A stretch of DNA of 64,000 nucleotides from Rhizodiscina lignyota (lineage: Eukaryota). The position numbers and the translations under genes are program-made. The notes beneath the pieces are model-generated. The model was given only the letters and a program-made list of their open reading frames with translations, was not told where the DNA came from and ran no database searches. Below, one piece after another: positions 1 through 64,000 of the stretch (positions are counted from its first letter, which is position 1; every line of letters starts with the position of its first letter). The DNA lies in contig ML978130.1 in NCBI GenBank assembly GCA_010015805.1, forward strand, positions 248,001-312,000. Direction: 5' to 3'.

Positions 1-469
1 AAACAGTTTCTTTCTTATGATACATTAGCCTCTTCATCTCTTTCGCGACTCTGTAACTCTGCCGCCACACTGTCACAGGTCATTTAAGACTCACGGGAAC
101 ACGATAGCAACAAGCGAGGCAGAAGAAAGGGCAGAGGGAAAGGCACATATGATCGTCGGACAGTGATGGTACACACGATCAGTCTAATCGGAAGACGACC
201 AGGTGTGGTATCAGCACACGGCCCAACAAACAGTTGTGAGGGGTGCTCAGTGAGACGTCATGTAGGGATTTGAGCAATTATATATCAATTTGAGTGGTTT
301 TAGGGCTGGGAAAATCTTACAGTAGTGTGTAAAAGCCCCTAGTCCCCTAGTTCTTTTAGTGCAGGCTCTCTATGATTCACAGTGTCGTTATTGTTATTAG
401 GAGTGAACGCGTGCCGCAGTGATCACAATTCTCACGCTCAAATTGTACACAGTACACAAAACGAGAGGA

Positions 470-1260
470 TTATAGAACCAAGGCGCACAAAAATATGCCC
501 ATTATTGAGAGCCCAAGAAATGCGGTCCCAATGACACGGCCTCCCTCTCCTGTCGATCCGCCACCACTACTCCCGCTATTGTCACTACTGTCGCTACTTC
601 CTCCCGACGATGAATCTCCGCTCCCACTGGATCCACCCCCAGACGGAGTCGTAGTCGCACTTCCGCTACCGCCTGTAGTCGAGGAAGCCGCGCTCCCACC
701 GCTCGAGGCTGCGCCAGAAGCCATCCCGTTGCAATTGTTCGTAGCAGCGCAACACTTCTGTTCCCAATCTAGGGCCTGGCCACCCCCAGATGCGCAGCTC
801 GCACAGTCGTTGAACGCCTCGTTGAACGTGTTGCTGTATGTCACGTCGTACGCTGAGCCGCACATGCAAGATTCGAATGCGGAGGCGTCAGATGGGTCGC
901 CGCAGCTGTCGACGATATCTGGTCAATGTCAGAAGAGATGTCGGGTTGACTGGGCAGAGGGGACTCTATACCGCCAAACTGAGAACAGGCAACGGTGCAA
1001 TCATGTGCTACGCTCTGACAATTCGAGCGGAATTTGTCAGGCGCGGAGCCGGTGCCTTCGCATTGAACACATGCAGCGTTGGAGGAGGAAAAGGTCGCGT
1101 CGTTGCAGACGCACGACATGTAGACGGAATGGTCGTCTTCGTCATGTTCGCAGGAGTCGAGGAGGTCATTGTAGTTTGAACAGGCGTCTGAGCAGTCGTC
1201 TGATTGAGACTTGGCAAGTGGACTTGAAAGGAGAAGGAACAGGAATGCAAATGAGATCAT
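470..1260 (-). CDS. Secreted Cys-rich, probably GPI-anchored cell-surface protein (2 exons, intron 919-971)
   Basis: Signal peptide MISFAFLFLLLSSPLAKS. A GTATAG...CTGAC...CAG intron joins ORFs 841-1335 and 470-865 in frame. Two Cys modules, a Ser/Gly-rich stalk and a hydrophobic C-terminus follow. Confidence 0.85.
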
Positions 1261-2183
1261 ATAACTGGCGCGATTGAAGAGATACATTATGTGATCCGGA
1301 CGGTATTGAGATGAAATAGTCCTGAAATGATACAAAACTCTTTGAAGTCGGAGGGAAGTAGATTTCCTTTTATCTCACGGGGGAATGGGGAGTGCAATAA
1401 TAGATCGCGGTCGAGGTACTCATACCTCGCTTCCTGTGATAGGCGGCTGCTTTCGGCCATTGAGGCCTAGGCGAAGGCTGAAGACAAAGATCATGTAGTG
1501 CACCTGCAAGCCAACCGGCACAGGAGATCAAATAGCTGATATCCAGGCCAGTGGAGGGAGATTTCCTGTCGTGGCTTGAGTGTGGCTATAGGGGGCGTTT
1601 TCTAGATGCTGGAAGACCCTGACGCTATGACGGATCAGGCAAGGTTGAGGATTTGGGCTCTGGGGAAGCGAGAGCCTATCATATAGCGACGAAGCTTAAT
1701 TCGCGAACGCATTATCCCGATTAAGACAAGCCAAACGATTATGTTCCGTTATTTCGAGCCAAGCTCCACTCCAGAGGAGGTACCTGTTAACCCGGAAGCG
1801 ACACCTTGAAGGTTCTTCTCAGCACACAATCGGGCTCTATAGCGAAGAAGACGAGACGTGCTAGGGATTAGGAATGGAACGCGTCTTTGCTTTATGTCAG
1901 TGATGTGTGGTACTATATCATTAAGATGCCCATCATCGTTTGTAGGCGGTGATGACCAAGCTTAATGCTCATGTTGGTTGTCATAATCGAGCATCTGAAG
2001 CGCAGTCCCAGTCGGCAGTGAATATATGATGCATCGAGTGATTGGGTTGCCATTGCGCTGCGGGATGTAGTATCCGAAATCCTGATATAGTCTATGATAC
2101 AGTAAGTGGAGACTTTCAGAGGGCAAGCCTGATGGGCTTTAGTCTGTATACAAATTAACAGACTTGGACACAATTATTGGCAG

Positions 2184-3462
2184 TTACTCCACTCTCCGCA
2201 CAACAAACCTCATCCTGATCGCGCCCTCGTCCTCTCTCTTCTGCATCAACCCTTTCTCGGCTGTTTGGACCCCCTCACACGGCGAACCAACAACCACCTC
2301 CGTTCTGAATTTCATTCCCACCTCTTTGCCTACCCTATCCCAGAGCTCTTTCCAGCTCTCAGAATTGTGCCGATACCTCGGCCTCTCTCCCTTGAATCCA
2401 CTTAGCGCTGCCAGCCCTGGAGGGTCGTTCCCCAGCTGCTGCCCAATCACGAGCGTGTCGGGCTTTGGGGCGAGAAGCTGGATGACGCGGTGCGCGATAG
2501 CGAGCTGCTGGTTGTAGTCGAACAAGTGGAAAAATGAGCCTGTGTAGATGATGCTGAACTTTCCGTAGTGCTTTGTTAAGACCGAGGAATCGTCGAACAC
2601 GCCGGCCGGGAAGAAAGTTGCTTTCATCGTTTCGGGAGTATCCTCGAAGAGCTTATAGCCCAGTTGCAGAAATTCATCGTGTAAATCGCACCTGTAGAGG
2701 TTCTCAGGCAGTGCGCCGTCGAAGACCTGGTGCGGAGGCTTGTCAGTTCGTGATCAATGAGCGCAGCTCGACAGTAATATTTTGACAAGAGTAGCCCCAT
2801 AGCGGCACTTTTTACCCAGCCTCCTCGATTGAATTGATATAGGTTATGTTAGTAGAAGTTTTGCAATGGTGACAAACACTGGCCAAAGTATGTTGTTTTT
2901 GGCGCTGCTCTTGCTTGTCTTGAAGAGAAGACTTCGTTTCTTTTCCCCGTTCATCGAATCCAACTCTTTTGTCACTCCAAGCGCAGCAAATATATGTGAG
3001 GAGTGGGTAACGTACGAGTTGCCGTATTTCCTGCCCAAAGCAACATCCCAGATCGAGAAACTTCTCGCCGTCCTTAATGCGCATAAGGACTTCATCGTAC
3101 ACTGATGTTGATGGGAGCATGAGGTCAAGAAAGCGGTACATGCCGATACACGGGTACGGGAACTGCACTATCAGTATCGGGAATTCCCAGTTCCCAGCCA
3201 GCTTACAATGCTGAACGCCTCTTGTCTCTGATACTGAGTTAGCGGCTGAATATCTAACGACGAAAGGAAAGAGGAAACGAACAATCTTCTGAAGCCATTC
3301 ATCAATCTCCTCATTCGGAATCTTACTATACTCCCGCAACAGAGCCCGCGAGCTATCCTTAACCACGTTGGGTTTGGCGCCGTAGAACTCGAGGTGGAAG
3401 GGATTCTTCCTCTTCTCCTCCGGCGAGAGATCTGCTTGCTGGGGCAACACGCTGTCTGCCAT
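2184..3462 (-). CDS. Class I SAM-dependent methyltransferase (fungal FLDLGCCFGQ type), 4 exons
   Basis: Spliced motifs RQEAFSI-FPYPCIG, FLDLGCCFGQEIRQLV, ENLYRCDL, GSFFHLF. Includes a 21-nt mini-exon and a 289-nt intron (2727-3015). Confidence 0.85.
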
Positions 3463-4146
3463 ATTAATCGCTGAATTCCGATAATACCTGGGGCTAGTTG
3501 TTCTTGTGACTACACGCAATGTCCTCAATTTTCGTAGACGGGCTGATATTGAAAGTCGAAATGCTTGCCGAGTGACCAGCGACAGCATGGAGGCTCAATT
3601 AGTTGAACGGGGCCATCCAAGAAGCCTCCAGTCCTTGCAATATCAAGGAAACTCCTTTCCGCTACAGAGTAATTCCACGATTTTATATCTAGAGCTAAAT
3701 ATGGCTTGGATCGTATATCGGTGTCCAAGAATGTCCAAAGGGCGCATTCCGACTCGCCAAGGCCAGTCAGGTGGATCCACTAGCAATGTTCGAGCCGATA
3801 CTTGCCGCAGTTCGCGTGTGTATTCGGAATGCTCTACAAAACCATCAGTGACATTTGCAAATGCAAAAGTATTGCTACTGAGAGTATAATGGCGCTTAAT
3901 TTTCTTTTACGCATGGTCATTTTCCCGGTCCATCTTGAATCGAGTGTCCTATTAACTGCATGGGCTGAATTTGGAGGTTTGATATTGAAGAGCACTCTAC
4001 CGAATGGATTCTGGCTAGATGGACAGGCCTTCAGTCAGAACAGTTCTGGTTCTTCGTGACTGGAACTCCTCTTCCCCGGATATGGTCCGAAGTCTTGAAT
4101 TAAATCTCTATTTCCGGCTGAATCTCGAGAGATTTAATAAGAAACT

Positions 4147-5983
4147 CTACAAGTCTGGCTTGCCGCTGCTATCACAAGAGTACGCAAGTGTGTTGTCATC
4201 TCTGAAAGTTCCCGCAATGCCCAGTCGAGCCTCGCCTCCACTGACTGCTGGTCCAGATACTACAATCTGCGCATTGTCAACTCCAATCGAACTTTGAAAG
4301 CATGAGATAGATGCACTCACCTCTCCCTCATAATTCTCATCCGTAGTCTTTCTGTTTCCCTTATCCACAAGTTTGACTTCAACGGAGCTCAGCACCGCAC
4401 CAAAGTGACCGTACCGATCTCCATCCTTCCCTAGTCCTGTTCTGTAATCATAGATGTTCGTCTGTGCCACAGCGCCCGCAACTTTGGGAGTTGTGAGTGC
4501 GTACACAACTCGCGCCCCCGTGAGGACTCTGAGATCACTTAATGCGTTCTCACTCAATGGCTTCTCAGCACCCCCCGTCTTCTCCGACAAAAACAGCACA
4601 CGCAACTTGCCTGGCGTTGTGCCTAATGCTGCTTTGCTCGGAGCGTTGATGCGAGTTAGTGCATTGTCGACGGGCATGCGACCGGCTTGCAGTGCCTTTG
4701 TCGCAGAGAAGTGGGCCATTTTGGTCATTACACCCGTTGCTCCTTTAGCATGGTTGGACTGCAAAGTCGCGCCCGCTGTTGCAGAAGCCACGATGATCGT
4801 CGGAGCGATACTCTTTGCTGCATCCGTGATGTCGACGACTGGTCCAGCTACGGAGTTGAGTGCAAGTGTTGCATGGCAGAATAGTGCTGCAAGGGTTAAG
4901 CAAAGCGTGTAGCTATTCGTAAGTGCATCCGCTGGGAGGAACAAATCCGAAGGCGTAAATCGCTGGGCAGGCGGAAGGGCCGTGATGAGTGCGCCAATAG
5001 CTGAAATAAGGTTTGCCTGCGTGAACGTAACGATTTCGAAGCTCTTTGTATTCTCTTGCCATGACAAAGTGATGACATCTCCTGGCGTACCTCTAGCAGG
5101 AAGCTCAGAGCTATTGCCATTCGAGGCGTCCTTGACAAGCTCATGCCAGACAGCGACATCAATCTTGCCGCCAACATCTTCGGGAACTTCCGTCCAATCC
5201 ATATGCCGTGATGTCTCTTCAACGACCCATATGGCTTGTTTTAGACTGGCGCATGCCTTCGTGATGTTTTCGAGTGGGAGGGCGCCTGCTTCGGCAATAA
5301 GGCATTCGGCATTGGTCGACTTGAGCTGTTCGCATACAGCATCATGCGGCTGGTTGTATGGTAACAGGATGATATCGAGTCCGAAGTATGCTCCAGCTAC
5401 ACAAAGTCAGCGCAGTTCATTGAAGGCCGAGGCAATACACACCGAAGAGTGCTGACAACAGTTCCACCGAGTTTGGCAGATATACCGCGACTCTTTTCAC
5501 TCCGGCCTTCCTAATTCCCTCTCCGATGGCGCCAATCTCTCTTCCCATTTGTCTCAGATCAACATCATCGACCTTCTCCCTGCCAAATACTGTAACAATC
5601 TTTCCCTTCTCACTCTTTCCTCCCCCTCCAGGAAGCTCCAGCGGTATTTCTCCACTCACTCTCCTCCAAACATCTCTCAAGTCCCCATCCTTGCCCGCGC
5701 TATACATTGGCGCTCCTGGCGGTCTGACGTTCAAGCCCGTCTTGAGTGGGTAACCGTGTGGAACTTCATGGCTTCTGTAGACGGCAGACTCGCCTGGCTG
5801 GCGAACAAGCGACGCAGCTGACTGCCGCAGCAGTAACATAGGGTGCGTGTCCGGCTCATCGGGGAGGAGTATGCAGTACGCTATAAAGGAGAAGAGTGTG
5901 AGGGCGATGAGGGTCGTGTAGATATTCCATGCTGAGAGTAGCTGTGAGAGCTGCACGTCCAGCTGCTCTACGAGGCCAGTCAT
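4147..5983 (-). CDS. AMP-binding (acyl-CoA synthetase-like) protein with N-terminal TM helix; degenerate catalytic motifs
   Basis: N-terminal TM; AVYLPNSVE, FTQANL, PTIIV, VEVKLVD and SGPAV motifs recall long-chain fatty acyl-CoA ligases. Introns at about 5397-5440 and 4266-4320. Confidence 0.75.
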
Positions 5984-6965
5984 GGTTGCTGGAGGAATTC
6001 TAAAATTCGTGGGGTTCGAAGAGAAGGTGACGTTGAGGTGAGGGTGAGGTGGCAGGGTATCTTGCGAGGTAAAGGATGGTGATACTGCTTATCCGGCGCG
6101 ATGCTGCGGCTAGTGATGCAATGCAGGCGGTAGCTCACGCAGGGTTGGGCACAGGCCAAGGCAGAGAGCGGTACCCGAGGCACCTGATCTTAGGGGAGTA
6201 AGGCACCGAACATCCTCAGCCGGCCCTTCAATCGGCGACGTCCACGCTCTCTTGTCATCATCCACCTCTCAACGGTGTGCCGAATGTGCCATTGCCGTCA
6301 TAATAGAATTAGTATTCAATATACAGCTTTGAACATTGTACCTCGCCTATTTGAGTCGCCATCGACCTCTCCACTGTGCATTGTTTAATGCTCCCTTCCG
6401 GTAGCAAGCAGCATCCACCTCTCGTGCAGCCGGAATTCTTACTTGCCATTTCCTTGCTATTGCGCAACTATCTTTCACGTAAAATTTGTGCGCTATATCA
6501 AAATCACGTCTTACCCAGATGTCAATTATGTTCAAGATGCTTTATTAGTCTGGCATCGGCCGCCCGTTCCGGCAAAGGGCATTCAACTCCCAGCTACCTG
6601 AATTCATTCCGACCAGCCTTACGCGCGACCTCTATATACGACACAGGACAGCAGCTTGGCGAGATTGCCCATATGCCAGCAATTCCCGCACTCCATCGGA
6701 CAATCGAGATTCAAGTGAGGTGTGCCGTAATTATTGGCGTAGATCTGAATCGTTGCCCTGTGGTGGGGGCCAGCCAGCTTCCTTGTGTCACGCATTCGAT
6801 ATGATTTCATTTACCAAACCTCATCATTTGATCAGGGGCATTATTCGCGAGGATAGAAGGTTTAAAATGGATCTTATCCGCACGCTATGTTTTTGTTTAT
6901 TAAGAGTCAGGCCATTCGCTCGCTCTGGGAAACACTGAGACACTTGACAGTGTTCAGTCGTCGTC

Positions 6966-7761
<796 letters not shown>

Positions 7762-8007
7762 GTCCACAAACTCTAATATATTGGACATTATTTCTCGCTA
7801 CAGATGGAGACAAGTGAATATCCGTCGAGCTTCTCGTAAATATCTTTTGAAATTGTCTTCAATGTACATATTTCTCTCGAGCCCAACATCCGTTGTGTGA
7901 CCGAGATTCATTGAGAAAGCACGAAGCTCGATACATTCCGATGATCCACGGCTACTCGAACATGAAGACTTCTAATTGTTTACTCTTGCCTCTCGAATCG
8001 GATCCAA

Positions 8008-9573
8008 TTACATGATGAAGACTTGTGGTTCCGGAAGCAGTTCAGGCCAGTCCTCTTTTATACCCTCCGTCCAAATTCTCTTCAGAAGCTTTAGGGCTAT
8101 GGGTATATTTACAAATCCATTACGGCGATACTGTCTCTCCAAGAATTGCTCAAAATACATCCGGTACTCGGGGGTGCTGCTTTCCGATGCGGCGATGAAG
8201 ACGGGCCAGACGAGAACATGCTCGCCTGGCGATCCCTCTGGGAGCGACTGCACTGTCCTCACGAAGTGACCCACCATCCCCCTCGATGCTGTGGTCGCGC
8301 CTTTGGTCAACACACGATCAAGGTATATGTCGTACGCGTGTTGTCTCAGCTCGGCTATGAGATTAAATGTAGGCGAATATTTGGGATGCAGCCGGCCGTA
8401 GTAATGCAGGCAATCAAAGCTTTGCTGCGCCTGGTATGTTAAAGCGTGCACGCCCGCGTCGCGGTTAAGGAACGGTGCAGCGTATACGCGCATCCTGGAC
8501 GTGTCATCAGTGACTTCGAAAAATCACACTTGCAGGTTTGGCGGCGGGTGCGGGCTCTTACTTGCGTATTTGCCGTAGCGAAAACTCTGCCATCTCACTG
8601 CCATCCAGGAGCCTGCTCTCGCCGCCAACCGCGTCAAGAGCAGACTGCAACATATGAAACACGAGGGGGAAGTCACAACATCCGTTGACCATGACGACAA
8701 CAAGGAGCACGACTAGCGCCAGAATGACGAAGCGCCTCGTCTGCTGGTCACACCCAGTCAAGTTTCTTCTGTGTTGTAGCTCGCGGATTGCCTGTCCATA
8801 GAGCTTGTTCGGATCGGCCACTCTCTGATCGGGAGCCCTGCCGGTGAGGTGAAATGCCGACGCGGCCAATACGGCGCTCATGACCAGATTATCGATACAT
8901 GCGATGGGAAGGATCGAGTGTCGCCATCCATTGTGATCATCGTCGACCACGACCATGTGCGGAGCAATGTTGTCTGAGACTTCAGGAGGAGCATCATTAC
9001 TGTACGATCTTTCAAAGGGCCTTTCGAGGGCAAAGCCACTCACAATACATGAGCAGAAATTCTTTCCACGGTTCTAAACGACCTAATTCAGGCACTAGCG
9101 ACGTTGGTCGCCAGAAGAACTTTGGCAACCCAAGGGCACCTGCAACGTAGACTTCATCGCTGCCGATGGAAGTGGAATAAAGCGGGCCAGACATGGACGT
9201 GGAGTCGATGCTCAGATCCAAGACTTCGTCGCCAGAGTCGATCCGGGCAGACTCGAACTGAGAGCAATTCACGGCGCCACCAAAGTCATCAGGATTCAAA
9301 AGACCTTTTCTCCTAGCTCTTCTCTTCTTGTCTGATGGCACAAGCACATCACGGAATCTGTATTTAACGCCGAACCCACTGCAGGTTAAGCCTTTCGAGT
9401 CGCACTTGTAGCAACTCGGTCTTGTCCCATCGCAGTGGATTCGGCGCTGAGAGCACTGGTAACAACCTGCCCGATGCGTGAGCGTTCGACCTAACTACAC
9501 CGCCATCACTATTCTCCAAGATACCATACGCACCTTTGACTTTCGGGACATACGGACGTGGTTTACGGACCAT
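8008..9573 (-). CDS. Zn(II)2Cys6 transcription factor with fungal-specific TF domain
   Basis: Spliced N-terminus gives CYQCSQRRIHCDGTRPSCYKCDSKGLTC. Later exons carry NGWRHSILP...AVLAASAFHL and HVLVWPVFIAASE. Confidence 0.92.
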
Positions 9574-11121
9574 GGTTTTCGATGAGACACCTTCTCCATC
9601 TCAACACGTCGGACAGAATGCGAGTCGAGTAGACATCTCCGGAAACGGATGCTCTTGCGTGGTTCTTGAAGACGACTTAATGGTTTGAGCGCAAGCGATG
9701 GCGGTTGAAGTCTGGACCAGCGTCCCATACTCCGCCTTTATCGTGATTTCCCCACCGCGCGATGCCATAAAAGGGGCGGTTGTGGCCGACGCTATTCCAC
9801 ATCTGGAAATTTTAATGAGAGCACTCACGACGACACACTCAGCAAGAAATTCCGGGTTCACTTCAATTTCATCCCGTCGCTATAAGCTTGATTGGCCGGG
9901 CAGACTTCTGCATTCTCTTGATTACTCTATCATAATTCTATGGAGATCTCAACCGACGCTGAATCGTGAGCAGCCAGGAAAAGCTCGGGAGTCCTGAGGA
10001 AAATCTCGATGGCCCCGCGCATTGCACATAATAAGGACAGAAGACCTTCGTTTCACCCAATATACACTGTTTTCTATAGTCCGGATTCTCTCAAGTAACC
10101 CTCCCGGGTGCCTACTTTGTGTCCCGCGGCCTTTGCGCCAATTGCCGTTACCGACGAAGGAGACTTGTTCGACACCAGAGTCCGAACTGAAAGACACATA
10201 GGATTCGGAACTGCCGCCGGATTTCTCCATGGACGATCGAAGCATCCCGGCGCCTGAATGTGACAATTTATTGAAAGAACAATGCCAGGTGAAGTGAGAT
10301 GGGATGGCCAAGTTCAGGAGGACATTGAGGTCTTCGTTGGTTTTATATACGAAATCTTGGAGGACTTGGATGAACAGAGGAATGTGCCTAATGGGAATGA
10401 TTCCGTCGGGTACCATATCACTCATGGGCTGTAATTCCATGCGTCTGGGACTTGTTCCAGTTACAGGATACAGGACGTCTCCCGGGTATCCGCGCTCGGA
10501 GTGGGCTGTGGGCCTCTGGCCATCTCTCGGGTTGGGTAAGATTGTTCAAGTTGTTCTCACTCCCATTACTCCATACAGGATAGCAGTTAGCACGAAGCCG
10601 TTCATATGCTACCCCATACTACTAGGTTTGTAACCGTGGGAAATACACCCAAGATATCCGGCCACGAATCTTATACATTGATACAAAATATATCAGCCGG
10701 CGGAGATAGGGGTCAGTGCACTGGCTCTCATCTTATTTAGATACAGGATAGTCAAAGCCAAGTAATGTTAGGAATAAAGCAGATATGTCGGCCGGATGCG
10801 TGCCGCAGGACAAATCTTTCGCCTGAGACGATCGGCTTTGAGCCACAATATTTTAACTTCATGTTGAGAAGACCTGTATAAAACAATGAGTGGCTTCTAC
10901 ACTCCCTTTCAGATTAATAGACGACCTTAAAAGCTTTCAGCACAGCTTCCCAGACACTGACCATGTGTTAAAGCATGTTTGTAGCAGCGGCGCAGATCAA
11001 TATATTCACTTATCAATTTGTCATAACCAAGTATACAGTCAAATCTAAACTGCATTCTCTTGCGGGGTAATGCGTTTCCTGCGCTCATCTGAAAGAGAAT
11101 CCCATCATACCTTGTGAGTGA

Positions 11122-12285
11122 TTAATCTTCTAACTCGACCATCTCAACCAGCATGGTCTCGATGTACTGCTTCTGTTCCCTTAGGAAGTTTTTGACGCCA
11201 GCTGTGTCAAAGGGACGCTTGGAGCGCTCGCGCTCGCGGACTTTCTTTGACAAAGCTCGCAGACGATCCCCGATAACCTCCAGTCGGTATTCCGTGTACT
11301 GGCTATACAGGTCCGAAATATTGCTGATAGCGCGCATGCCCGTCAGGACTGTCTCGTCCCTAATGAGTGGCGATTTGGGCCTGAATGCAGTCACCATGCT
11401 AATGCGCTCCGGGACGCCGAAGGACTTCAGCGCCTGGTGTTCGATGTAACGGCCTTGCATGACTACCGCGGTGCCCTAATGATGCATTAGTCTAGCTACG
11501 GACAGCGACTTCCTCCGCTATTATCTTCTCTTTTCTTACATACTATAGCTGGTCCGCGGACATTCATGGTTCCACCACTACCGAGCCGCATGGCCGTCTC
11601 ACCTCCCACCATGCCCACACATTCCGAAAGCATCGTGACGCAGACGAAGGGGTAGCTGTCTCGGTGCCAAGCGAAGGCAGACACATCGTCCTCCGGCCCA
11701 GCCTTACCCCGGGAAACCTCGATACTCATATCGTTGATCGAGACATTGATATGGCCGACATCCATGTCCATGGCGGTGACGAGCTCGATGCCGGCAATCT
11801 TGGAGATGGCTTCGAGGACCTCGGGGCTCTTCCAGGCATCGAATATGAATGGGGCTAGTCTGCGCATCGGGCCTGATTAGCAAAATAACAGGCTTGTGGC
11901 TGAGGTAGGCTGCAACTCACGCTGGGCCATAGCCTCTAATCATATTACTCGCAAAGTCTGAAGTGTATTGGAAGTTTGTGAGGACGGGTTCGCTGAAGAT
12001 TTCGGCCCTCATTTGCTGCACAGCTTCTGGAGTGAACAGAGAGAAGGGCTCTGAGGCTGCGGTATCCGAGATGCCGGCCCCCTCGAGGCCGATCTCCGTC
12101 ATAGTATAGATCGTATTGGGATGTACAATGTTCAGGTGCTTATTTGGGTCGAAGGCTACCTTTCGAGTGTCTCGAGCCTCATCGGCCAGATATTGGGGTA
12201 GCTGGTTGGTCGGGCGGGTGGCCTTATCCAGCTTTGGGCCTACCACAAGAGGCGGCGCTGAGGGTAATAGAATAGTAGTAGCCAT
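11122..12285 (-). CDS. Putative Fe(II)/2-oxoglutarate dioxygenase (3 exons)
   Basis: HxD (WHRDSYPFVCV), GGET, distal His (YIEHQAL) and RxS (ERISMVT) motifs. Confidence 0.8.
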
Positions 12286-13601
12286 GTTTGCCTCTTCGCA
12301 GTGACAATTGTGTAAGATAACGTTATCGGGAAGTAATGAAATATCAATATAAAAGTATGATTGACGGGTTTGAAAGGATAATATGAATTGAGATTCGCCT
12401 ACAGGCTTGTAGTTAAAAGAATTATTGCGGAATTAGACAGTCTTCAGATAGAGAGTAGAAGTAGTATAAAAAATATAGTTTCGTTGCGCGCACTTCACTT
12501 GTAGATGAGTTGTCACCGATGCTATCGTGGCGATGAGACTGGATTCTAAAACCAAGAACGGAATAGCTTCCTGGTTTGGGTGACTGAGATTAGAGAGGGT
12601 TGAAAGGGGGTTGCTAGCCCCAGATACACATCCGTATCAACCGTTTATCAAATCGAAACCAAATCGGGAATAGAAAATGAGACACCCAACCATGACACGC
12701 ACACCCGCGGATATGGGCCAGGATTGCTGTAATGGGACTGCTAAGGCTTGCGGGAGGGAATAGAGCGCATGATGTGAGTTAAGTGTAGAGGTACACTAAT
12801 CCTTGATTTCTTCTCTTGAAGTGAGGGCTTCATCCCCTTCGGGCAATGGTCGGCCCGGGACTGGGCCCAACCGAGGCCCCCTGCCCCGCAGGTGGCCCGG
12901 GCTCTTTAATGGTGCTCTTAGCCTTCAGAGGGAGACATCGCTTCACTTGTCTGTTCTCTCCTCCAGGAGTACACGGTGCCGAAGAGTTTATGCAAGAGAT
13001 ACGACATCTTGCCCAAGAGATGTCATCATGAGCCGCAGAATGCAGCTACCAGCTAGTTCCGATGTGCTTGCTTTCTGCAGACGGAGCCCGCTCTCGCTAA
13101 GGGAATCCGACACCGGGCTTTCTATTGGTGATATTGCAGACAAAGTACCCCAACAAAGCCGATAAGGACTGCTCTATGGAGCAAGATACCCGATTCCTCT
13201 GGTGTTGGACTTGGTGGAAATCTCACTCACTTTGTTGACTAGACTACCTAACAAATTCTGTGGCTCTCATTTTTATTACCTACATTGGTATAGCGGCCGC
13301 TATTACTTCAAGTAATGAAAAGGGCAATTGGCCATCACATAGGCGGGGCTCCTCGGTAGACCGCTCTAAACAGTCGGCGAGGACTTGATATTGGGCTTTA
13401 GAGTATGGCGAGTTCCTGCAGCCATGAATTACATTCTGTGGAGATCTGGATTCCGCCTCATATTCCATGGCCGAACTGGAAACGTCGGTTGGTAGGTTAA
13501 AAGCTGAACTTTTCTCGTCATAGCCTTCATGACTTCCTGTTCACTTTCCCTCCCTCCAACACAAGTCATATTGTAACAGTCTCGGGAGCTTTACTGTGGC
13601 A

Positions 13602-15111
13602 ATGTTTGACGTTGTAGTTGTTGGTGCTGGCCTATCCGGCCTTCAAGCTGCCTACTCTGCCCAAAAGGCAGGGTTGTCCGTTGTAATTCTCGAGGCCAGA
13701 GACCGTGTTGGAGGAAAGGTGTGGAGTGTGCCGTTGGCCTCCAAACGTGGCACTGCTGACATGGGAGCCGCATGGGTCAATGACAGGTTGCAGAAACGAG
13801 TCTGGTCCTTCATCGAGCAATTCGGCTTGCAGGTAGTTAAGCAGAGACTGGACGGCAAGGCGGTCATGCAAACGGAGGATGGTGACAGAATTGTCTACCC
13901 TTATGGAATTACCCCGGAGGTGAGTACTATCATTCTGTCAATCTCGTTGTTGCCTACTTTCAAGATACTAACGGCCCCTGAATAGTTCACTCCTGCGGAG
14001 AAGAAAAACCTTGAATTCATCCGCGACCACATTCAAGCTGCTTCATTGCGGCCGGAAAGGCCTAGTCCCGAAAATGATAACGTCACTTTGGACCAATATG
14101 TGCGTAACCTTGGTGCTTGTCCAAAGACTGTACAAATGGTCAACGTCTGGTCAAGGGTAATGCACGGCCTAGAATCAACTGAACAATCCGCGGCCTGGTT
14201 CATCGATTATTGCCGCCGCAATAGAGGGTTGTTGTCCGTGAGGGCTGACGATGAAACGGGCGGGAACCATCTTCGTATTTCCACAGGTAGGTTAATTACA
14301 CGTTCTTTGACGTTTAGAAATCTTCGCAAGAAACTAACATGGTGCAACAGGCGCACAGCAAATCCCCAACGGGCTTGCTCATTTACTTGGAAGTAGTAAT
14401 ATTCACTTGTCGTCTCCAGTCGCATCCATTGAGGACCATCGCAGCCACGTTACGATTACCACGACAACCGGTCGGACCTTTGTTGGAAAGAAGTGTATAA
14501 TCTCCTTGCCTAGCACGATGTACCGGGATTTGAATATTTCACCCCCTCTCCCAGCTCCCCTGCAGGAGGTCGCCAACTCGACGCTACTCGGACACTATAA
14601 TAAGGCCATTGTCTGCTATGACAGGCCTTGGTGGAGGGACTTGGGATACAACGGTTTCATCATGAGCTATAAGGGTCCTGTGATCGTTGGTCGTGACACG
14701 AGCGTCGATGAGAACGGCTTCTACGCCCTGACCTGCTTTGTCAACGGCCGCGAAGGCGAGAAATGGGCCAAGCTGTATCCTCATGAGCGTCGAAGAGTCG
14801 TACTCGAGCAACTAGCTGCTATGTATGATGTGGGTCTCGACTCGGAGGTCTATCGTCCGATTGAGTTCTTCGAGCAGATTTGGAAGCATGAGCCTTACAG
14901 CAAGGGCGCTCTTGCGCCAGTTACGGCCCTTGGTCACTACACCAAGTTTGACTCTGTGTACGGCAAGCCTGTTGGTAACCTGCACTTTGTCGGAACCGAG
15001 TTTTCCACAGAGTGGAAGGGTTACATGGAGGGAGCTCTTTGTTCAGGAGAGCAAGGCGCTAAGGGGGTGGTCGAGGCTCTTCGGCGGCAGAGCCCAAGAG
15101 CGGTGCTGTGA
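13602..15111 (+). CDS. Flavin-containing amine oxidase (MAO-N-like), 3 exons
   Basis: VVVVGAGLSGL, EARDRVGGK, DMGAAW and C-terminal LHFVGTE...GYMEGA. Confidence 0.93.
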
Positions 15112-15384
15112 GATTCTTAAGCCTTCAAGGCGTCGACGAATCTCGTCGAATATGCGGAAATTTTTCGAGGCGATCGTGTAATCTCGAGACAAATGATGTT
15201 AAATTAATTTCATTTCGTTAATGAGTTTCTCTCGCATTTACACGATGAGCATCTAGCTGCAACCCAACTCATAAGTATATATACACCTGACAGATTATAC
15301 AGGGTATTGAAAACAGAAATGGAAATGGAAGGCCCGAAATACCGCGTACCCGTCTATGTATGTCCCGATGTTATTGACCCTCTT

Positions 15385-17166
15385 TCAAACGCCATCCGGA
15401 AATGAAATGACCTTCCTCTCCATCAAATCCGCAAAGAAGTCCCGAATATCCACTACAACTTGATCTGGTACCTCCCATGCGGGCAGTCGTGTGGCAGTAT
15501 CGTGACGCCGCACCCATTCTAGCCTTTGATATGCAGATGCCCACATTGGTGGGCTCGATGGGACGCTCATGAGTTCCTGAGTCGCTGTTGATGGTCTCGG
15601 CGGGTCTGGGTTTGAATCTCTCTTGTACGCGAAAAAGCTTAGCGGAAACCACGGGCGCCGCTGTAGTTGTTTTGAAGCTCCGATACTCTCTTCGGTTTGT
15701 CCACTAGGTTCCCTTTGCTGTCTGCCCAGGTTCGGTTTGGTCGAAAGCGGCGTCCTGAATGTGCTGATTCCAAGTGGTGTAGAGCTCCATTGACTCCAAA
15801 CATTGTCTGCGTTTGTCGCAGAGCCCCTCTGAGACTGATACAGCCATCTTAGGCCAGCTTCTGGTCCTGGAAGCCACTGCATCATCGTCCAGTTCAGAAC
15901 GTCCGATGGCGTCCAGGCAGGTGGCGGGGGCATCGACACGATCGATTCTGGGATCGGTTCCATAAAAGGATTTGTATTGGTTCGCCGTGCAGGCTCTCCT
16001 GATGCCGTCGGGTTCGAAGTCGGCTTCGGGGGGATGGTGAGCGCATGTGGCTGCAGTATGTCGAGCATGGAGGCTAGGAGACCGACAGGTGAGTCACACA
16101 AGGAGTATGAGCGCGTCTGTGGCCTCGAAGCAAAAGCGGCAGTAATAGTCTCGCATTTGCTTGACTCTGTGGCTGGTCCTTGAGTCTGTTGCGTCGCTTC
16201 AGACGGTGTGTAGCCGAAGCTAAGTCGACTTAAGCGCGCACTGCTGAGTCGCGCAATCTGATACTTGACCGCAGCTACGAACGAAGTCTGCAATGTAGGA
16301 GGTGGTACATTGGGCGATATCGTATGTATGGCTAGACAACTGCTTTGGTGTCGAAGAGAAAGAAGCCTGCAGGTATTGAAACCCCTGCGCTTGGTCAGTG
16401 CAACCTCCAGAAGTTAGTAAAGAATCCGTCACGTACCATTCAGAGCCATGAGCAACGTATTGATCATAGCCCAGCTGTCTCATTAATGCGTCGAAAACTG
16501 CTGCCGTTTCTTCCAACCCAAATCCATCATCAACGCTCGCATCACTGAATCCAAACCCTGGAATACTCGGAACAACGACATGGAAGCCTACGGGCACTCG
16601 TGCTCCAGGCGGCAAAGCAGCAAAGTCCGGTTCAGTCAACGCGTCTATTATCTTACAAACCTCGAGAAAGCTACCAGGCCAACCGTGACAAAATAACAAG
16701 GGAATAGCATTACGGTTCTGGCAGCGCTTGTGGACAAAGTGGATGCGGAACGACCTCGTCGTCTCTTCATCGGCATTACGATTTGGCAAAGCGATAGTCG
16801 TGCGAAATTGGGGTAAGCGATTGTTCAGCGTAGCCTCTTGGGTTCGCCAGTCGTACTGTTCTAACCTGCCAAAGATGTCAGCGCCATCAGCAGCGAAGGG
16901 TTCCTCAGAGGATATACCAAAAATCTATTAAAGGCTCCAAGATCGTCTTTGGAGTTCCATAGCGCCAGTGATCATGTTCCGGAAGGGATGGTTCTCTCGG
17001 TAGTCGAGTCAGTTGGAGTTTTCTTTTCGTCAGATCAAGATAGCGCGCGGAGACCTGGAGGCTGATCAGCACGAACACAGAAAACTGGCAGTCGAGGCAA
17101 ACCGACATGCATAGAATAAGGCTGTATAGCATCTACGACATCCCCTTCGCTACCGTTATTAGACAT
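15385..17166 (-). CDS. Microsomal-type epoxide hydrolase homolog (EHN + alpha/beta hydrolase), catalytic residues altered
   Basis: YGTP...DFW, IHFVH, PLLFCHGWPGSFLE, HVVVPSIPGFGFS and LCDSPVGLLA motifs across 4 exons. Confidence 0.88.
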
Positions 17167-17738
17167 GATTTTCGTCCTCCTTGGAGGCGCATAATGCGAA
17201 CATAGCGAGAGGGAGCAAAACGACAGTGACAAAGCGAACGGACAATGATTGGAAAAAGGGAAGCGAAAGGCCCAAATTCAAGTGAAACGGAAAGGTAGCA
17301 TTCGAGAAAGAATTAAGAGTGACTCTACTCAATATTGTCTTGCGCAGACTTGCGTCAAAAGTGGCCAGGGTGGTGTAAGTGGTGGAGCTTCTCGACCCTC
17401 TCGTTAGCGATCGCCTAGCGCATCGCCAATCAGGGCAGCCGATCAATAAAACCCCTGCCAATCTGCAAGCACCGCCACACCCCTGTGGCAAAACGTCCAT
17501 CAATTTCCCAATTCCCACATCGACCGCATCTGGGGCAGTATTTAAGAATAGCAGGATTGCGTGGTATGCAGGGACCGAGCCATGACACTGCATGCGGCTC
17601 GTGGCCACTCCGCGTCAATCCCAACCCCAAGCGTCACTGCGCAATGCCAACTTTCGCCCGTTTCACCCTGCCTTGCGGTAAGGCACAGACGGCGCGCAGA
17701 AGCGAAGACATTTCTTTGGGAAAGCGAACTGCCCAATC

Positions 17739-20621
17739 CTACACATCCCTCACCGTCATTGGCCCGTTGTTGCCACTGCCATTCTGCTGCCGTGGACCCG
17801 AGCCGTTCCCCGGGGACGCCGCACCACTCGCACTCCGGAGGCTGAGGCTACCGATACGCTGCACACTCTGCACGAGGTTACTGCCCACGGCGTCGACCGC
17901 ACCTCGTGGAGCCAGAAGCGAAGGTGTCTGCGCGGCCATTTCTTGCACCTTGAACAACCGTATGGCTGTGCCAGTCCAGACTCCCGCTGCGCTTCCCTTG
18001 GATACGAGCATTTCTGACGTGAAAATGAAACCCCACAGGAGGCTCTCATACCACCCAAGCGAGAGGGCCGACCATTCAAATAGGTGCACGCGGACCGGAG
18101 ATGGCTCAATGCCTCTAACGTCCGCTTTTCTGATCGCCGCTAGCGTTGCCGCCGTATCATTGGTCGATTCTGCAGGTGGGACCTGGGACGATAGCTCGGT
18201 GATCACCGTAAGGATGGTGTGCAATGGAAGTTCTGGAAGCCAGGTTTCGATCTACAAGTGCCCTAGTTGTCAGTCGCACGTTTCAGAAGTGTGGCTGGTG
18301 AGTGCGTACCCATTCTGCAGTTGGCGTAAAAGAACCGTTCACGCCAACGGTCGATGGCGTAAGGCTGTTCAGGCTGGTCGTGCTATTCTGTCGCGAGAAG
18401 GACGGTTGGCCTGCAGGCATCTTTCCTCTCGCCTTTTCTGACATGCCCCGCAGTTGCAACGGGACTGCATCATCTGCTAAGGACGAAATAGAAGCTGCTC
18501 TCGAGCTGTGCATGGAATGAGTTGAAGATTGGGCCCTGATTGGCGTAGACGCCTGATCTTCGTCCGAATCTTCATCATCCCCTATTGCAAACGCACCGTT
18601 GTCTTCTTCAGGCACATTGCCTAGAGAAGGGGCACGCGCAACTGCAGGGCTCCTTGTCCCGTCGATTGAGTTTTCGCGGGTGAGGCTTGCAGTTTCCGCT
18701 TCCATTTTTGCTTTTAGGCGCTCCAGTTCCTCCTGTCCACTCTCCAGCGTGAACTCACGGAGTGCTTCGAAGTGATTTTTGGATCGCAAAATCGCAAGGA
18801 TCAGGTGCGGGTTGCCTATAAGCGCATGAGCTGCTTGTCCAATCAGCGGGTCAAGACCTCTCCTACTGTCGTATCTGTGCTCAACAATTGCATTAAGCGC
18901 TTCCAACAACGACCGAAGCAAGACGTGATTCGTCTCATTGGCCAGAAGAAATTTGGGGGAAGACATGGAATTGAAAAGTTGAAGCAATTTGAGGCTCGGC
19001 GCACGCCCCAGGTTCTCCACATGAGGCGCGATGTTATTGATAATGGCAAGCAACGCGGGATATACCGCATCGAGCTTCCCTTTGCTTGTGGTGAGAAGTG
19101 TGTGTATTGACTGCGATTTGTTAACCACGACCGATGAGACCTGCATGTCAGATCGCTTACGGTAATTAAATAGTCCGCATAACTTCCGTGAAAATTGGCT
19201 ATCCTAATGCTCGCAGGTAATGTCTCCTGTCCTTCAAACGTCTTGTTCAGACTCTTTCCAAAATTCGGCTCCACACTCATCGTTTGCAAAACAAAAACAC
19301 ACATCCTGATGATTCCTTGCTTCGAAGGATCGGTTCGTTGATTCAGAGCGTAGAAGAGGATCAGAACGACAAAATCATGCGCACGCTCAGTATCGATGAT
19401 GAAGGATCGGAATCGCTTGTTGCATTGAAGAGTCTCCCAGAACAACATGATCATTTCAGGCGCCCAGGTCACAGACTTTTGTATACCCGGGAAGTATGAG
19501 CCTGTGGCTTGCAATGGCTGATTCAATATTCTGTTCATGCCATCAACAATGAACTGAAAATCTTGAGGTCGATGCAAGCGGCCAAGGAAGTAGCGGAAGT
19601 TATTTCGTGGTGGTGGGCCTCTGCCAGTCTCTGGTACCGGGTAAAGGACGAGAATGAGGAGAAGCTGTAAGCAGTAGGTAACCAAAGACTGTCGTGAATC
19701 TTTAAAAACGACATGGTCGTACGGAACTCGCCAGGCCGCTGGATTATATTTCAGAGTAGTGTTCAGGAGAGAGCAGAGAACTGAGAGGACCGTCTGCTTA
19801 TCAGGACATGTCGTGAGGTATGTGATGGCTCGGACACCATGAATGGGGAGGACATTCGAGGTCATGTACAGCGACTTGCTGCATATTACGATCAGCAACC
19901 GCAAGATTTCTGCGCGGTTGTTTTCGAATTCTTTGGTTGCGGTTATTGGGGTATTGCAACCCACGCCTGTCTGCCATATTGCCCACGTAACCTTGTTCTT
20001 TCCGGCCGCTGTCTTCGGTAGTGTGAAATCGGAGAAGAACAGCAGATCAACGAGTGTGTCTATCAACTCTTCTGCCAACGGTTTGGCCTCTTCGAACTCC
20101 GGCTCCTTCTGTGTAGGCGTTTCGTTATCTGGTGACGTTGCTCCGTCGAACAGTACCTCAGACCTCGCAATCTGCCCTTTTCTTGTCCTCTTTCTCCTAG
20201 CGCCCCAGAAGAACTTCTCCTCCCATCCTTCCAGATGCTCTTCCTCGTAAACAAACGGGAGTAGCCTTGTGAGTACGCGAATGCAATTCAGTGCATCTCT
20301 CTCTGGCGCAAGTTCAGGGTCGGGGAAGGAAGGGTGATTGCGAAGTACACAAAGGCGAGAAGCGACGGCTAAGATGAGAGTTTCGAAGTTTCCTAGAGCG
20401 TGATCTCTAGTGCGGCGAATGTCGGTGGGTGAGAACAGGGAGAAGATGTCTTCGGCGGACTCTGGGAGTTCCCAGAACTGTGAGCCATTAGAAAGGAACA
20501 TACTGTAAGCGGTATCAGGACATACTCCTGTCCAATATGGGTCATCAGCGGAGATGTTTTGCTGCTCTGAGAGTTTAAAGATGCCCTGCTTGAAGACCAG
20601 CTTGGAATCCGAGGCGCCCAT
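17739..20621 (-). CDS. HID1: HID1/Ecm30 family Golgi protein
   Basis: Myristoylation-type start MGASDSKLVFKQG; LNCIRVLTRLLP, WQTGVG, LGRLHRPQDFQF and FEWSALSLGWYESLLWG. Several short introns. Confidence 0.9.
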
Positions 20622-20996
20622 GCTGAGTGATCCGAGCTTTGAGGTCCATGGAAGTCTTTCAAACGGTGCGTAATGGGTCGAAATACACAATTATTGCTTC
20701 CAGTGACTTAATGGCGCCACATTTGGTGTGCAATCAGCGGGGTTGTTGACAGCTTGTCCCGTTGATGTTGGTTATGTCATTTGTCTAGAAACGGCTCGCT
20801 GCTATCCTTCAAGGCGAGCTGCAGTTAAATCACGGACATTTAGTCAGTCATAATCGTTGTGAACGATCCGCCACTTCTTCACCACCTTCCTTCACTCGCA
20901 GCTCTCTAAAGGTAGGTCAAAGTTCAAACCACACCTTCGTTCTTATAGTATTTCACACCGGAGAGCAGCTCGACGTACTCTGCAACGATCATCCAA

Positions 20997-23498
20997 ATGC
21001 CGCCGAAGCGAAAGGCACCTTCAGGTGCAAATGGCCCTCCGTCAAAGAGAGTAGCCTCAGGTGTCGGCACACCTGCAAGCATGACGGACAGCGATGGCGA
21101 ATACTTTGACGAGGATGAAGCAGAAGAGGATTACGAAGACAATGAAAAGGAGAAGGAGGATATGCGTCACTTGGTCAAGAAGTTCTCGGTTGGGAGCTAT
21201 AGTAAGAAGCCAAAGGGCGTCCAGGCAGACGCTGCAGCTGGCTTCTTCAACAGCGACAATGCATATCTCGAGCTGAAGCCAGATCATCCGGACCGACCGC
21301 TATGGATCGATCCCCACAAAGGTAGAATTATAATGGAGAGCTTTTCGCCATCGTTTAAGCAAGCAGAGGCATTCCTCATCAATATCGCCGAGCCACAATC
21401 AAGAGTATCACGAATCCATGAATATACTTTGACACCACATAGTTTGTTCGCTGCTGTGTCTGTCGGCCTCACAACTGGTGATATTCTCCGCGAGCTGGAC
21501 TTGCTGTCAAAAACACCGATACCCGAGTCTGTCAGAGAGTTCATCATCAACTCCACCAAGTCGTTTGGCAAAGTCCGCCTCGTCCTCAAGCACACCAAAT
21601 ATTTCCTTGAAAGCTCAGACCCTTCGGTACTACAAAGACTTCTGAAAGACGACGTCATAGGACGACTCCGAGTCAACGAGGCAGATGGCCTGGTCAAGGA
21701 GAGTGCTCCGAAGATGGGTGACTTGGCTATTCCTGGAACGAGGATGGCTGCTGGTGCCAAGCAAGCTGTTCAGCGACCGCAGCAACAGAATGCTGGCGAA
21801 AACGAGGATGAGGTTGATCCTCAGAGAGACGCAGACCGAATGGCAGCGGCATTGCTAGAAGAGGACGACGACGAGGATGAAAGAGACCAAGTCCACGCCT
21901 TCGAAATTACTGCCGAGTCTGTGCAAGATGTTTCAAAAAGATGTAGAGCAATTGACCTACCTCTCACTGAAGAGTACGATTTCAGGAACGACGACCATAA
22001 CGCTAATCTGGATATCGACCTGAAGCCAGCTGCGCAGATCAGGCCATATCAAGAACAAGCGCTGAGCAAGATGTTTGGAAATGGTAGAGCGAGGAGTGGT
22101 ATCATTGTTCTGCCGTGTGGTGCTGGCAAGACTTTGGTCGGAATTACCGCAGCTTGCACGGTTCGAAAGGGTGTCATCGTCCTGTGCACGAGTGCCATGT
22201 CGGTTGTGCAATGGCGTGCGGAATTCTTGAAATGGTCCAACGTCAATCCGAATGATATCGCAGTCTTCACTGCAGACCACAAAGATAAGTTTCCGGGAAA
22301 TACCGGCATTATCATCTCAACCTATTCCATGGTCACGCAATCGAAAGGGCGGTCGTATGATTCACAGAAAGTCATGGATTTCATCGAGAATCGAGAATGG
22401 GGTTTGATGATTCTTGATGAAGTGCACGTCGTTCCGGCAGAAATGTTCAAGAAGGTCACATACAAAGTCAAAGCTCACTCCAAGCTTGGACTCACCGCAA
22501 CACTCCTTCGAGAGGACGACAAGATCCAAGATCTCAATTTCCTCATTGGACCAAAACTCTACGAAGCAAACTGGCAAGAGCTGTCCGAACAAGGCCACAT
22601 TGCGCGAGTGCAATGCGCCGAAGTTTGGTGTCCGATGACGACGGAATTCTACACCGAATACCTGCGCGCCAACAGCACTAACAAACGCAGCTTGCTCTTC
22701 ACCATGAATCCGCGCAAGTTCCAGGCTTGTCAATTCTTGATCGACTACCATGAATCTCGTGGTGACAAGGTCATCGTCTTCTCCGACAATGTCTATGCAC
22801 TCGAGAAGTACGCTAAACGGCTTCGAAAAGCGTACATCTACGGTGGCACTCCTCAGGCTGAGCGGCTCCGCATTCTAGAGAATTTCCAGCACAACGATCA
22901 AGTCAACACCATCTTCCTCTCTAAAATTGGCGACACATCTCTTGATCTTCCTGAAGCTACTTGTCTTATTCAGATTTCATCACATTACGGATCACGGCGT
23001 CAAGAAGCACAGCGTCTCGGCCGTATTCTTCGAGCAAAGCGGCGTAACGACGAGGGCTTCAATGCGTTCTTCTATTCACTCGTCTCAAAAGACACAAACG
23101 AGATGTACTATTCCTCCAAACGACAAGCATTCCTCGTCGACCAAGGCTACGCCTTCAAGGTTATCACACATCTGCACGGCATTGAGAAACTTGGGGATCT
23201 CCATTTCACCACCAGTCACGAGCGGCTTGAGCTGCTCCAGGACGTCATGCTACAAAGTGAAGACACAGCGAACGTCGAGAGGATTGACGGCGACCTATTT
23301 AGCATGAGCGGCGCCGGAAGAAGGAAGATGGGAGCGAGGAGGACGGCTGGCTCGCTGGCGGAGTTGAGTGGTGGCCAGGGTATGGCGTACGTGGAGTACC
23401 AGAGGAGCAGGAATAAGGAGTTGAAGGGTAAGGGTACGCAGAATGCGTTTATCCGGAAGATACGGAGGGAACAGGAGCGGAAGAGAGCTCAGAAATGA
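20997..23498 (+). CDS. SSL2: TFIIH helicase subunit XPB (Ssl2/Rad25)
   Basis: Intronless 833 aa. [23 protein letters not shown] and [11 protein letters not shown] motifs. Confidence 0.98.
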
Positions 23499-25178
23499 GA
23501 GTGTCGACAGCTAGGACCACGGGCAAATTGGTATGAAGGCATGACTCTTAGATAGAAGGTAAAGGAGACTTGAAATACTATCGACTACGGGAATTTACCG
23601 CATCTCCTCGTCCCTGTGTCAGCTTTCTAAGATGTGCATAGGTACTCAGATGAGCATACCCACGTCTTTCCCTTTGGTGTCACATCAACTATATTATATA
23701 ATCTCTCGCTGGCCCTGGTTGGATCCACCACAGGCAATACGAGATTATGATGGAGCGTTCGTGGCAGAGCGTGTCGCCGCCGATAGGGGGTTCTCTCAAC
23801 ATTAACTATCTAAGATGTACACATCATTAGTTTTTCGTCACGGAAGTGGTTATCATTTTATGCTCAAGATAATATCCTAAACAAAAAGACCTTCCTTTCA
23901 GAACCCAAGCCCGAAATATTGCACAACAAGAGACATACTCATCAGAGTTTGCGTTTTTTGCCATCCTCTCCGCCTTTGAGAAAGCCGCGGTGGAAATTAG
24001 AAAAAGAGAGTTGCAACGTTTTAAATATAGCCTAATATCTAGGACCGAATAACGAACACTTGATGAAATTAGCCCAAGCTGCGTGATGAAATGACGCACA
24101 TTCTGTAGTATTATATTATGAGCCGAAAACCCGATCTTCCGTTGACTCTCTTTCCTTTGGAGGCTCGGTGCTCGTCCGCCAAGGTGTCGAGTCTTAAACC
24201 CGACTATCACTTGCAGTCACGCCGAGAAGTCGGCGATCAGAGAAGGAAAAACATTCAAGACGTCCAATAACATATCAACGTCTGAACTCTTGGAGAGAAG
24301 CATTCCGAGCCAACCACAGGGCCATTCCGAGCGCAAGGCTGGAGGCGGCGCGGGCGAGCCCGTAGAGTATCCCCGGTTCCTTGCAACCGCGCCCAATACG
24401 GAGTCGACATCAGGAGAGACGCACGCAATTCCAGCGGCCCATTTCAACATCTCTCGCTGCTACAAATCAGGCAGATCCGCCAGGCACGGCACCAGCGGCT
24501 CAACTCCCCTCTGACTCTCCTTCCTCTATCCCCCTTCCCTCCCGTCCTTGCGGCTGCTTTCCAACCGCTTTCAAAGCAGCGCATAATCCAGCACATGCCA
24601 AACTGAGCCACAGTGGGCATCCCGCACGGTTCCGCCAATCAGAGAAGACGCATTTCCAAGCAGTCGCCAAGAGGTCCACTGACGTACCGCTGTTTTGTCG
24701 CCGGTGCGAAGTGCGGATTCCGCTGAGCCACGCGAAACTGGCCTAAAGGGTAATTGGAGGCGCCCGCGCAGAGGTAATACTCCCCCAGCTGCATCTCCTA
24801 TAAGGCTGCCACATCTGGCACTGCACTTGTTACCCTGTTGTCTCTTCCTGTCACTCATTGAATTTTGTTGTGTTTGGTGTGAGCGTGTTTGTGTTTTGCA
24901 AACAGAGTTGCTAACTGTATTCCCGTCTTGAAGAGCATTTGCAACACCCACACTGCTAAATATAAATCTCCACTCTGGACTTCGCAGCCTGTCTTCTGCG
25001 ACTACATCAATCCTCAAGCATAATTTTATAGCAAGCGAGATTATATCCAAACTGTACGCACGATATAACGCTACTTTTCAGTACCTAACTGACCATCTTC
25101 ATCACACAGCATCGCTTCTTTTTCAACCTCCCCCACATCATCTCTCCGTTCAACATCATCACCACAGAGACGAACATC

Positions 25179-25406
25179 ATGATGCTCTCACACCATCTCC
25201 AGAACAACCTCATCGGCCAGGTGCGCCGCTATTCGTCGCAGCTCCCGAACGAGAAGAACCGACTGAAGCGCTTGATGATGACCAGCTACGTTGTCTCAGC
25301 CTTCACACTACCTTTCCTCCCGCCTTACCTCGCCAGCCGTAACGCGAAGAGAGACGGCAGCTTCAAAACGAGGCCGCCGATCAAGTGGAGCTGCCCTTGC
25401 ATCTGA
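25179..25406 (+). CDS. Small 75-aa protein, possibly mitochondrial
   Basis: ATG after a C/A-rich leader with canonical 5'UTR introns (25054-25109, probably also 24879-24933). VRRY|SS motif and one hydrophobic stretch. Confidence 0.55.
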   Translation: MMLSHHLQNNLIGQVRRYSSQLPNEKNRLKRLMMTSYVVSAFTLPFLPPYLASRNAKRDGSFKTRPPIKWSCPCI

Positions 25407-25861
25407 GACACTAGATGTGAAGGGCACACATAGAGGACGGATTAACACTATCCTCTCCAAAGCACGATTTATCCTTCGACATGAGAAATTTGGTTTCTTT
25501 TGTGGGTTTTGAGCATAGCGGAGACATGAATGGATACACCAGACATCGGACGCATGGATTCGGGGTCTCATATTTCTTCAGTGCATGGAAATTGGCGTTT
25601 GGATACCCCTCGGACCACTGTTTTTGGACACAAAGCGAAAGGCAAAGAACTTCGAAGAAGGCCTTGTAATTAATACTATACAAGGAGAGAAGTTGTTTCA
25701 AAGAGACATGGCATTTGAAATTGTCTCTAACTGACGTAATTCCATGCTTGCTGCAGAACGCTTGAAATGCGTGAACGCTCATGAGATGTGCCTATCCGAG
25801 CACATGGCCTGAACTGGAGTCCATTGGATCTTCACATCTTCCCTTAGCCAGCTTTCATCCC

Positions 25862-26803
25862 TCAGTAGAATCCTCTTCCGCCCAAACTGCTCCTGCCATT
25901 TTTGTACAACCACTTATTGGTCAACGTCACGCTCGGTCCGCCCGGCTTCCCTGCCGATCCAGCAGGCGTGGGAGTCGACGGGATCATCGAACTCGCGCCA
26001 AACACACTGCCCTCTCCCAATCCCATGCCCAGCAAACTATCGCTTCCGCTTCGTCCCAAGCCCAGTGGACTGTGACTCGATCCGTAGCTCGACCTCCTGC
26101 CGAGTCCTCCTGATTCACGGCCTCCACTACCTGTGACGGCTTTGTACAGGAACGGACTGCCCTCTCGTTCCCGCTGCGTAGGTGATCCGCTCGCAAATGG
26201 CGATGCGCGTGGACTAGGCACAAAGCCAGGGCGACTAGCAGATCCGGGTGAGCTTCCTGCCACAGCGCGGCGGCTGTTTCCACTCTGAGGTGTATTGTGC
26301 AGACTTGCGCTTGGGCTGCGAGAATAGCGCGGGGGTGTGATGTACCCATCCCTCGGCGTCGGTGGTGCAGATGAACTCGGCGTCGGGTTAAGACCGAGGA
26401 GTTTGCGTTGCGAGGGCGTGAGCGGGATGTCGCTCATCTCGTCTGGTTTGCTGTACAATGGCGCGAGGGCCAACACAATGTTCGTGAGGCATAGGAGGCG
26501 CAGACCGTTCAGGAGGTAGACTGCGTAGGATATCGACTCCGGTGGGATGGACGCCAAAGTCGATGATAGGAGAGAGGAGAGCGGCGTGAGGAAGGATGGA
26601 ACTCGGAGGAAGGTGCAGAAGAGGAGAGCGGCGTTGAAGAAGATTATGCGGAGGTTGTTTGTTGTGAACGTCGCTGCGTGCTGGCGGCGCGTTATTTCGT
26701 CGAGGCGAGGGTGTCGCCATGTGCCCGGTGTGTTGCTCGTGCTGGCCGTGAATGAGATTGGCGTTTGGGTACTGGGAGTCTTCGGCGTCGCTGTTAAAGA
26801 CAT
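25862..26803 (-). CDS. POM34: Nuclear pore membrane protein, Pom34-like (NPCC domain)
   Basis: TPGTWRHP motif, two TM segments, DIPLTPSQRKLLGL, Ser/Pro-rich tail and NKWLY. Confidence 0.82.
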   Translation of the reverse strand: MSLTATPKTPSTQTPISFTASTSNTPGTWRHPRLDEITRRQHAATFTTNNLRIIFFNAALLFCTFLRVPSFLTPLSSLLSSTLASIPPESISYAVYLLNGLRLLCLTNIVLALAPLYSKPDEMSDIPLTPSQRKLLGLNPTPSSSAPPTPRDGYITPPRYSRSPSASLHNTPQSGNSRRAVAGSSPGSASRPGFVPSPRASPFASGSPTQREREGSPFLYKAVTGSGGRESGGLGRRSSYGSSHSPLGLGRSGSDSLLGMGLGEGSVFGASSMIPSTPTPAGSAGKPGGPSVTLTNKWLYKNGRSSLGGRGFY

Positions 26804-27972
26804 GGTGAAGGGTGTTGTTGTCGGCGTTTGGAGGGACGGGTTGGTGAAGTTGTAGAAGTTTCGAGTCAATGGCAAGTGTATTTGAGGAAAATGTTTCGTG
26901 AATCCCTGCTGGTGTTAGTAGTCCTCCTCTTCTCCTAGTTTTCACACGACTATAACCGCATTGTGTGAGTCGAGTGTTGGTGTTGAAATTAGGTGAGAGG
27001 GAGCTTGCAAACGGAAGGTTGTCGCAGGAACACTTTGTGGCTGGGAGCTTGGACCATTTCTTGGCAGGGAAATGTATTATGTCAGCACCAGCAGCGCACT
27101 CTTTTGCCTGGCTTCAAAGTCAAATGCGACGAGGTGGCTTCTATTGCCAATACACCCAACGGTCAACGCTGTTTCGATTTCGATATAGCTTTCCTTTTAC
27201 TCTTTGAAACTACTGTCGAACGTTGACAATAGTGATGAGGCGCGTATCGACTTCGCTATGATCAGTAATTGCCGTACAAGTGCATAAGTGAAGGGTTTCT
27301 TTCTTCATGGCAAGCCATATCGTCACTGAAGATTTACATTCTATTCTAATTTCTCTTCGTCGAAGGCAGTTGCGCTGGCGCCGAAGCTTGTGATACTGTT
27401 TAGTATTCTACCCTTCTTTTCCTGCCGCTACTCGCGCTAATTGTCGCTGTATCAAAGGTCTACAAGTAATGGCATAGTGTACGTCATGTGCACCAGTCAT
27501 CTCTTGCAGCCATCAGCGGAACGTCTGATTTTTTTTACCCTTATCCCAACTTCGAAATGGCACATTCGTCCCGGCCCGTCAGCGCTAAACCAGCTCAAGC
27601 GTGATAAATAGCTTGGCTGTTGCTTTCAAGGCATTCAACAGCTGAAACGAGGTAGCCTCTATAACTAACAAAACATAGGTTCGTAACAGTATGCTCATTA
27701 TTATGTACATCTCGAAGAACACAATACCAAGGTTTCAGAGGTAATCTTGCATACCTCGAAGTGCAAAAGCTGCTCGCTAATAGGCATTTCATCTTGCCCA
27801 GTCGGTCCGAACCCGTAGTTCTTACTTCATTTTCTTTAGCTTCGGTCCAGTTGCAGTGCACCCCGTCAGAACGGATGGCCCGATTCAACTCAGTTCAGGT
27901 ACCTTCGATGACAATCAAACATTTCCGTTCGCAACTCCGGAGGTCAGACTTCTTAGCTGACTGATCTTTGAC

Positions 27973-29559
27973 TTACCGCTCTTTCGCACTGAGCTTCACG
28001 TACAGAGGATTCTTAGACCACAGGGCCCATGCCTTCTGGTCAAACCAATCGCCGGTTCTTTCGGCATCGAGAGAAAGATCGAAGTGGAAAAGCACCTTGG
28101 CTAGAATGAGCCGCATCTCGGCGTATGCAAGATTTCGGCCAATGCAGTTTCGCGTTCCGAGAGAAAACGGTTGAAGGGCTCCGCGGTTGTCGTTGACGAA
28201 TTCACCGCTTTCCTTTGCCTCGTCCAGAAATCGCTCTGGTATAAATTCACTCGGCCGGTGGAAGTTTGAGGACATGCCGAATGCACTCATGAAATGGACT
28301 CCAACTGTGGTCTATTGACATCATTAGCCAGATATTCTGGAGACATTGACTATACAACTTACACCAGCAGGAACAAACTTTCCACACACTGTAGCGCCTC
28401 CGTTAGGCGTAATCCGGACTGCGGGTCGCGGCACCGCTGGATAGATTCGTTGAGCTTCGTCCAGCACTGCCAGCATGTAGTCCAACTGCGAAACAGAGAA
28501 CAGGGTGATCTCGCTTGTATCAGCAAAAGCCGAGCGGATCTCTTGTGTGGCCTTGTTCAGTTTGTCTGGATGTTGAAGCAGAAGGCATGTTGCCGCTGAG
28601 AGGACAGTCGCCGTCGTTTCCGAGCCTCCAAGTACCAAAACGGAGGCGTTATTCAGCATTTCTGCTTTCGACATGCCTTGTCCGCTCTTATTGTCACCAG
28701 CACTCTTTGCAATGACACGGTCCCAGAAGTCGCCACGTTCCGCGTTGTACTGGATGCGGCGCTCGATCTTGTCTTCGGAATATCGGTAATTCTCCTTTCG
28801 TCCCGAGACAACGTCTTGCGGGAGAAGCCAGCGACCGAAGGCCTCCAGGCCCCAGCTCTTCAATATATTGTTCTTCAAGCTGTACTCCACATTCTTCGGG
28901 ACTGCATACACCCACGGATGCACGCGCCGATCCTTGAGACAATTGAACGGGTCACCAAAGGCCAAGTCCCCAATTAGATCGAAGGTGACGAGGTTGTACC
29001 ACTCCACCATATCGGTTTGTTCGCCCGATCGAGCCATCTCGTCGAGTCGATCAACCAGCAAGTCGACATACTGTTTGATGAGCGGCTCTTGCTCGCGTAA
29101 TCCCTTCTCGGAGAACGCGTGCGCCAACAGTCGTCGATAGCGCGAATGGTTTTCTCGCTCTGCGCCTAGAATATTTGCGATGCCGTTCGGCGGCTTTTGC
29201 TGGCGCTTTGGGTCTTTGGGGAATTCCTCGTGCCCTGGCTTGTGGGCCATAACGTCCCGGAGGGCTTCCTCGCTCGCATAACTGAGTTCATTCGGCGCCA
29301 CACGTACGACATCACCGTATTTGAGATGAAGCTTGCGTACACTGATGACTTGGTCTCCGGTCCAGCCAGCGTAATTGGATGGTATGCTCGAGGCTTTCCA
29401 GAGCAGAGGCCCAGGGTATGAGCGGAGCGGATGGAAGAACACATTGTATATCATTCGCCCCAAGGCGTAGAGAAGCGTGCCACATGTTAGTATCAACAAA
29501 CTGACTATGGCAAAGCTGGCGGCATTGAAGATGGGATTATCCATTGACATGACAGCCAT
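27973..29559 (-). CDS. Cytochrome P450 (CYP65-like), 2 exons
   Basis: N-terminal TM, HPLRSYPGP, GGSETT, ExxR (EAQR), PERF and FSLGTRNCIG. Confidence 0.95.
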
Positions 29560-30531
29560 CTTGTACGAAATTGATGTTGAACGAGGAGATGCGGGATAGG
29601 AAGTCGAGCAGGGAAATAATCATATTTACGATCTACGAATACTAATATATAACTACCTGCTGAATTTCACTCGGTCTCCGTGAGCTAAGGTGGCTGAGGT
29701 GAGGTAGACGTCAAGGAACGGATGGACGGCTGTCATCAAGTGCCACTCAGCATCAGGGCATGTATTCTGGTATGAAGCCGTTGTCGCTTGTCAACGGCCC
29801 GGTGGCCGATTTTGACGTCAAACGAGCCAAAAGGAGCGTATACTGCGAACAGAAGTGGAGTATTGCTGTATCGGACCAGAATCCAGTGCATTTCCGTGCA
29901 GAGTAGGTAAGCTGGACCTCTTCTCCGACAACCACACTTTCGCCCTGCACCATGATATCTAATAGGAAAAGCTTTTGGTGGCCTCGCACAATTTTGCGAA
30001 ATATTTTCGCGTCACACCCAGGCAAAACGCATTTTCTAGGGTAGTCTTTAGGGTTCCTGTTATTGTGCGGAGGTCTTCGTCTGGGCCCATGACTTCCAAC
30101 ATTGCGTTCGATTGGTTGATCCAAGGAAAGTGCTGACACCGCCGGAATTGGTAGGGCGGTGAAATTTATTTGCACCGCTGTTCGAGCGAATCGCCCAAGT
30201 GTGTACGTGTGAAAGGCTATCGGGGTATCTACGTCCTCTTGTACTGGAAGAGGGTGGTGATAAACCCTAGCATTCGGGTCTGACCACATGGATCTGTGGC
30301 GATATGGTTATGTTGAGTCATGTATCCCTGCAATTGATTGCAACATTAAATGGAGGGTGATAACAGCCACAGCCTTCCATTAGGTCCTATCTGCACTTGC
30401 CTCCAGGAAACCATATGAAGAAGGAAATTGATGAAAAAGAGGTGAACGAATGGCAAGAATGTTCGTGAAGGTCATATCCGTTTGAATCCATCAAATCCAA
30501 CCCAACCACCATGGAAAGGAACATAATCAAT

Positions 30532-32238
30532 TTAAAAAGCCACCTCTCCCAGCCTTGGGCCCTTCCCACCTTCCCAGTCGAGCCTCTCGTAGTACCGAAA
30601 GACCAAATCATATCCATCCAGATCATGCACGATGCGATCAACGCGCCGGTAGCCCTGGATGCAGTCCATTCTCGAACTCTTCTTGGCTTCTTTCAAGCCT
30701 CCGTTCATCTCGCCATACTCCTTCTTGGCCTCAAAGAGTGTGACGCTGAACCTGCCAGGCTTGAAGATACGAACAACTTGCTCCACAATGTCTGCGGTCT
30801 CCCGACCAGTTTGACGGGCAGGAACGTTCGTCTCGAAGGAAGCGTAGCTGCATTGTGGCTCAGGAGTTACATGCACAGTGAAGTAGTGCGTCGCGTTTGG
30901 TTCGCCGGGCCCCACAGGAGCTGGTACGACTCCATTGGCGGAGAAGCCGCATGGAGTGAAGAGGTACGCGTCGACACGTGCATCGGGGTACCTGGATGTC
31001 GAATACACATCGCTGAGTCCACAAGTCTCGGAGACGATGGTACCGAGGGCATGGCCTTCGGTCGCAAGCTCTTCTGGGAAAGTGAGAGCCTCCTCGTCCG
31101 AAGACGAAAAACCATCCTTGTCCAGGTAGGCAGCAGCCTGTTGTTCGAAGACGTCGAAAGTTCCATCAGCGTTCGGAGTACGTGCGCCATTGCCATCGAT
31201 TAGCGTACTTCCGGCGAGACTGGAATTTGGTGAGATTTCTAATCCAGTGATTCCAGCATCGACTTCGTGAATGGTCCCAAGGTGCTCCAAAGCATTCTTC
31301 CTCGCCTCACGAGCCCTCTGGAAGTGACGACCTTCAGCGACCGCACTCGCCTCCTCGAGATAGAACTGTCGAGCGTTCTGCTCATCGAGGTCGGTCATAA
31401 GCACCTCCAAAGTCTCGTCAGACTCGCCCCCTGACATTTCCTCACCATCGGAAGCCTGAACCTGGTACTGTGGCATGTTTAGATACCTCGTTGCAGTCTT
31501 TGAAATGCCTAACTTCTCACTGTCCGGAGAAGGCGGCGGTGTCAAGCGGGTATTTGGGCCTGTGATGTATAGATACCAATGCTCGCCATTCATCTTCCCA
31601 ATCATGTATGCACTTCCTCCTACGAAGAGGCGATCGAGGAAGTGAACTTCGTCTCGCCAGCTGCGGTGAGGACCGCGTTGCTGGTCAGGATAGAGGTAGT
31701 TCTTGCGACTATAAAAGATACGGTATGGCGAGGCTTGAGCCGAAATGCCCCTAATTGGGTCTGCAGGAACATGTGGAAAACCTGCATCCGTAGCAGCGAT
31801 TTCCAAAAGGCGAGGCAATCCGAGGAGCAAGGTTGTTGTGCCGCAAGTCTTCAAGACAACCTTGTGCGGGAAGACGAACATGCTTGATTCAGAGAGAAGA
31901 TATGCATCAACATGCTCCGACTCGATGACGGAGAGGACTTTGCAGTTGACCAGATCAAGCATGTCTTTCCAGGTATCGACTGACACTGCCTTTAATCCCA
32001 GAGGACCAGTCGTTGCCGGCAAGGCGGCCGGAGATGGACTGAACCATACTTCTAGCAGCTTTTCAGGACCTGTTGCTGTTAGGGATAGTCGTGCTAAAGG
32101 TTTGGGAGTTAACTCACCTTCGAAGGCATTGCTAGAGTCGAGGTCAATAGTGGCCTCGCGATTGATGGTCAGATGCGGCGTCCCTACAAACGAGGACGGC
32201 GAAGCTGTATAGTGTTTGGGAATGTCAATATTGACCAT
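30532..32238 (-). CDS. SPE2: S-adenosylmethionine decarboxylase proenzyme (in-frame 48-nt intron 32070-32117)
   Basis: AFEG|PEKLLEVWF, YLLSESS autocleavage site, KTCGTT, FTPCGFS and HVTPEPQCSYASFETN. Confidence 0.97.
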   Translation of the reverse strand: MVNIDIPKHYTASPSSFVGTPHLTINREATIDLDSSNAFEGELTPKPLARLSLTATGPEKLLEVWFSPSPAALPATTGPLGLKAVSVDTWKDMLDLVNCKVLSVIESEHVDAYLLSESSMFVFPHKVVLKTCGTTTLLLGLPRLLEIAATDAGFPHVPADPIRGISAQASPYRIFYSRKNYLYPDQQRGPHRSWRDEVHFLDRLFVGGSAYMIGKMNGEHWYLYITGPNTRLTPPPSPDSEKLGISKTATRYLNMPQYQVQASDGEEMSGGESDETLEVLMTDLDEQNARQFYLEEASAVAEGRHFQRAREARKNALEHLGTIHEVDAGITGLEISPNSSLAGSTLIDGNGARTPNADGTFDVFEQQAAAYLDKDGFSSSDEEALTFPEELATEGHALGTIVSETCGLSDVYSTSRYPDARVDAYLFTPCGFSANGVVPAPVGPGEPNATHYFTVHVTPEPQCSYASFETNVPARQTGRETADIVEQVVRIFKPGRFSVTLFEAKKEYGEMNGGLKEAKKSSRMDCIQGYRRVDRIVHDLDGYDLVFRYYERLDWEGGKGPRLGEVAF

Positions 32239-32346
32239 CTCCGTGCAGGATGCCTTGGCAGAGTGTATCCTTGTTGGATGTTGTAACTTGAAGGTTGGAA
32301 AGGCGAGGCTGCCGAGAGCTGCTGAGAGCTGCTAGGTCGATTTGAG

Positions 32347-32626
32347 GCGCACTGACAGTGAAGCGCTATCTGCCCCCAGACGAACAATGCGGTGCTCGTC
32401 CGAAAGAGAAGGCCCACAAAAAGTGGGAGATTGTGGAGGCTGGCTTTTGCCAGCAGCAGTCGGGTGTTTATCAGGAAACGCCTTTGGAGACGTTAGGGAG
32501 GCCTTGCGGAAAGGAGAAGGAAGAAGGCTCGGCGCCGCGAAATGGTGCCTATCGTTTGTGTTCCTCGAACTGATAGATTCCGATACCCTGGTGAAGTATC
32601 GGGACCAGCAGACGAGGATATCTGCT
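32347..32626 (-). promoter_or_regulatory. Hairpin-rich segment of the SPE2 5' leader
   Basis: Short inverted repeats at 32607-32626, 32580-32602, 32439-32454, 32413-32427, 32379-32400 and 32347-32366. Confidence 0.55.
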
Positions 32627-32683
32627 AAGGTTGAATTTGGGGGGTTAAAGGGAAGCGGGGATCGAAAGTGTTCGTTGCTCGGG

Positions 32684-32821
32684 TTATCTGGGCCTGAGAT
32701 GAAGTTGTTAGCATTCTTCTTCAACTTTGTGCCCTTTAATATCCTTCTCAACAAGAATGAGTGGGTTCTCAACGTACTTTGCTGGCTTAGATAGAATTCG
32801 TACGAGGTCCTCTCGACGCAT
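32684..32821 (-). CDS. Spliced upstream ORF (17 aa, MRREDLVRILSKPAKPR) in the SPE2 leader
   Basis: ATG at 32821; intron 32777-32694 (GTACGT...GCTAAC...CAG); TAA at 32686-32684. Confidence 0.7.
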
Positions 32822-34180
32822 GGAAGGAGCCTACAGATGGAGTGTGGAAGGCAGCCTCAATCAATAACTACCACCGTTTAACAGTAACAGTTGATTGAAG
32901 GAATCCAGCTTGTCGACGTATCGTCGTTGAAGTGGTTTTGATGGTCGGTATGAGGCAATTGAAAAGTTTTAACCTTGCTGGTGGGCTTGGGTAGCTCGAG
33001 CGGCGGATGACGTTTAAAAGGCACGCGACCGCTCGTGGAAGTGGCGACTTTCCCAAGTTTGTTGTGCTAGAAATTCGACGTAGAGAACAAGCAGCAGTGA
33101 CGTGTCACAGGCTGGAGCAGTGTAAGGTGAGGCGACTTGTATGTGGTGGTGAAAGGCGGAGAGGAATTTGGGCTAGGTGCATGTGCGTTATTTTCTCACG
33201 CTACGTCAATCCTTGGCACGAAAATCGCCGATTGACAGGTACGATACGAATCTGCCACATGTCTGACAAACAACTTTGTTCTGTACATGTATGTATGTAT
33301 AGCAGCTCTAGCAAGGGCTCAACGGCGTGCTAATATATGGTCAATAATGCGTGCTTGTCCCTCAGACATTCAGCAACCGATCCACGCAACAATCATGCCT
33401 GCTGTGATAGTCATTTCTCTTCTAATCTTTGCAATGCAGCTCACCGACACTACAGATACACCAATAAACACTACGGAGGCGCATCGAGCGAACATAACAC
33501 CCTGTTTAAATGAATTTTAGACGGCCGAAACTTGCATCGATAGTGAATGAGCGCTTTCTAGTGCCCTCAACGCGCGTGGACAGTTGGAACCTTCGGAAGC
33601 TGAACAAGCCTTCGACCAGAACCATCCGAACCCGCAATGCAATCAGGGGGGCCCAAAACCCAAAAACATAAATGCTATCCTCCCCAGCGCTTTTAGAAAT
33701 CGATCTGGTTACTATTGGCTTTCAGATCGTGAGATCCGCCTGTGTGCCACGCTTCAAGCACTCGTCATCGATCATATGCATTAAGCCGGGCGTTTGTTTG
33801 TACCGCCGATGCTGAATGAGTTCCGTCTGTATGATGAAAACATGTCGATGGTGTTTTGAAACGAGCGTAATGTAGCTGGATCCGATAGGTGACGATATCA
33901 ATACAGCGAGGTCTATGCTTTTGTCCACCACTTGTACAGTTGCACAGAAAAGATATCGCAGACTTTGCAAAATTCACGCGAAGCAATCAGTAAGATGTGG
34001 AGGTGGATGAGGAGAAAGAATAGAAGTAGGCTGAAGGTGGTGGTGGTCCAGGGGCTGATCCTGATCTAGGCCCCGGCTTCGGCGGCCGAGTTTGGTTAGC
34101 TTGCCAGCCATGGACGACGGATATATTCAGATCAGCGAGGATACCAAGTCAAAGACCCGGCTCTATTATCTATTTCCAGT

Positions 34181-35119
34181 ATGGATGTCTCTCTTGACCT
34201 TACGGACACGCACGTCCTCATTACTGGTGGCGCTGGCCTCATCGGTTCCTCTGTTGTGAAGGCTTTCCAAGCCGCTGGCGCACGAGTCTCGAGCCTTGAT
34301 ATAAAGTACCCTCGAGAGCCACGCTTCGTCCCATCAGGGCTGAATGCAGGATCTGCAGGTCCAGGATATGTTGAACACCATGTCGACATCACTTCGGAAG
34401 AAAGCGTAAAGACAGCATTCGACTTCGCCGCCGACAAACTTGGGCCCGTCAGTGTCTGTATAGCACTCGGTGCATTAGACTTCAGCGTCATTGAGCATCA
34501 TGACAGTGCGACGACACTTTCTGCGGAGCAATTTAGAAGAACGCTAGATGTTAACGTTACGGGGACGTTCATTACTGCGCGTGAATGGTTGCGTGGACTG
34601 AACAATTTGCCGAAGACCAAGAAGCTAAAGAACCCTGGCCTAATAATCATTGGGAGCGAAAGTGGAGTGTATGGTTCGAAAGGCAACGCAGACTATGGGA
34701 CGAGCAAAAGTGCAGTTCAAGTGGGCATGTTGAAAAGTTTCGCGGCGGATGCACCAAGGATATGGGAGGGTGCCAGGTACGTTACAATATTCGTCGTTCT
34801 CTTCCCTCTTCTTGAGGTCACATTTGTTCATTTATGACATAGAGTAAACGCAGTTGCCCCTGGCGCTGTCGATACAGAGCGCTTCAAGGAGGAGTGCAGA
34901 GAGGACCCTTTTCAATATTACACTGATGCGCAAGCGACGGTAGCGTTGTGCAAGCCGATTCCCCTGGAACGCGTCGCAAAGACAATCCTGTTTCTTGCGA
35001 GCGAAAGCTTCAGCGGTAATATCCATGGACAGCTGATTTCTGTGAATTCAGGAAAGCAAGGGAAGTTACTCTACACAGAAGCAGAAGGGAGGAAGCGGAA
35101 TCCGTACTTAGAGTCTTAG
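34181..35119 (+). CDS. Short-chain dehydrogenase/reductase (2 exons)
   Basis: TGGAGLIG, YGTSK (YxxxK) and RVNAVAPG across the intron. Confidence 0.92.
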
Positions 35120-35978
35120 ACTGAGCCTGTGGGTTAATTCAACGAAGATCTCAGGTGGACTTCCGCTATCTTGTGAGCGATAATGGACATGGAGCAATCT
35201 ACACTCTGTTTTTATGCATAATGACACTCATAACATTCAGACCTGGATCTGCGTGATCTCGACTTATCCACGAGCTCATCACTCTCACCAGTTTGGACAG
35301 ATTGACACAATGAGATTCTGTCAGCGAAATACCGTCCATAAAAAGGTGATCTAGAAAGAGAATTAAATATATATATATATTGACAAGCCTTCCCCTTTTG
35401 GATAGTGCGTTGAGCGATTCCGATACGACACCTTCCTTGGCGGGGGCGCTGTCGCCCTTTTCTTTCGACTCAATGTTGCCTTCGACTCCTTATCTTCTCA
35501 GCCTATTCTGAGGACTGGGGCCATACCTACACCGCTCACAAAGTATTAAGAACTATCATTTATGGCTCACATCGAGGAAATTGGAGTTTAATGAAAGAGG
35601 TAGTAGTCGACGCGTCGAATTTAGGATCTCTAACGCGACGCGACGCGTCTCCGTCACTGGTGTCAATTGAGCTTTCACGATAAGTACCTACAGAGCCAGT
35701 CTTCATCCAAGACGTGCAGATCCTCGGAATATTATAGCTCCTACCCAACACGTTCTCCACTCTACCTCTAATATGAAGCTGACATCTTAGGAAGCTTGAT
35801 TGGTGCTTCTACCTGCGGGCATTTACATTCCGTTACGTCAACTACTTTCGCACCCCGCTCTCTGATTGCCATTGCAGTTGACTTGTGTTTCCGAGATCGA
35901 TGTTGCTTCATTCTGGGATGCACATACATCTTCACTTGAATACTATTGAGATTTATTCTTCATCTATAGTTTTGCAAA

Positions 35979-37769
35979 ATGGCAGCTAAACAGATTTCAG
36001 ATGTTCCAGCTCCTGGAATCAACGGCACTCCCAAAAGCATCGGGTGGGGTTCTGACGCCATTGTACAACAGCTATCCCGATTAAATATCCCTTACATGAC
36101 GATAGTACCGGGCTCGAGCTTTCGTGGTGCGCACGACAGTCTCGTAAACTTCAACGAAAATCGAAACCCGCAGATGCTGATCAGCCTTCACGAGGAACAT
36201 GCAATCGCCATTGCTCATGGGTACGCGAAAGTTACAGGAAAGCCGCTCGCAGTCGGGATACACGCGAATGTTGGACTGATGCATGCATCGATGGCAATCT
36301 ACAATGCCTTCTGCGATCGTGTACCAATGCTGATCCTTGGTGCAACTGGACCGCTTGATGCCATGAAAAGGCGACCCTGGATTGACTGGATCCATACTGC
36401 CATCGATCAAGCTGCGATCATCCGACCCTTCATCAAGTTCGATGATCAACCATACGGCGTCAATTCTGCTGTTCGGAGCCTTGTGAAGGCGACAGCCTCT
36501 ACAACATTGAAACCGAGCGCGCCAGTGTACGTATGCTTGGATGTTTCATTGCAAGAAGGCGAGGTTGACCCTAATTCGGTCTCTTTTCCTGATACGGAAC
36601 GATATTTCAACACTCAATCTCCGAACGGAAGTATACATGATGTTAGCAGCGTCGCAAAGCTTTTGACGACCTCCAAGAAACCACTGTTTCTACTCGGGAG
36701 ATTGAATCGGAGCCAACAGAACTGGAACGAGCGTGTACAACTCGCCGAGCGCTTTCATGCATTTGTCATGACCGACATCAAACAGGCCTCTCCATTTCCT
36801 ACTAAACACAAGCTGCATGCTTGTCCACCCAGCCTCTTCAATTCGCCGCAGGGCTCGGAAGTCATCCGACAGGCTGAACTCGTCATCGGGTTCGAATGGG
36901 TCGATCTCGCAGGCACCCTGCATGCTGCCTGTGGTCTGGATGCTGAACCATCTAGCAAGGTTGTGAACATCAGCCTGGATTCGGCACTGCACAATGGCTG
37001 GAGTAAAGATCATTTTGATACACCACCGGCCGATATCAGCATAACAGCAGATGCAGACAAGTTTCTCACTGCTTTGCTTGAGGAAACCAAGGATCTCACA
37101 CCTAGCGAAAATGAATGGAATGATGCTAAAGCACCAGAACCCGCTCCGCAGAACCCGCAGAACGACGACATCTACATGAGTAGTCTTGCAGAAGCCTTGA
37201 ATGCGACCATATCTCCGGACGAAGCTTGTCTTATCCGTGTACCACTTGGTTGGCGAGGCGCTGATCTGAACACCACACATCCACTGGGTTTCTTGGGTGC
37301 GGATGGTGCCTACGGCATTGGATCTGGACCAGGCCAAACAGTGGGTGCAGCCCTAGCACTGAAAGACACGACATATCTACCATATGCTGTGCTCGGTGAT
37401 GGAGACTACCTCATGAGCTCCTCTGCACTGTGGACAGCTGCCCGCTATCGCATCCCACTCTTAGTTGTAGTGGCAAACAACGGAAGCTACTACAACGACG
37501 AAGTGCATCAGGAGCGTGTGGCGAAAGTCCGGAGCAGACCAGTGGAGAACAAGTGGATCGGTATGAAGCTCGATGATCCGGCGCCAGATCTGAGCTTGAA
37601 CGCAAGATCACTGGGGCTCACCGTGCTTGGGGAGCAGGTTACGCGGCGCGGAGAGCTGAAGAATGTCTTGATGAAGGCAATACAAGAGGTGAAATCGGGG
37701 AAGCCCGTACTCGTGGATGTAAGGGTCTTACCCGATGGATATTCCAGCGCAATCGAGAAGGGCAAATGA
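35979..37769 (+). CDS. Thiamine diphosphate-dependent enzyme (benzoylformate decarboxylase/acetolactate synthase-like)
   Basis: Intronless 596 aa. LHEEHAIAIAHGYA and the ThDP motif GDG(x)n NN (VLGDGDYLM...VVANN). Confidence 0.92.
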   Translation: MAAKQISDVPAPGINGTPKSIGWGSDAIVQQLSRLNIPYMTIVPGSSFRGAHDSLVNFNENRNPQMLISLHEEHAIAIAHGYAKVTGKPLAVGIHANVGLMHASMAIYNAFCDRVPMLILGATGPLDAMKRRPWIDWIHTAIDQAAIIRPFIKFDDQPYGVNSAVRSLVKATASTTLKPSAPVYVCLDVSLQEGEVDPNSVSFPDTERYFNTQSPNGSIHDVSSVAKLLTTSKKPLFLLGRLNRSQQNWNERVQLAERFHAFVMTDIKQASPFPTKHKLHACPPSLFNSPQGSEVIRQAELVIGFEWVDLAGTLHAACGLDAEPSSKVVNISLDSALHNGWSKDHFDTPPADISITADADKFLTALLEETKDLTPSENEWNDAKAPEPAPQNPQNDDIYMSSLAEALNATISPDEACLIRVPLGWRGADLNTTHPLGFLGADGAYGIGSGPGQTVGAALALKDTTYLPYAVLGDGDYLMSSSALWTAARYRIPLLVVVANNGSYYNDEVHQERVAKVRSRPVENKWIGMKLDDPAPDLSLNARSLGLTVLGEQVTRRGELKNVLMKAIQEVKSGKPVLVDVRVLPDGYSSAIEKGK

Positions 37770-38247
37770 ACGACCAAAGATGATTCAAATGCGGGTTGTT
37801 CCTGTTGTGCTGCCGCACTTGCAGGTTGGATCCCGTCTGCATGGCGTTTCCCGCACCCAAGACTTCCTAACTTCATACTTGATTCGTTCAACGAGGAGTT
37901 AGCGTGCCTAATGTTAAATCAAAGTTCCGCGAAAGTCAGCTACTTGGAAGCATAGTACAGGATGCAGGCCAAGGACACTGACGATGCTTGTCCGCTGTAC
38001 TGGTGTCATTATACAAGATCTGAACTGAGACACTTGCCACCCTTCGAGAGTTACCTATACTGACTCTTGTGAACTACAAATATTTTGGCACCCTCCACTT
38101 CGCTCTGAAATCCCAATATGTGAGTGAGCAGCTTTCCTTTCATAAGACGCAGTCTCTACAGGAGCTAACGCCATGGAAGATTGAAGGCTGCTATCCGCAC
38201 AACACATAACGCGAATAAAACGGAACACTCATACAGGCTTCTTCAAC

Positions 38248-39721
38248 ATGAACCTCTTCTCAGCTCTCTGGCTCTGCTTCGCTCTTCTCGTGGTACACGC
38301 TACGCCGAATCCTGTATCAGAGGCAAACCTGGATCCCGTTTTCATTCCTCTTCCGGCAAGAGATCTCGTGGCTCGACAAAACCTAGGCGGAATCCTCCAA
38401 CAGCTACTTGCAGCTGTTCTGAAGGCCATTGGCAAGTACCAACATGAACTCGATCTGCCGACATGTCTTACTGGTGTATCTCTCTCAAAGAGGCAGCCAG
38501 ACAGCGTTCCGGCATCTGAGGACCTTACAGATCTTGTACAGTCTGGGCAAGATGAACTTTACTATGGCCCTGTCCTCGTTGGAGCTAAGACCTCCAAGAC
38601 ATTTACCTGCGACTTTGATACCGGCTCTTCCGACCTCGATATACCTGGCCCTGATTGCACACCCGCGAATGGCTGTCCTGAAGCACAAAACCTGAAATAC
38701 GATAATTCAGGAACCAGTGCCGGCAACAGTACATCGGTCACGTATGGCCCAGGAATGGTTACAGGCGACAATTACATTGACACAGTCTGCGTGGCCGGCC
38801 TGTGTGCGCCAAATACAGGTTTTGTCTCCCTCAATATGTCATCCGGCATCGATCAGAATCCTCCCACCTGCTTGATGGGCATGGGCTTTCCGGAAATTGC
38901 GCAATCTGGACTTCCCCCATTTTTCAACAATCTGATCAATCAAGGCCACCTCGATGATAACTCGAAGGAGTTTTCTTTCTGTCTCGGTCGCGCGGCGAGC
39001 AACACTCAGGGGAAGAGCAAGCTGACTCTCGGTGGCCGAGACACCAACTCGTTCAAAGGGGAAGTTACTGAAGTCCCAGTGACAAAGCGAGGCTATTGGA
39101 AAGTGCAAGTCGACGGAATGCGGGTCAACAACGGTACCATTTTACTTCCAACAATTGCCGAGGCGCTCTCTAAGGCCGACGGTGCCATCGACACTGGAAC
39201 AACTATCATCTTGGCTCCGTATGCTGCAGCTCAGGGCATCGCAGCAGCTATTCCAGGAGCCATACCTATCGCTTTGCCATTAGGGCTGACCGGGGGAGTA
39301 GGAAATGCAATGATTTTGTTCATCGTTTTGTTTTTTCCATTGACCGCACAAATCCCCGAGAGCTAATGCAGTCACAGCATACCCTTGCAATACAGATGCA
39401 ACTGTATCGATGGTCTTCAATGGCAAACCCTTTGAAATCAATCCGCTCGATCTCAGTTTCGGGCAGCTGACCGGAAGTATCGGGCAATGCTTCACGAGCA
39501 ATGGGATTTTCAGCAGCACTATCTTGAAGCTTCTAAGCTCTCTTTTTGATGGCAAGAAGGGATTTCCTTACTGCGTGGCGTCCATTGCGGGTGCGTCCAT
39601 CACGGGCGTTCAGCCGTTCTACGTTGTCGGGGACACATTTTTGAAGAATTGGTATTCCATCTTCAATCAAGACAATCCAGCGGCACCGTATGTTGGGTTT
39701 GCTGAAGCGAATTGCCAGTGA
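38248..39721 (+). CDS. Secreted pepsin-like aspartic protease (A1); splice donor looks defective
   Basis: Signal peptide; FDTGSS and IDTGTT catalytic motifs; C-terminal VVGDTFLKNWYSIF...VGFA in a separate exon. Confidence 0.88.
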
Positions 39722-40854
39722 GTTGCGGGAATGTGAGACGCTCATTTATGATTGACTTCAATGATAAAGGCATAATGATTTGATCAGGTTAGAAAGACAC
39801 GCTCAAGCAGAGCCGAGGTAGAAGCATATGTCTAGTGACGCATATTAGAGAAAGTGAAATTGATGGTGACTCAAACGTGGCTCTTAAGGACGTGTATACA
39901 GTGTCACTGTTAGCAACAACGGGTCCGCCGACGGAGCGGCTGCTCTCGCTCGCTCGCGGTTCCCGGCGACCAAAGCAAATAGACGCGCAGGCCGACTGCG
40001 ATGCGGCCAGTAGCTCCCATTGAGAGCTCCTTTGCCCGTCTGGCTCCTCGACCAATCTGGGCTCCTCTGGCGCTGGGCTTCTCTGCCCGTCCGTCGTCCG
40101 GGCTCTCTCATGTGCGAGACTATATTTGGCCATCTCTGTATAAAATGCTGGCTTAACTTTGCAAGAAAATGCATTCCTCCTACGGCACGTTGAAGAACGC
40201 CTTCTCCTTTGCGCACACAGCTTTCTTTCATCCTCCTTTAGTTCAAAGGTTCTCTATTATATGCTTGACCAATCATACTCGATGAAATCCTGACAGTCCG
40301 ACTTTGTTCGCTCTGCGTCGTTCGATCGGTTTCGCACGGATTTTGCTTGCAGCTTTCGATACACTTAAGTTCTTTTCATCTGGCTAATCTGATTCGTACT
40401 CGTACCTGGGAATTATATTTTTACTGTGCTAATTAATGCGGGTATACCAAGACTATGGTGATGGCACACGAACTATCGGGGATGAATGTTCCAAAAATGC
40501 TGGTTACATCCAAAAGATGTACACGTAATAAATACGACAGAGCGCTTCAGAACATCAAAGCACGCCGTGGACGTACACTGCTGTTAATCTTTTAGTATTG
40601 GCCATCTTTCAGGACAGCTGGCGGCTGAGCAACGCCGCATTGAAATCCAAATCCGCTTCGTTGAGCACATGGAATGGTTATCACAATATCTTTTATTAGG
40701 GAATCTATGAAGAGAATTGCTGCCTTGATCATTCCTATCCCCTTAAGTACCTCAACACCTGAGCTGAGCTGTTTTAATTGAAGTCTCTCAGCGAAACCGA
40801 CGAATTTCAGAATGACCCGATTCAATTGTCATTGGGAAAACATTGCCAAATCAA

Positions 40855-41643
40855 TCAATCAAGCTGTTCACCCGTTGCCATGGTGTCCATGAAATCGTCG
40901 ACGCTATTAAGCGCATCAGCGAAGGTCGACTCGTTATAGCTGGTGGGCCAGTTGAAGTCAGCGAGCTCATTAACAAAGGTGAACTCGTTGGCATCAGTGA
41001 GCCCAACGACGCCAGTAGGCCCATTGAAGTTAGCGAACCCGTTGATATCAGTGAACTCATCAACGCCATTAGGCCCATTGAAATGAGCGAACCCGTTGGT
41101 ATGAGCGAGCCCGTTGACATCAGTGAACTCATCGACACCGGTAGGCCCATTGAAATTAGCGAACCTGTTGGCATCAATGGGCCCGTTGATGCCAGGGAGC
41201 CCACCTGCATTGGTATGAAGCCCGGTGAGGTTGGTGGGTGCAATAAAATCTGGACTATCAGAGAGCCAACTTGGTTCAGCAGAGAGCCCCTGAATGGCCA
41301 ACTGGCCGCTGTTGACGGTAGCTTCGTTCATATTGGCAATACTGGTGTCGACTACATCGGGAATCGCCATCGCGAGTAAGCCGGAAGACGCTGATGAAGA
41401 TGTAATAGCATAGTGAACATCTCTCAGGTGCGACTTGAGCTTGTCCTTTCGCGAGAACGGACGTTTTTGGCCTGGGAAGCTTTCACTGCGACCGCAGCCA
41501 GAGACCATACACCAAAACAGTTCTGTTGGCTGGTGGATGGTGTTCTGATGGCGACGTAAGTCGGAAGCTCTTGTGAAGGTCTTCGCGCACTCTGGCCAAT
41601 CACAGCGGAATCGAGCGCCCTCTTGGCATCGGCTACATGACAC
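40855..41643 (-). CDS. C2H2 zinc-finger protein with hexapeptide-repeat C-terminus (5' exons unresolved)
   Basis: CDWPECAKTFTRASDLRRHQNTIH and CMVSGC...FSRKDKLKSHLRDVH. An upstream GTAAGC...TAG intron lies near 41632-41683. Confidence 0.8.
   Translation of the reverse strand: MSCSRCQEGARFRCDWPECAKTFTRASDLRRHQNTIHQPTELFWCMVSGCGRSESFPGQKRPFSRKDKLKSHLRDVHYAITSSSASSGLLAMAIPDVVDTSIANMNEATVNSGQLAIQGLSAEPSWLSDSPDFIAPTNLTGLHTNAGGLPGINGPIDANRFANFNGPTGVDEFTDVNGLAHTNGFAHFNGPNGVDEFTDINGFANFNGPTGVVGLTDANEFTFVNELADFNWPTSYNESTFADALNSVDDFMDTMATGEQLD
40885..41190 (-). repeat. Coding degenerate 18-bp (6-aa) tandem repeat, about 17 units
   Basis: INGPID ANRFAN FNGPTG VDEFTD VNGLAH TNGFAH FNGPNG VDEFTD INGFAN FNGPTG and so on. 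Confidence 0.85.
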
Positions 41644-42201
41644 GTCATCATAGTGGCCAGTGCGAGACAGGGCGGTGGCTTACCTATTATTCGAACAATG
41701 TATGACGGCCTGGGAACCTGTGGGCGAGTTTGAAGAGGCATACCTGCTTCTCGTTCAAAAAGATACTCACGGAGAGTCTCCGTCGTCGCCAAGCATGGAA
41801 ATGCCTTGCTCCAAATGCATTTCGGCAGGGATATTCGTGTAGGCCGCCATCAGGCAACGAAGGATAGTGTGACGAATTGAAGAGCTTGAAGAAAGTGACA
41901 GGTGTATGGGTCTACCTGTATCATTGACGAAGTCAGTGTGGGAGCGAGGTCCTCTTATGTTCTCACGCATTGAATTTGACCCCGGACACCCACTCTCTCT
42001 CTGTGTCCTAAGTCTTGGCCTCACTTTGCGCCCCCAATGTTGCCCATCCTTGTGCCAAGATCCAGATTCCACTTTCAGCTTTCAGCACGATACTTGAGAG
42101 GACTTGCGGCCGAGCGCGCAAGCTTCTATCGCTTTTTCCTCTGTTCTGCATGTTTCGGCCCTCTGAGCGTGAAGATTTCATCGGCCACTGAGCGTTCAGA
42201 A

Positions 42202-44152
42202 ATGGGTTCCAAAAGAGAGCATGCTCACGCCAACTACCACCCAAATAGTGAAGGCAGCGGACCTGTCAAGTGTGATAAATGTCGGAAGACCTTCGTTCGA
42301 CGGGGACAACTTAAGTGAGCGTTCTGTTATTTCCACTGTAAATTAGCAGCCACTGATCATTGGAAGCCGCCATTACAAAACTCATACCAAGCCATATCGC
42401 TGTAACGATTGTAGTAAAGGATTTGCACTGCAAACTGATCTCGAGCGACACAAGTCTAAACATGCAACTGTCAAATTGCGCTTTCACTGCAAAGTTTCTG
42501 GATGCAAATTTGAAGGGGCTTCGCGAAAAGATAATTTACGAAGACATATTCGGAACAGTCATGGAGGCGAAGCGGGCCTGGTGAATGGACTACAAGAGGA
42601 AGAGATCAGGGCGTTCTGCAACCAGGCGCTGTTAGAGCGTAAGCGGTTGATGGAAGCTTTGACTCTGCTCGTAGCGGCACAATTTGGGAATGACCGGATC
42701 CTGGGCTTGCTGATCGGCAATGGGATTGATGTTGAGATGGAATCCGATCAAGGAAAGACAGCCCTTCACATCGCCGCAGCGAAAGGCTACACGACCTCTG
42801 TGCAAATCCTGCTCGACGCTGGAGCCGACAGCGAGGCAAAAGACAATTGGAGCAATTTCGCACTCCACGAAGCAGCCCGGCTAGGGCATACTAGCGCTGT
42901 ACGATTACTTATTCAAAGAGGAGCCGCGCTCCAGGGTGTGAATGAGGATAGATACACTGCGCTACATCTTGCAGCTGCTGAGGGGCATATCACTGCCACG
43001 CGAATACTACTACAGAGTGGCTCAGAGCTCAATGCGAAATCGTATGCTGGGAGAACAGCATTACATCTAGCAATCCTGAAGGGACACAATGATGTTGCAA
43101 ATCTACTCTTAGATAATGGGGCGGACGCCGAATCAAAGACAAGCAGTGGCATAAAGCCGGTACATTTTGCGTTCAAGGCTGGGAACAAGGCATTAGTGGA
43201 GCGGCTCCTTCAAGGAACCATACGAGAGAGGGCGGCAATATTTAAAGACCCAGCATTCCTACGACTCGCGGCCAGAAATAGGAATAAAGATGTGCTGCAG
43301 CTGCTCCTCAAGAGCGGAGCGGATGTCAACGCAACGAGTAGAGACAGCCGGACTGCGCTTAAACAGGCCGTGCTAAGTGGTAACGAACCTGTCGTCCAAC
43401 TACTCCTTGAGAGCGGAGCGGACATCAACGCAGATAGCCATAGCGGGACAGCGCTACAACAGGCAGTGGCAGATGATAACGAACCCATCGTCCGGCTACT
43501 CCTTGAGAGTGGAGCGAACATCGACGCCGATAGCCATAGCGGGACAGCGCTACAACAGGCAGTAATAAATAATAACGAACATATTATCCGACTGCTCCTT
43601 GAGAGCGGAGCGGATATCAACGCAGATGGACGTAGGGGGACAGCGTTGCAAGAGGCAGTAACAGATGATAACGAACGTATTATCCAACTGCTCCTTGAGA
43701 GTGGGGCGGACGTCAACTCACATGATGAATACCTCGGGACTGCACTACAACAGGCAGTAACATCTAATAACGAACGTATCGTTCAACTACTCCTTGAGGG
43801 CGGAGCGGACGTCAACTTAAATAGAGGCTTCTTCGGGACTGCGCTTCAACAGGCAGTAACAAATAGTAACGAACGTGTCGTTCAACTACTCCTTGAGAAC
43901 GGAGCGGACGTCAACGTAGAGGGAAGACACCGCGGGACTGCACTACAACAGGCAGTAGAAAGGAGCAACGATCGTATCGTTCAACTACTCCTTGAGAGCG
44001 GAGAGAATGTCAATGCAAAGAGTAGAGATGAACAGACTACGCCGCTACAACTGGCAATAGCAAACGGTGACGAGTTTATCGTCCAGCTTCTCCTTAAGCG
44101 TGGAGCGAGCCTCACCTCAAATGGAGGATATGCCGAGACAGCGCTAGAGTAG
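42202..44152 (+). CDS. Three C2H2 zinc fingers fused to an ankyrin-repeat array (intron 42315-42366)
   Basis: Spliced N-terminus: CDKC...RHYKTH, CNDC...RHKSKH, CKVSGC...RHIRNSH. Then many TALH/TALQQA...LLESGADIN repeats. Confidence 0.9.
43300..44020 (+). repeat. Highly similar ~96-99 bp ankyrin-coding tandem repeats
   Basis: Recurrent ctccttgagagcggagcggac..caac..acagcgctacaacaggcagt units, including two near-identical gatagccatagcgggacagcgctacaacaggcagt copies. Confidence 0.88.
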
Positions 44153-44659
44153 CTTGACTAGACGGCGGAAATGGCCACGTCACACGGTCACCGTCGTAGA
44201 AGTCCTATTCGAGCGGGGAGCGGACATCGTGGAATTAGTGATGAAAGCTAAAAGATTTGCCATTGCTATGGCAGGCTCGGCACAGGTGTTGACGCCTTGG
44301 CATTTTTTGAAGTGTACGCGGTGATAGGGGATGAAATGTGACCGCCGGGTATGGACTTTTTCTCGATCGAACAAGTCCTCGAAGTTGTCGTGAAAATAGT
44401 CAGGAAGTATTATCGTAACAGAAGGTTGAGGTCCTCCCGAGTGCTCCTTACCTGCTTATCGTACTCTATGTGTCTACCCATGTCCATGCCAGGACAGATC
44501 TTACTTATCGATAAGCGCACGTGATTGTCAAATTCTTAGCCACTTCTCCATGCTCTGAAAAGTCCGGCGACATTTTCTCCTCTCGACGACAAGAAAGTCG
44601 CATAGTGCGGATGATCTTCACATTCTATTTTCATAAGTGTGTGTGCTGTGGGTCGACAG

Positions 44660-46492
44660 ATGGGACCAGAGATACCTCTTCCACTTCCAGCGGACTTCAA
44701 GTCCACTGAAGTGTTCGTTGAATCTCTTCTTCACTTCGGAACCACGTCAACTCTTCTCAAGATCCTTTGTGGTGGAGTGCATATCTTGGACTTTTTCACG
44801 AGGAGCCCAGATGTGTATGAAACTGTGTTTCCGGAACGATGGCGGCAGTGGTTCAAGAGCAGGAATATCATGGATATTCTAGACTTTCTCTTGAGAGAAG
44901 ACCTCAACAACGTACCTCAGAATGATGCTTCAATCCATTCAAGCAATTTCTCAATTTGTAACCAGTGGCGTGGCAGTTCGCCTCCACCTCAGGACTTAGT
45001 TGAGTATGTTCGGAGCGTCCGCAAACATTGCTTGAGCAGAGATTTTCCATCAGAGGGCGTTGAAGGACGCACAACGGAACTAGAAATCGCTCGACATGTG
45101 ACTATAGGCATGAAACAGAAGAAGATCCACGAGGTCGCCAACTTCGCTCGCTACATTGACAGGCTGGTAGCAGATATCGAGGCGTCTCAAGAGCAGTATA
45201 TTTCTCACCTCGTCGACTTTGGATCAGGACAGAACTATCTGGGCCGTGCCTTGTCCACGAGTCCTTACAGCAGGAGTATTATTGCCATCGAAAGCAGAGA
45301 ACATAATATCCAAGGCGCCCGAGACAAAGATGTTCTCGCCAAAATTGCAGATAAGCCAAAAATCTTCAGAAACAAGAAAGAATACAGAACCAGCTCGGTT
45401 CTGACCAGGTCGGAGGAGAAGAGAGCGCGTATTTTGGACAACAGTTCTGTTTCAGTGGAAAATCCCTATGCGAGTTCCGATGCTACGTCTTTAACCGATG
45501 ATGTCGCTGCTGATTCAAGTTGCTCCTACGATACGCCCAGCAAGATTCACAAGCAGGGCAATATGACCTACGTCGAGCACAGTATCAAGGATGGCAATTT
45601 GATCCCAGTCTTGGAGCAGGTCTTTGACGCCCCCGAAGCCCGCTCAAACACTTCCCTATTGACCCTCTCGCTTCATTCATGCGGCAATCTTTTGCATCAC
45701 GGCCTTCGAACTATCCTTAATCCCGAAGTCAGCGCCGTCGCACTCGTCGGGTGCTGTTATAATCTGATGACTGAACGTCTCGGCCTTCCATCTTTCAAAC
45801 TACCGGGTCTCCAACTCCGATCAAAGCATCCAAGAGTTGAAAAGACATCTTCAGCACGCGATCCGCATGGCTTCCCAATGTCACAGCGGCTGGTCGACTA
45901 CCAGTCGGATGGCATGACCGAACCGGGCGTGCGTTTAAACATCACTGCTCGGATGATGGCAGTTCAAGCACCAGCGAACTGGACCATGGAAGACAGTGAG
46001 ATGTTCTTCACGCGACATTTCTACCGCGCAGTCCTGCAACGCATTTTCATGGACTATGGAGTAGTAGCTCCTCCGGAAACCAATGAAACCGGAGGTACTC
46101 AGCCTGTGATCATTGGTTCACTACGCAAAGTGTGCTACTCCTCTTTCACTGCTTACGTGCGTGGGGCAATCGAGAAGCTTACAGGACCAAACTCTCCTTC
46201 ACCGAGTTTTCGAACCATCGTTGCAGAGAAACTCAGGTCTGACATTCTCACGGAAGAAGCCATCAACGAATACGAGAAACAATTTGCGCTACGAAAGCAC
46301 GATCTAGCAGTCTCATGGAGTCTCATGGCTTTCAGTGCTGGTGTCATCGAAAGTATGATTGTAGTGGATCGCTGGATTTGGCTGGTGGAGCAAGATGTAG
46401 TTGAGAAAGCCTGGGTTGAGCCAGTCTTCGATTACAAAGAGAGTCCAAGAAACCTAGTCGTGGTGGGAATCAAGAAGAGAAATTTCAGTTAA
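44660..46492 (+). CDS. METTL25/RRNAD1-like methyltransferase
   Basis: MKQKKIHEV, LVDFGSGQNYLG, SLHSCGNL, VGCCYN and ESPRNL motifs. Intronless. Confidence 0.85.
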   Translation: MGPEIPLPLPADFKSTEVFVESLLHFGTTSTLLKILCGGVHILDFFTRSPDVYETVFPERWRQWFKSRNIMDILDFLLREDLNNVPQNDASIHSSNFSICNQWRGSSPPPQDLVEYVRSVRKHCLSRDFPSEGVEGRTTELEIARHVTIGMKQKKIHEVANFARYIDRLVADIEASQEQYISHLVDFGSGQNYLGRALSTSPYSRSIIAIESREHNIQGARDKDVLAKIADKPKIFRNKKEYRTSSVLTRSEEKRARILDNSSVSVENPYASSDATSLTDDVAADSSCSYDTPSKIHKQGNMTYVEHSIKDGNLIPVLEQVFDAPEARSNTSLLTLSLHSCGNLLHHGLRTILNPEVSAVALVGCCYNLMTERLGLPSFKLPGLQLRSKHPRVEKTSSARDPHGFPMSQRLVDYQSDGMTEPGVRLNITARMMAVQAPANWTMEDSEMFFTRHFYRAVLQRIFMDYGVVAPPETNETGGTQPVIIGSLRKVCYSSFTAYVRGAIEKLTGPNSPSPSFRTIVAEKLRSDILTEEAINEYEKQFALRKHDLAVSWSLMAFSAGVIESMIVVDRWIWLVEQDVVEKAWVEPVFDYKESPRNLVVVGIKKRNFS

Positions 46493-46536
46493 GGCAAAGA
46501 ATGTGTGGATTCAACATTTTCAATATCCAGTCATTC

Positions 46537-47295
46537 TCAGCTAGTGGCACTCGCCTCTGCCAACGCTGTAGCTCCGGCCAATACCGTATGGATACCCATG
46601 AGACTGGCCAGGTTGTACACTTCCATGATCTCACTCGGCGTCGCGCCATACCTGAGTGCGTTGCGGATGTGCGTCTTCAAGCCCGGCGCATACAGATGCG
46701 TGCACGCGCAATCTATAGCGCAGTACATGAGCTCCTTGGTCTTCGCGTCCAGAAAATTCCTATCCGACCGGAATGGCACTGAGGAGAACTCGGTATATGC
46801 TTCGAAGAACAACGGATCGAGTCTCAGGATGGTCTCCCAGTGCGGCGACCAATAGCCTCGCTTTGCCGAGAAATCTGCTTTCAGATGTTGTTGTCGCTCG
46901 TCGAGGGGATCCACCTGCGCACTAACACCAGTCTCCTGCAGAACTTCCATGAGACATGGGACACCGACACTTGTAGCGTGGACTCCGAGGACGGAACTAA
47001 GTTCTAGGGTCTCCATGATTTCTTGTCGGGTGGCTCCTGCTGCAAGAGCGGCGGCGGTGTGAGCTCTGATTCCCGGCTCATACAATGTCGTAGTCGAGGC
47101 ATTTACCGCTAAGAGAACCAGTTCTTGGGTCTTATACGGGAGAGTCTTCTTGTTCATTGGAACGGACCGAAGTTTAAGATATGCGGCAAAGTAGACTGGG
47201 TCCGCTTGGAGGATAGTCTCCCATGCTGGCCCCCAGATGCCCCCTTGGGCGACGAATGTTTCTTTCAAATTTGCGGCGTCGACATTTTGGGCCAT
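46537..47295 (-). CDS. Tandem carboxymuconolactone decarboxylase/AhpD-like protein
   Basis: Two homologous halves (W..ILxxDP.xFxAY; KTxEL; LYxPGxxxHxxxAL..GATxxEIME). Intronless. Confidence 0.85.
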   Translation of the reverse strand: MAQNVDAANLKETFVAQGGIWGPAWETILQADPVYFAAYLKLRSVPMNKKTLPYKTQELVLLAVNASTTTLYEPGIRAHTAAALAAGATRQEIMETLELSSVLGVHATSVGVPCLMEVLQETGVSAQVDPLDERQQHLKADFSAKRGYWSPHWETILRLDPLFFEAYTEFSSVPFRSDRNFLDAKTKELMYCAIDCACTHLYAPGLKTHIRNALRYGATPSEIMEVYNLASLMGIHTVLAGATALAEASATS

Positions 47296-47886
47296 TTTGA
47301 CTGAAATAGATGTGAAATAAGCTCAAACCAACAAACCTTTTCGCCACAATGTTCATGTTTTAAAGGGAGGCCACCGAGGTTGTACCCCGCCTACTTCCGT
47401 TCTCAAGCGGAGAATCATTGTGCGCAATTCAATCCCAACTCTGCCATGGACATTAATGACACAACCACAGCCGCGACAAATTCATTACTTTCTGACTTTA
47501 TCAAAGTGAGTCACTTCACGTTGACTGTTCTTATGCTCGCGAGCCAAGGTCGGGGCCCGATATCGGGATATCGCGGGTGGCGTCTGTGGCGTGACAGTCA
47601 CTCAATGTCAACGCCAGCAAGATCTCGTTCCGTTCTCACACGAGTGCTGCAATACGAAGCTCTTGGTCGCGCAATCAAATGAGAAATCATTCTAATATCA
47701 TGCAAATCTTCTGGTCATGTTGGACCACCTGATAGAAGCCATGACCCCTTTTCGCCGGCATCGGCGAGTTTATCAACGTTTAAGTATGAACTGTCCAGCT
47801 ACCCTCGACGAGTTTCTTTCATCATTCCGAACATTTCAACATCAATCAAACCTTCAAATTGTTCCTCATACAAGAATCATCTTGTA

Positions 47887-48566
47887 ATGACTACGCAACA
47901 ACTACCGCAACCGACAAATCCATCACACCATCACAGGGATGCGTTTTCAAGAGCTGCAATCGAGCACATCAATGGCTGGAACAGCTTGCTTTGGAACGAC
48001 TACCTGAACTGCGATGCCTTTGCCGCCGAAGCCATCATGCAGGCTGAAAGAGAAGAAATGGAGTACATCGATGCCCAGTGCGCGCAGTCTTTGAAAGACG
48101 CATATCCCGCATTCAAGGCTAGGGTATCTGAAGCTGCAAGAAAAGAGCAGACGATGTCATCAAAGGACATCGAAGGAAAGTGGCAAACGCCGACGGTCGA
48201 AGAACAGGGCGATAACAAGGTCCCTGCAAAACCGAGCGATTCGAAGCAGAACTCGACAGGTAATCCAATCCAATCAAACATTCGGCGCCTCAAACTAATT
48301 TGGATAAAGGTGACAAGCCCGACTACGCACGAGATTTCTCCGGCAGCGGATGGGTTCAGGAACAGCCCTTCGAGGTGGATCCCAAGGAAACGGCCGAAGA
48401 AAGGTGCTCAGCTTGCGGTAAAAAACACCATGAATGTCACTGCCGCAAACACTCGCTGATTCGTGAAGCTGGGAGCCCGAGGGAGGAAATCCACCTGAAT
48501 CTGAATCCCAGAAGAGGATCGCTGGAATACGAACGCCGGGACATGTACGATTTGTATAATCTGTGA
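47887..48566 (+). CDS. Hypothetical protein (intron 48260-48309), possibly truncated or a pseudogene
   Basis: A GTAATC...CTAAT...AAG intron joins ORFs 47887 and 48300. Cys/His cluster CSACGKKHHECHC. Confidence 0.45.
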
Positions 48567-50445
48567 AGAATGTCGGATATTCGGAGTTCCGGAGTTTTAA
48601 GGAACAAGAACGACTCTTGTCAAAAATTCGCAGAAAGGAGGCCCGTCTCCAGTCGTGATGGGTATCCAGAGCAGTTAGCAACTTTCGTGTCGCAGTGTCG
48701 ACAAGCTCAGATGCAAAAAACATGTCCAATGGGACTGTATTATATTATGGGAGACCATCGTACTCGGTACATGATGGTAGAGGATAACGAATGTCGAATT
48801 TTCCGAGTCGGAGAAGGCGATATGGACGGACTCCGCTGATAATCAAATGTAATATTCAGAGCTACTTCGCGTCATGAATGACTCTGTTCAACTTGGCTGT
48901 CCTACCTATTGGAAGATCGAAGTACTTCTACACAGGTAGTCTGTTGCATTCCAGCCTCATGCTTTCAACGCCCAGGTGATGGCTCTTAGAAATAAGCAAT
49001 ACATTCTGCATAGTAGATCTAAGATGATATGAGATGTACTCTTTCCAAAACACGGCGGTGATAAATTGGGTTTGTTAAAGGCAAAGGAAAATTCTCAACG
49101 ACGGAGGGTATCGACGCGTCCTTAGTGCATCCGACGCGTACCAGACGCGTTTGCGCTTCACCTAATACGGTTAGCGTATTTTGTAACCTCACATCTTCCA
49201 CACTTTGCCGCCTCTCCGCAATCATGAGCAGTTGCCTCTCAAAAGAAACCTTTGGATCATGCAGTGCGCTCATTTTAACACGTCGATTCGTACTTGCCGG
49301 GTCTTCCTTGGCATGGCAGCTTCCATCTGAGTAACGGATGGGATGACTGTATATCGGCGCTTTTACTGAACAAAACCGTCCCTGTTAGTTCTTGCAATTG
49401 TTTGTTGAGTATTAATCCTTTGCTGCACACTCTATAATGCTCCTAGCAAAATATGCTGTCTATCAGTGTGCACATTTGGCTGCTCTTTACTCCGGCGGAA
49501 TGTGACAATTCCGTCAAACATTCTTCGTGAGAGCTAACCGCTGACCACAGTATCAAATCGATCTTTTCCCGACTTGCACGACTCTCACTCTTTTTGGCAT
49601 AACCAAGGCCACGCGTACACTTGTCAAAGAGCGTTCCGCTCCTCTAATGTCGAGGATGGTTGGAGGGGTGTCGTCTCCACGCTCGGCCATTACCTGAAGT
49701 GGCGTCCTATTCCACCCCCCGGCAACCACATCCGTAACTACCTCTGTGGAACAGTGTCGTCATCTGGAAAGTTGAAAACCGCGTCGGCGCTTTCCGAGTA
49801 TTGTTAGGTACCAAAGCTGCGTGAGGTATCTGGTACCCGTCTTGCCGGCGCCTCGCCCCGAGGACATGAAACGGTTTCGGCCTCAGCTTGGCCCTGCGCA
49901 CGCACAATACCCGCGTGCAGATCAGTGCAGTCCTCAAGCATTCTGAGTTAGCCAGACATTCTATAACTCACCGAATAGCGTTAGGGCAGGGCCCTAGCTT
50001 CCAAGATCTGCATGGGCATTCAATGGGCTCCCAGAGATTTTATGGAGACCCAGATTCAGCGGCAACCGACAGGGACATTATTTTGAGCCTCCTCGAACTG
50101 TAACAGCAAGTCCTCCACGAGCATGATTCTTAAGATGTTTTGGTTCTGCATGGAAGTATGTCAACTATGAGCAGGTTGCTATTGGTAGTTTGTTCTCCAC
50201 CGTGCTCAGTACTATAGGACACTAAACGACGAAAAGCATTCCTACAGCACAATTGACGACCATCCTGTGCAAGTTGTGAAAGTAAGGCCTGATATATCTT
50301 GCACATTCTCCCGTCGATATGTGGAGTCTCCACTTCTGCCTCCGTTCCTTCCACGACAATCCTCACTGTGCAAGCCATAATCTTTATTTCTCTTACATTC
50401 TTTTCCCTGAGTAGAGCTGTGCTCACTTAGTTAAATATATTCAAA

Positions 50446-51336
50446 ATGAAGTTCACAGTCATAGCTGCCGTGGCCTCTCTAGCCTCTCTCGCGGTTGCGC
50501 GTGCCGTCCCCGGCCTTGCGGACGAGATTGCCGCCGCGCTCCCGCATGCCGTAACGGTAACAGAGAGGCGTGCTATCCAAGATGAGATCGCTGCAGCTCT
50601 ACCACACCCAATCAGCGGGATTATCGATACGGAAGGCAAGGTCCCAGTAGATATGGTCTCACGTCAAACCACCGGTCAAAGTACGACTCCCTCCATTGCG
50701 AATTCTCAAGCATCGATAACTAATTCTTTCGAAAGCCAATGCCGCTGCAAAACAGAAGAAGGCCAAGAATGCGAGGAAGGGTAAAAAGGCGGGCGCCACA
50801 GGCGCTACTGGGGTTGGCGGACCGTCTCCCACAGGAGCGATTGGACCTACGGGAACGACTGGGGCCACAGCGGCGGGCACGACTGGTACTGCTACCAGTG
50901 CCAATGGTGGTAAAAAGAAAGGCAAGGGTAATGGGAATGGAAACAAAGCAGGCGGAACAGCAGCTGGAGCAGCAGCCCCTACGGGTGCCGCGGGAGCTAC
51001 AGGAGCGACAGGCGCAAATGGGGCTACTGGCGCCACTGGAGGTTCTGGGACAACAGCACAGGGTCAGGCAGCACAGCAAGGAGGACTTGCTGCTCTCCTC
51101 AGTGGTGCAACAGGCCAAGGCCAGACTGGCGCGACCGGACAACAAGCTGCTGCTCTCGCAGCTCTTCTTAGCGATCTGGAAGGTGCTGCCGGTACAACGA
51201 GCGCGACGGGAGCGACAGGCCAGGCAGGCCAGCAAGGTGCTGCCGGTAGTCTTGGTGCTCTGGGAGGTATGCTATCCACTCAATCAAACCCGTCGCTCGA
51301 TTTTTGGCTAATATTATGATAGCTCTCACCAATTAG
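50446..51336 (+). CDS. Secreted Gly/Ala/Thr-rich collagen-like protein (introns 50681-50735, 51267-51322)
   Basis: Signal peptide [18 protein letters not shown]. Spliced exon 2 encodes GATGAT/GPT Gly-X-Y runs and Lys-rich patches. Confidence 0.8.
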
Positions 51337-52066
51337 ATAATGAGTCATACGATCAGTGCACACTTCGCTATACTTTGCATCCGAGATACAGGCTCCCACA
51401 GTTGAGTGTGGAGCTATTAGCGCGGTCGACCGGAAATTCTCCCGTCTTGACTAGAGTAATACTATAAATATTATTGCGCGCATACCTCGCATCAATGAAG
51501 CTTTCATGTGCACCGGTGGTGTTTGTCTCTGAGCCTTTCAACAATGTACGACCTCGATATAAAGAGTATGACTACACGTACTTAACATAACTACCTCCGT
51601 CCAGACGGATTGCTTATTCAAGGAACCTCGATCGGGCTCCGTGCCATTATCCTACTGATTGCTTCCACGTGACCTTGTGGTCGATCTGATCTTCACCTCG
51701 CTAATTCTTGGCTCCCCCGTACTCCACAAGGTCAGCTTGACTTCAGCCACTATCGTAAAGGGATGTCTCCGTCTCCGTTCCATTTCCGTTTCCTGGTTCA
51801 CTCTCTCACGTTCTCCACGTTGTCAAAACTATGTCCAGTCACTAATCAGCGTTGCAGGTTCTGTTGCAGGCGTTGGGTCTTTTTGTGGTGGCAGCATTCG
51901 TCTATATTCGTCGTAGAAGGTCAACTTGAGGCAGAGGTTCTCCCCGTTCTGCGGACTTCCAGTACGATCCATTTAAGCTATAGATGACAATACGATAGCA
52001 GTCATTTATGGAGGGAATCACAATCAAATATATTTGAGTACTCAACAATGCTGTACAATGTTGTAT

Positions 52067-54022
52067 TCAAGCCGTCGTCGAAGATTTCGCATCCATCTCT
52101 GTCAACTCCTTCCCCTCCTTTGCAATATCCCCCTCATGATGCAGCGTCGCAGCCACCTGTCCCGTCATCAGATGATCCGTATTCGGCGCGAACCACGTCA
52201 GAATCACAGCAATCGCCGAGAACGCAATGGTGCTTAGATACACAGTCCTATATGCGTCCGCATTCGCCTGCTTGTACGCACTTATGCCGGTGGCAATGAT
52301 CGTGGAATTCGCTCCTTGTACGCTGGCAAACGCGTCCGGGGTGCCAACGGTAATAGCCTGGAGGAACGGCGCCACTGAGTTAGCTGGGAGGCCTGCGTTA
52401 ACCAAAGCTGGAGGCACCTCATCCCCGATCGTGGTGGTAAGACGATTTGTAAGGATTGAGATGTAGACTGCCTGAAGGATGGAGGATATGATAGATCTCA
52501 CAGCGCCTGCCAAACCTCCAGCAACACCAATCTCGCGTTGATCATGGACCAGGATCGCCGCGTTGCTGAGGCAGATACTCTCGTTCCAGCCAATGAACAC
52601 ACAGCCGATATAGATTAGCGCGATCTGTGTCGCCTTATTATCGGGTGTGACAGTCGCGGCACAAGCGAGGAATATACCACCGACGGTGAACACAAACATG
52701 CATTGATATCTCGTCTTGCCGATCGATCGAGCCAGGAGTCCTGCGGATATCTGGCCTGTGATGAAGCCGATGCCAACCAGAACGGAGATGTATCCCACGT
52801 ACATCGGATCGCTGTTCGCATACAGTACTGCGCACTGAGTTGGCCACACGACTGCGAATGCATAGTAGACTCCTGCCCCAAGACCCAAGAGGAGGATGGT
52901 TGCGGACCAGCGACCGTTGAGGAAGAGACGCATTCTGCGGCTATTAATCGGCTGTGTATAACACGCTGAGATACGATGAATACGTACGGCATGAGCGGTT
53001 GTTTTGAGGGCCCATATATCTCCCAGAGTACGAACAGAACTATCACAAAGAAGCCAACAACAATCGCAGCAATCACCGCAGCGGATTTCCACGGATACAC
53101 ACCGCCGCCCCATGAAAGCCCTATTTACGTTAGCAATGACAGGCGAATACGGTGAGACGACCTTACCGAGTAGAAAGACGACAAATCCTGAGGCGAACAA
53201 GAACGTCCCAACATAGTCAAAGTTCTTAACCCAGTACATCTTACTATCAATATCCTGCTTATGTTTCTGCTCGAACGTCGGAGGAAAATAAAAGAGCACC
53301 CAGCAAATGAGTGCCGCACCGTTAATCGCAAGCAGGAACCAATAAACGCCCCTCCAACCAATAGAATACCTAGTGACAAACGCATACGCAATCGCCGGTC
53401 CGAAGCCACTACCCGCAATACTCCAAGGATAAATAAAGCCGCTTCCAAGGTACCGATATTTCATCGGTAGTAATTCCTGCAGCACATACGAGAAGCTCAG
53501 CTGGAATGCCGACGCGGAGCCGAGAAAGACATTCCCGCCGACCAAAACGAGGATGCTAGAGGCTGTTGCGCACACAATGCTTCCAATCATCGCGAGCACA
53601 GCCCCAAGAATCATGAGATACCGGCGGCCGAAGATATCACCCAGGCGTCCAATGATTGGGAACCACACCGCTGAGCACACGGTGTAAACCAGCGAGATCC
53701 AGGCATAGCGGTCGTCGGGTCCAATATCAGCGTTTATCTGCGCGAGGATTGGTGCGGCATACGCGCTGCGATGTTGTTCAGTAGAATGTACATGTCACAG
53801 GAGAAAGAGTACATACAACGCAGCCGTGCCAGCCCAGAGCCCAAACCCGATGGCCGCGAATGAGCCGACGAAGTAGCGTGAGTGATAGTAGCCTTTCGGC
53901 AGCGCTGTTTCGTCGATTTCGAACCCGGTCACTTCTGCGCTGTCGTCGACATTTGGTGGAGTAGGCTCGTGATGGTGCTCGGCTTGATATATCTCAGAGT
54001 CCTTGGCGTCCAACGTAGCCAT
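52067..54022 (-). CDS. MFS efflux transporter, Tri12-like
   Basis: LPKGYYHS, GRLGDIFGRR, IGWRGVYW, FDYVG, YPWKSA and AYRTVYL motifs; multiple TM segments; about 3 introns. Confidence 0.9.
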
Positions 54023-54835
54023 TTTGCATATCTGTTTTGGTCAATCTCTTCCAAGAATCGAATATTTAATGAATTTCAAACTGGAGGGGAAACCCATGGA
54101 TCAGCGGAACATTTAAGCAGAATGTAGATCATGGAAATGATCTCCGTCGGCTCAAAGGCGTTACTATAATAAGTCTAGCAGCATTGTGCGGTGGGCGCGT
54201 GGTTCCAGACAAACGGAGGGTTTGATGGTAGTGAGGAGATGCACAGGCGGGTAATGATATCCACCAAAATCTCCCCACATTGGGTAAAGCAAAGTTAATT
54301 AGAAAATCGGAAATGATAAACAAGAAATGCTTAGCAGTGACTGTTCAGAGTGAAAACCAACAGTTAATGATAGACGTTGGCGCTGCATGCTGCGAGGGCG
54401 CAATGGGCTCCTGAAGCGGGCGAGAGGTGAAGCTGCTTGCTAGAACGGTTCATGGCCCTAGCGCACAACCGAACCCTTGGGCCCCAAATGCAGGAACAGG
54501 CATCATGCTGGAAACTGTGAACTGATGGATGACGATTGGGAACGTTTGTCAGTAGTAAGTATGTCATTCATCCCTTTGTAGTCTGACGAATCCCTCCTAT
54601 GTCAGGTCGAAGTGTCCCAGGACACTTCAGTCATACGACAAGTACTTGCAGGTCAGTCTGCAGTCGTGCCGAGAGCCCACTATCTAGCTCAACCGGAAAT
54701 TCGATCTTCAGTCGCAATTGCCATATGTCCTCCCCAGACCGGCTCTAGCCCTCTGCATCCAGGATGCTTAGAATTTTCGAAAACAAGCCCTTGCATTTGT
54801 AAAGTAGCACCGGCTCAATATTCAGGGTAATAACT

Positions 54836-55763
54836 TCATTCCCCACTTACATTGCCATTCATCTCCACCTGCATGTTATCGCCTTCGCTCGAGTGCGGCT
54901 CCGAGTTCGTAGCATCTCCGCCAGGAGTGGCGGCGATGACCTTGCCGTTCTCGTCCACATATTCGAAGCGATACTTCGAGAGAAGATGAGGAATTGAGGA
55001 TAGCTGAGGACCGTAGCGCGCGGTGTTGTCGAAGAGCTCGAAGATGGGCACAGCGAGCAGCTTCATGTTCTTCGGAACGCTCAGGACCTCTGTGGAATGT
55101 CAGCCATGATTCCACTTTTAGCGGACAGATTTGAAGAGGATAAATTGTGACGTACTGCTCCGCGGAAGATGAATCAGGTACAGCTTCTTGCACTCCTTCG
55201 GGCGCGTGATGTGCGGTGGGATGTACGGGTACATGAAGGTCTCGAAGTTGGGGCGCCACCACTGAGCGAGCGTGTCACCGATCTGCCACTCATCGTTCAC
55301 GCCCTCACCGCTGAACTGCGTGCCGACTGGAGCCAGTCTCTCGTTCAGGCGCGCCTTGAAGCCTTCGATCTCGTCGTCCTCGGGGAGGAGGTAGTCACCG
55401 GGCCTGTATATGATTCGTATCAGGGTTTTGCATATGAGTTTAGAGAGATTACAATTTGAAATAGGCGGACAATTTGAAGAAGGCATTCGCGATCTGAAGC
55501 ATGAGGATATGAGGCGTCTTATGCTCATGGCACAGCAAGATGCCCTCGCAAGTCCTGCGCATGCCATGTTCCTTGTAGTGCTTCTCTAGGCGCTCTAGTC
55601 GAGAAGATACGGACGGGTCTTCTTCTGGCTGAGCATCTTTCGTGCCGAACGTATAGTTGCTAAGAGGGTAGAGGCGGATGGTCTTGGGCTGGTTGGCGTC
55701 GAAAGGCTTGGGGATGATCGGAGGATAGGAGGATTGGGTCGATCCTTGCGGTATTGTCGACAT
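54836..55763 (-). CDS. NUDT21: Cleavage factor Im 25 kDa subunit (CPSF5/NUDT21)
   Basis: LYPLSNYTFGTK, HILMLQIANAFFKL|PG, WWRPNFET, PKECKKL and PIFELFDNTARYGP. Confidence 0.95.
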
Positions 55764-56386
55764 GGCTTCGACCCGATTTTGTAGAATCGGATAAAGTTGG
55801 TCGAAGTGCGCGTGGGGATGTAGAAGGAAGGAGATTCCAGCGTATTGTTTTTGTTTGCGCCGCGAGGTTGCCTGACCTCAAGCTCTCCGCGGCACTTTTT
55901 GATATGGCACAAATGCGACAACAGTCCTCCGTAGACAACGCTTTTCCTATTAGAGCAGGTACATATAGGCTCTATTCCAAGCACGCGCCAGGGGTGCTTC
56001 AGCGAAGTCAACGAATCGATGTTTCGACAATTCTTGCTCTAATTTGCGTTGGAAGTGCCAAGTCCGGCGTCCTTGCCATCATGCCCAGCCGCAATTTGAC
56101 ATCAATGCTTTGAGCATTCGGTTTTCGCGACCAACTTCAGCTCGAAGCTGAGGCACAAAGTAGCGTACCAGTAATGGCACTGAATGCGATACCCGCTTAT
56201 GTAGCGCTTATGACGATCGATTTGAGATGCTTTATCGCATGCGCGCGCAGAAATAGGTTAGGCTGTGGCACTTGGTTCGATATACCTTCTTATATGAGCT
56301 TGCCTCCGCAGAATTCGTGTCCTTAGCTCGAACGTTTTATTTTCATCTCCTTCGACTCTTACTTCGCCAATGTCATCTTCTCTGAA

Positions 56387-57937
56387 ATGGCGTCTCCCTT
56401 CTTGCAGCCCGTCGTCACTGTCCTAGTCGCAGCTGTTCTCTCGTACATTTTCTATCAACGCACGCAGCATCGACTCGCTCGCTTTCCAGGACCATTGCTG
56501 GCATCCATAACTGGTTTTTGGCGATCTTACCATGAGATAATAGGCGACCTCCCGCAGACTATCGACTATTTACATTTTCATCATGGCCCCTCTGTGCGTG
56601 TTGCGCCCGACGAAGTTGATACGGTGCATCCGGATTTCGTAGACGTGGTCTTAAAGGGTGGGCGGCGCTTCACGAAGAGCAACTTTTACGATGGATTTAA
56701 AGAAAACAGAGAGAATTTGTTCATCACACGCGATGAGGATTTCCATGCAAAGAGAAGCCGGCAGGTCGCTAATACCTTCTCAAGCGCCACCTTCACAAAG
56801 ATGGGATCTCTTTTCGATCGACACGCCAGTAACTTGATCGGGCTGCTTGATCGTCTAGTGGATGAGAACAAGGCGTTTGATTTGAAGAGTGTTTTTAATT
56901 TATATGTCAGAGATGTGAATGGCGAGCTATTTTTCGGACGGAACCTTCGTCTGCAAGAGCAAGGAGATGTGAAAGCACTGACTCCGGTGAACACCTGGAT
57001 TATTCTTGCGAAGATCTGCGGGTATGTCCCGGGGTTACTGAGCCCCTTGATGGCCTGTGGTCCATATTTACCGATTGTGGGCGACTTGATTAAGCAAAGA
57101 GAGAGTCTTGTGGAGGATGGTTTCAAGTACTCGAAAGCGGAGTTTGAAAGACTGAGAGCCAGTGGAGCTGCGGCAGCCTCCGAGGACAGTAATACAAAGC
57201 CGAGTCTATTATCAACTTTGACAACTGCCAAGGATCCTGAGACTGGAGAAAAGCTCACACTCGAGGAAGTGGTCAGCGAGTGCATGTCCTTCGTTGCTGC
57301 TGGAAGTCATTCCACGGCATCATCTCTCAGTTTCCTGTTTGTACTCATGCTCGAGCACCCTGAAGTATTAAAGAAGGCGCAAGAAGAAGTATTGCGGGAT
57401 GCGCAAACAACAAATCCAGACTCTGGCGACACAAAACCAAGTCGATTCGAGGACCTCGACGCAAGATTTCCATACCTTAGCGCAACCATCAAAGAGACGT
57501 TTCGCTTGTGCCCGACAGTCAACAATCCCCTTGCTCGAGACGTACCGGATGACGGCACTGCAACGATCATTAGCGACCTTCAGGCTCCTCCAGGTTCAAT
57601 CATCAGCGCTACTGCGTATGCGCTGCATCGAAATCCCGCAATCTGGGGCGACGACGCCGAAGTCTTCAGACCAGAGCGATGGCTCTCTGAAGATGGTCAG
57701 CAAAAGGAAAGATATCTGATTCATTTTGGACAAGGTCACAGAAGATGTATTGGAGTCAACATAGCAATGACTACACTGTGGAAAGCAGCAGTCGCAATTC
57801 TGCAGCGATACGAGGTAACATTTATTGGTGCGGATGGGAAGGCGAAGCGACTTGGGGGCTTCAAGCTGAATGCGAGAGGATTTGCCGAGATCGCGGGATC
57901 ATTGAGAGTGAAGGTAAAGAGAAGGACTAAGAATTAA
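56387..57937 (+). CDS. Cytochrome P450, intronless
   Basis: N-terminal TM, FPGP, AAGSHST, ETFR, PERW and FGQGHRRCIG. Confidence 0.95.
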   Translation: MASPFLQPVVTVLVAAVLSYIFYQRTQHRLARFPGPLLASITGFWRSYHEIIGDLPQTIDYLHFHHGPSVRVAPDEVDTVHPDFVDVVLKGGRRFTKSNFYDGFKENRENLFITRDEDFHAKRSRQVANTFSSATFTKMGSLFDRHASNLIGLLDRLVDENKAFDLKSVFNLYVRDVNGELFFGRNLRLQEQGDVKALTPVNTWIILAKICGYVPGLLSPLMACGPYLPIVGDLIKQRESLVEDGFKYSKAEFERLRASGAAAASEDSNTKPSLLSTLTTAKDPETGEKLTLEEVVSECMSFVAAGSHSTASSLSFLFVLMLEHPEVLKKAQEEVLRDAQTTNPDSGDTKPSRFEDLDARFPYLSATIKETFRLCPTVNNPLARDVPDDGTATIISDLQAPPGSIISATAYALHRNPAIWGDDAEVFRPERWLSEDGQQKERYLIHFGQGHRRCIGVNIAMTTLWKAAVAILQRYEVTFIGADGKAKRLGGFKLNARGFAEIAGSLRVKVKRRTKN

Positions 57938-58617
57938 TCCACGTTTTGTCTGGCGCAGGCGGTGAAGAATACCTGCGCAATGGAATGATCCCTCGGCGAG
58001 CAGGAAAGACCTTAATGCCGTTTGTCAAGAGCATGGGAAACAATTGATTTACATCCACAGTGTGACTGGGTGCAGAATATTAGCAACCTATTTCTCTGAA
58101 TCTTCGCAAGCCAGCGTAGTGTGTGCACATCCCAACTCTAATGTAATGCACGCTCGGCTGCCCACGGCGAAAAGAACACTTGGGTGAAGGGAGATAGAAA
58201 ATACAGCGTCCGCGTATAGCGTGCTCCGGGCTGAGCTCACTCTTAGAGTAAGTTTGTGAATTTTTACAAGTTGGCACGCGGCGCCTGAGCAGAACCCAGG
58301 ACTAATCGAACGTGTGCTCGTTCACCTCTGCGTCGAAAAGGAGAAAATAGAAGCCATGGCAGTGCTCGGGCGGTTGTGCAATGCTCAGAGCTAAAAGGTG
58401 TGTGTTTATATAATTTAGTGCAATGTGTGTGAAATAGTTCCGCGTCTAATCGAACATACAATCCATTGATGAGCGAAGCGTCGCCTTTCGCCTGTGAGAT
58501 TCTGAGATATCCGATACGGGCATCTGCAAGCACATGTCTCTCCCAACTCCGAGCCATTCGCGCTGGGCGTAATTGACAGAATGCAAGACTCGCGGCAGAA
58601 CTCTTTCATTGAGCGAT

Positions 58618-59128
58618 TCAGCCAACCTTCTCGCCATTCTCGATGACCATGTACTCATCGCCAACCATCATCTTCATCTGACCCTCGTCCATAAAGTTGT
58701 CGTGGTCACCTGTTAGGGCCTTGGAGTCTTTATCGTATAGGAACTTGGCAAAGGAGAGGTAGTCTGGAAAGACAAAGGTACAGATGGCGTCATAAGGCAG
58801 CAGATTTGCCTTGCCCTTCAGGATGTCTTGCATAATAGTGCGGTCTCTCGCCAAGTGGTACGTCTGCTTACCTTAGTGGTCAAGATGTGATCTTCAGGGG
58901 CAATCTGCACACGCTTCAAAGTCGGTGTGATTGGGCACGCGATCATACCAGACTGTATGTGATGATCTTGTGTCGCTGGAGCACAGGCGCCGCGAGCTGG
59001 GCGTGCACATTGTTGTAGTGCTTGATAAAGTCGTCGTCGGAGATGCCGTCCTTCTTCTTGACCATAACCGTGACCTTGACGACCTTCCGGAAGCCGGTAG
59101 TGTTCGGATAGCCTGCCTCGAGCACCAT
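58618..59128 (-). CDS. EthD-domain protein (2 exons)
   Basis: KKKDGISDDDFIKHYNNVHAQL, YDAICTFVFPD and DHDNFMD. Confidence 0.85.
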
Positions 59129-59790
59129 TGTAAGAGATAAGCGGGTGTCCAGGATTGAAGGACGGAGGCTGGTGTAGCAAATGAGGCTGAAAAGAGATAC
59201 CCATGTTGCGCGCCATCAGGGTCGCGGCCATTCGCTCTTTGCCGAAGCCGGCAGTGCACCACCGAGCAAATGCATCTTACCATGGCGAATCCCCCAGACG
59301 CAGTCCCAAGCTCCATTTTCTCGTGCACACAGCTTTCTTACTCTCCTCGAGCTCGCTTCGTCGTAACACTTCTGAATATTGTCTCTAGCGCTCGTTGTCC
59401 GTTCTCAATCGCTCGCTAGCTGCTGCTCCAACGCAGCTGGATGCGGAGACCAGTAATATTGTTCTCACTAACCTCTGCATGAGAAGAGCTCAGACGACAC
59501 TGCCAACACTCTCAAAATTTCTAGAGCAGGCCATTGCCGCCACCTCTATTTGTCAAGGAAGTCACGAGCTAAAATTTGGTTGCAAGAGTGGCGACGTGGT
59601 TACACGAATCTCAAGGCTCCATTGCTGTCGACGCATTCATTGTCTGCCACATCAGCGACTAATCACCCTCGCCTCCCACCCTCGCATGAGCACAAAATAC
59701 AACAGTGCTCTTCCGCTCCGCGGCTCTTCCTTCCCTCTTTCTCGATCGCTCTCCGCGAACAAACGTCAAAACGAGCACTCGACTACCGAC

Positions 59791-62700
59791 ATGGTAGACA
59801 TCCCAATCTCCAACGACGCCCCCGGGGGCGTGGGAGCAGAGCTGCTGGCGGACCACATGGAACGGCCTGCTCTCGACACCCGCAAATACCGCGTCGTAAA
59901 GCTGCCGAACCAGCTAGAGGCGTTACTTATACACGATGAGGATACGGACAAAGCGAGCGCATCGCTCGATGTCAACGTAGGCAGCTTCAGCGACAAAGAT
60001 GACATGCCGGGCATTGCGCATGCGGTGGAGCATTTGCTCTTCATGGGGACGGAAAAGTACCCAAAAGAGAACGCATACAATCAGTACCTTACAGCGCACT
60101 CTGGATCATCGAATGCCTTCACCGCCTCTACAGAGACGGTCTACTATTTTGAAGTGGCCGCATCAAATACTCCGAATAACAGTCGAAGCACATCCAGGGC
60201 TACAAGCAAGCAAGCTTCGCAAGTCTCACTACCAATAGAAAAGACAGAGGCCCCCTTGTACGGCGCTTTAGATCGCTTCGCTCAGTTCTTCGTTGCGCCG
60301 CTGTTCTTGGAAGAGACCTTGGACCGAGAGCTTAAGGCAGTGGATTCCGAGAACAAGAAGAATTTGCAGAACGACACATGGCGATTGCACCAGCTCAACA
60401 AGACCCTCTCAAATCCGAAGCACCCGTATCATCATTTCTCGACTGGCAGCTACAAAACCCTCCATGATGAGCCACTTAAGCGGGGCGTCAAAATTCGCGA
60501 TGAGTTCATCCACTTCTATGATACGCACTACTCCGCGAACCGCATGAAACTTGTTGTGCTCGGCCGGGAGAGTCTAGATGAGCTTCAAAACTGGGTAGAG
60601 GAGTTGTTCTCCGAAGTCAAGAATAAGGATCTCCCGCGCAATCGTTGGGATGACATCTCGCCTTATACGGACAATGAGCTCGGTACCATGGTATTCGCAA
60701 AGCCAGTCTACGAAATGCGGCTTCTCGATCTTTACTTTCCATATCCTGACGAAGAACTTCTGTACGAATCGCAGCCGTCCAGATACATTGGCCATTTACT
60801 TGGCCACGAGGGACCTGGGAGTATTCTGGCATACACCAAGGCGAAAGGATGGGCGAATGCGCTTGGCGCAGGTCCGGTGAACCCTTGCCCAGGATCAGCC
60901 TTCTTCAGCGTTTCGATTCGTCTAACAGAAGAGGGACTGAAGCATTATCAGGAAATCCTAAAAGTGCTATTTCAGTACATTTCCCTGCTTCGAGAGCAGC
61001 CGCCACAAGCATGGGTGTTTGAAGAAATGAAGACAATGGCTCAAGTCAATTTCAGATTTAGACAAAAGACCCCTGCAAGCAAGACTACAAATGGCCTCAG
61101 CCAGATCATGCAGAAGCCATATCCAAGAGATTGGCTTCTGAGCGGCCCAAGCTTACTGCGAAAGTTCGATCCAGATGCCATCACAAAAGGCCTCAGCTAT
61201 TTGAGACCTGACAACTTCCGCATCACAATCGTCAGCCAAGATTATCCTGGGGATTGGGACCAGAAGGAGAAATGGTACGGAACGCAGTACAAGGTTGACC
61301 AAATACCATCGGACACTCTTAAGAGCTTGCAAGAAGCGTATGCCTCAACGCCGGCTTCTCGACCTGCAGAGCTTCATCTTCCAGAAAAGAACGACTTTAT
61401 CCCAAGCAGGTTGGAAGTGGAAAAGAAAGACGTTGATGAGCCACTCGTCGCACCCAAGTTGATCCGCAATGATGACAGCGTCCGGACATGGTGGAAGAAA
61501 GACGATCAATTCTGGGTTCCCAAGGCATTCCTCCACATCACCTTGCGCACACCAATTCCACACATCACACCGCGTTGCGCAGTCATCGCCCAAATGTACG
61601 GCGAACTAGTACAAGACGAGCTCAACGAGTATTCCTATGCTGCTGAGATTGCGGGATTGGAATACAGCCTCTCCACACGCTCAGTCGGTATCGACCTTAG
61701 CATTGCCGGTTACAACGACAAGATGCACGTACTGCTCGATAAGGTGCTCCTCTGCATGAGAGACCTCAACGTGCGCGAAGACCGCTTCAACATCAACAAG
61801 GAACGCCTGCAGCGCAACTACCGCAACTGGGAGTTTCAGCAACCGTACCAACAGGTCAACTCATTCACGCGCTGGTTGAATAGCGAGCGCGGCTGGACCA
61901 ACGAGGAGTATGCTGCAGAGCTGCCGCATGTAACTGCGGATGACGTACGGACGTTCAAGCCACAGATGCTACAACAGTGCCACATTGAACTGCTCGCACA
62001 CGGCAATCTGTACAAGGAGGACGCGCTGAATTTCACAAAGCTGGTGGAGAGGACGCTACGTCCGCGTACACTGCCACCCAGTCAATGGCCTGTCAGGCGA
62101 AGCTTGATCTTCCCACCCGGATGCAACTACGTGTATGAGCGCACGCTCAGGGATCCGGCAAATATTAACCACTGCATCGAGTATACGCTGTACATCGGAC
62201 AAACCACAGACCGCGCGCTGTGCGCGAGGCTGCTTCTCTTCTCGCAGTGCACCGACGAGCCAGCGTTCAACGTGCTCCGGACAAATGAGCAGCTCGGATA
62301 CGTGGTCTTCAGCGGTACTAGCGTCAACAATACGTGGATGGGGTACCGCATCCTGGTGCAGAGCGAGAAGAACCCTGAATTCCTGGAACAGCGGATCGAC
62401 GCGTTCTTGGAGGGCTTCGGCAAGACGCTGGTCGAGATGACGGAGGCGCAGTTCGAGAAGTTGAAAATAAGTCTCATCACCAGGCGGCTGGAGAAGCTGA
62501 AGAACCTAGGGCAGGAGATGGTCAGGTTTGCGGGTCACATCATAAGCGAGAGATATGATTTCGAGCAAGGTTCGTATATTTAATATTCCTTCATGCGAGA
62601 GACTGATTACACCTCCCAGTGGATCACGACGTTGCGAATCTCCAACCCCTTACTCTCGCCGACATCAGGGCATTTTACGACCACTACATCGCCCCCACGT

Positions 62701-63260
62701 CCCCGCACCGCTCCAAACTCTCCGTGCACTTGCTCGCCCAATCCTCGCCCGCTGCGATCGCAGAGACAATGTCAGATGAAGAGCAGTCCGCTAAGCTCTT
62801 CGATGCAATGTCCAAGTTCGTCACGGCGCACGGTATCACCCCGAACCTAGAGAAACTCGCTTCACGCTTCAACGACGTTGACGTCAAACACGGCGACAAG
62901 CCCGCCATCGTCGCTGCAGTGCGTTCGTACCTGTCCCAGGACGAGCGCGTTGTAGAGCCCAAGCTCACCGAAATCGTCACCCAGGGAGAGGCCCTCCTCT
63001 CCACAGTGCTGCCGAGTCTGGGCATTGAGCCTGCGCCTACGGAGGCGGAGAAGGCTGCGATGCAGGACGCTGAAAAGAAGATGGTGCATGGCGATGCGAA
63101 GGAGGCGGATGAGAGGGGACACGTTCCTGTGCAAGGTAACGGTACGGTGCCCGTGAAGATTGTGGATGTGCATGCTTGGAAGGCGGAGAGGACTGTTGCG
63201 CCAGGCGCAAGGGCGGTGAAGGATCTGAGCGAGTTTGAGGAGGGGGCTGCGAAGCTTTGA
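59791..63260 (+). CDS. STE23: Insulin-degrading enzyme/Ste23, M16A metallopeptidase (intron 62570-62619)
   Basis: HAVEH inverzincin motif, FMGTEKYP, LLGHEGPGS, KDDQFWVPK and LRTNEQLGY. Ends in -AKL. Confidence 0.95.
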
Positions 63261-64000
63261 GAAGCTCTGAGAGTATGTGAATGTGTGGGTTAACCGGGCA
63301 GGCGATCGGTGTCGTTTTGTCTCGGCGGAAAACGGAAAACATGATATGGCGCATGGCGCTTTACAACGATCAAAAAATTAACAAAACGGCGAGCTGTGAT
63401 AGCGCATTTTCCTTTCCCTGATAAATGTTTCAATTGAAGAACTCAAAACTCACGGATTTGCTTGCAGGCATGGAGCTGTAGGCACGCATCGTGGGCATCT
63501 TCAATTTCACGATATTCTGAACATAGAGGCACTTTCCATTCATTCACCGGTTTTTTATTTCGTCTGACTGACTACTATACTGTACTTGTGCAGGGGGAAT
63601 TTGCAAGTGAGCAAGCAAGCATCATCGCCGAAGGTAGAAACTACAGGCGCCCTAGTACGAGTAACCCCAAAGGGGACCGATCCAATAGGGTCAGGAATGC
63701 AGAATCTACCCCCGACGAAGTGCCGATACCATGAGAAGCTTCGTGTGTGAGAAGCCACTGTCGTTCCAATCAGTCCGTCACCGTTGAACAGCACGAAGGG
63801 GAAACCAAAAGCAGGAAACAGGAAAGGTATAGTCGCAGGTGAGGAAGTGAAAACACAAGAGCCTGCCAACCAACTTGACTTGTCGCCGCCAAAACAAGTC
63901 CCAAGAGTGGCCTGTCCAAAAGGCCTGATGTCCTCGTTCGCCATTCCGATTTGCCTCCAGTCCGTGAACACCGATGCTAATGCACAGTGTTATACCAAAG

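Follow-up and report, generated by a model that had tools for sequence, protein, structure and literature searches.

Architecture of the locus

We analyzed a 64,000-nt stretch of the Rhizodiscina lignyota genome (hereafter the window) and found one real, intact-looking gene of a filamentous ascomycete on its forward strand, running from an ATG at 42202 to a TAG at 44150-44152 with a spliced frame that is open throughout and encodes 632 amino acids. Exon 1 (42202..42314) holds the ATG and the N-terminal half of finger 1 (C24, C27), and a 52-nt GT-AG intron (42315..42366; donor GTGAGC, CTGAT branch-like site) splits this finger. Exon 2 (42367..44152) encodes the remainder of finger 1, fingers 2 and 3, a linker and 15 ankyrin repeats and ends in the TAG at 44150-44152. 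Among the GT..AG pairings that we tried, only this one yielded a single open frame. Of 24 relatives searched, 15 have a half-finger peptide matching exon 1 at a distance of 54-70 nt upstream from the exon-2 match, and the frame closes at most 7 codons upstream of the equivalent intron point in 31 of 38 related loci. One relative (L027) has an intronless finger 1 that is read straight through, and its RGDY-N-RH matches the window's predicted junction RGQL-N-RH. The model thus bears out the original prediction that splicing joins three zinc fingers to roughly 14 ankyrin repeats in one protein lacking NACHT and NB-ARC, as a Pfam scan of exons 1 and 2 reported neither domain. Sequence support came from one DNA run containing the stretch (X1). 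Its contigs, which may share their raw data with the assembly, match the window and are interrupted at 43438-43563, within the two repeats that resemble each other most. The surroundings consist of housekeeping and metabolic genes at flat GC, and the 13 large ORFs scanned in the window include no Pfam-recognizable transposon and no NLR gene.

The three C2H2 fingers span C24-H44 (intron-split), C50-H70 (42401..42463; C-x2-C-x12-H-x3-H, preceded by a TKPY linker) and C79-H103 (42488..42562; C-x4-C-x13-H-x4-H). All zinc ligands are present, and the fingers follow the classical C-x2-4-C-x12-H-x3-5-H pattern with its Phe/Leu core, exactly so in fingers 1 and 2. Pfam called finger 2 alone, and weakly (zf-C2H2, E 0.0023, 18.7 bits against a cut-off of 25.2); no finger of the window protein reached that cut-off. 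A profile of the finger region matched solved DNA-binding fingers of WT1, CTCF, TFIIIA, YY1, GLI and Zif268 (E down to 1e-31), with alignments covering two fingers of the first five. The finger 3 helix, R-K-D-N-L-x-R-H, is invariant in five aligned sequences (R53 K54 D55 N56 L57 R59 H60, exon-2 numbering). Based on this helix and the TKPY linker, we predict that the fingers bind DNA.

Upstream, a second finger gene is arranged head-to-head with the first. Its main ORF of 274 aa (40858..41679, reverse strand) encodes a two-finger C2H2 module followed by an acidic and aromatic-rich tail, and the gene probably has one or more further 5' exons reaching to about 41850. The two fingers are paralogous to fingers 2-3 of the window protein (40% identity over 67 aa, E 4e-10), and the repetitive tail is encoded by 54/72-nt tandem repeats (40981..41190, reverse strand). 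Similar degenerate peptide repeats occur in the neighbor genes of L001, L002, L003, L006, L007 and L009. A divergent two-finger partner was found upstream in 14 of the 24 related loci with at least 1.8 kb of upstream flank, and also in L009 and L010, where less flank was available. The zinc-finger-ankyrin protein probably works together with its paralogous two-finger partner. Short words shared between the loci (GCAGGTATGCC and similar, in 5-7 of 8 loci) were considered as a common promoter motif and rejected, as they sit in the apparent 5' exon and splice donor of the neighbor.

A conserved family of finger-ankyrin proteins

Judged by its sequence, the window gene is a member of a conserved, widespread and uncharacterized fungal family. 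We defined the family by a single ORF that spans fingers 2-3, a conserved linker and ankyrin repeat 1 and by an intron that interrupts finger 1 directly ahead of 'RH.KTH'; the window gene has each of these features, as well as the divergent paralogous two-finger gene immediately upstream. Members share a layout that begins with three classical C2H2 fingers and a helical linker, continues with six or seven conserved ankyrin repeats and closes with a C-terminal NLR-type array ('TALQxA...GADVN'). The domain-architecture survey suggested with the original prediction came out in favor of the fusion: fingers and ankyrins share one frame in two Botrytis proteins, and ankyrin repeats continue the finger ORF in all 37 metagenomic loci scanned, none of whose ORFs contains NACHT or NB-ARC at E<=1e-8. 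These relatives are mostly anonymous metagenomic contigs and may be orthologues or paralogues of the window gene. Weaker, finger-only loci (L039-L080) were set aside as other finger proteins after 47 of their 78 downstream ORFs were scanned and showed neither ankyrin repeats nor NACHT.

The named relatives are B. byssoidea EAE97_001741 (P0018, 764 aa) and B. elliptica BELL_0273g00060 (P0167, 696 aa), both annotated as uncharacterized 'C2H2-type domain-containing proteins'. Like the window protein, they carry three N-terminal C2H2 fingers, a linker, canonical ankyrins and a C-terminal 'GTALQEAV' block, and P0018 is 34% identical to the window protein over 98% of the query. They differ from it in a longer, irregular middle and an intact C-terminal repeat, and the finger region is 39% identical. 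A full-text literature search returned no description of a C2H2-ankyrin family in the portions of text that it covered, and Protein Atlas returned generic ankyrin clusters only. A word-index search with residues 1-110 alone gave no match although relatives exist, which is a failure of sensitivity, and an exhaustive finger-profile search yielded chiefly poly-finger proteins, with 4 family members among the 150 matches listed.

The fingers are the slowest-evolving part of the family: their conservation exceeds that of the ankyrins in each of the 10 locus pairs compared, and in the Botrytis pair as well.

An ankyrin array with two halves

The array of the window protein contains 15 ankyrin repeats and the first residues of a 16th; a custom HMM finds 14 and Pfam reports Ank_2 (E 3e-86) with 13 Ank stretches. 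Repeats 1-7 (42635..43339) are mostly of the canonical TALH type. For the six units that the HMM detects here (repeats 1-5 and 7), the best match in L001 falls at the same or nearly the same ordinal position with 59-86% identity, as compared to 38-52% against other units of their own protein. The N-terminal half is therefore conserved and positionally orthologous across the family. The C-terminal block (repeats 8-14, 43340..44026) is an internally conserved series of 'GTALQQAV..NERIVQLLLESGADVN' units with variable loops. Five of its seven units match their own protein best, one ties and the remaining unit (WIN.7) favors its own protein only slightly over a relative; no unit has a fixed positional counterpart.

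Tandem Repeats Finder detects a 99-nt period in this region (7.3 copies, 78% matches, 43304-44017), and the repeat family and its period are more than chance. The block had been described as nearly identical at the DNA level, which our measurements contradict: repeats 8-14 share a mean pairwise DNA identity of 76% (range 68-86%) and a mean protein identity of 64% (55-77%), or 76% to their consensus over 31 framework columns. Framework codons give dS of about 0.52, dN of 0.08-0.10 and pS of 0.36-0.39. Because the repeats have diverged substantially at synonymous sites, nothing in the window copy indicates recent homogenization or rapid turnover. The variable loops named in the original prediction (DSHS, DGRR, DEYL, RGFF, GRHR) were recovered, with differences concentrated in the loop before 'TAL' and in helix-1/turn columns 12-14 and 17. 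Repeat-induced point mutation (RIP) was considered as a source of substitution in the block and rejected, as changes away from the repeat consensus are symmetric (37 C>T plus G>A versus 37 T>C plus A>G). By the usual thresholds the dinucleotide indices of the block are RIP-like (TpA/ApT 1.24 and (CpA+TpG)/(ApC+GpT) 0.90, versus 0.66 and 1.27 for the window), and we put this down to the repeated motif itself.

Across the family, repeats are gained and lost in the C-terminal array as it evolves. Between L013 and L014, identity is 98% for the fingers and 90% for the N-terminal ankyrins, but the repeat counts are 18 and 13, respectively, and a difference of 68 aa between the two Botrytis orthologues falls within the TALQEAV block. 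Nearest-neighbor repeats are 0.88-0.96 identical in L013 and up to 1.00 in L009, and framework pS between repeats is 0.02 in L014, 0.11 in L013 and 0.16 in L009. We examined six columns chosen a priori, which we take from the designed-ankyrin literature to be the binding-surface positions of the repeat. In all 11 genes tested, pN at these columns was 0.17-0.57 versus 0.08-0.16 elsewhere, a contrast between paralogous repeats within a gene, not between alleles, in which loop columns are perhaps misaligned where loop lengths differ. At most 18 of 2000 random column sets reached the observed value in 9 of the 11 genes, the exceptions being L014 (306/2000) and L001 (91/2000). Differences between repeats thus fall mostly at binding-surface positions on an otherwise conserved scaffold.

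The repeat type itself points to fungal NLRs. Among the 120 proteins listed, 17 of the 20 best matches to the C-terminal block carry NACHT, NPHP3_N or GPIID_WHD marks, compared to 50 of the 120 overall, and NLR-marked proteins make up 34 of the best 40. The window block is of the same repeat subtype as the ankyrin arrays of NLR-marked proteins, with 43-50% identity. Variation at beta-hairpin/loop and inner-helix positions, as described for NLR arrays in two studies (PMC4986451; PMC13449251), is likewise shared, as are the changes in repeat number and the near-identical repeats of some family members. In the first of these (Dyrka et al. 2014, PMC4986451), high internal conservation requires 85% or more identity between repeats across 100 aa or more (T-REKS PSIM 0.85). 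Repeats 8-14 fall below this level at 64% pairwise and 76% to consensus, by our own identity measure rather than T-REKS. A laxer cut-off of Psim >= 0.7 appears in PMC13449251; the identity to consensus of 0.76-0.77 lies above this value, computed without T-REKS and without the variable-length loops. The proposed likeness to the internally conserved repeats of NLR sensors therefore holds for the kinship of the array, with 17 of the 20 best listed matches NLR-marked, and fails for the degree of conservation, the window block being below 85% identity. Of the features by which NLRs are recognized, the window protein has C-terminal superstructure-forming repeats (ANK, TPR or WD) and no central NACHT or NB-ARC NTPase. 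N-terminal to the repeats it carries only C2H2 fingers and none of the effector or death domains of NLRs (HET, HeLo, PNP_UDP, patatin and others).

A truncated copy and the possible role of the family

The window copy ends abnormally. A diverged repeat 15 and the first residues of repeat 16 (GGYAETALE) occupy 44027..44149, and a remnant of the last ankyrin repeat and C-terminal tail follows on the same strand (44150..44324), interrupted by TAG at 44150, TAG at 44159 and a frame change. When aligned here, the L006 and L003 C-termini cover 44081-44149 in the gene frame and continue at 44172-44270 in a different one (E 6e-4 and 0.02). Independent X1 contigs show 0 differences from the window over 43534-44600 at a depth of about 155, so the break is no assembly slip as far as a single run can tell. 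We considered a short intron (about 44148-44198) that would rescue the 3' end and rejected it by eye: it would need GTAGCT as its donor, lacks a CTRAY branch site and would contain recognizable repeat-coding remnants. Relatives retain the last repeat and tail, whereas the window copy has lost both to the stop and frameshift at 44150-44172 and may be losing function.

Together our results suggest a conserved zinc-finger-ankyrin family acting as DNA-binding regulators tuned by a variable NLR-type array, with the window copy a weak example; we give this reading a probability of roughly 0.55. In such a protein the zinc fingers would bind DNA, the conserved N-terminal repeats would hold a constant partner or play a structural role, and the variable C-terminal array would recognize a changeable ligand or protein and so tune the regulator. 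A sensor-transcription factor is plausible for the family and is weakly supported for the window copy. The original prediction of a rapidly diversifying one-component protein accordingly survives in part: fingers and ankyrins do form one gene without an NTPase, but the window repeats are synonymously diverged. With an old, diverged array and a lost capping repeat, the window copy is a weak and possibly decaying example rather than a rapidly diversifying one. A bolder version would make the locus a two-gene module, in which an NLR-type, shuffling, hypervariable sensor on a DNA-binding protein is paired with a head-to-head paralogue bearing activation-domain-like acidic/aromatic repeats, and recognition, possibly of the neighbor's repeats, switches transcription directly. 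We regard this version as improbable.

The protein could instead be an ordinary conserved regulator or adaptor, its C-terminal block a set of old tandem duplications under purifying selection on the ankyrin scaffold and its variable columns simply the least constrained. In ankyrin repeats at large, conservation is lowest at the loop and helix-1 positions, the synonymous differences between the window repeats (framework dS of about 0.52) are about those of old paralogues, and the symmetric consensus substitutions and the flat-GC surroundings, with no Pfam-recognizable transposon or NLR gene among the 13 large ORFs scanned, fit this account as well. What it leaves unexplained are the near-identical repeats (pS 0.02-0.17) with high surface-column pN in relatives such as L014, L013 and L009, and repeat counts of 13 and 18 in two genes whose remaining parts are 98% and 90% identical, and we consider it doubtful. 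The window copy might also be in early decay, as a pseudogene or truncated allele disabled or weakened by loss of its capping repeat and tail, in a family that is perhaps functional elsewhere. The two TAG codons and frame change that, in the window copy, break what corresponds to the last repeat and tail of L003 and L006, the remainder still recognizable downstream and the agreement of the deeply covered single run all speak for decay, as does the absence of the window protein among the 120 proteins listed, whereas a separate search returned a 171-aa model of the neighbor. Its 632-codon frame is nevertheless intact with every zinc ligand in place, framework dN between repeats is low (0.08-0.10) and loss of one terminal repeat need not abolish function; we judge decay to be a rather unlikely account of the locus.

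It is highly improbable that the fingers bind protein or RNA instead of DNA, in which case the protein would be a scaffold in the cytoplasm or would regulate, or serve as a decoy for, NLRs of the same ankyrin type. The non-standard spacing of finger 3 (x13, H-x4-H), a Leu that we read by eye where finger 2 would usually have a base-contacting residue, and an ankyrin block closest to NLR arrays lean toward such a role, and PMC12258605 reports C2H2 fingers in 34 Sordariales NLRs and discusses them as possible binding or decoy domains. Against it, the TKPY linker between fingers 1 and 2 and the R-K-D-N-L-R-R-H helix of finger 3 resemble those of classical DNA-reading fingers, the finger profile aligns over two fingers of DNA-bound structures and the 13 large ORFs scanned in the window include no NLR gene. 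We therefore retain the reading of a DNA-binding regulator tuned by its array.

Work on highly conserved, hypervariable ankyrin, TPR and WD arrays in fungi has dealt with them almost solely as the sensor ends of NLRs. In the papers that we consulted, such arrays in proteins without an ATPase appear only as statistics (30-40% of occurrences in Dikarya, and 5.59% of non-ATPase repeat proteins), and the family described here is a concrete and widespread example, in which the array is fused to conserved zinc fingers and a paralogous finger gene lies alongside. Unlike NLRs, the family has neither NACHT/NB-ARC nor a cell-death effector and carries a DNA-binding-type module in their place. If the array senses, it would offer a tractable route to what NLR-type ankyrin arrays recognize, read out through gene expression instead of cell death; if the two-gene module is true, an NLR-style recognition surface would be wired to gene expression without an NTPase or death domain. 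The window itself is a more modest case, an older and C-terminally truncated member.

Among other known systems, ANKZF1/Vms1 (C2H2, ankyrin and a VLRF1 release-factor-like domain) also combines a C2H2 finger with ankyrins and gave a weak cluster match (score 0.80, where a score below 0.9 is a lead only). It was rejected as the same family, as Pfam finds no VLRF1 domain in the window protein. Bacterial STAND transcription factors of the MalT and AfsR type share the joining of a repeat-type sensor to a DNA-binding domain in a 'one-component' logic, but depend on a central NTPase switch that the window protein lacks. In NF-kB p105/p100, a Rel-homology DNA-binding domain is followed by a C-terminal IkB-like ankyrin array, and fungal Swi6/Swi4/Mbp1 combine an APSES domain with ankyrins, so that, as in the present family, a DNA-binding-type domain and an ankyrin array share one chain. 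These proteins differ from the family in their unrelated DNA-binding folds and short, fixed arrays of 4-7 repeats, which are not known for repeat turnover. An array controlling the DNA-binding part of its own chain, as in NF-kB p105, would be the nearest mechanistic analogy for the family.

Fingers and ankyrins in one gene

The finger-ankyrin gene starts at an ATG at 42202 (+) and, past a 52-nt intron (42315-42366; GTGAGC donor, CTGAT branch-like site, AG acceptor), stays in open frame from the intron end to a TAG at 44150-44152. Joining the exons by script gave 632 codons with a single stop, at the end, and the joined translation bears out the original prediction that splicing reveals three zinc fingers: finger 1 (C24-H44), interrupted by the intron; finger 2 (C50-H70), just after a TKPY linker; and finger 3 (C79-H103), spaced C-x4-C-x13-H-x4-H. 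Being short, the fingers score poorly in Pfam (zf-C2H2 E 0.0023, under its cut-off); a finger-region profile from five family members matched solved DNA-binding fingers, with some alignments covering two fingers of WT1, CTCF, TFIIIA, YY1 and GLI. A helical linker leads into the ankyrin array, with 15 repeats where roughly 14 had been proposed, and the opening residues of a 16th (Ank_2 E 3e-86). As predicted, the Pfam scan found no NACHT or NB-ARC domain in the protein; none occurred either among 13 large neighbouring ORFs scanned in the window, whose products have ordinary housekeeping or metabolic roles and whose surrounding DNA has a flat GC content of 50%.

The case that fingers and ankyrins would form one gene is comparative. 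Fingers 2-3 and every ankyrin repeat lie within a single ORF in the window, and fingers 2-3 share one ORF with ankyrins in all 37 metagenomic loci scanned (Ank_2 E<=1e-11), a scan that left out L010, whose ORF meets the contig end at 80 aa, and the short ORFs of L039 and L040. Of 24 loci searched for the exon-1 half-finger, 15 have a recognisable one 54-70 nt upstream of where exon 2 matches, and it was not found in L011, L013, L017, L023, L026, L027, L030, L033 and L035; the frame closes at most 7 codons upstream of the exon-2 junction point in 31/38 loci. One metagenomic locus, L027 (59-1849), has no intron, and its finger 1 is continuous as '...CSRSFDTRGDYNRHLKTH', agreeing with the predicted splice junction. 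Either the intron was lost in that lineage or the contig may derive from cDNA.

A whole-protein search listed 120 proteins, every one an ankyrin protein, two of which also begin with fingers (P0018 from Botrytis byssoidea and the 804-aa P0061). An exhaustive profile search added P0167 from B. elliptica, P0169 and two fragments 76% and 65% identical to the N-terminus of the window protein, and a metagenome scan yielded 143 related stretches; 80 of these were retained. The window protein itself was absent from the 120 listed, where a self-match was expected first; the source protein set may lack it or model it differently. Two metagenomic loci outside the family, with weaker matches to the fingers only, have a HET-domain ORF 1.7 kb downstream of the match (L057 5651-7450, L065 3509-3985).

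A head-to-head finger gene

About 0.5 kb from the finger-ankyrin ATG, on the minus strand, lies a neighbour with a main ORF of 274 aa (40858-41679) and a probable overall extent of 40858 to about 41850. It carries two fingers that are paralogues of fingers 2-3, with 40% identity over 67 aa (E 4e-10) and the signature 'FxC.VSGC...SRKD.L..H' in common; 54/72-nt DNA repeats encode its tail, a series of degenerate tandem repeats rich in acidic and aromatic residues. The database model for this neighbour stops at 171 aa, which is 62% of the ORF, and may be missing the finger part. A partner gene of 33-58% identity sits head to head at the equivalent place in L001 (2207-3310), L002 (1207-2088), L003 (935-1879), L005, L006 (2423-3247), L007 (2210-3157), L009 (2-925) and L010, and a finger-only match occupies that place in L013, L014, L016, L023, L025, L026, L029 and L032. 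Of the 24 loci whose upstream flank reaches 1.8 kb or more, 14 carry such a match, as do two loci with shorter flanks. Partner genes carry an invariant 'DDVS' motif, and their acidic/aromatic tail looks like an activation domain. Because the head-to-head place recurs in relatives, it points to functional coupling of the two genes.

Repeat turnover and a broken 3' end

The C-terminal block had been described as nearly identical at the DNA level, a claim that fails: TRF reported a 99-nt period with 7.3 copies and 78% matches, and the seven best units (repeats 8-14) average 76% DNA identity (68-86%), with framework dS ~0.52 and dN ~0.10. Their protein identity averages 64% (55-77%), or 76% to their own consensus, so the block falls below the classic threshold for calling repeats highly internally conserved (HIC), 85% over at least 100 aa (PMC4986451). 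The 76% to consensus, calculated without the dedicated tool, would exceed the Psim >= 0.7 threshold of a 2026 paper (PMC13449251). The variable positions listed by the original prediction are real and fall in the loop before 'TAL' and at unit columns 12-14, 17 and 31. Repeat-induced point mutation (RIP) was considered for 43290-44152, where the indices are RIP-like (TpA/ApT 1.24; (CpA+TpG)/(ApC+GpT) 0.90), but substitutions have no directional C-to-T bias, and the repeated motif itself is the probable source of these values.

In all pairs compared, no part is as well conserved as the fingers (for example, fingers vs N-terminal ankyrins 0.98 vs 0.90, 0.76 vs 0.65 and 0.74 vs 0.54). With a custom HMM, six N-terminal window units have positional orthologues, being 59-86% identical to the L001 unit of equal or near-equal ordinal vs 38-52% within their own protein. 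Among the C-terminal units WIN.7-13, five of seven match a unit of their own protein best (72-76%, vs 66-70% to the best match in any relative), the others giving one tie and one small margin, and none of the seven has a fixed positional counterpart. Repeat number in complete ORFs runs from 12 to 27. L013 (4001-6268) has 18 repeats vs 13 in L014 (3014-4759), with fingers 98% and N-terminal ankyrins 90% identical, and the Botrytis orthologues differ by 68 aa within the 'TALQEAV' block. The arrays of several relatives are highly conserved: the identity of a repeat to its nearest neighbour is 0.88-0.96 in L013 and reaches 1.00 in L009, and between-repeat framework pS is 0.02 in L014, 0.11 in L013 and 0.16 in L009, as against 0.32 in L002, 0.39 in the window and 0.44 in L003. 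A highly conserved array that varies in length is illustrated far better by L013 and L014 than by the window gene.

In relatives, the protein closes with a complete ankyrin repeat followed by a short tail. When the C-terminal 70 residues of L006 and L003 are aligned to the window, they follow the gene's frame through 44149 and resume at 44172-44270 in a different frame ('...TVVEVLFERGADIVELVMKAKRF...'; E 6e-4 and 0.02), with two TAG codons and ~13 extra bases between the aligned parts; the frame-broken last repeat and tail are still recognisable at 44150-44324 (+). Independently made contigs of one public run equal the window over 43534-44600 with 0 differences at a depth of ~155. Since the alignment breaks at stops and a frame change and the contigs agree, the window copy has lost its capping repeat, and it may be decaying. 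This loss, together with its old repeats, makes it a poor case for the rapid diversification originally proposed.

Likeness to NLR sensor arrays

We compared repeat variation at columns -4, -3, -1, 8, 9 and 28 (our own numbering), the six at which designed ankyrin proteins are randomised, used here as an a-priori set. At these columns pN was 0.17-0.57 vs 0.08-0.16 elsewhere in 11/11 genes. When six columns were drawn at random 2000 times, no more than 18 draws did as well in nine of these genes, the exceptions being L014 (306/2000) and L001 (91/2000). Their pN relative to overall pS was 1.2-9.9 across genes (window 1.5), contrasts that are among paralogous repeats with imperfect loop alignment and are not a formal test. 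The excess at surface columns is suggestive of diversifying pressure on the repeats.

HIC-type arrays outside NLRs are published as proportions only: NLR-like proteins make up 60-70% of Dikarya occurrences (PMC4986451), and such arrays occur in 5.59% of non-ATPase repeat proteins (PMC13449251). Our full-text literature search turned up no account of finger-ankyrin proteins that form a family and lack an NTPase. The original observation of a finger-ankyrin gene with conserved variable repeats is partly confirmed; its interpretation is partly supported for the family and weakly for the window copy. Comparison of sequences argues that this family is an NLR-type ankyrin array carried by a zinc-finger protein. 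NLR marks (GPIID_WHD, NPHP3_N or NACHT) occur on 50 of the 120 listed proteins, as counted from the result table with the family names checked on three proteins. Against this base rate, the N-terminal ankyrin half has NLR-marked proteins among 11/20 and 17/40 of its best matches, and the C-terminal block among 17/20 and 34/40. It is in the C-terminal block of the window protein that the resemblance to NLR ankyrin arrays sits.
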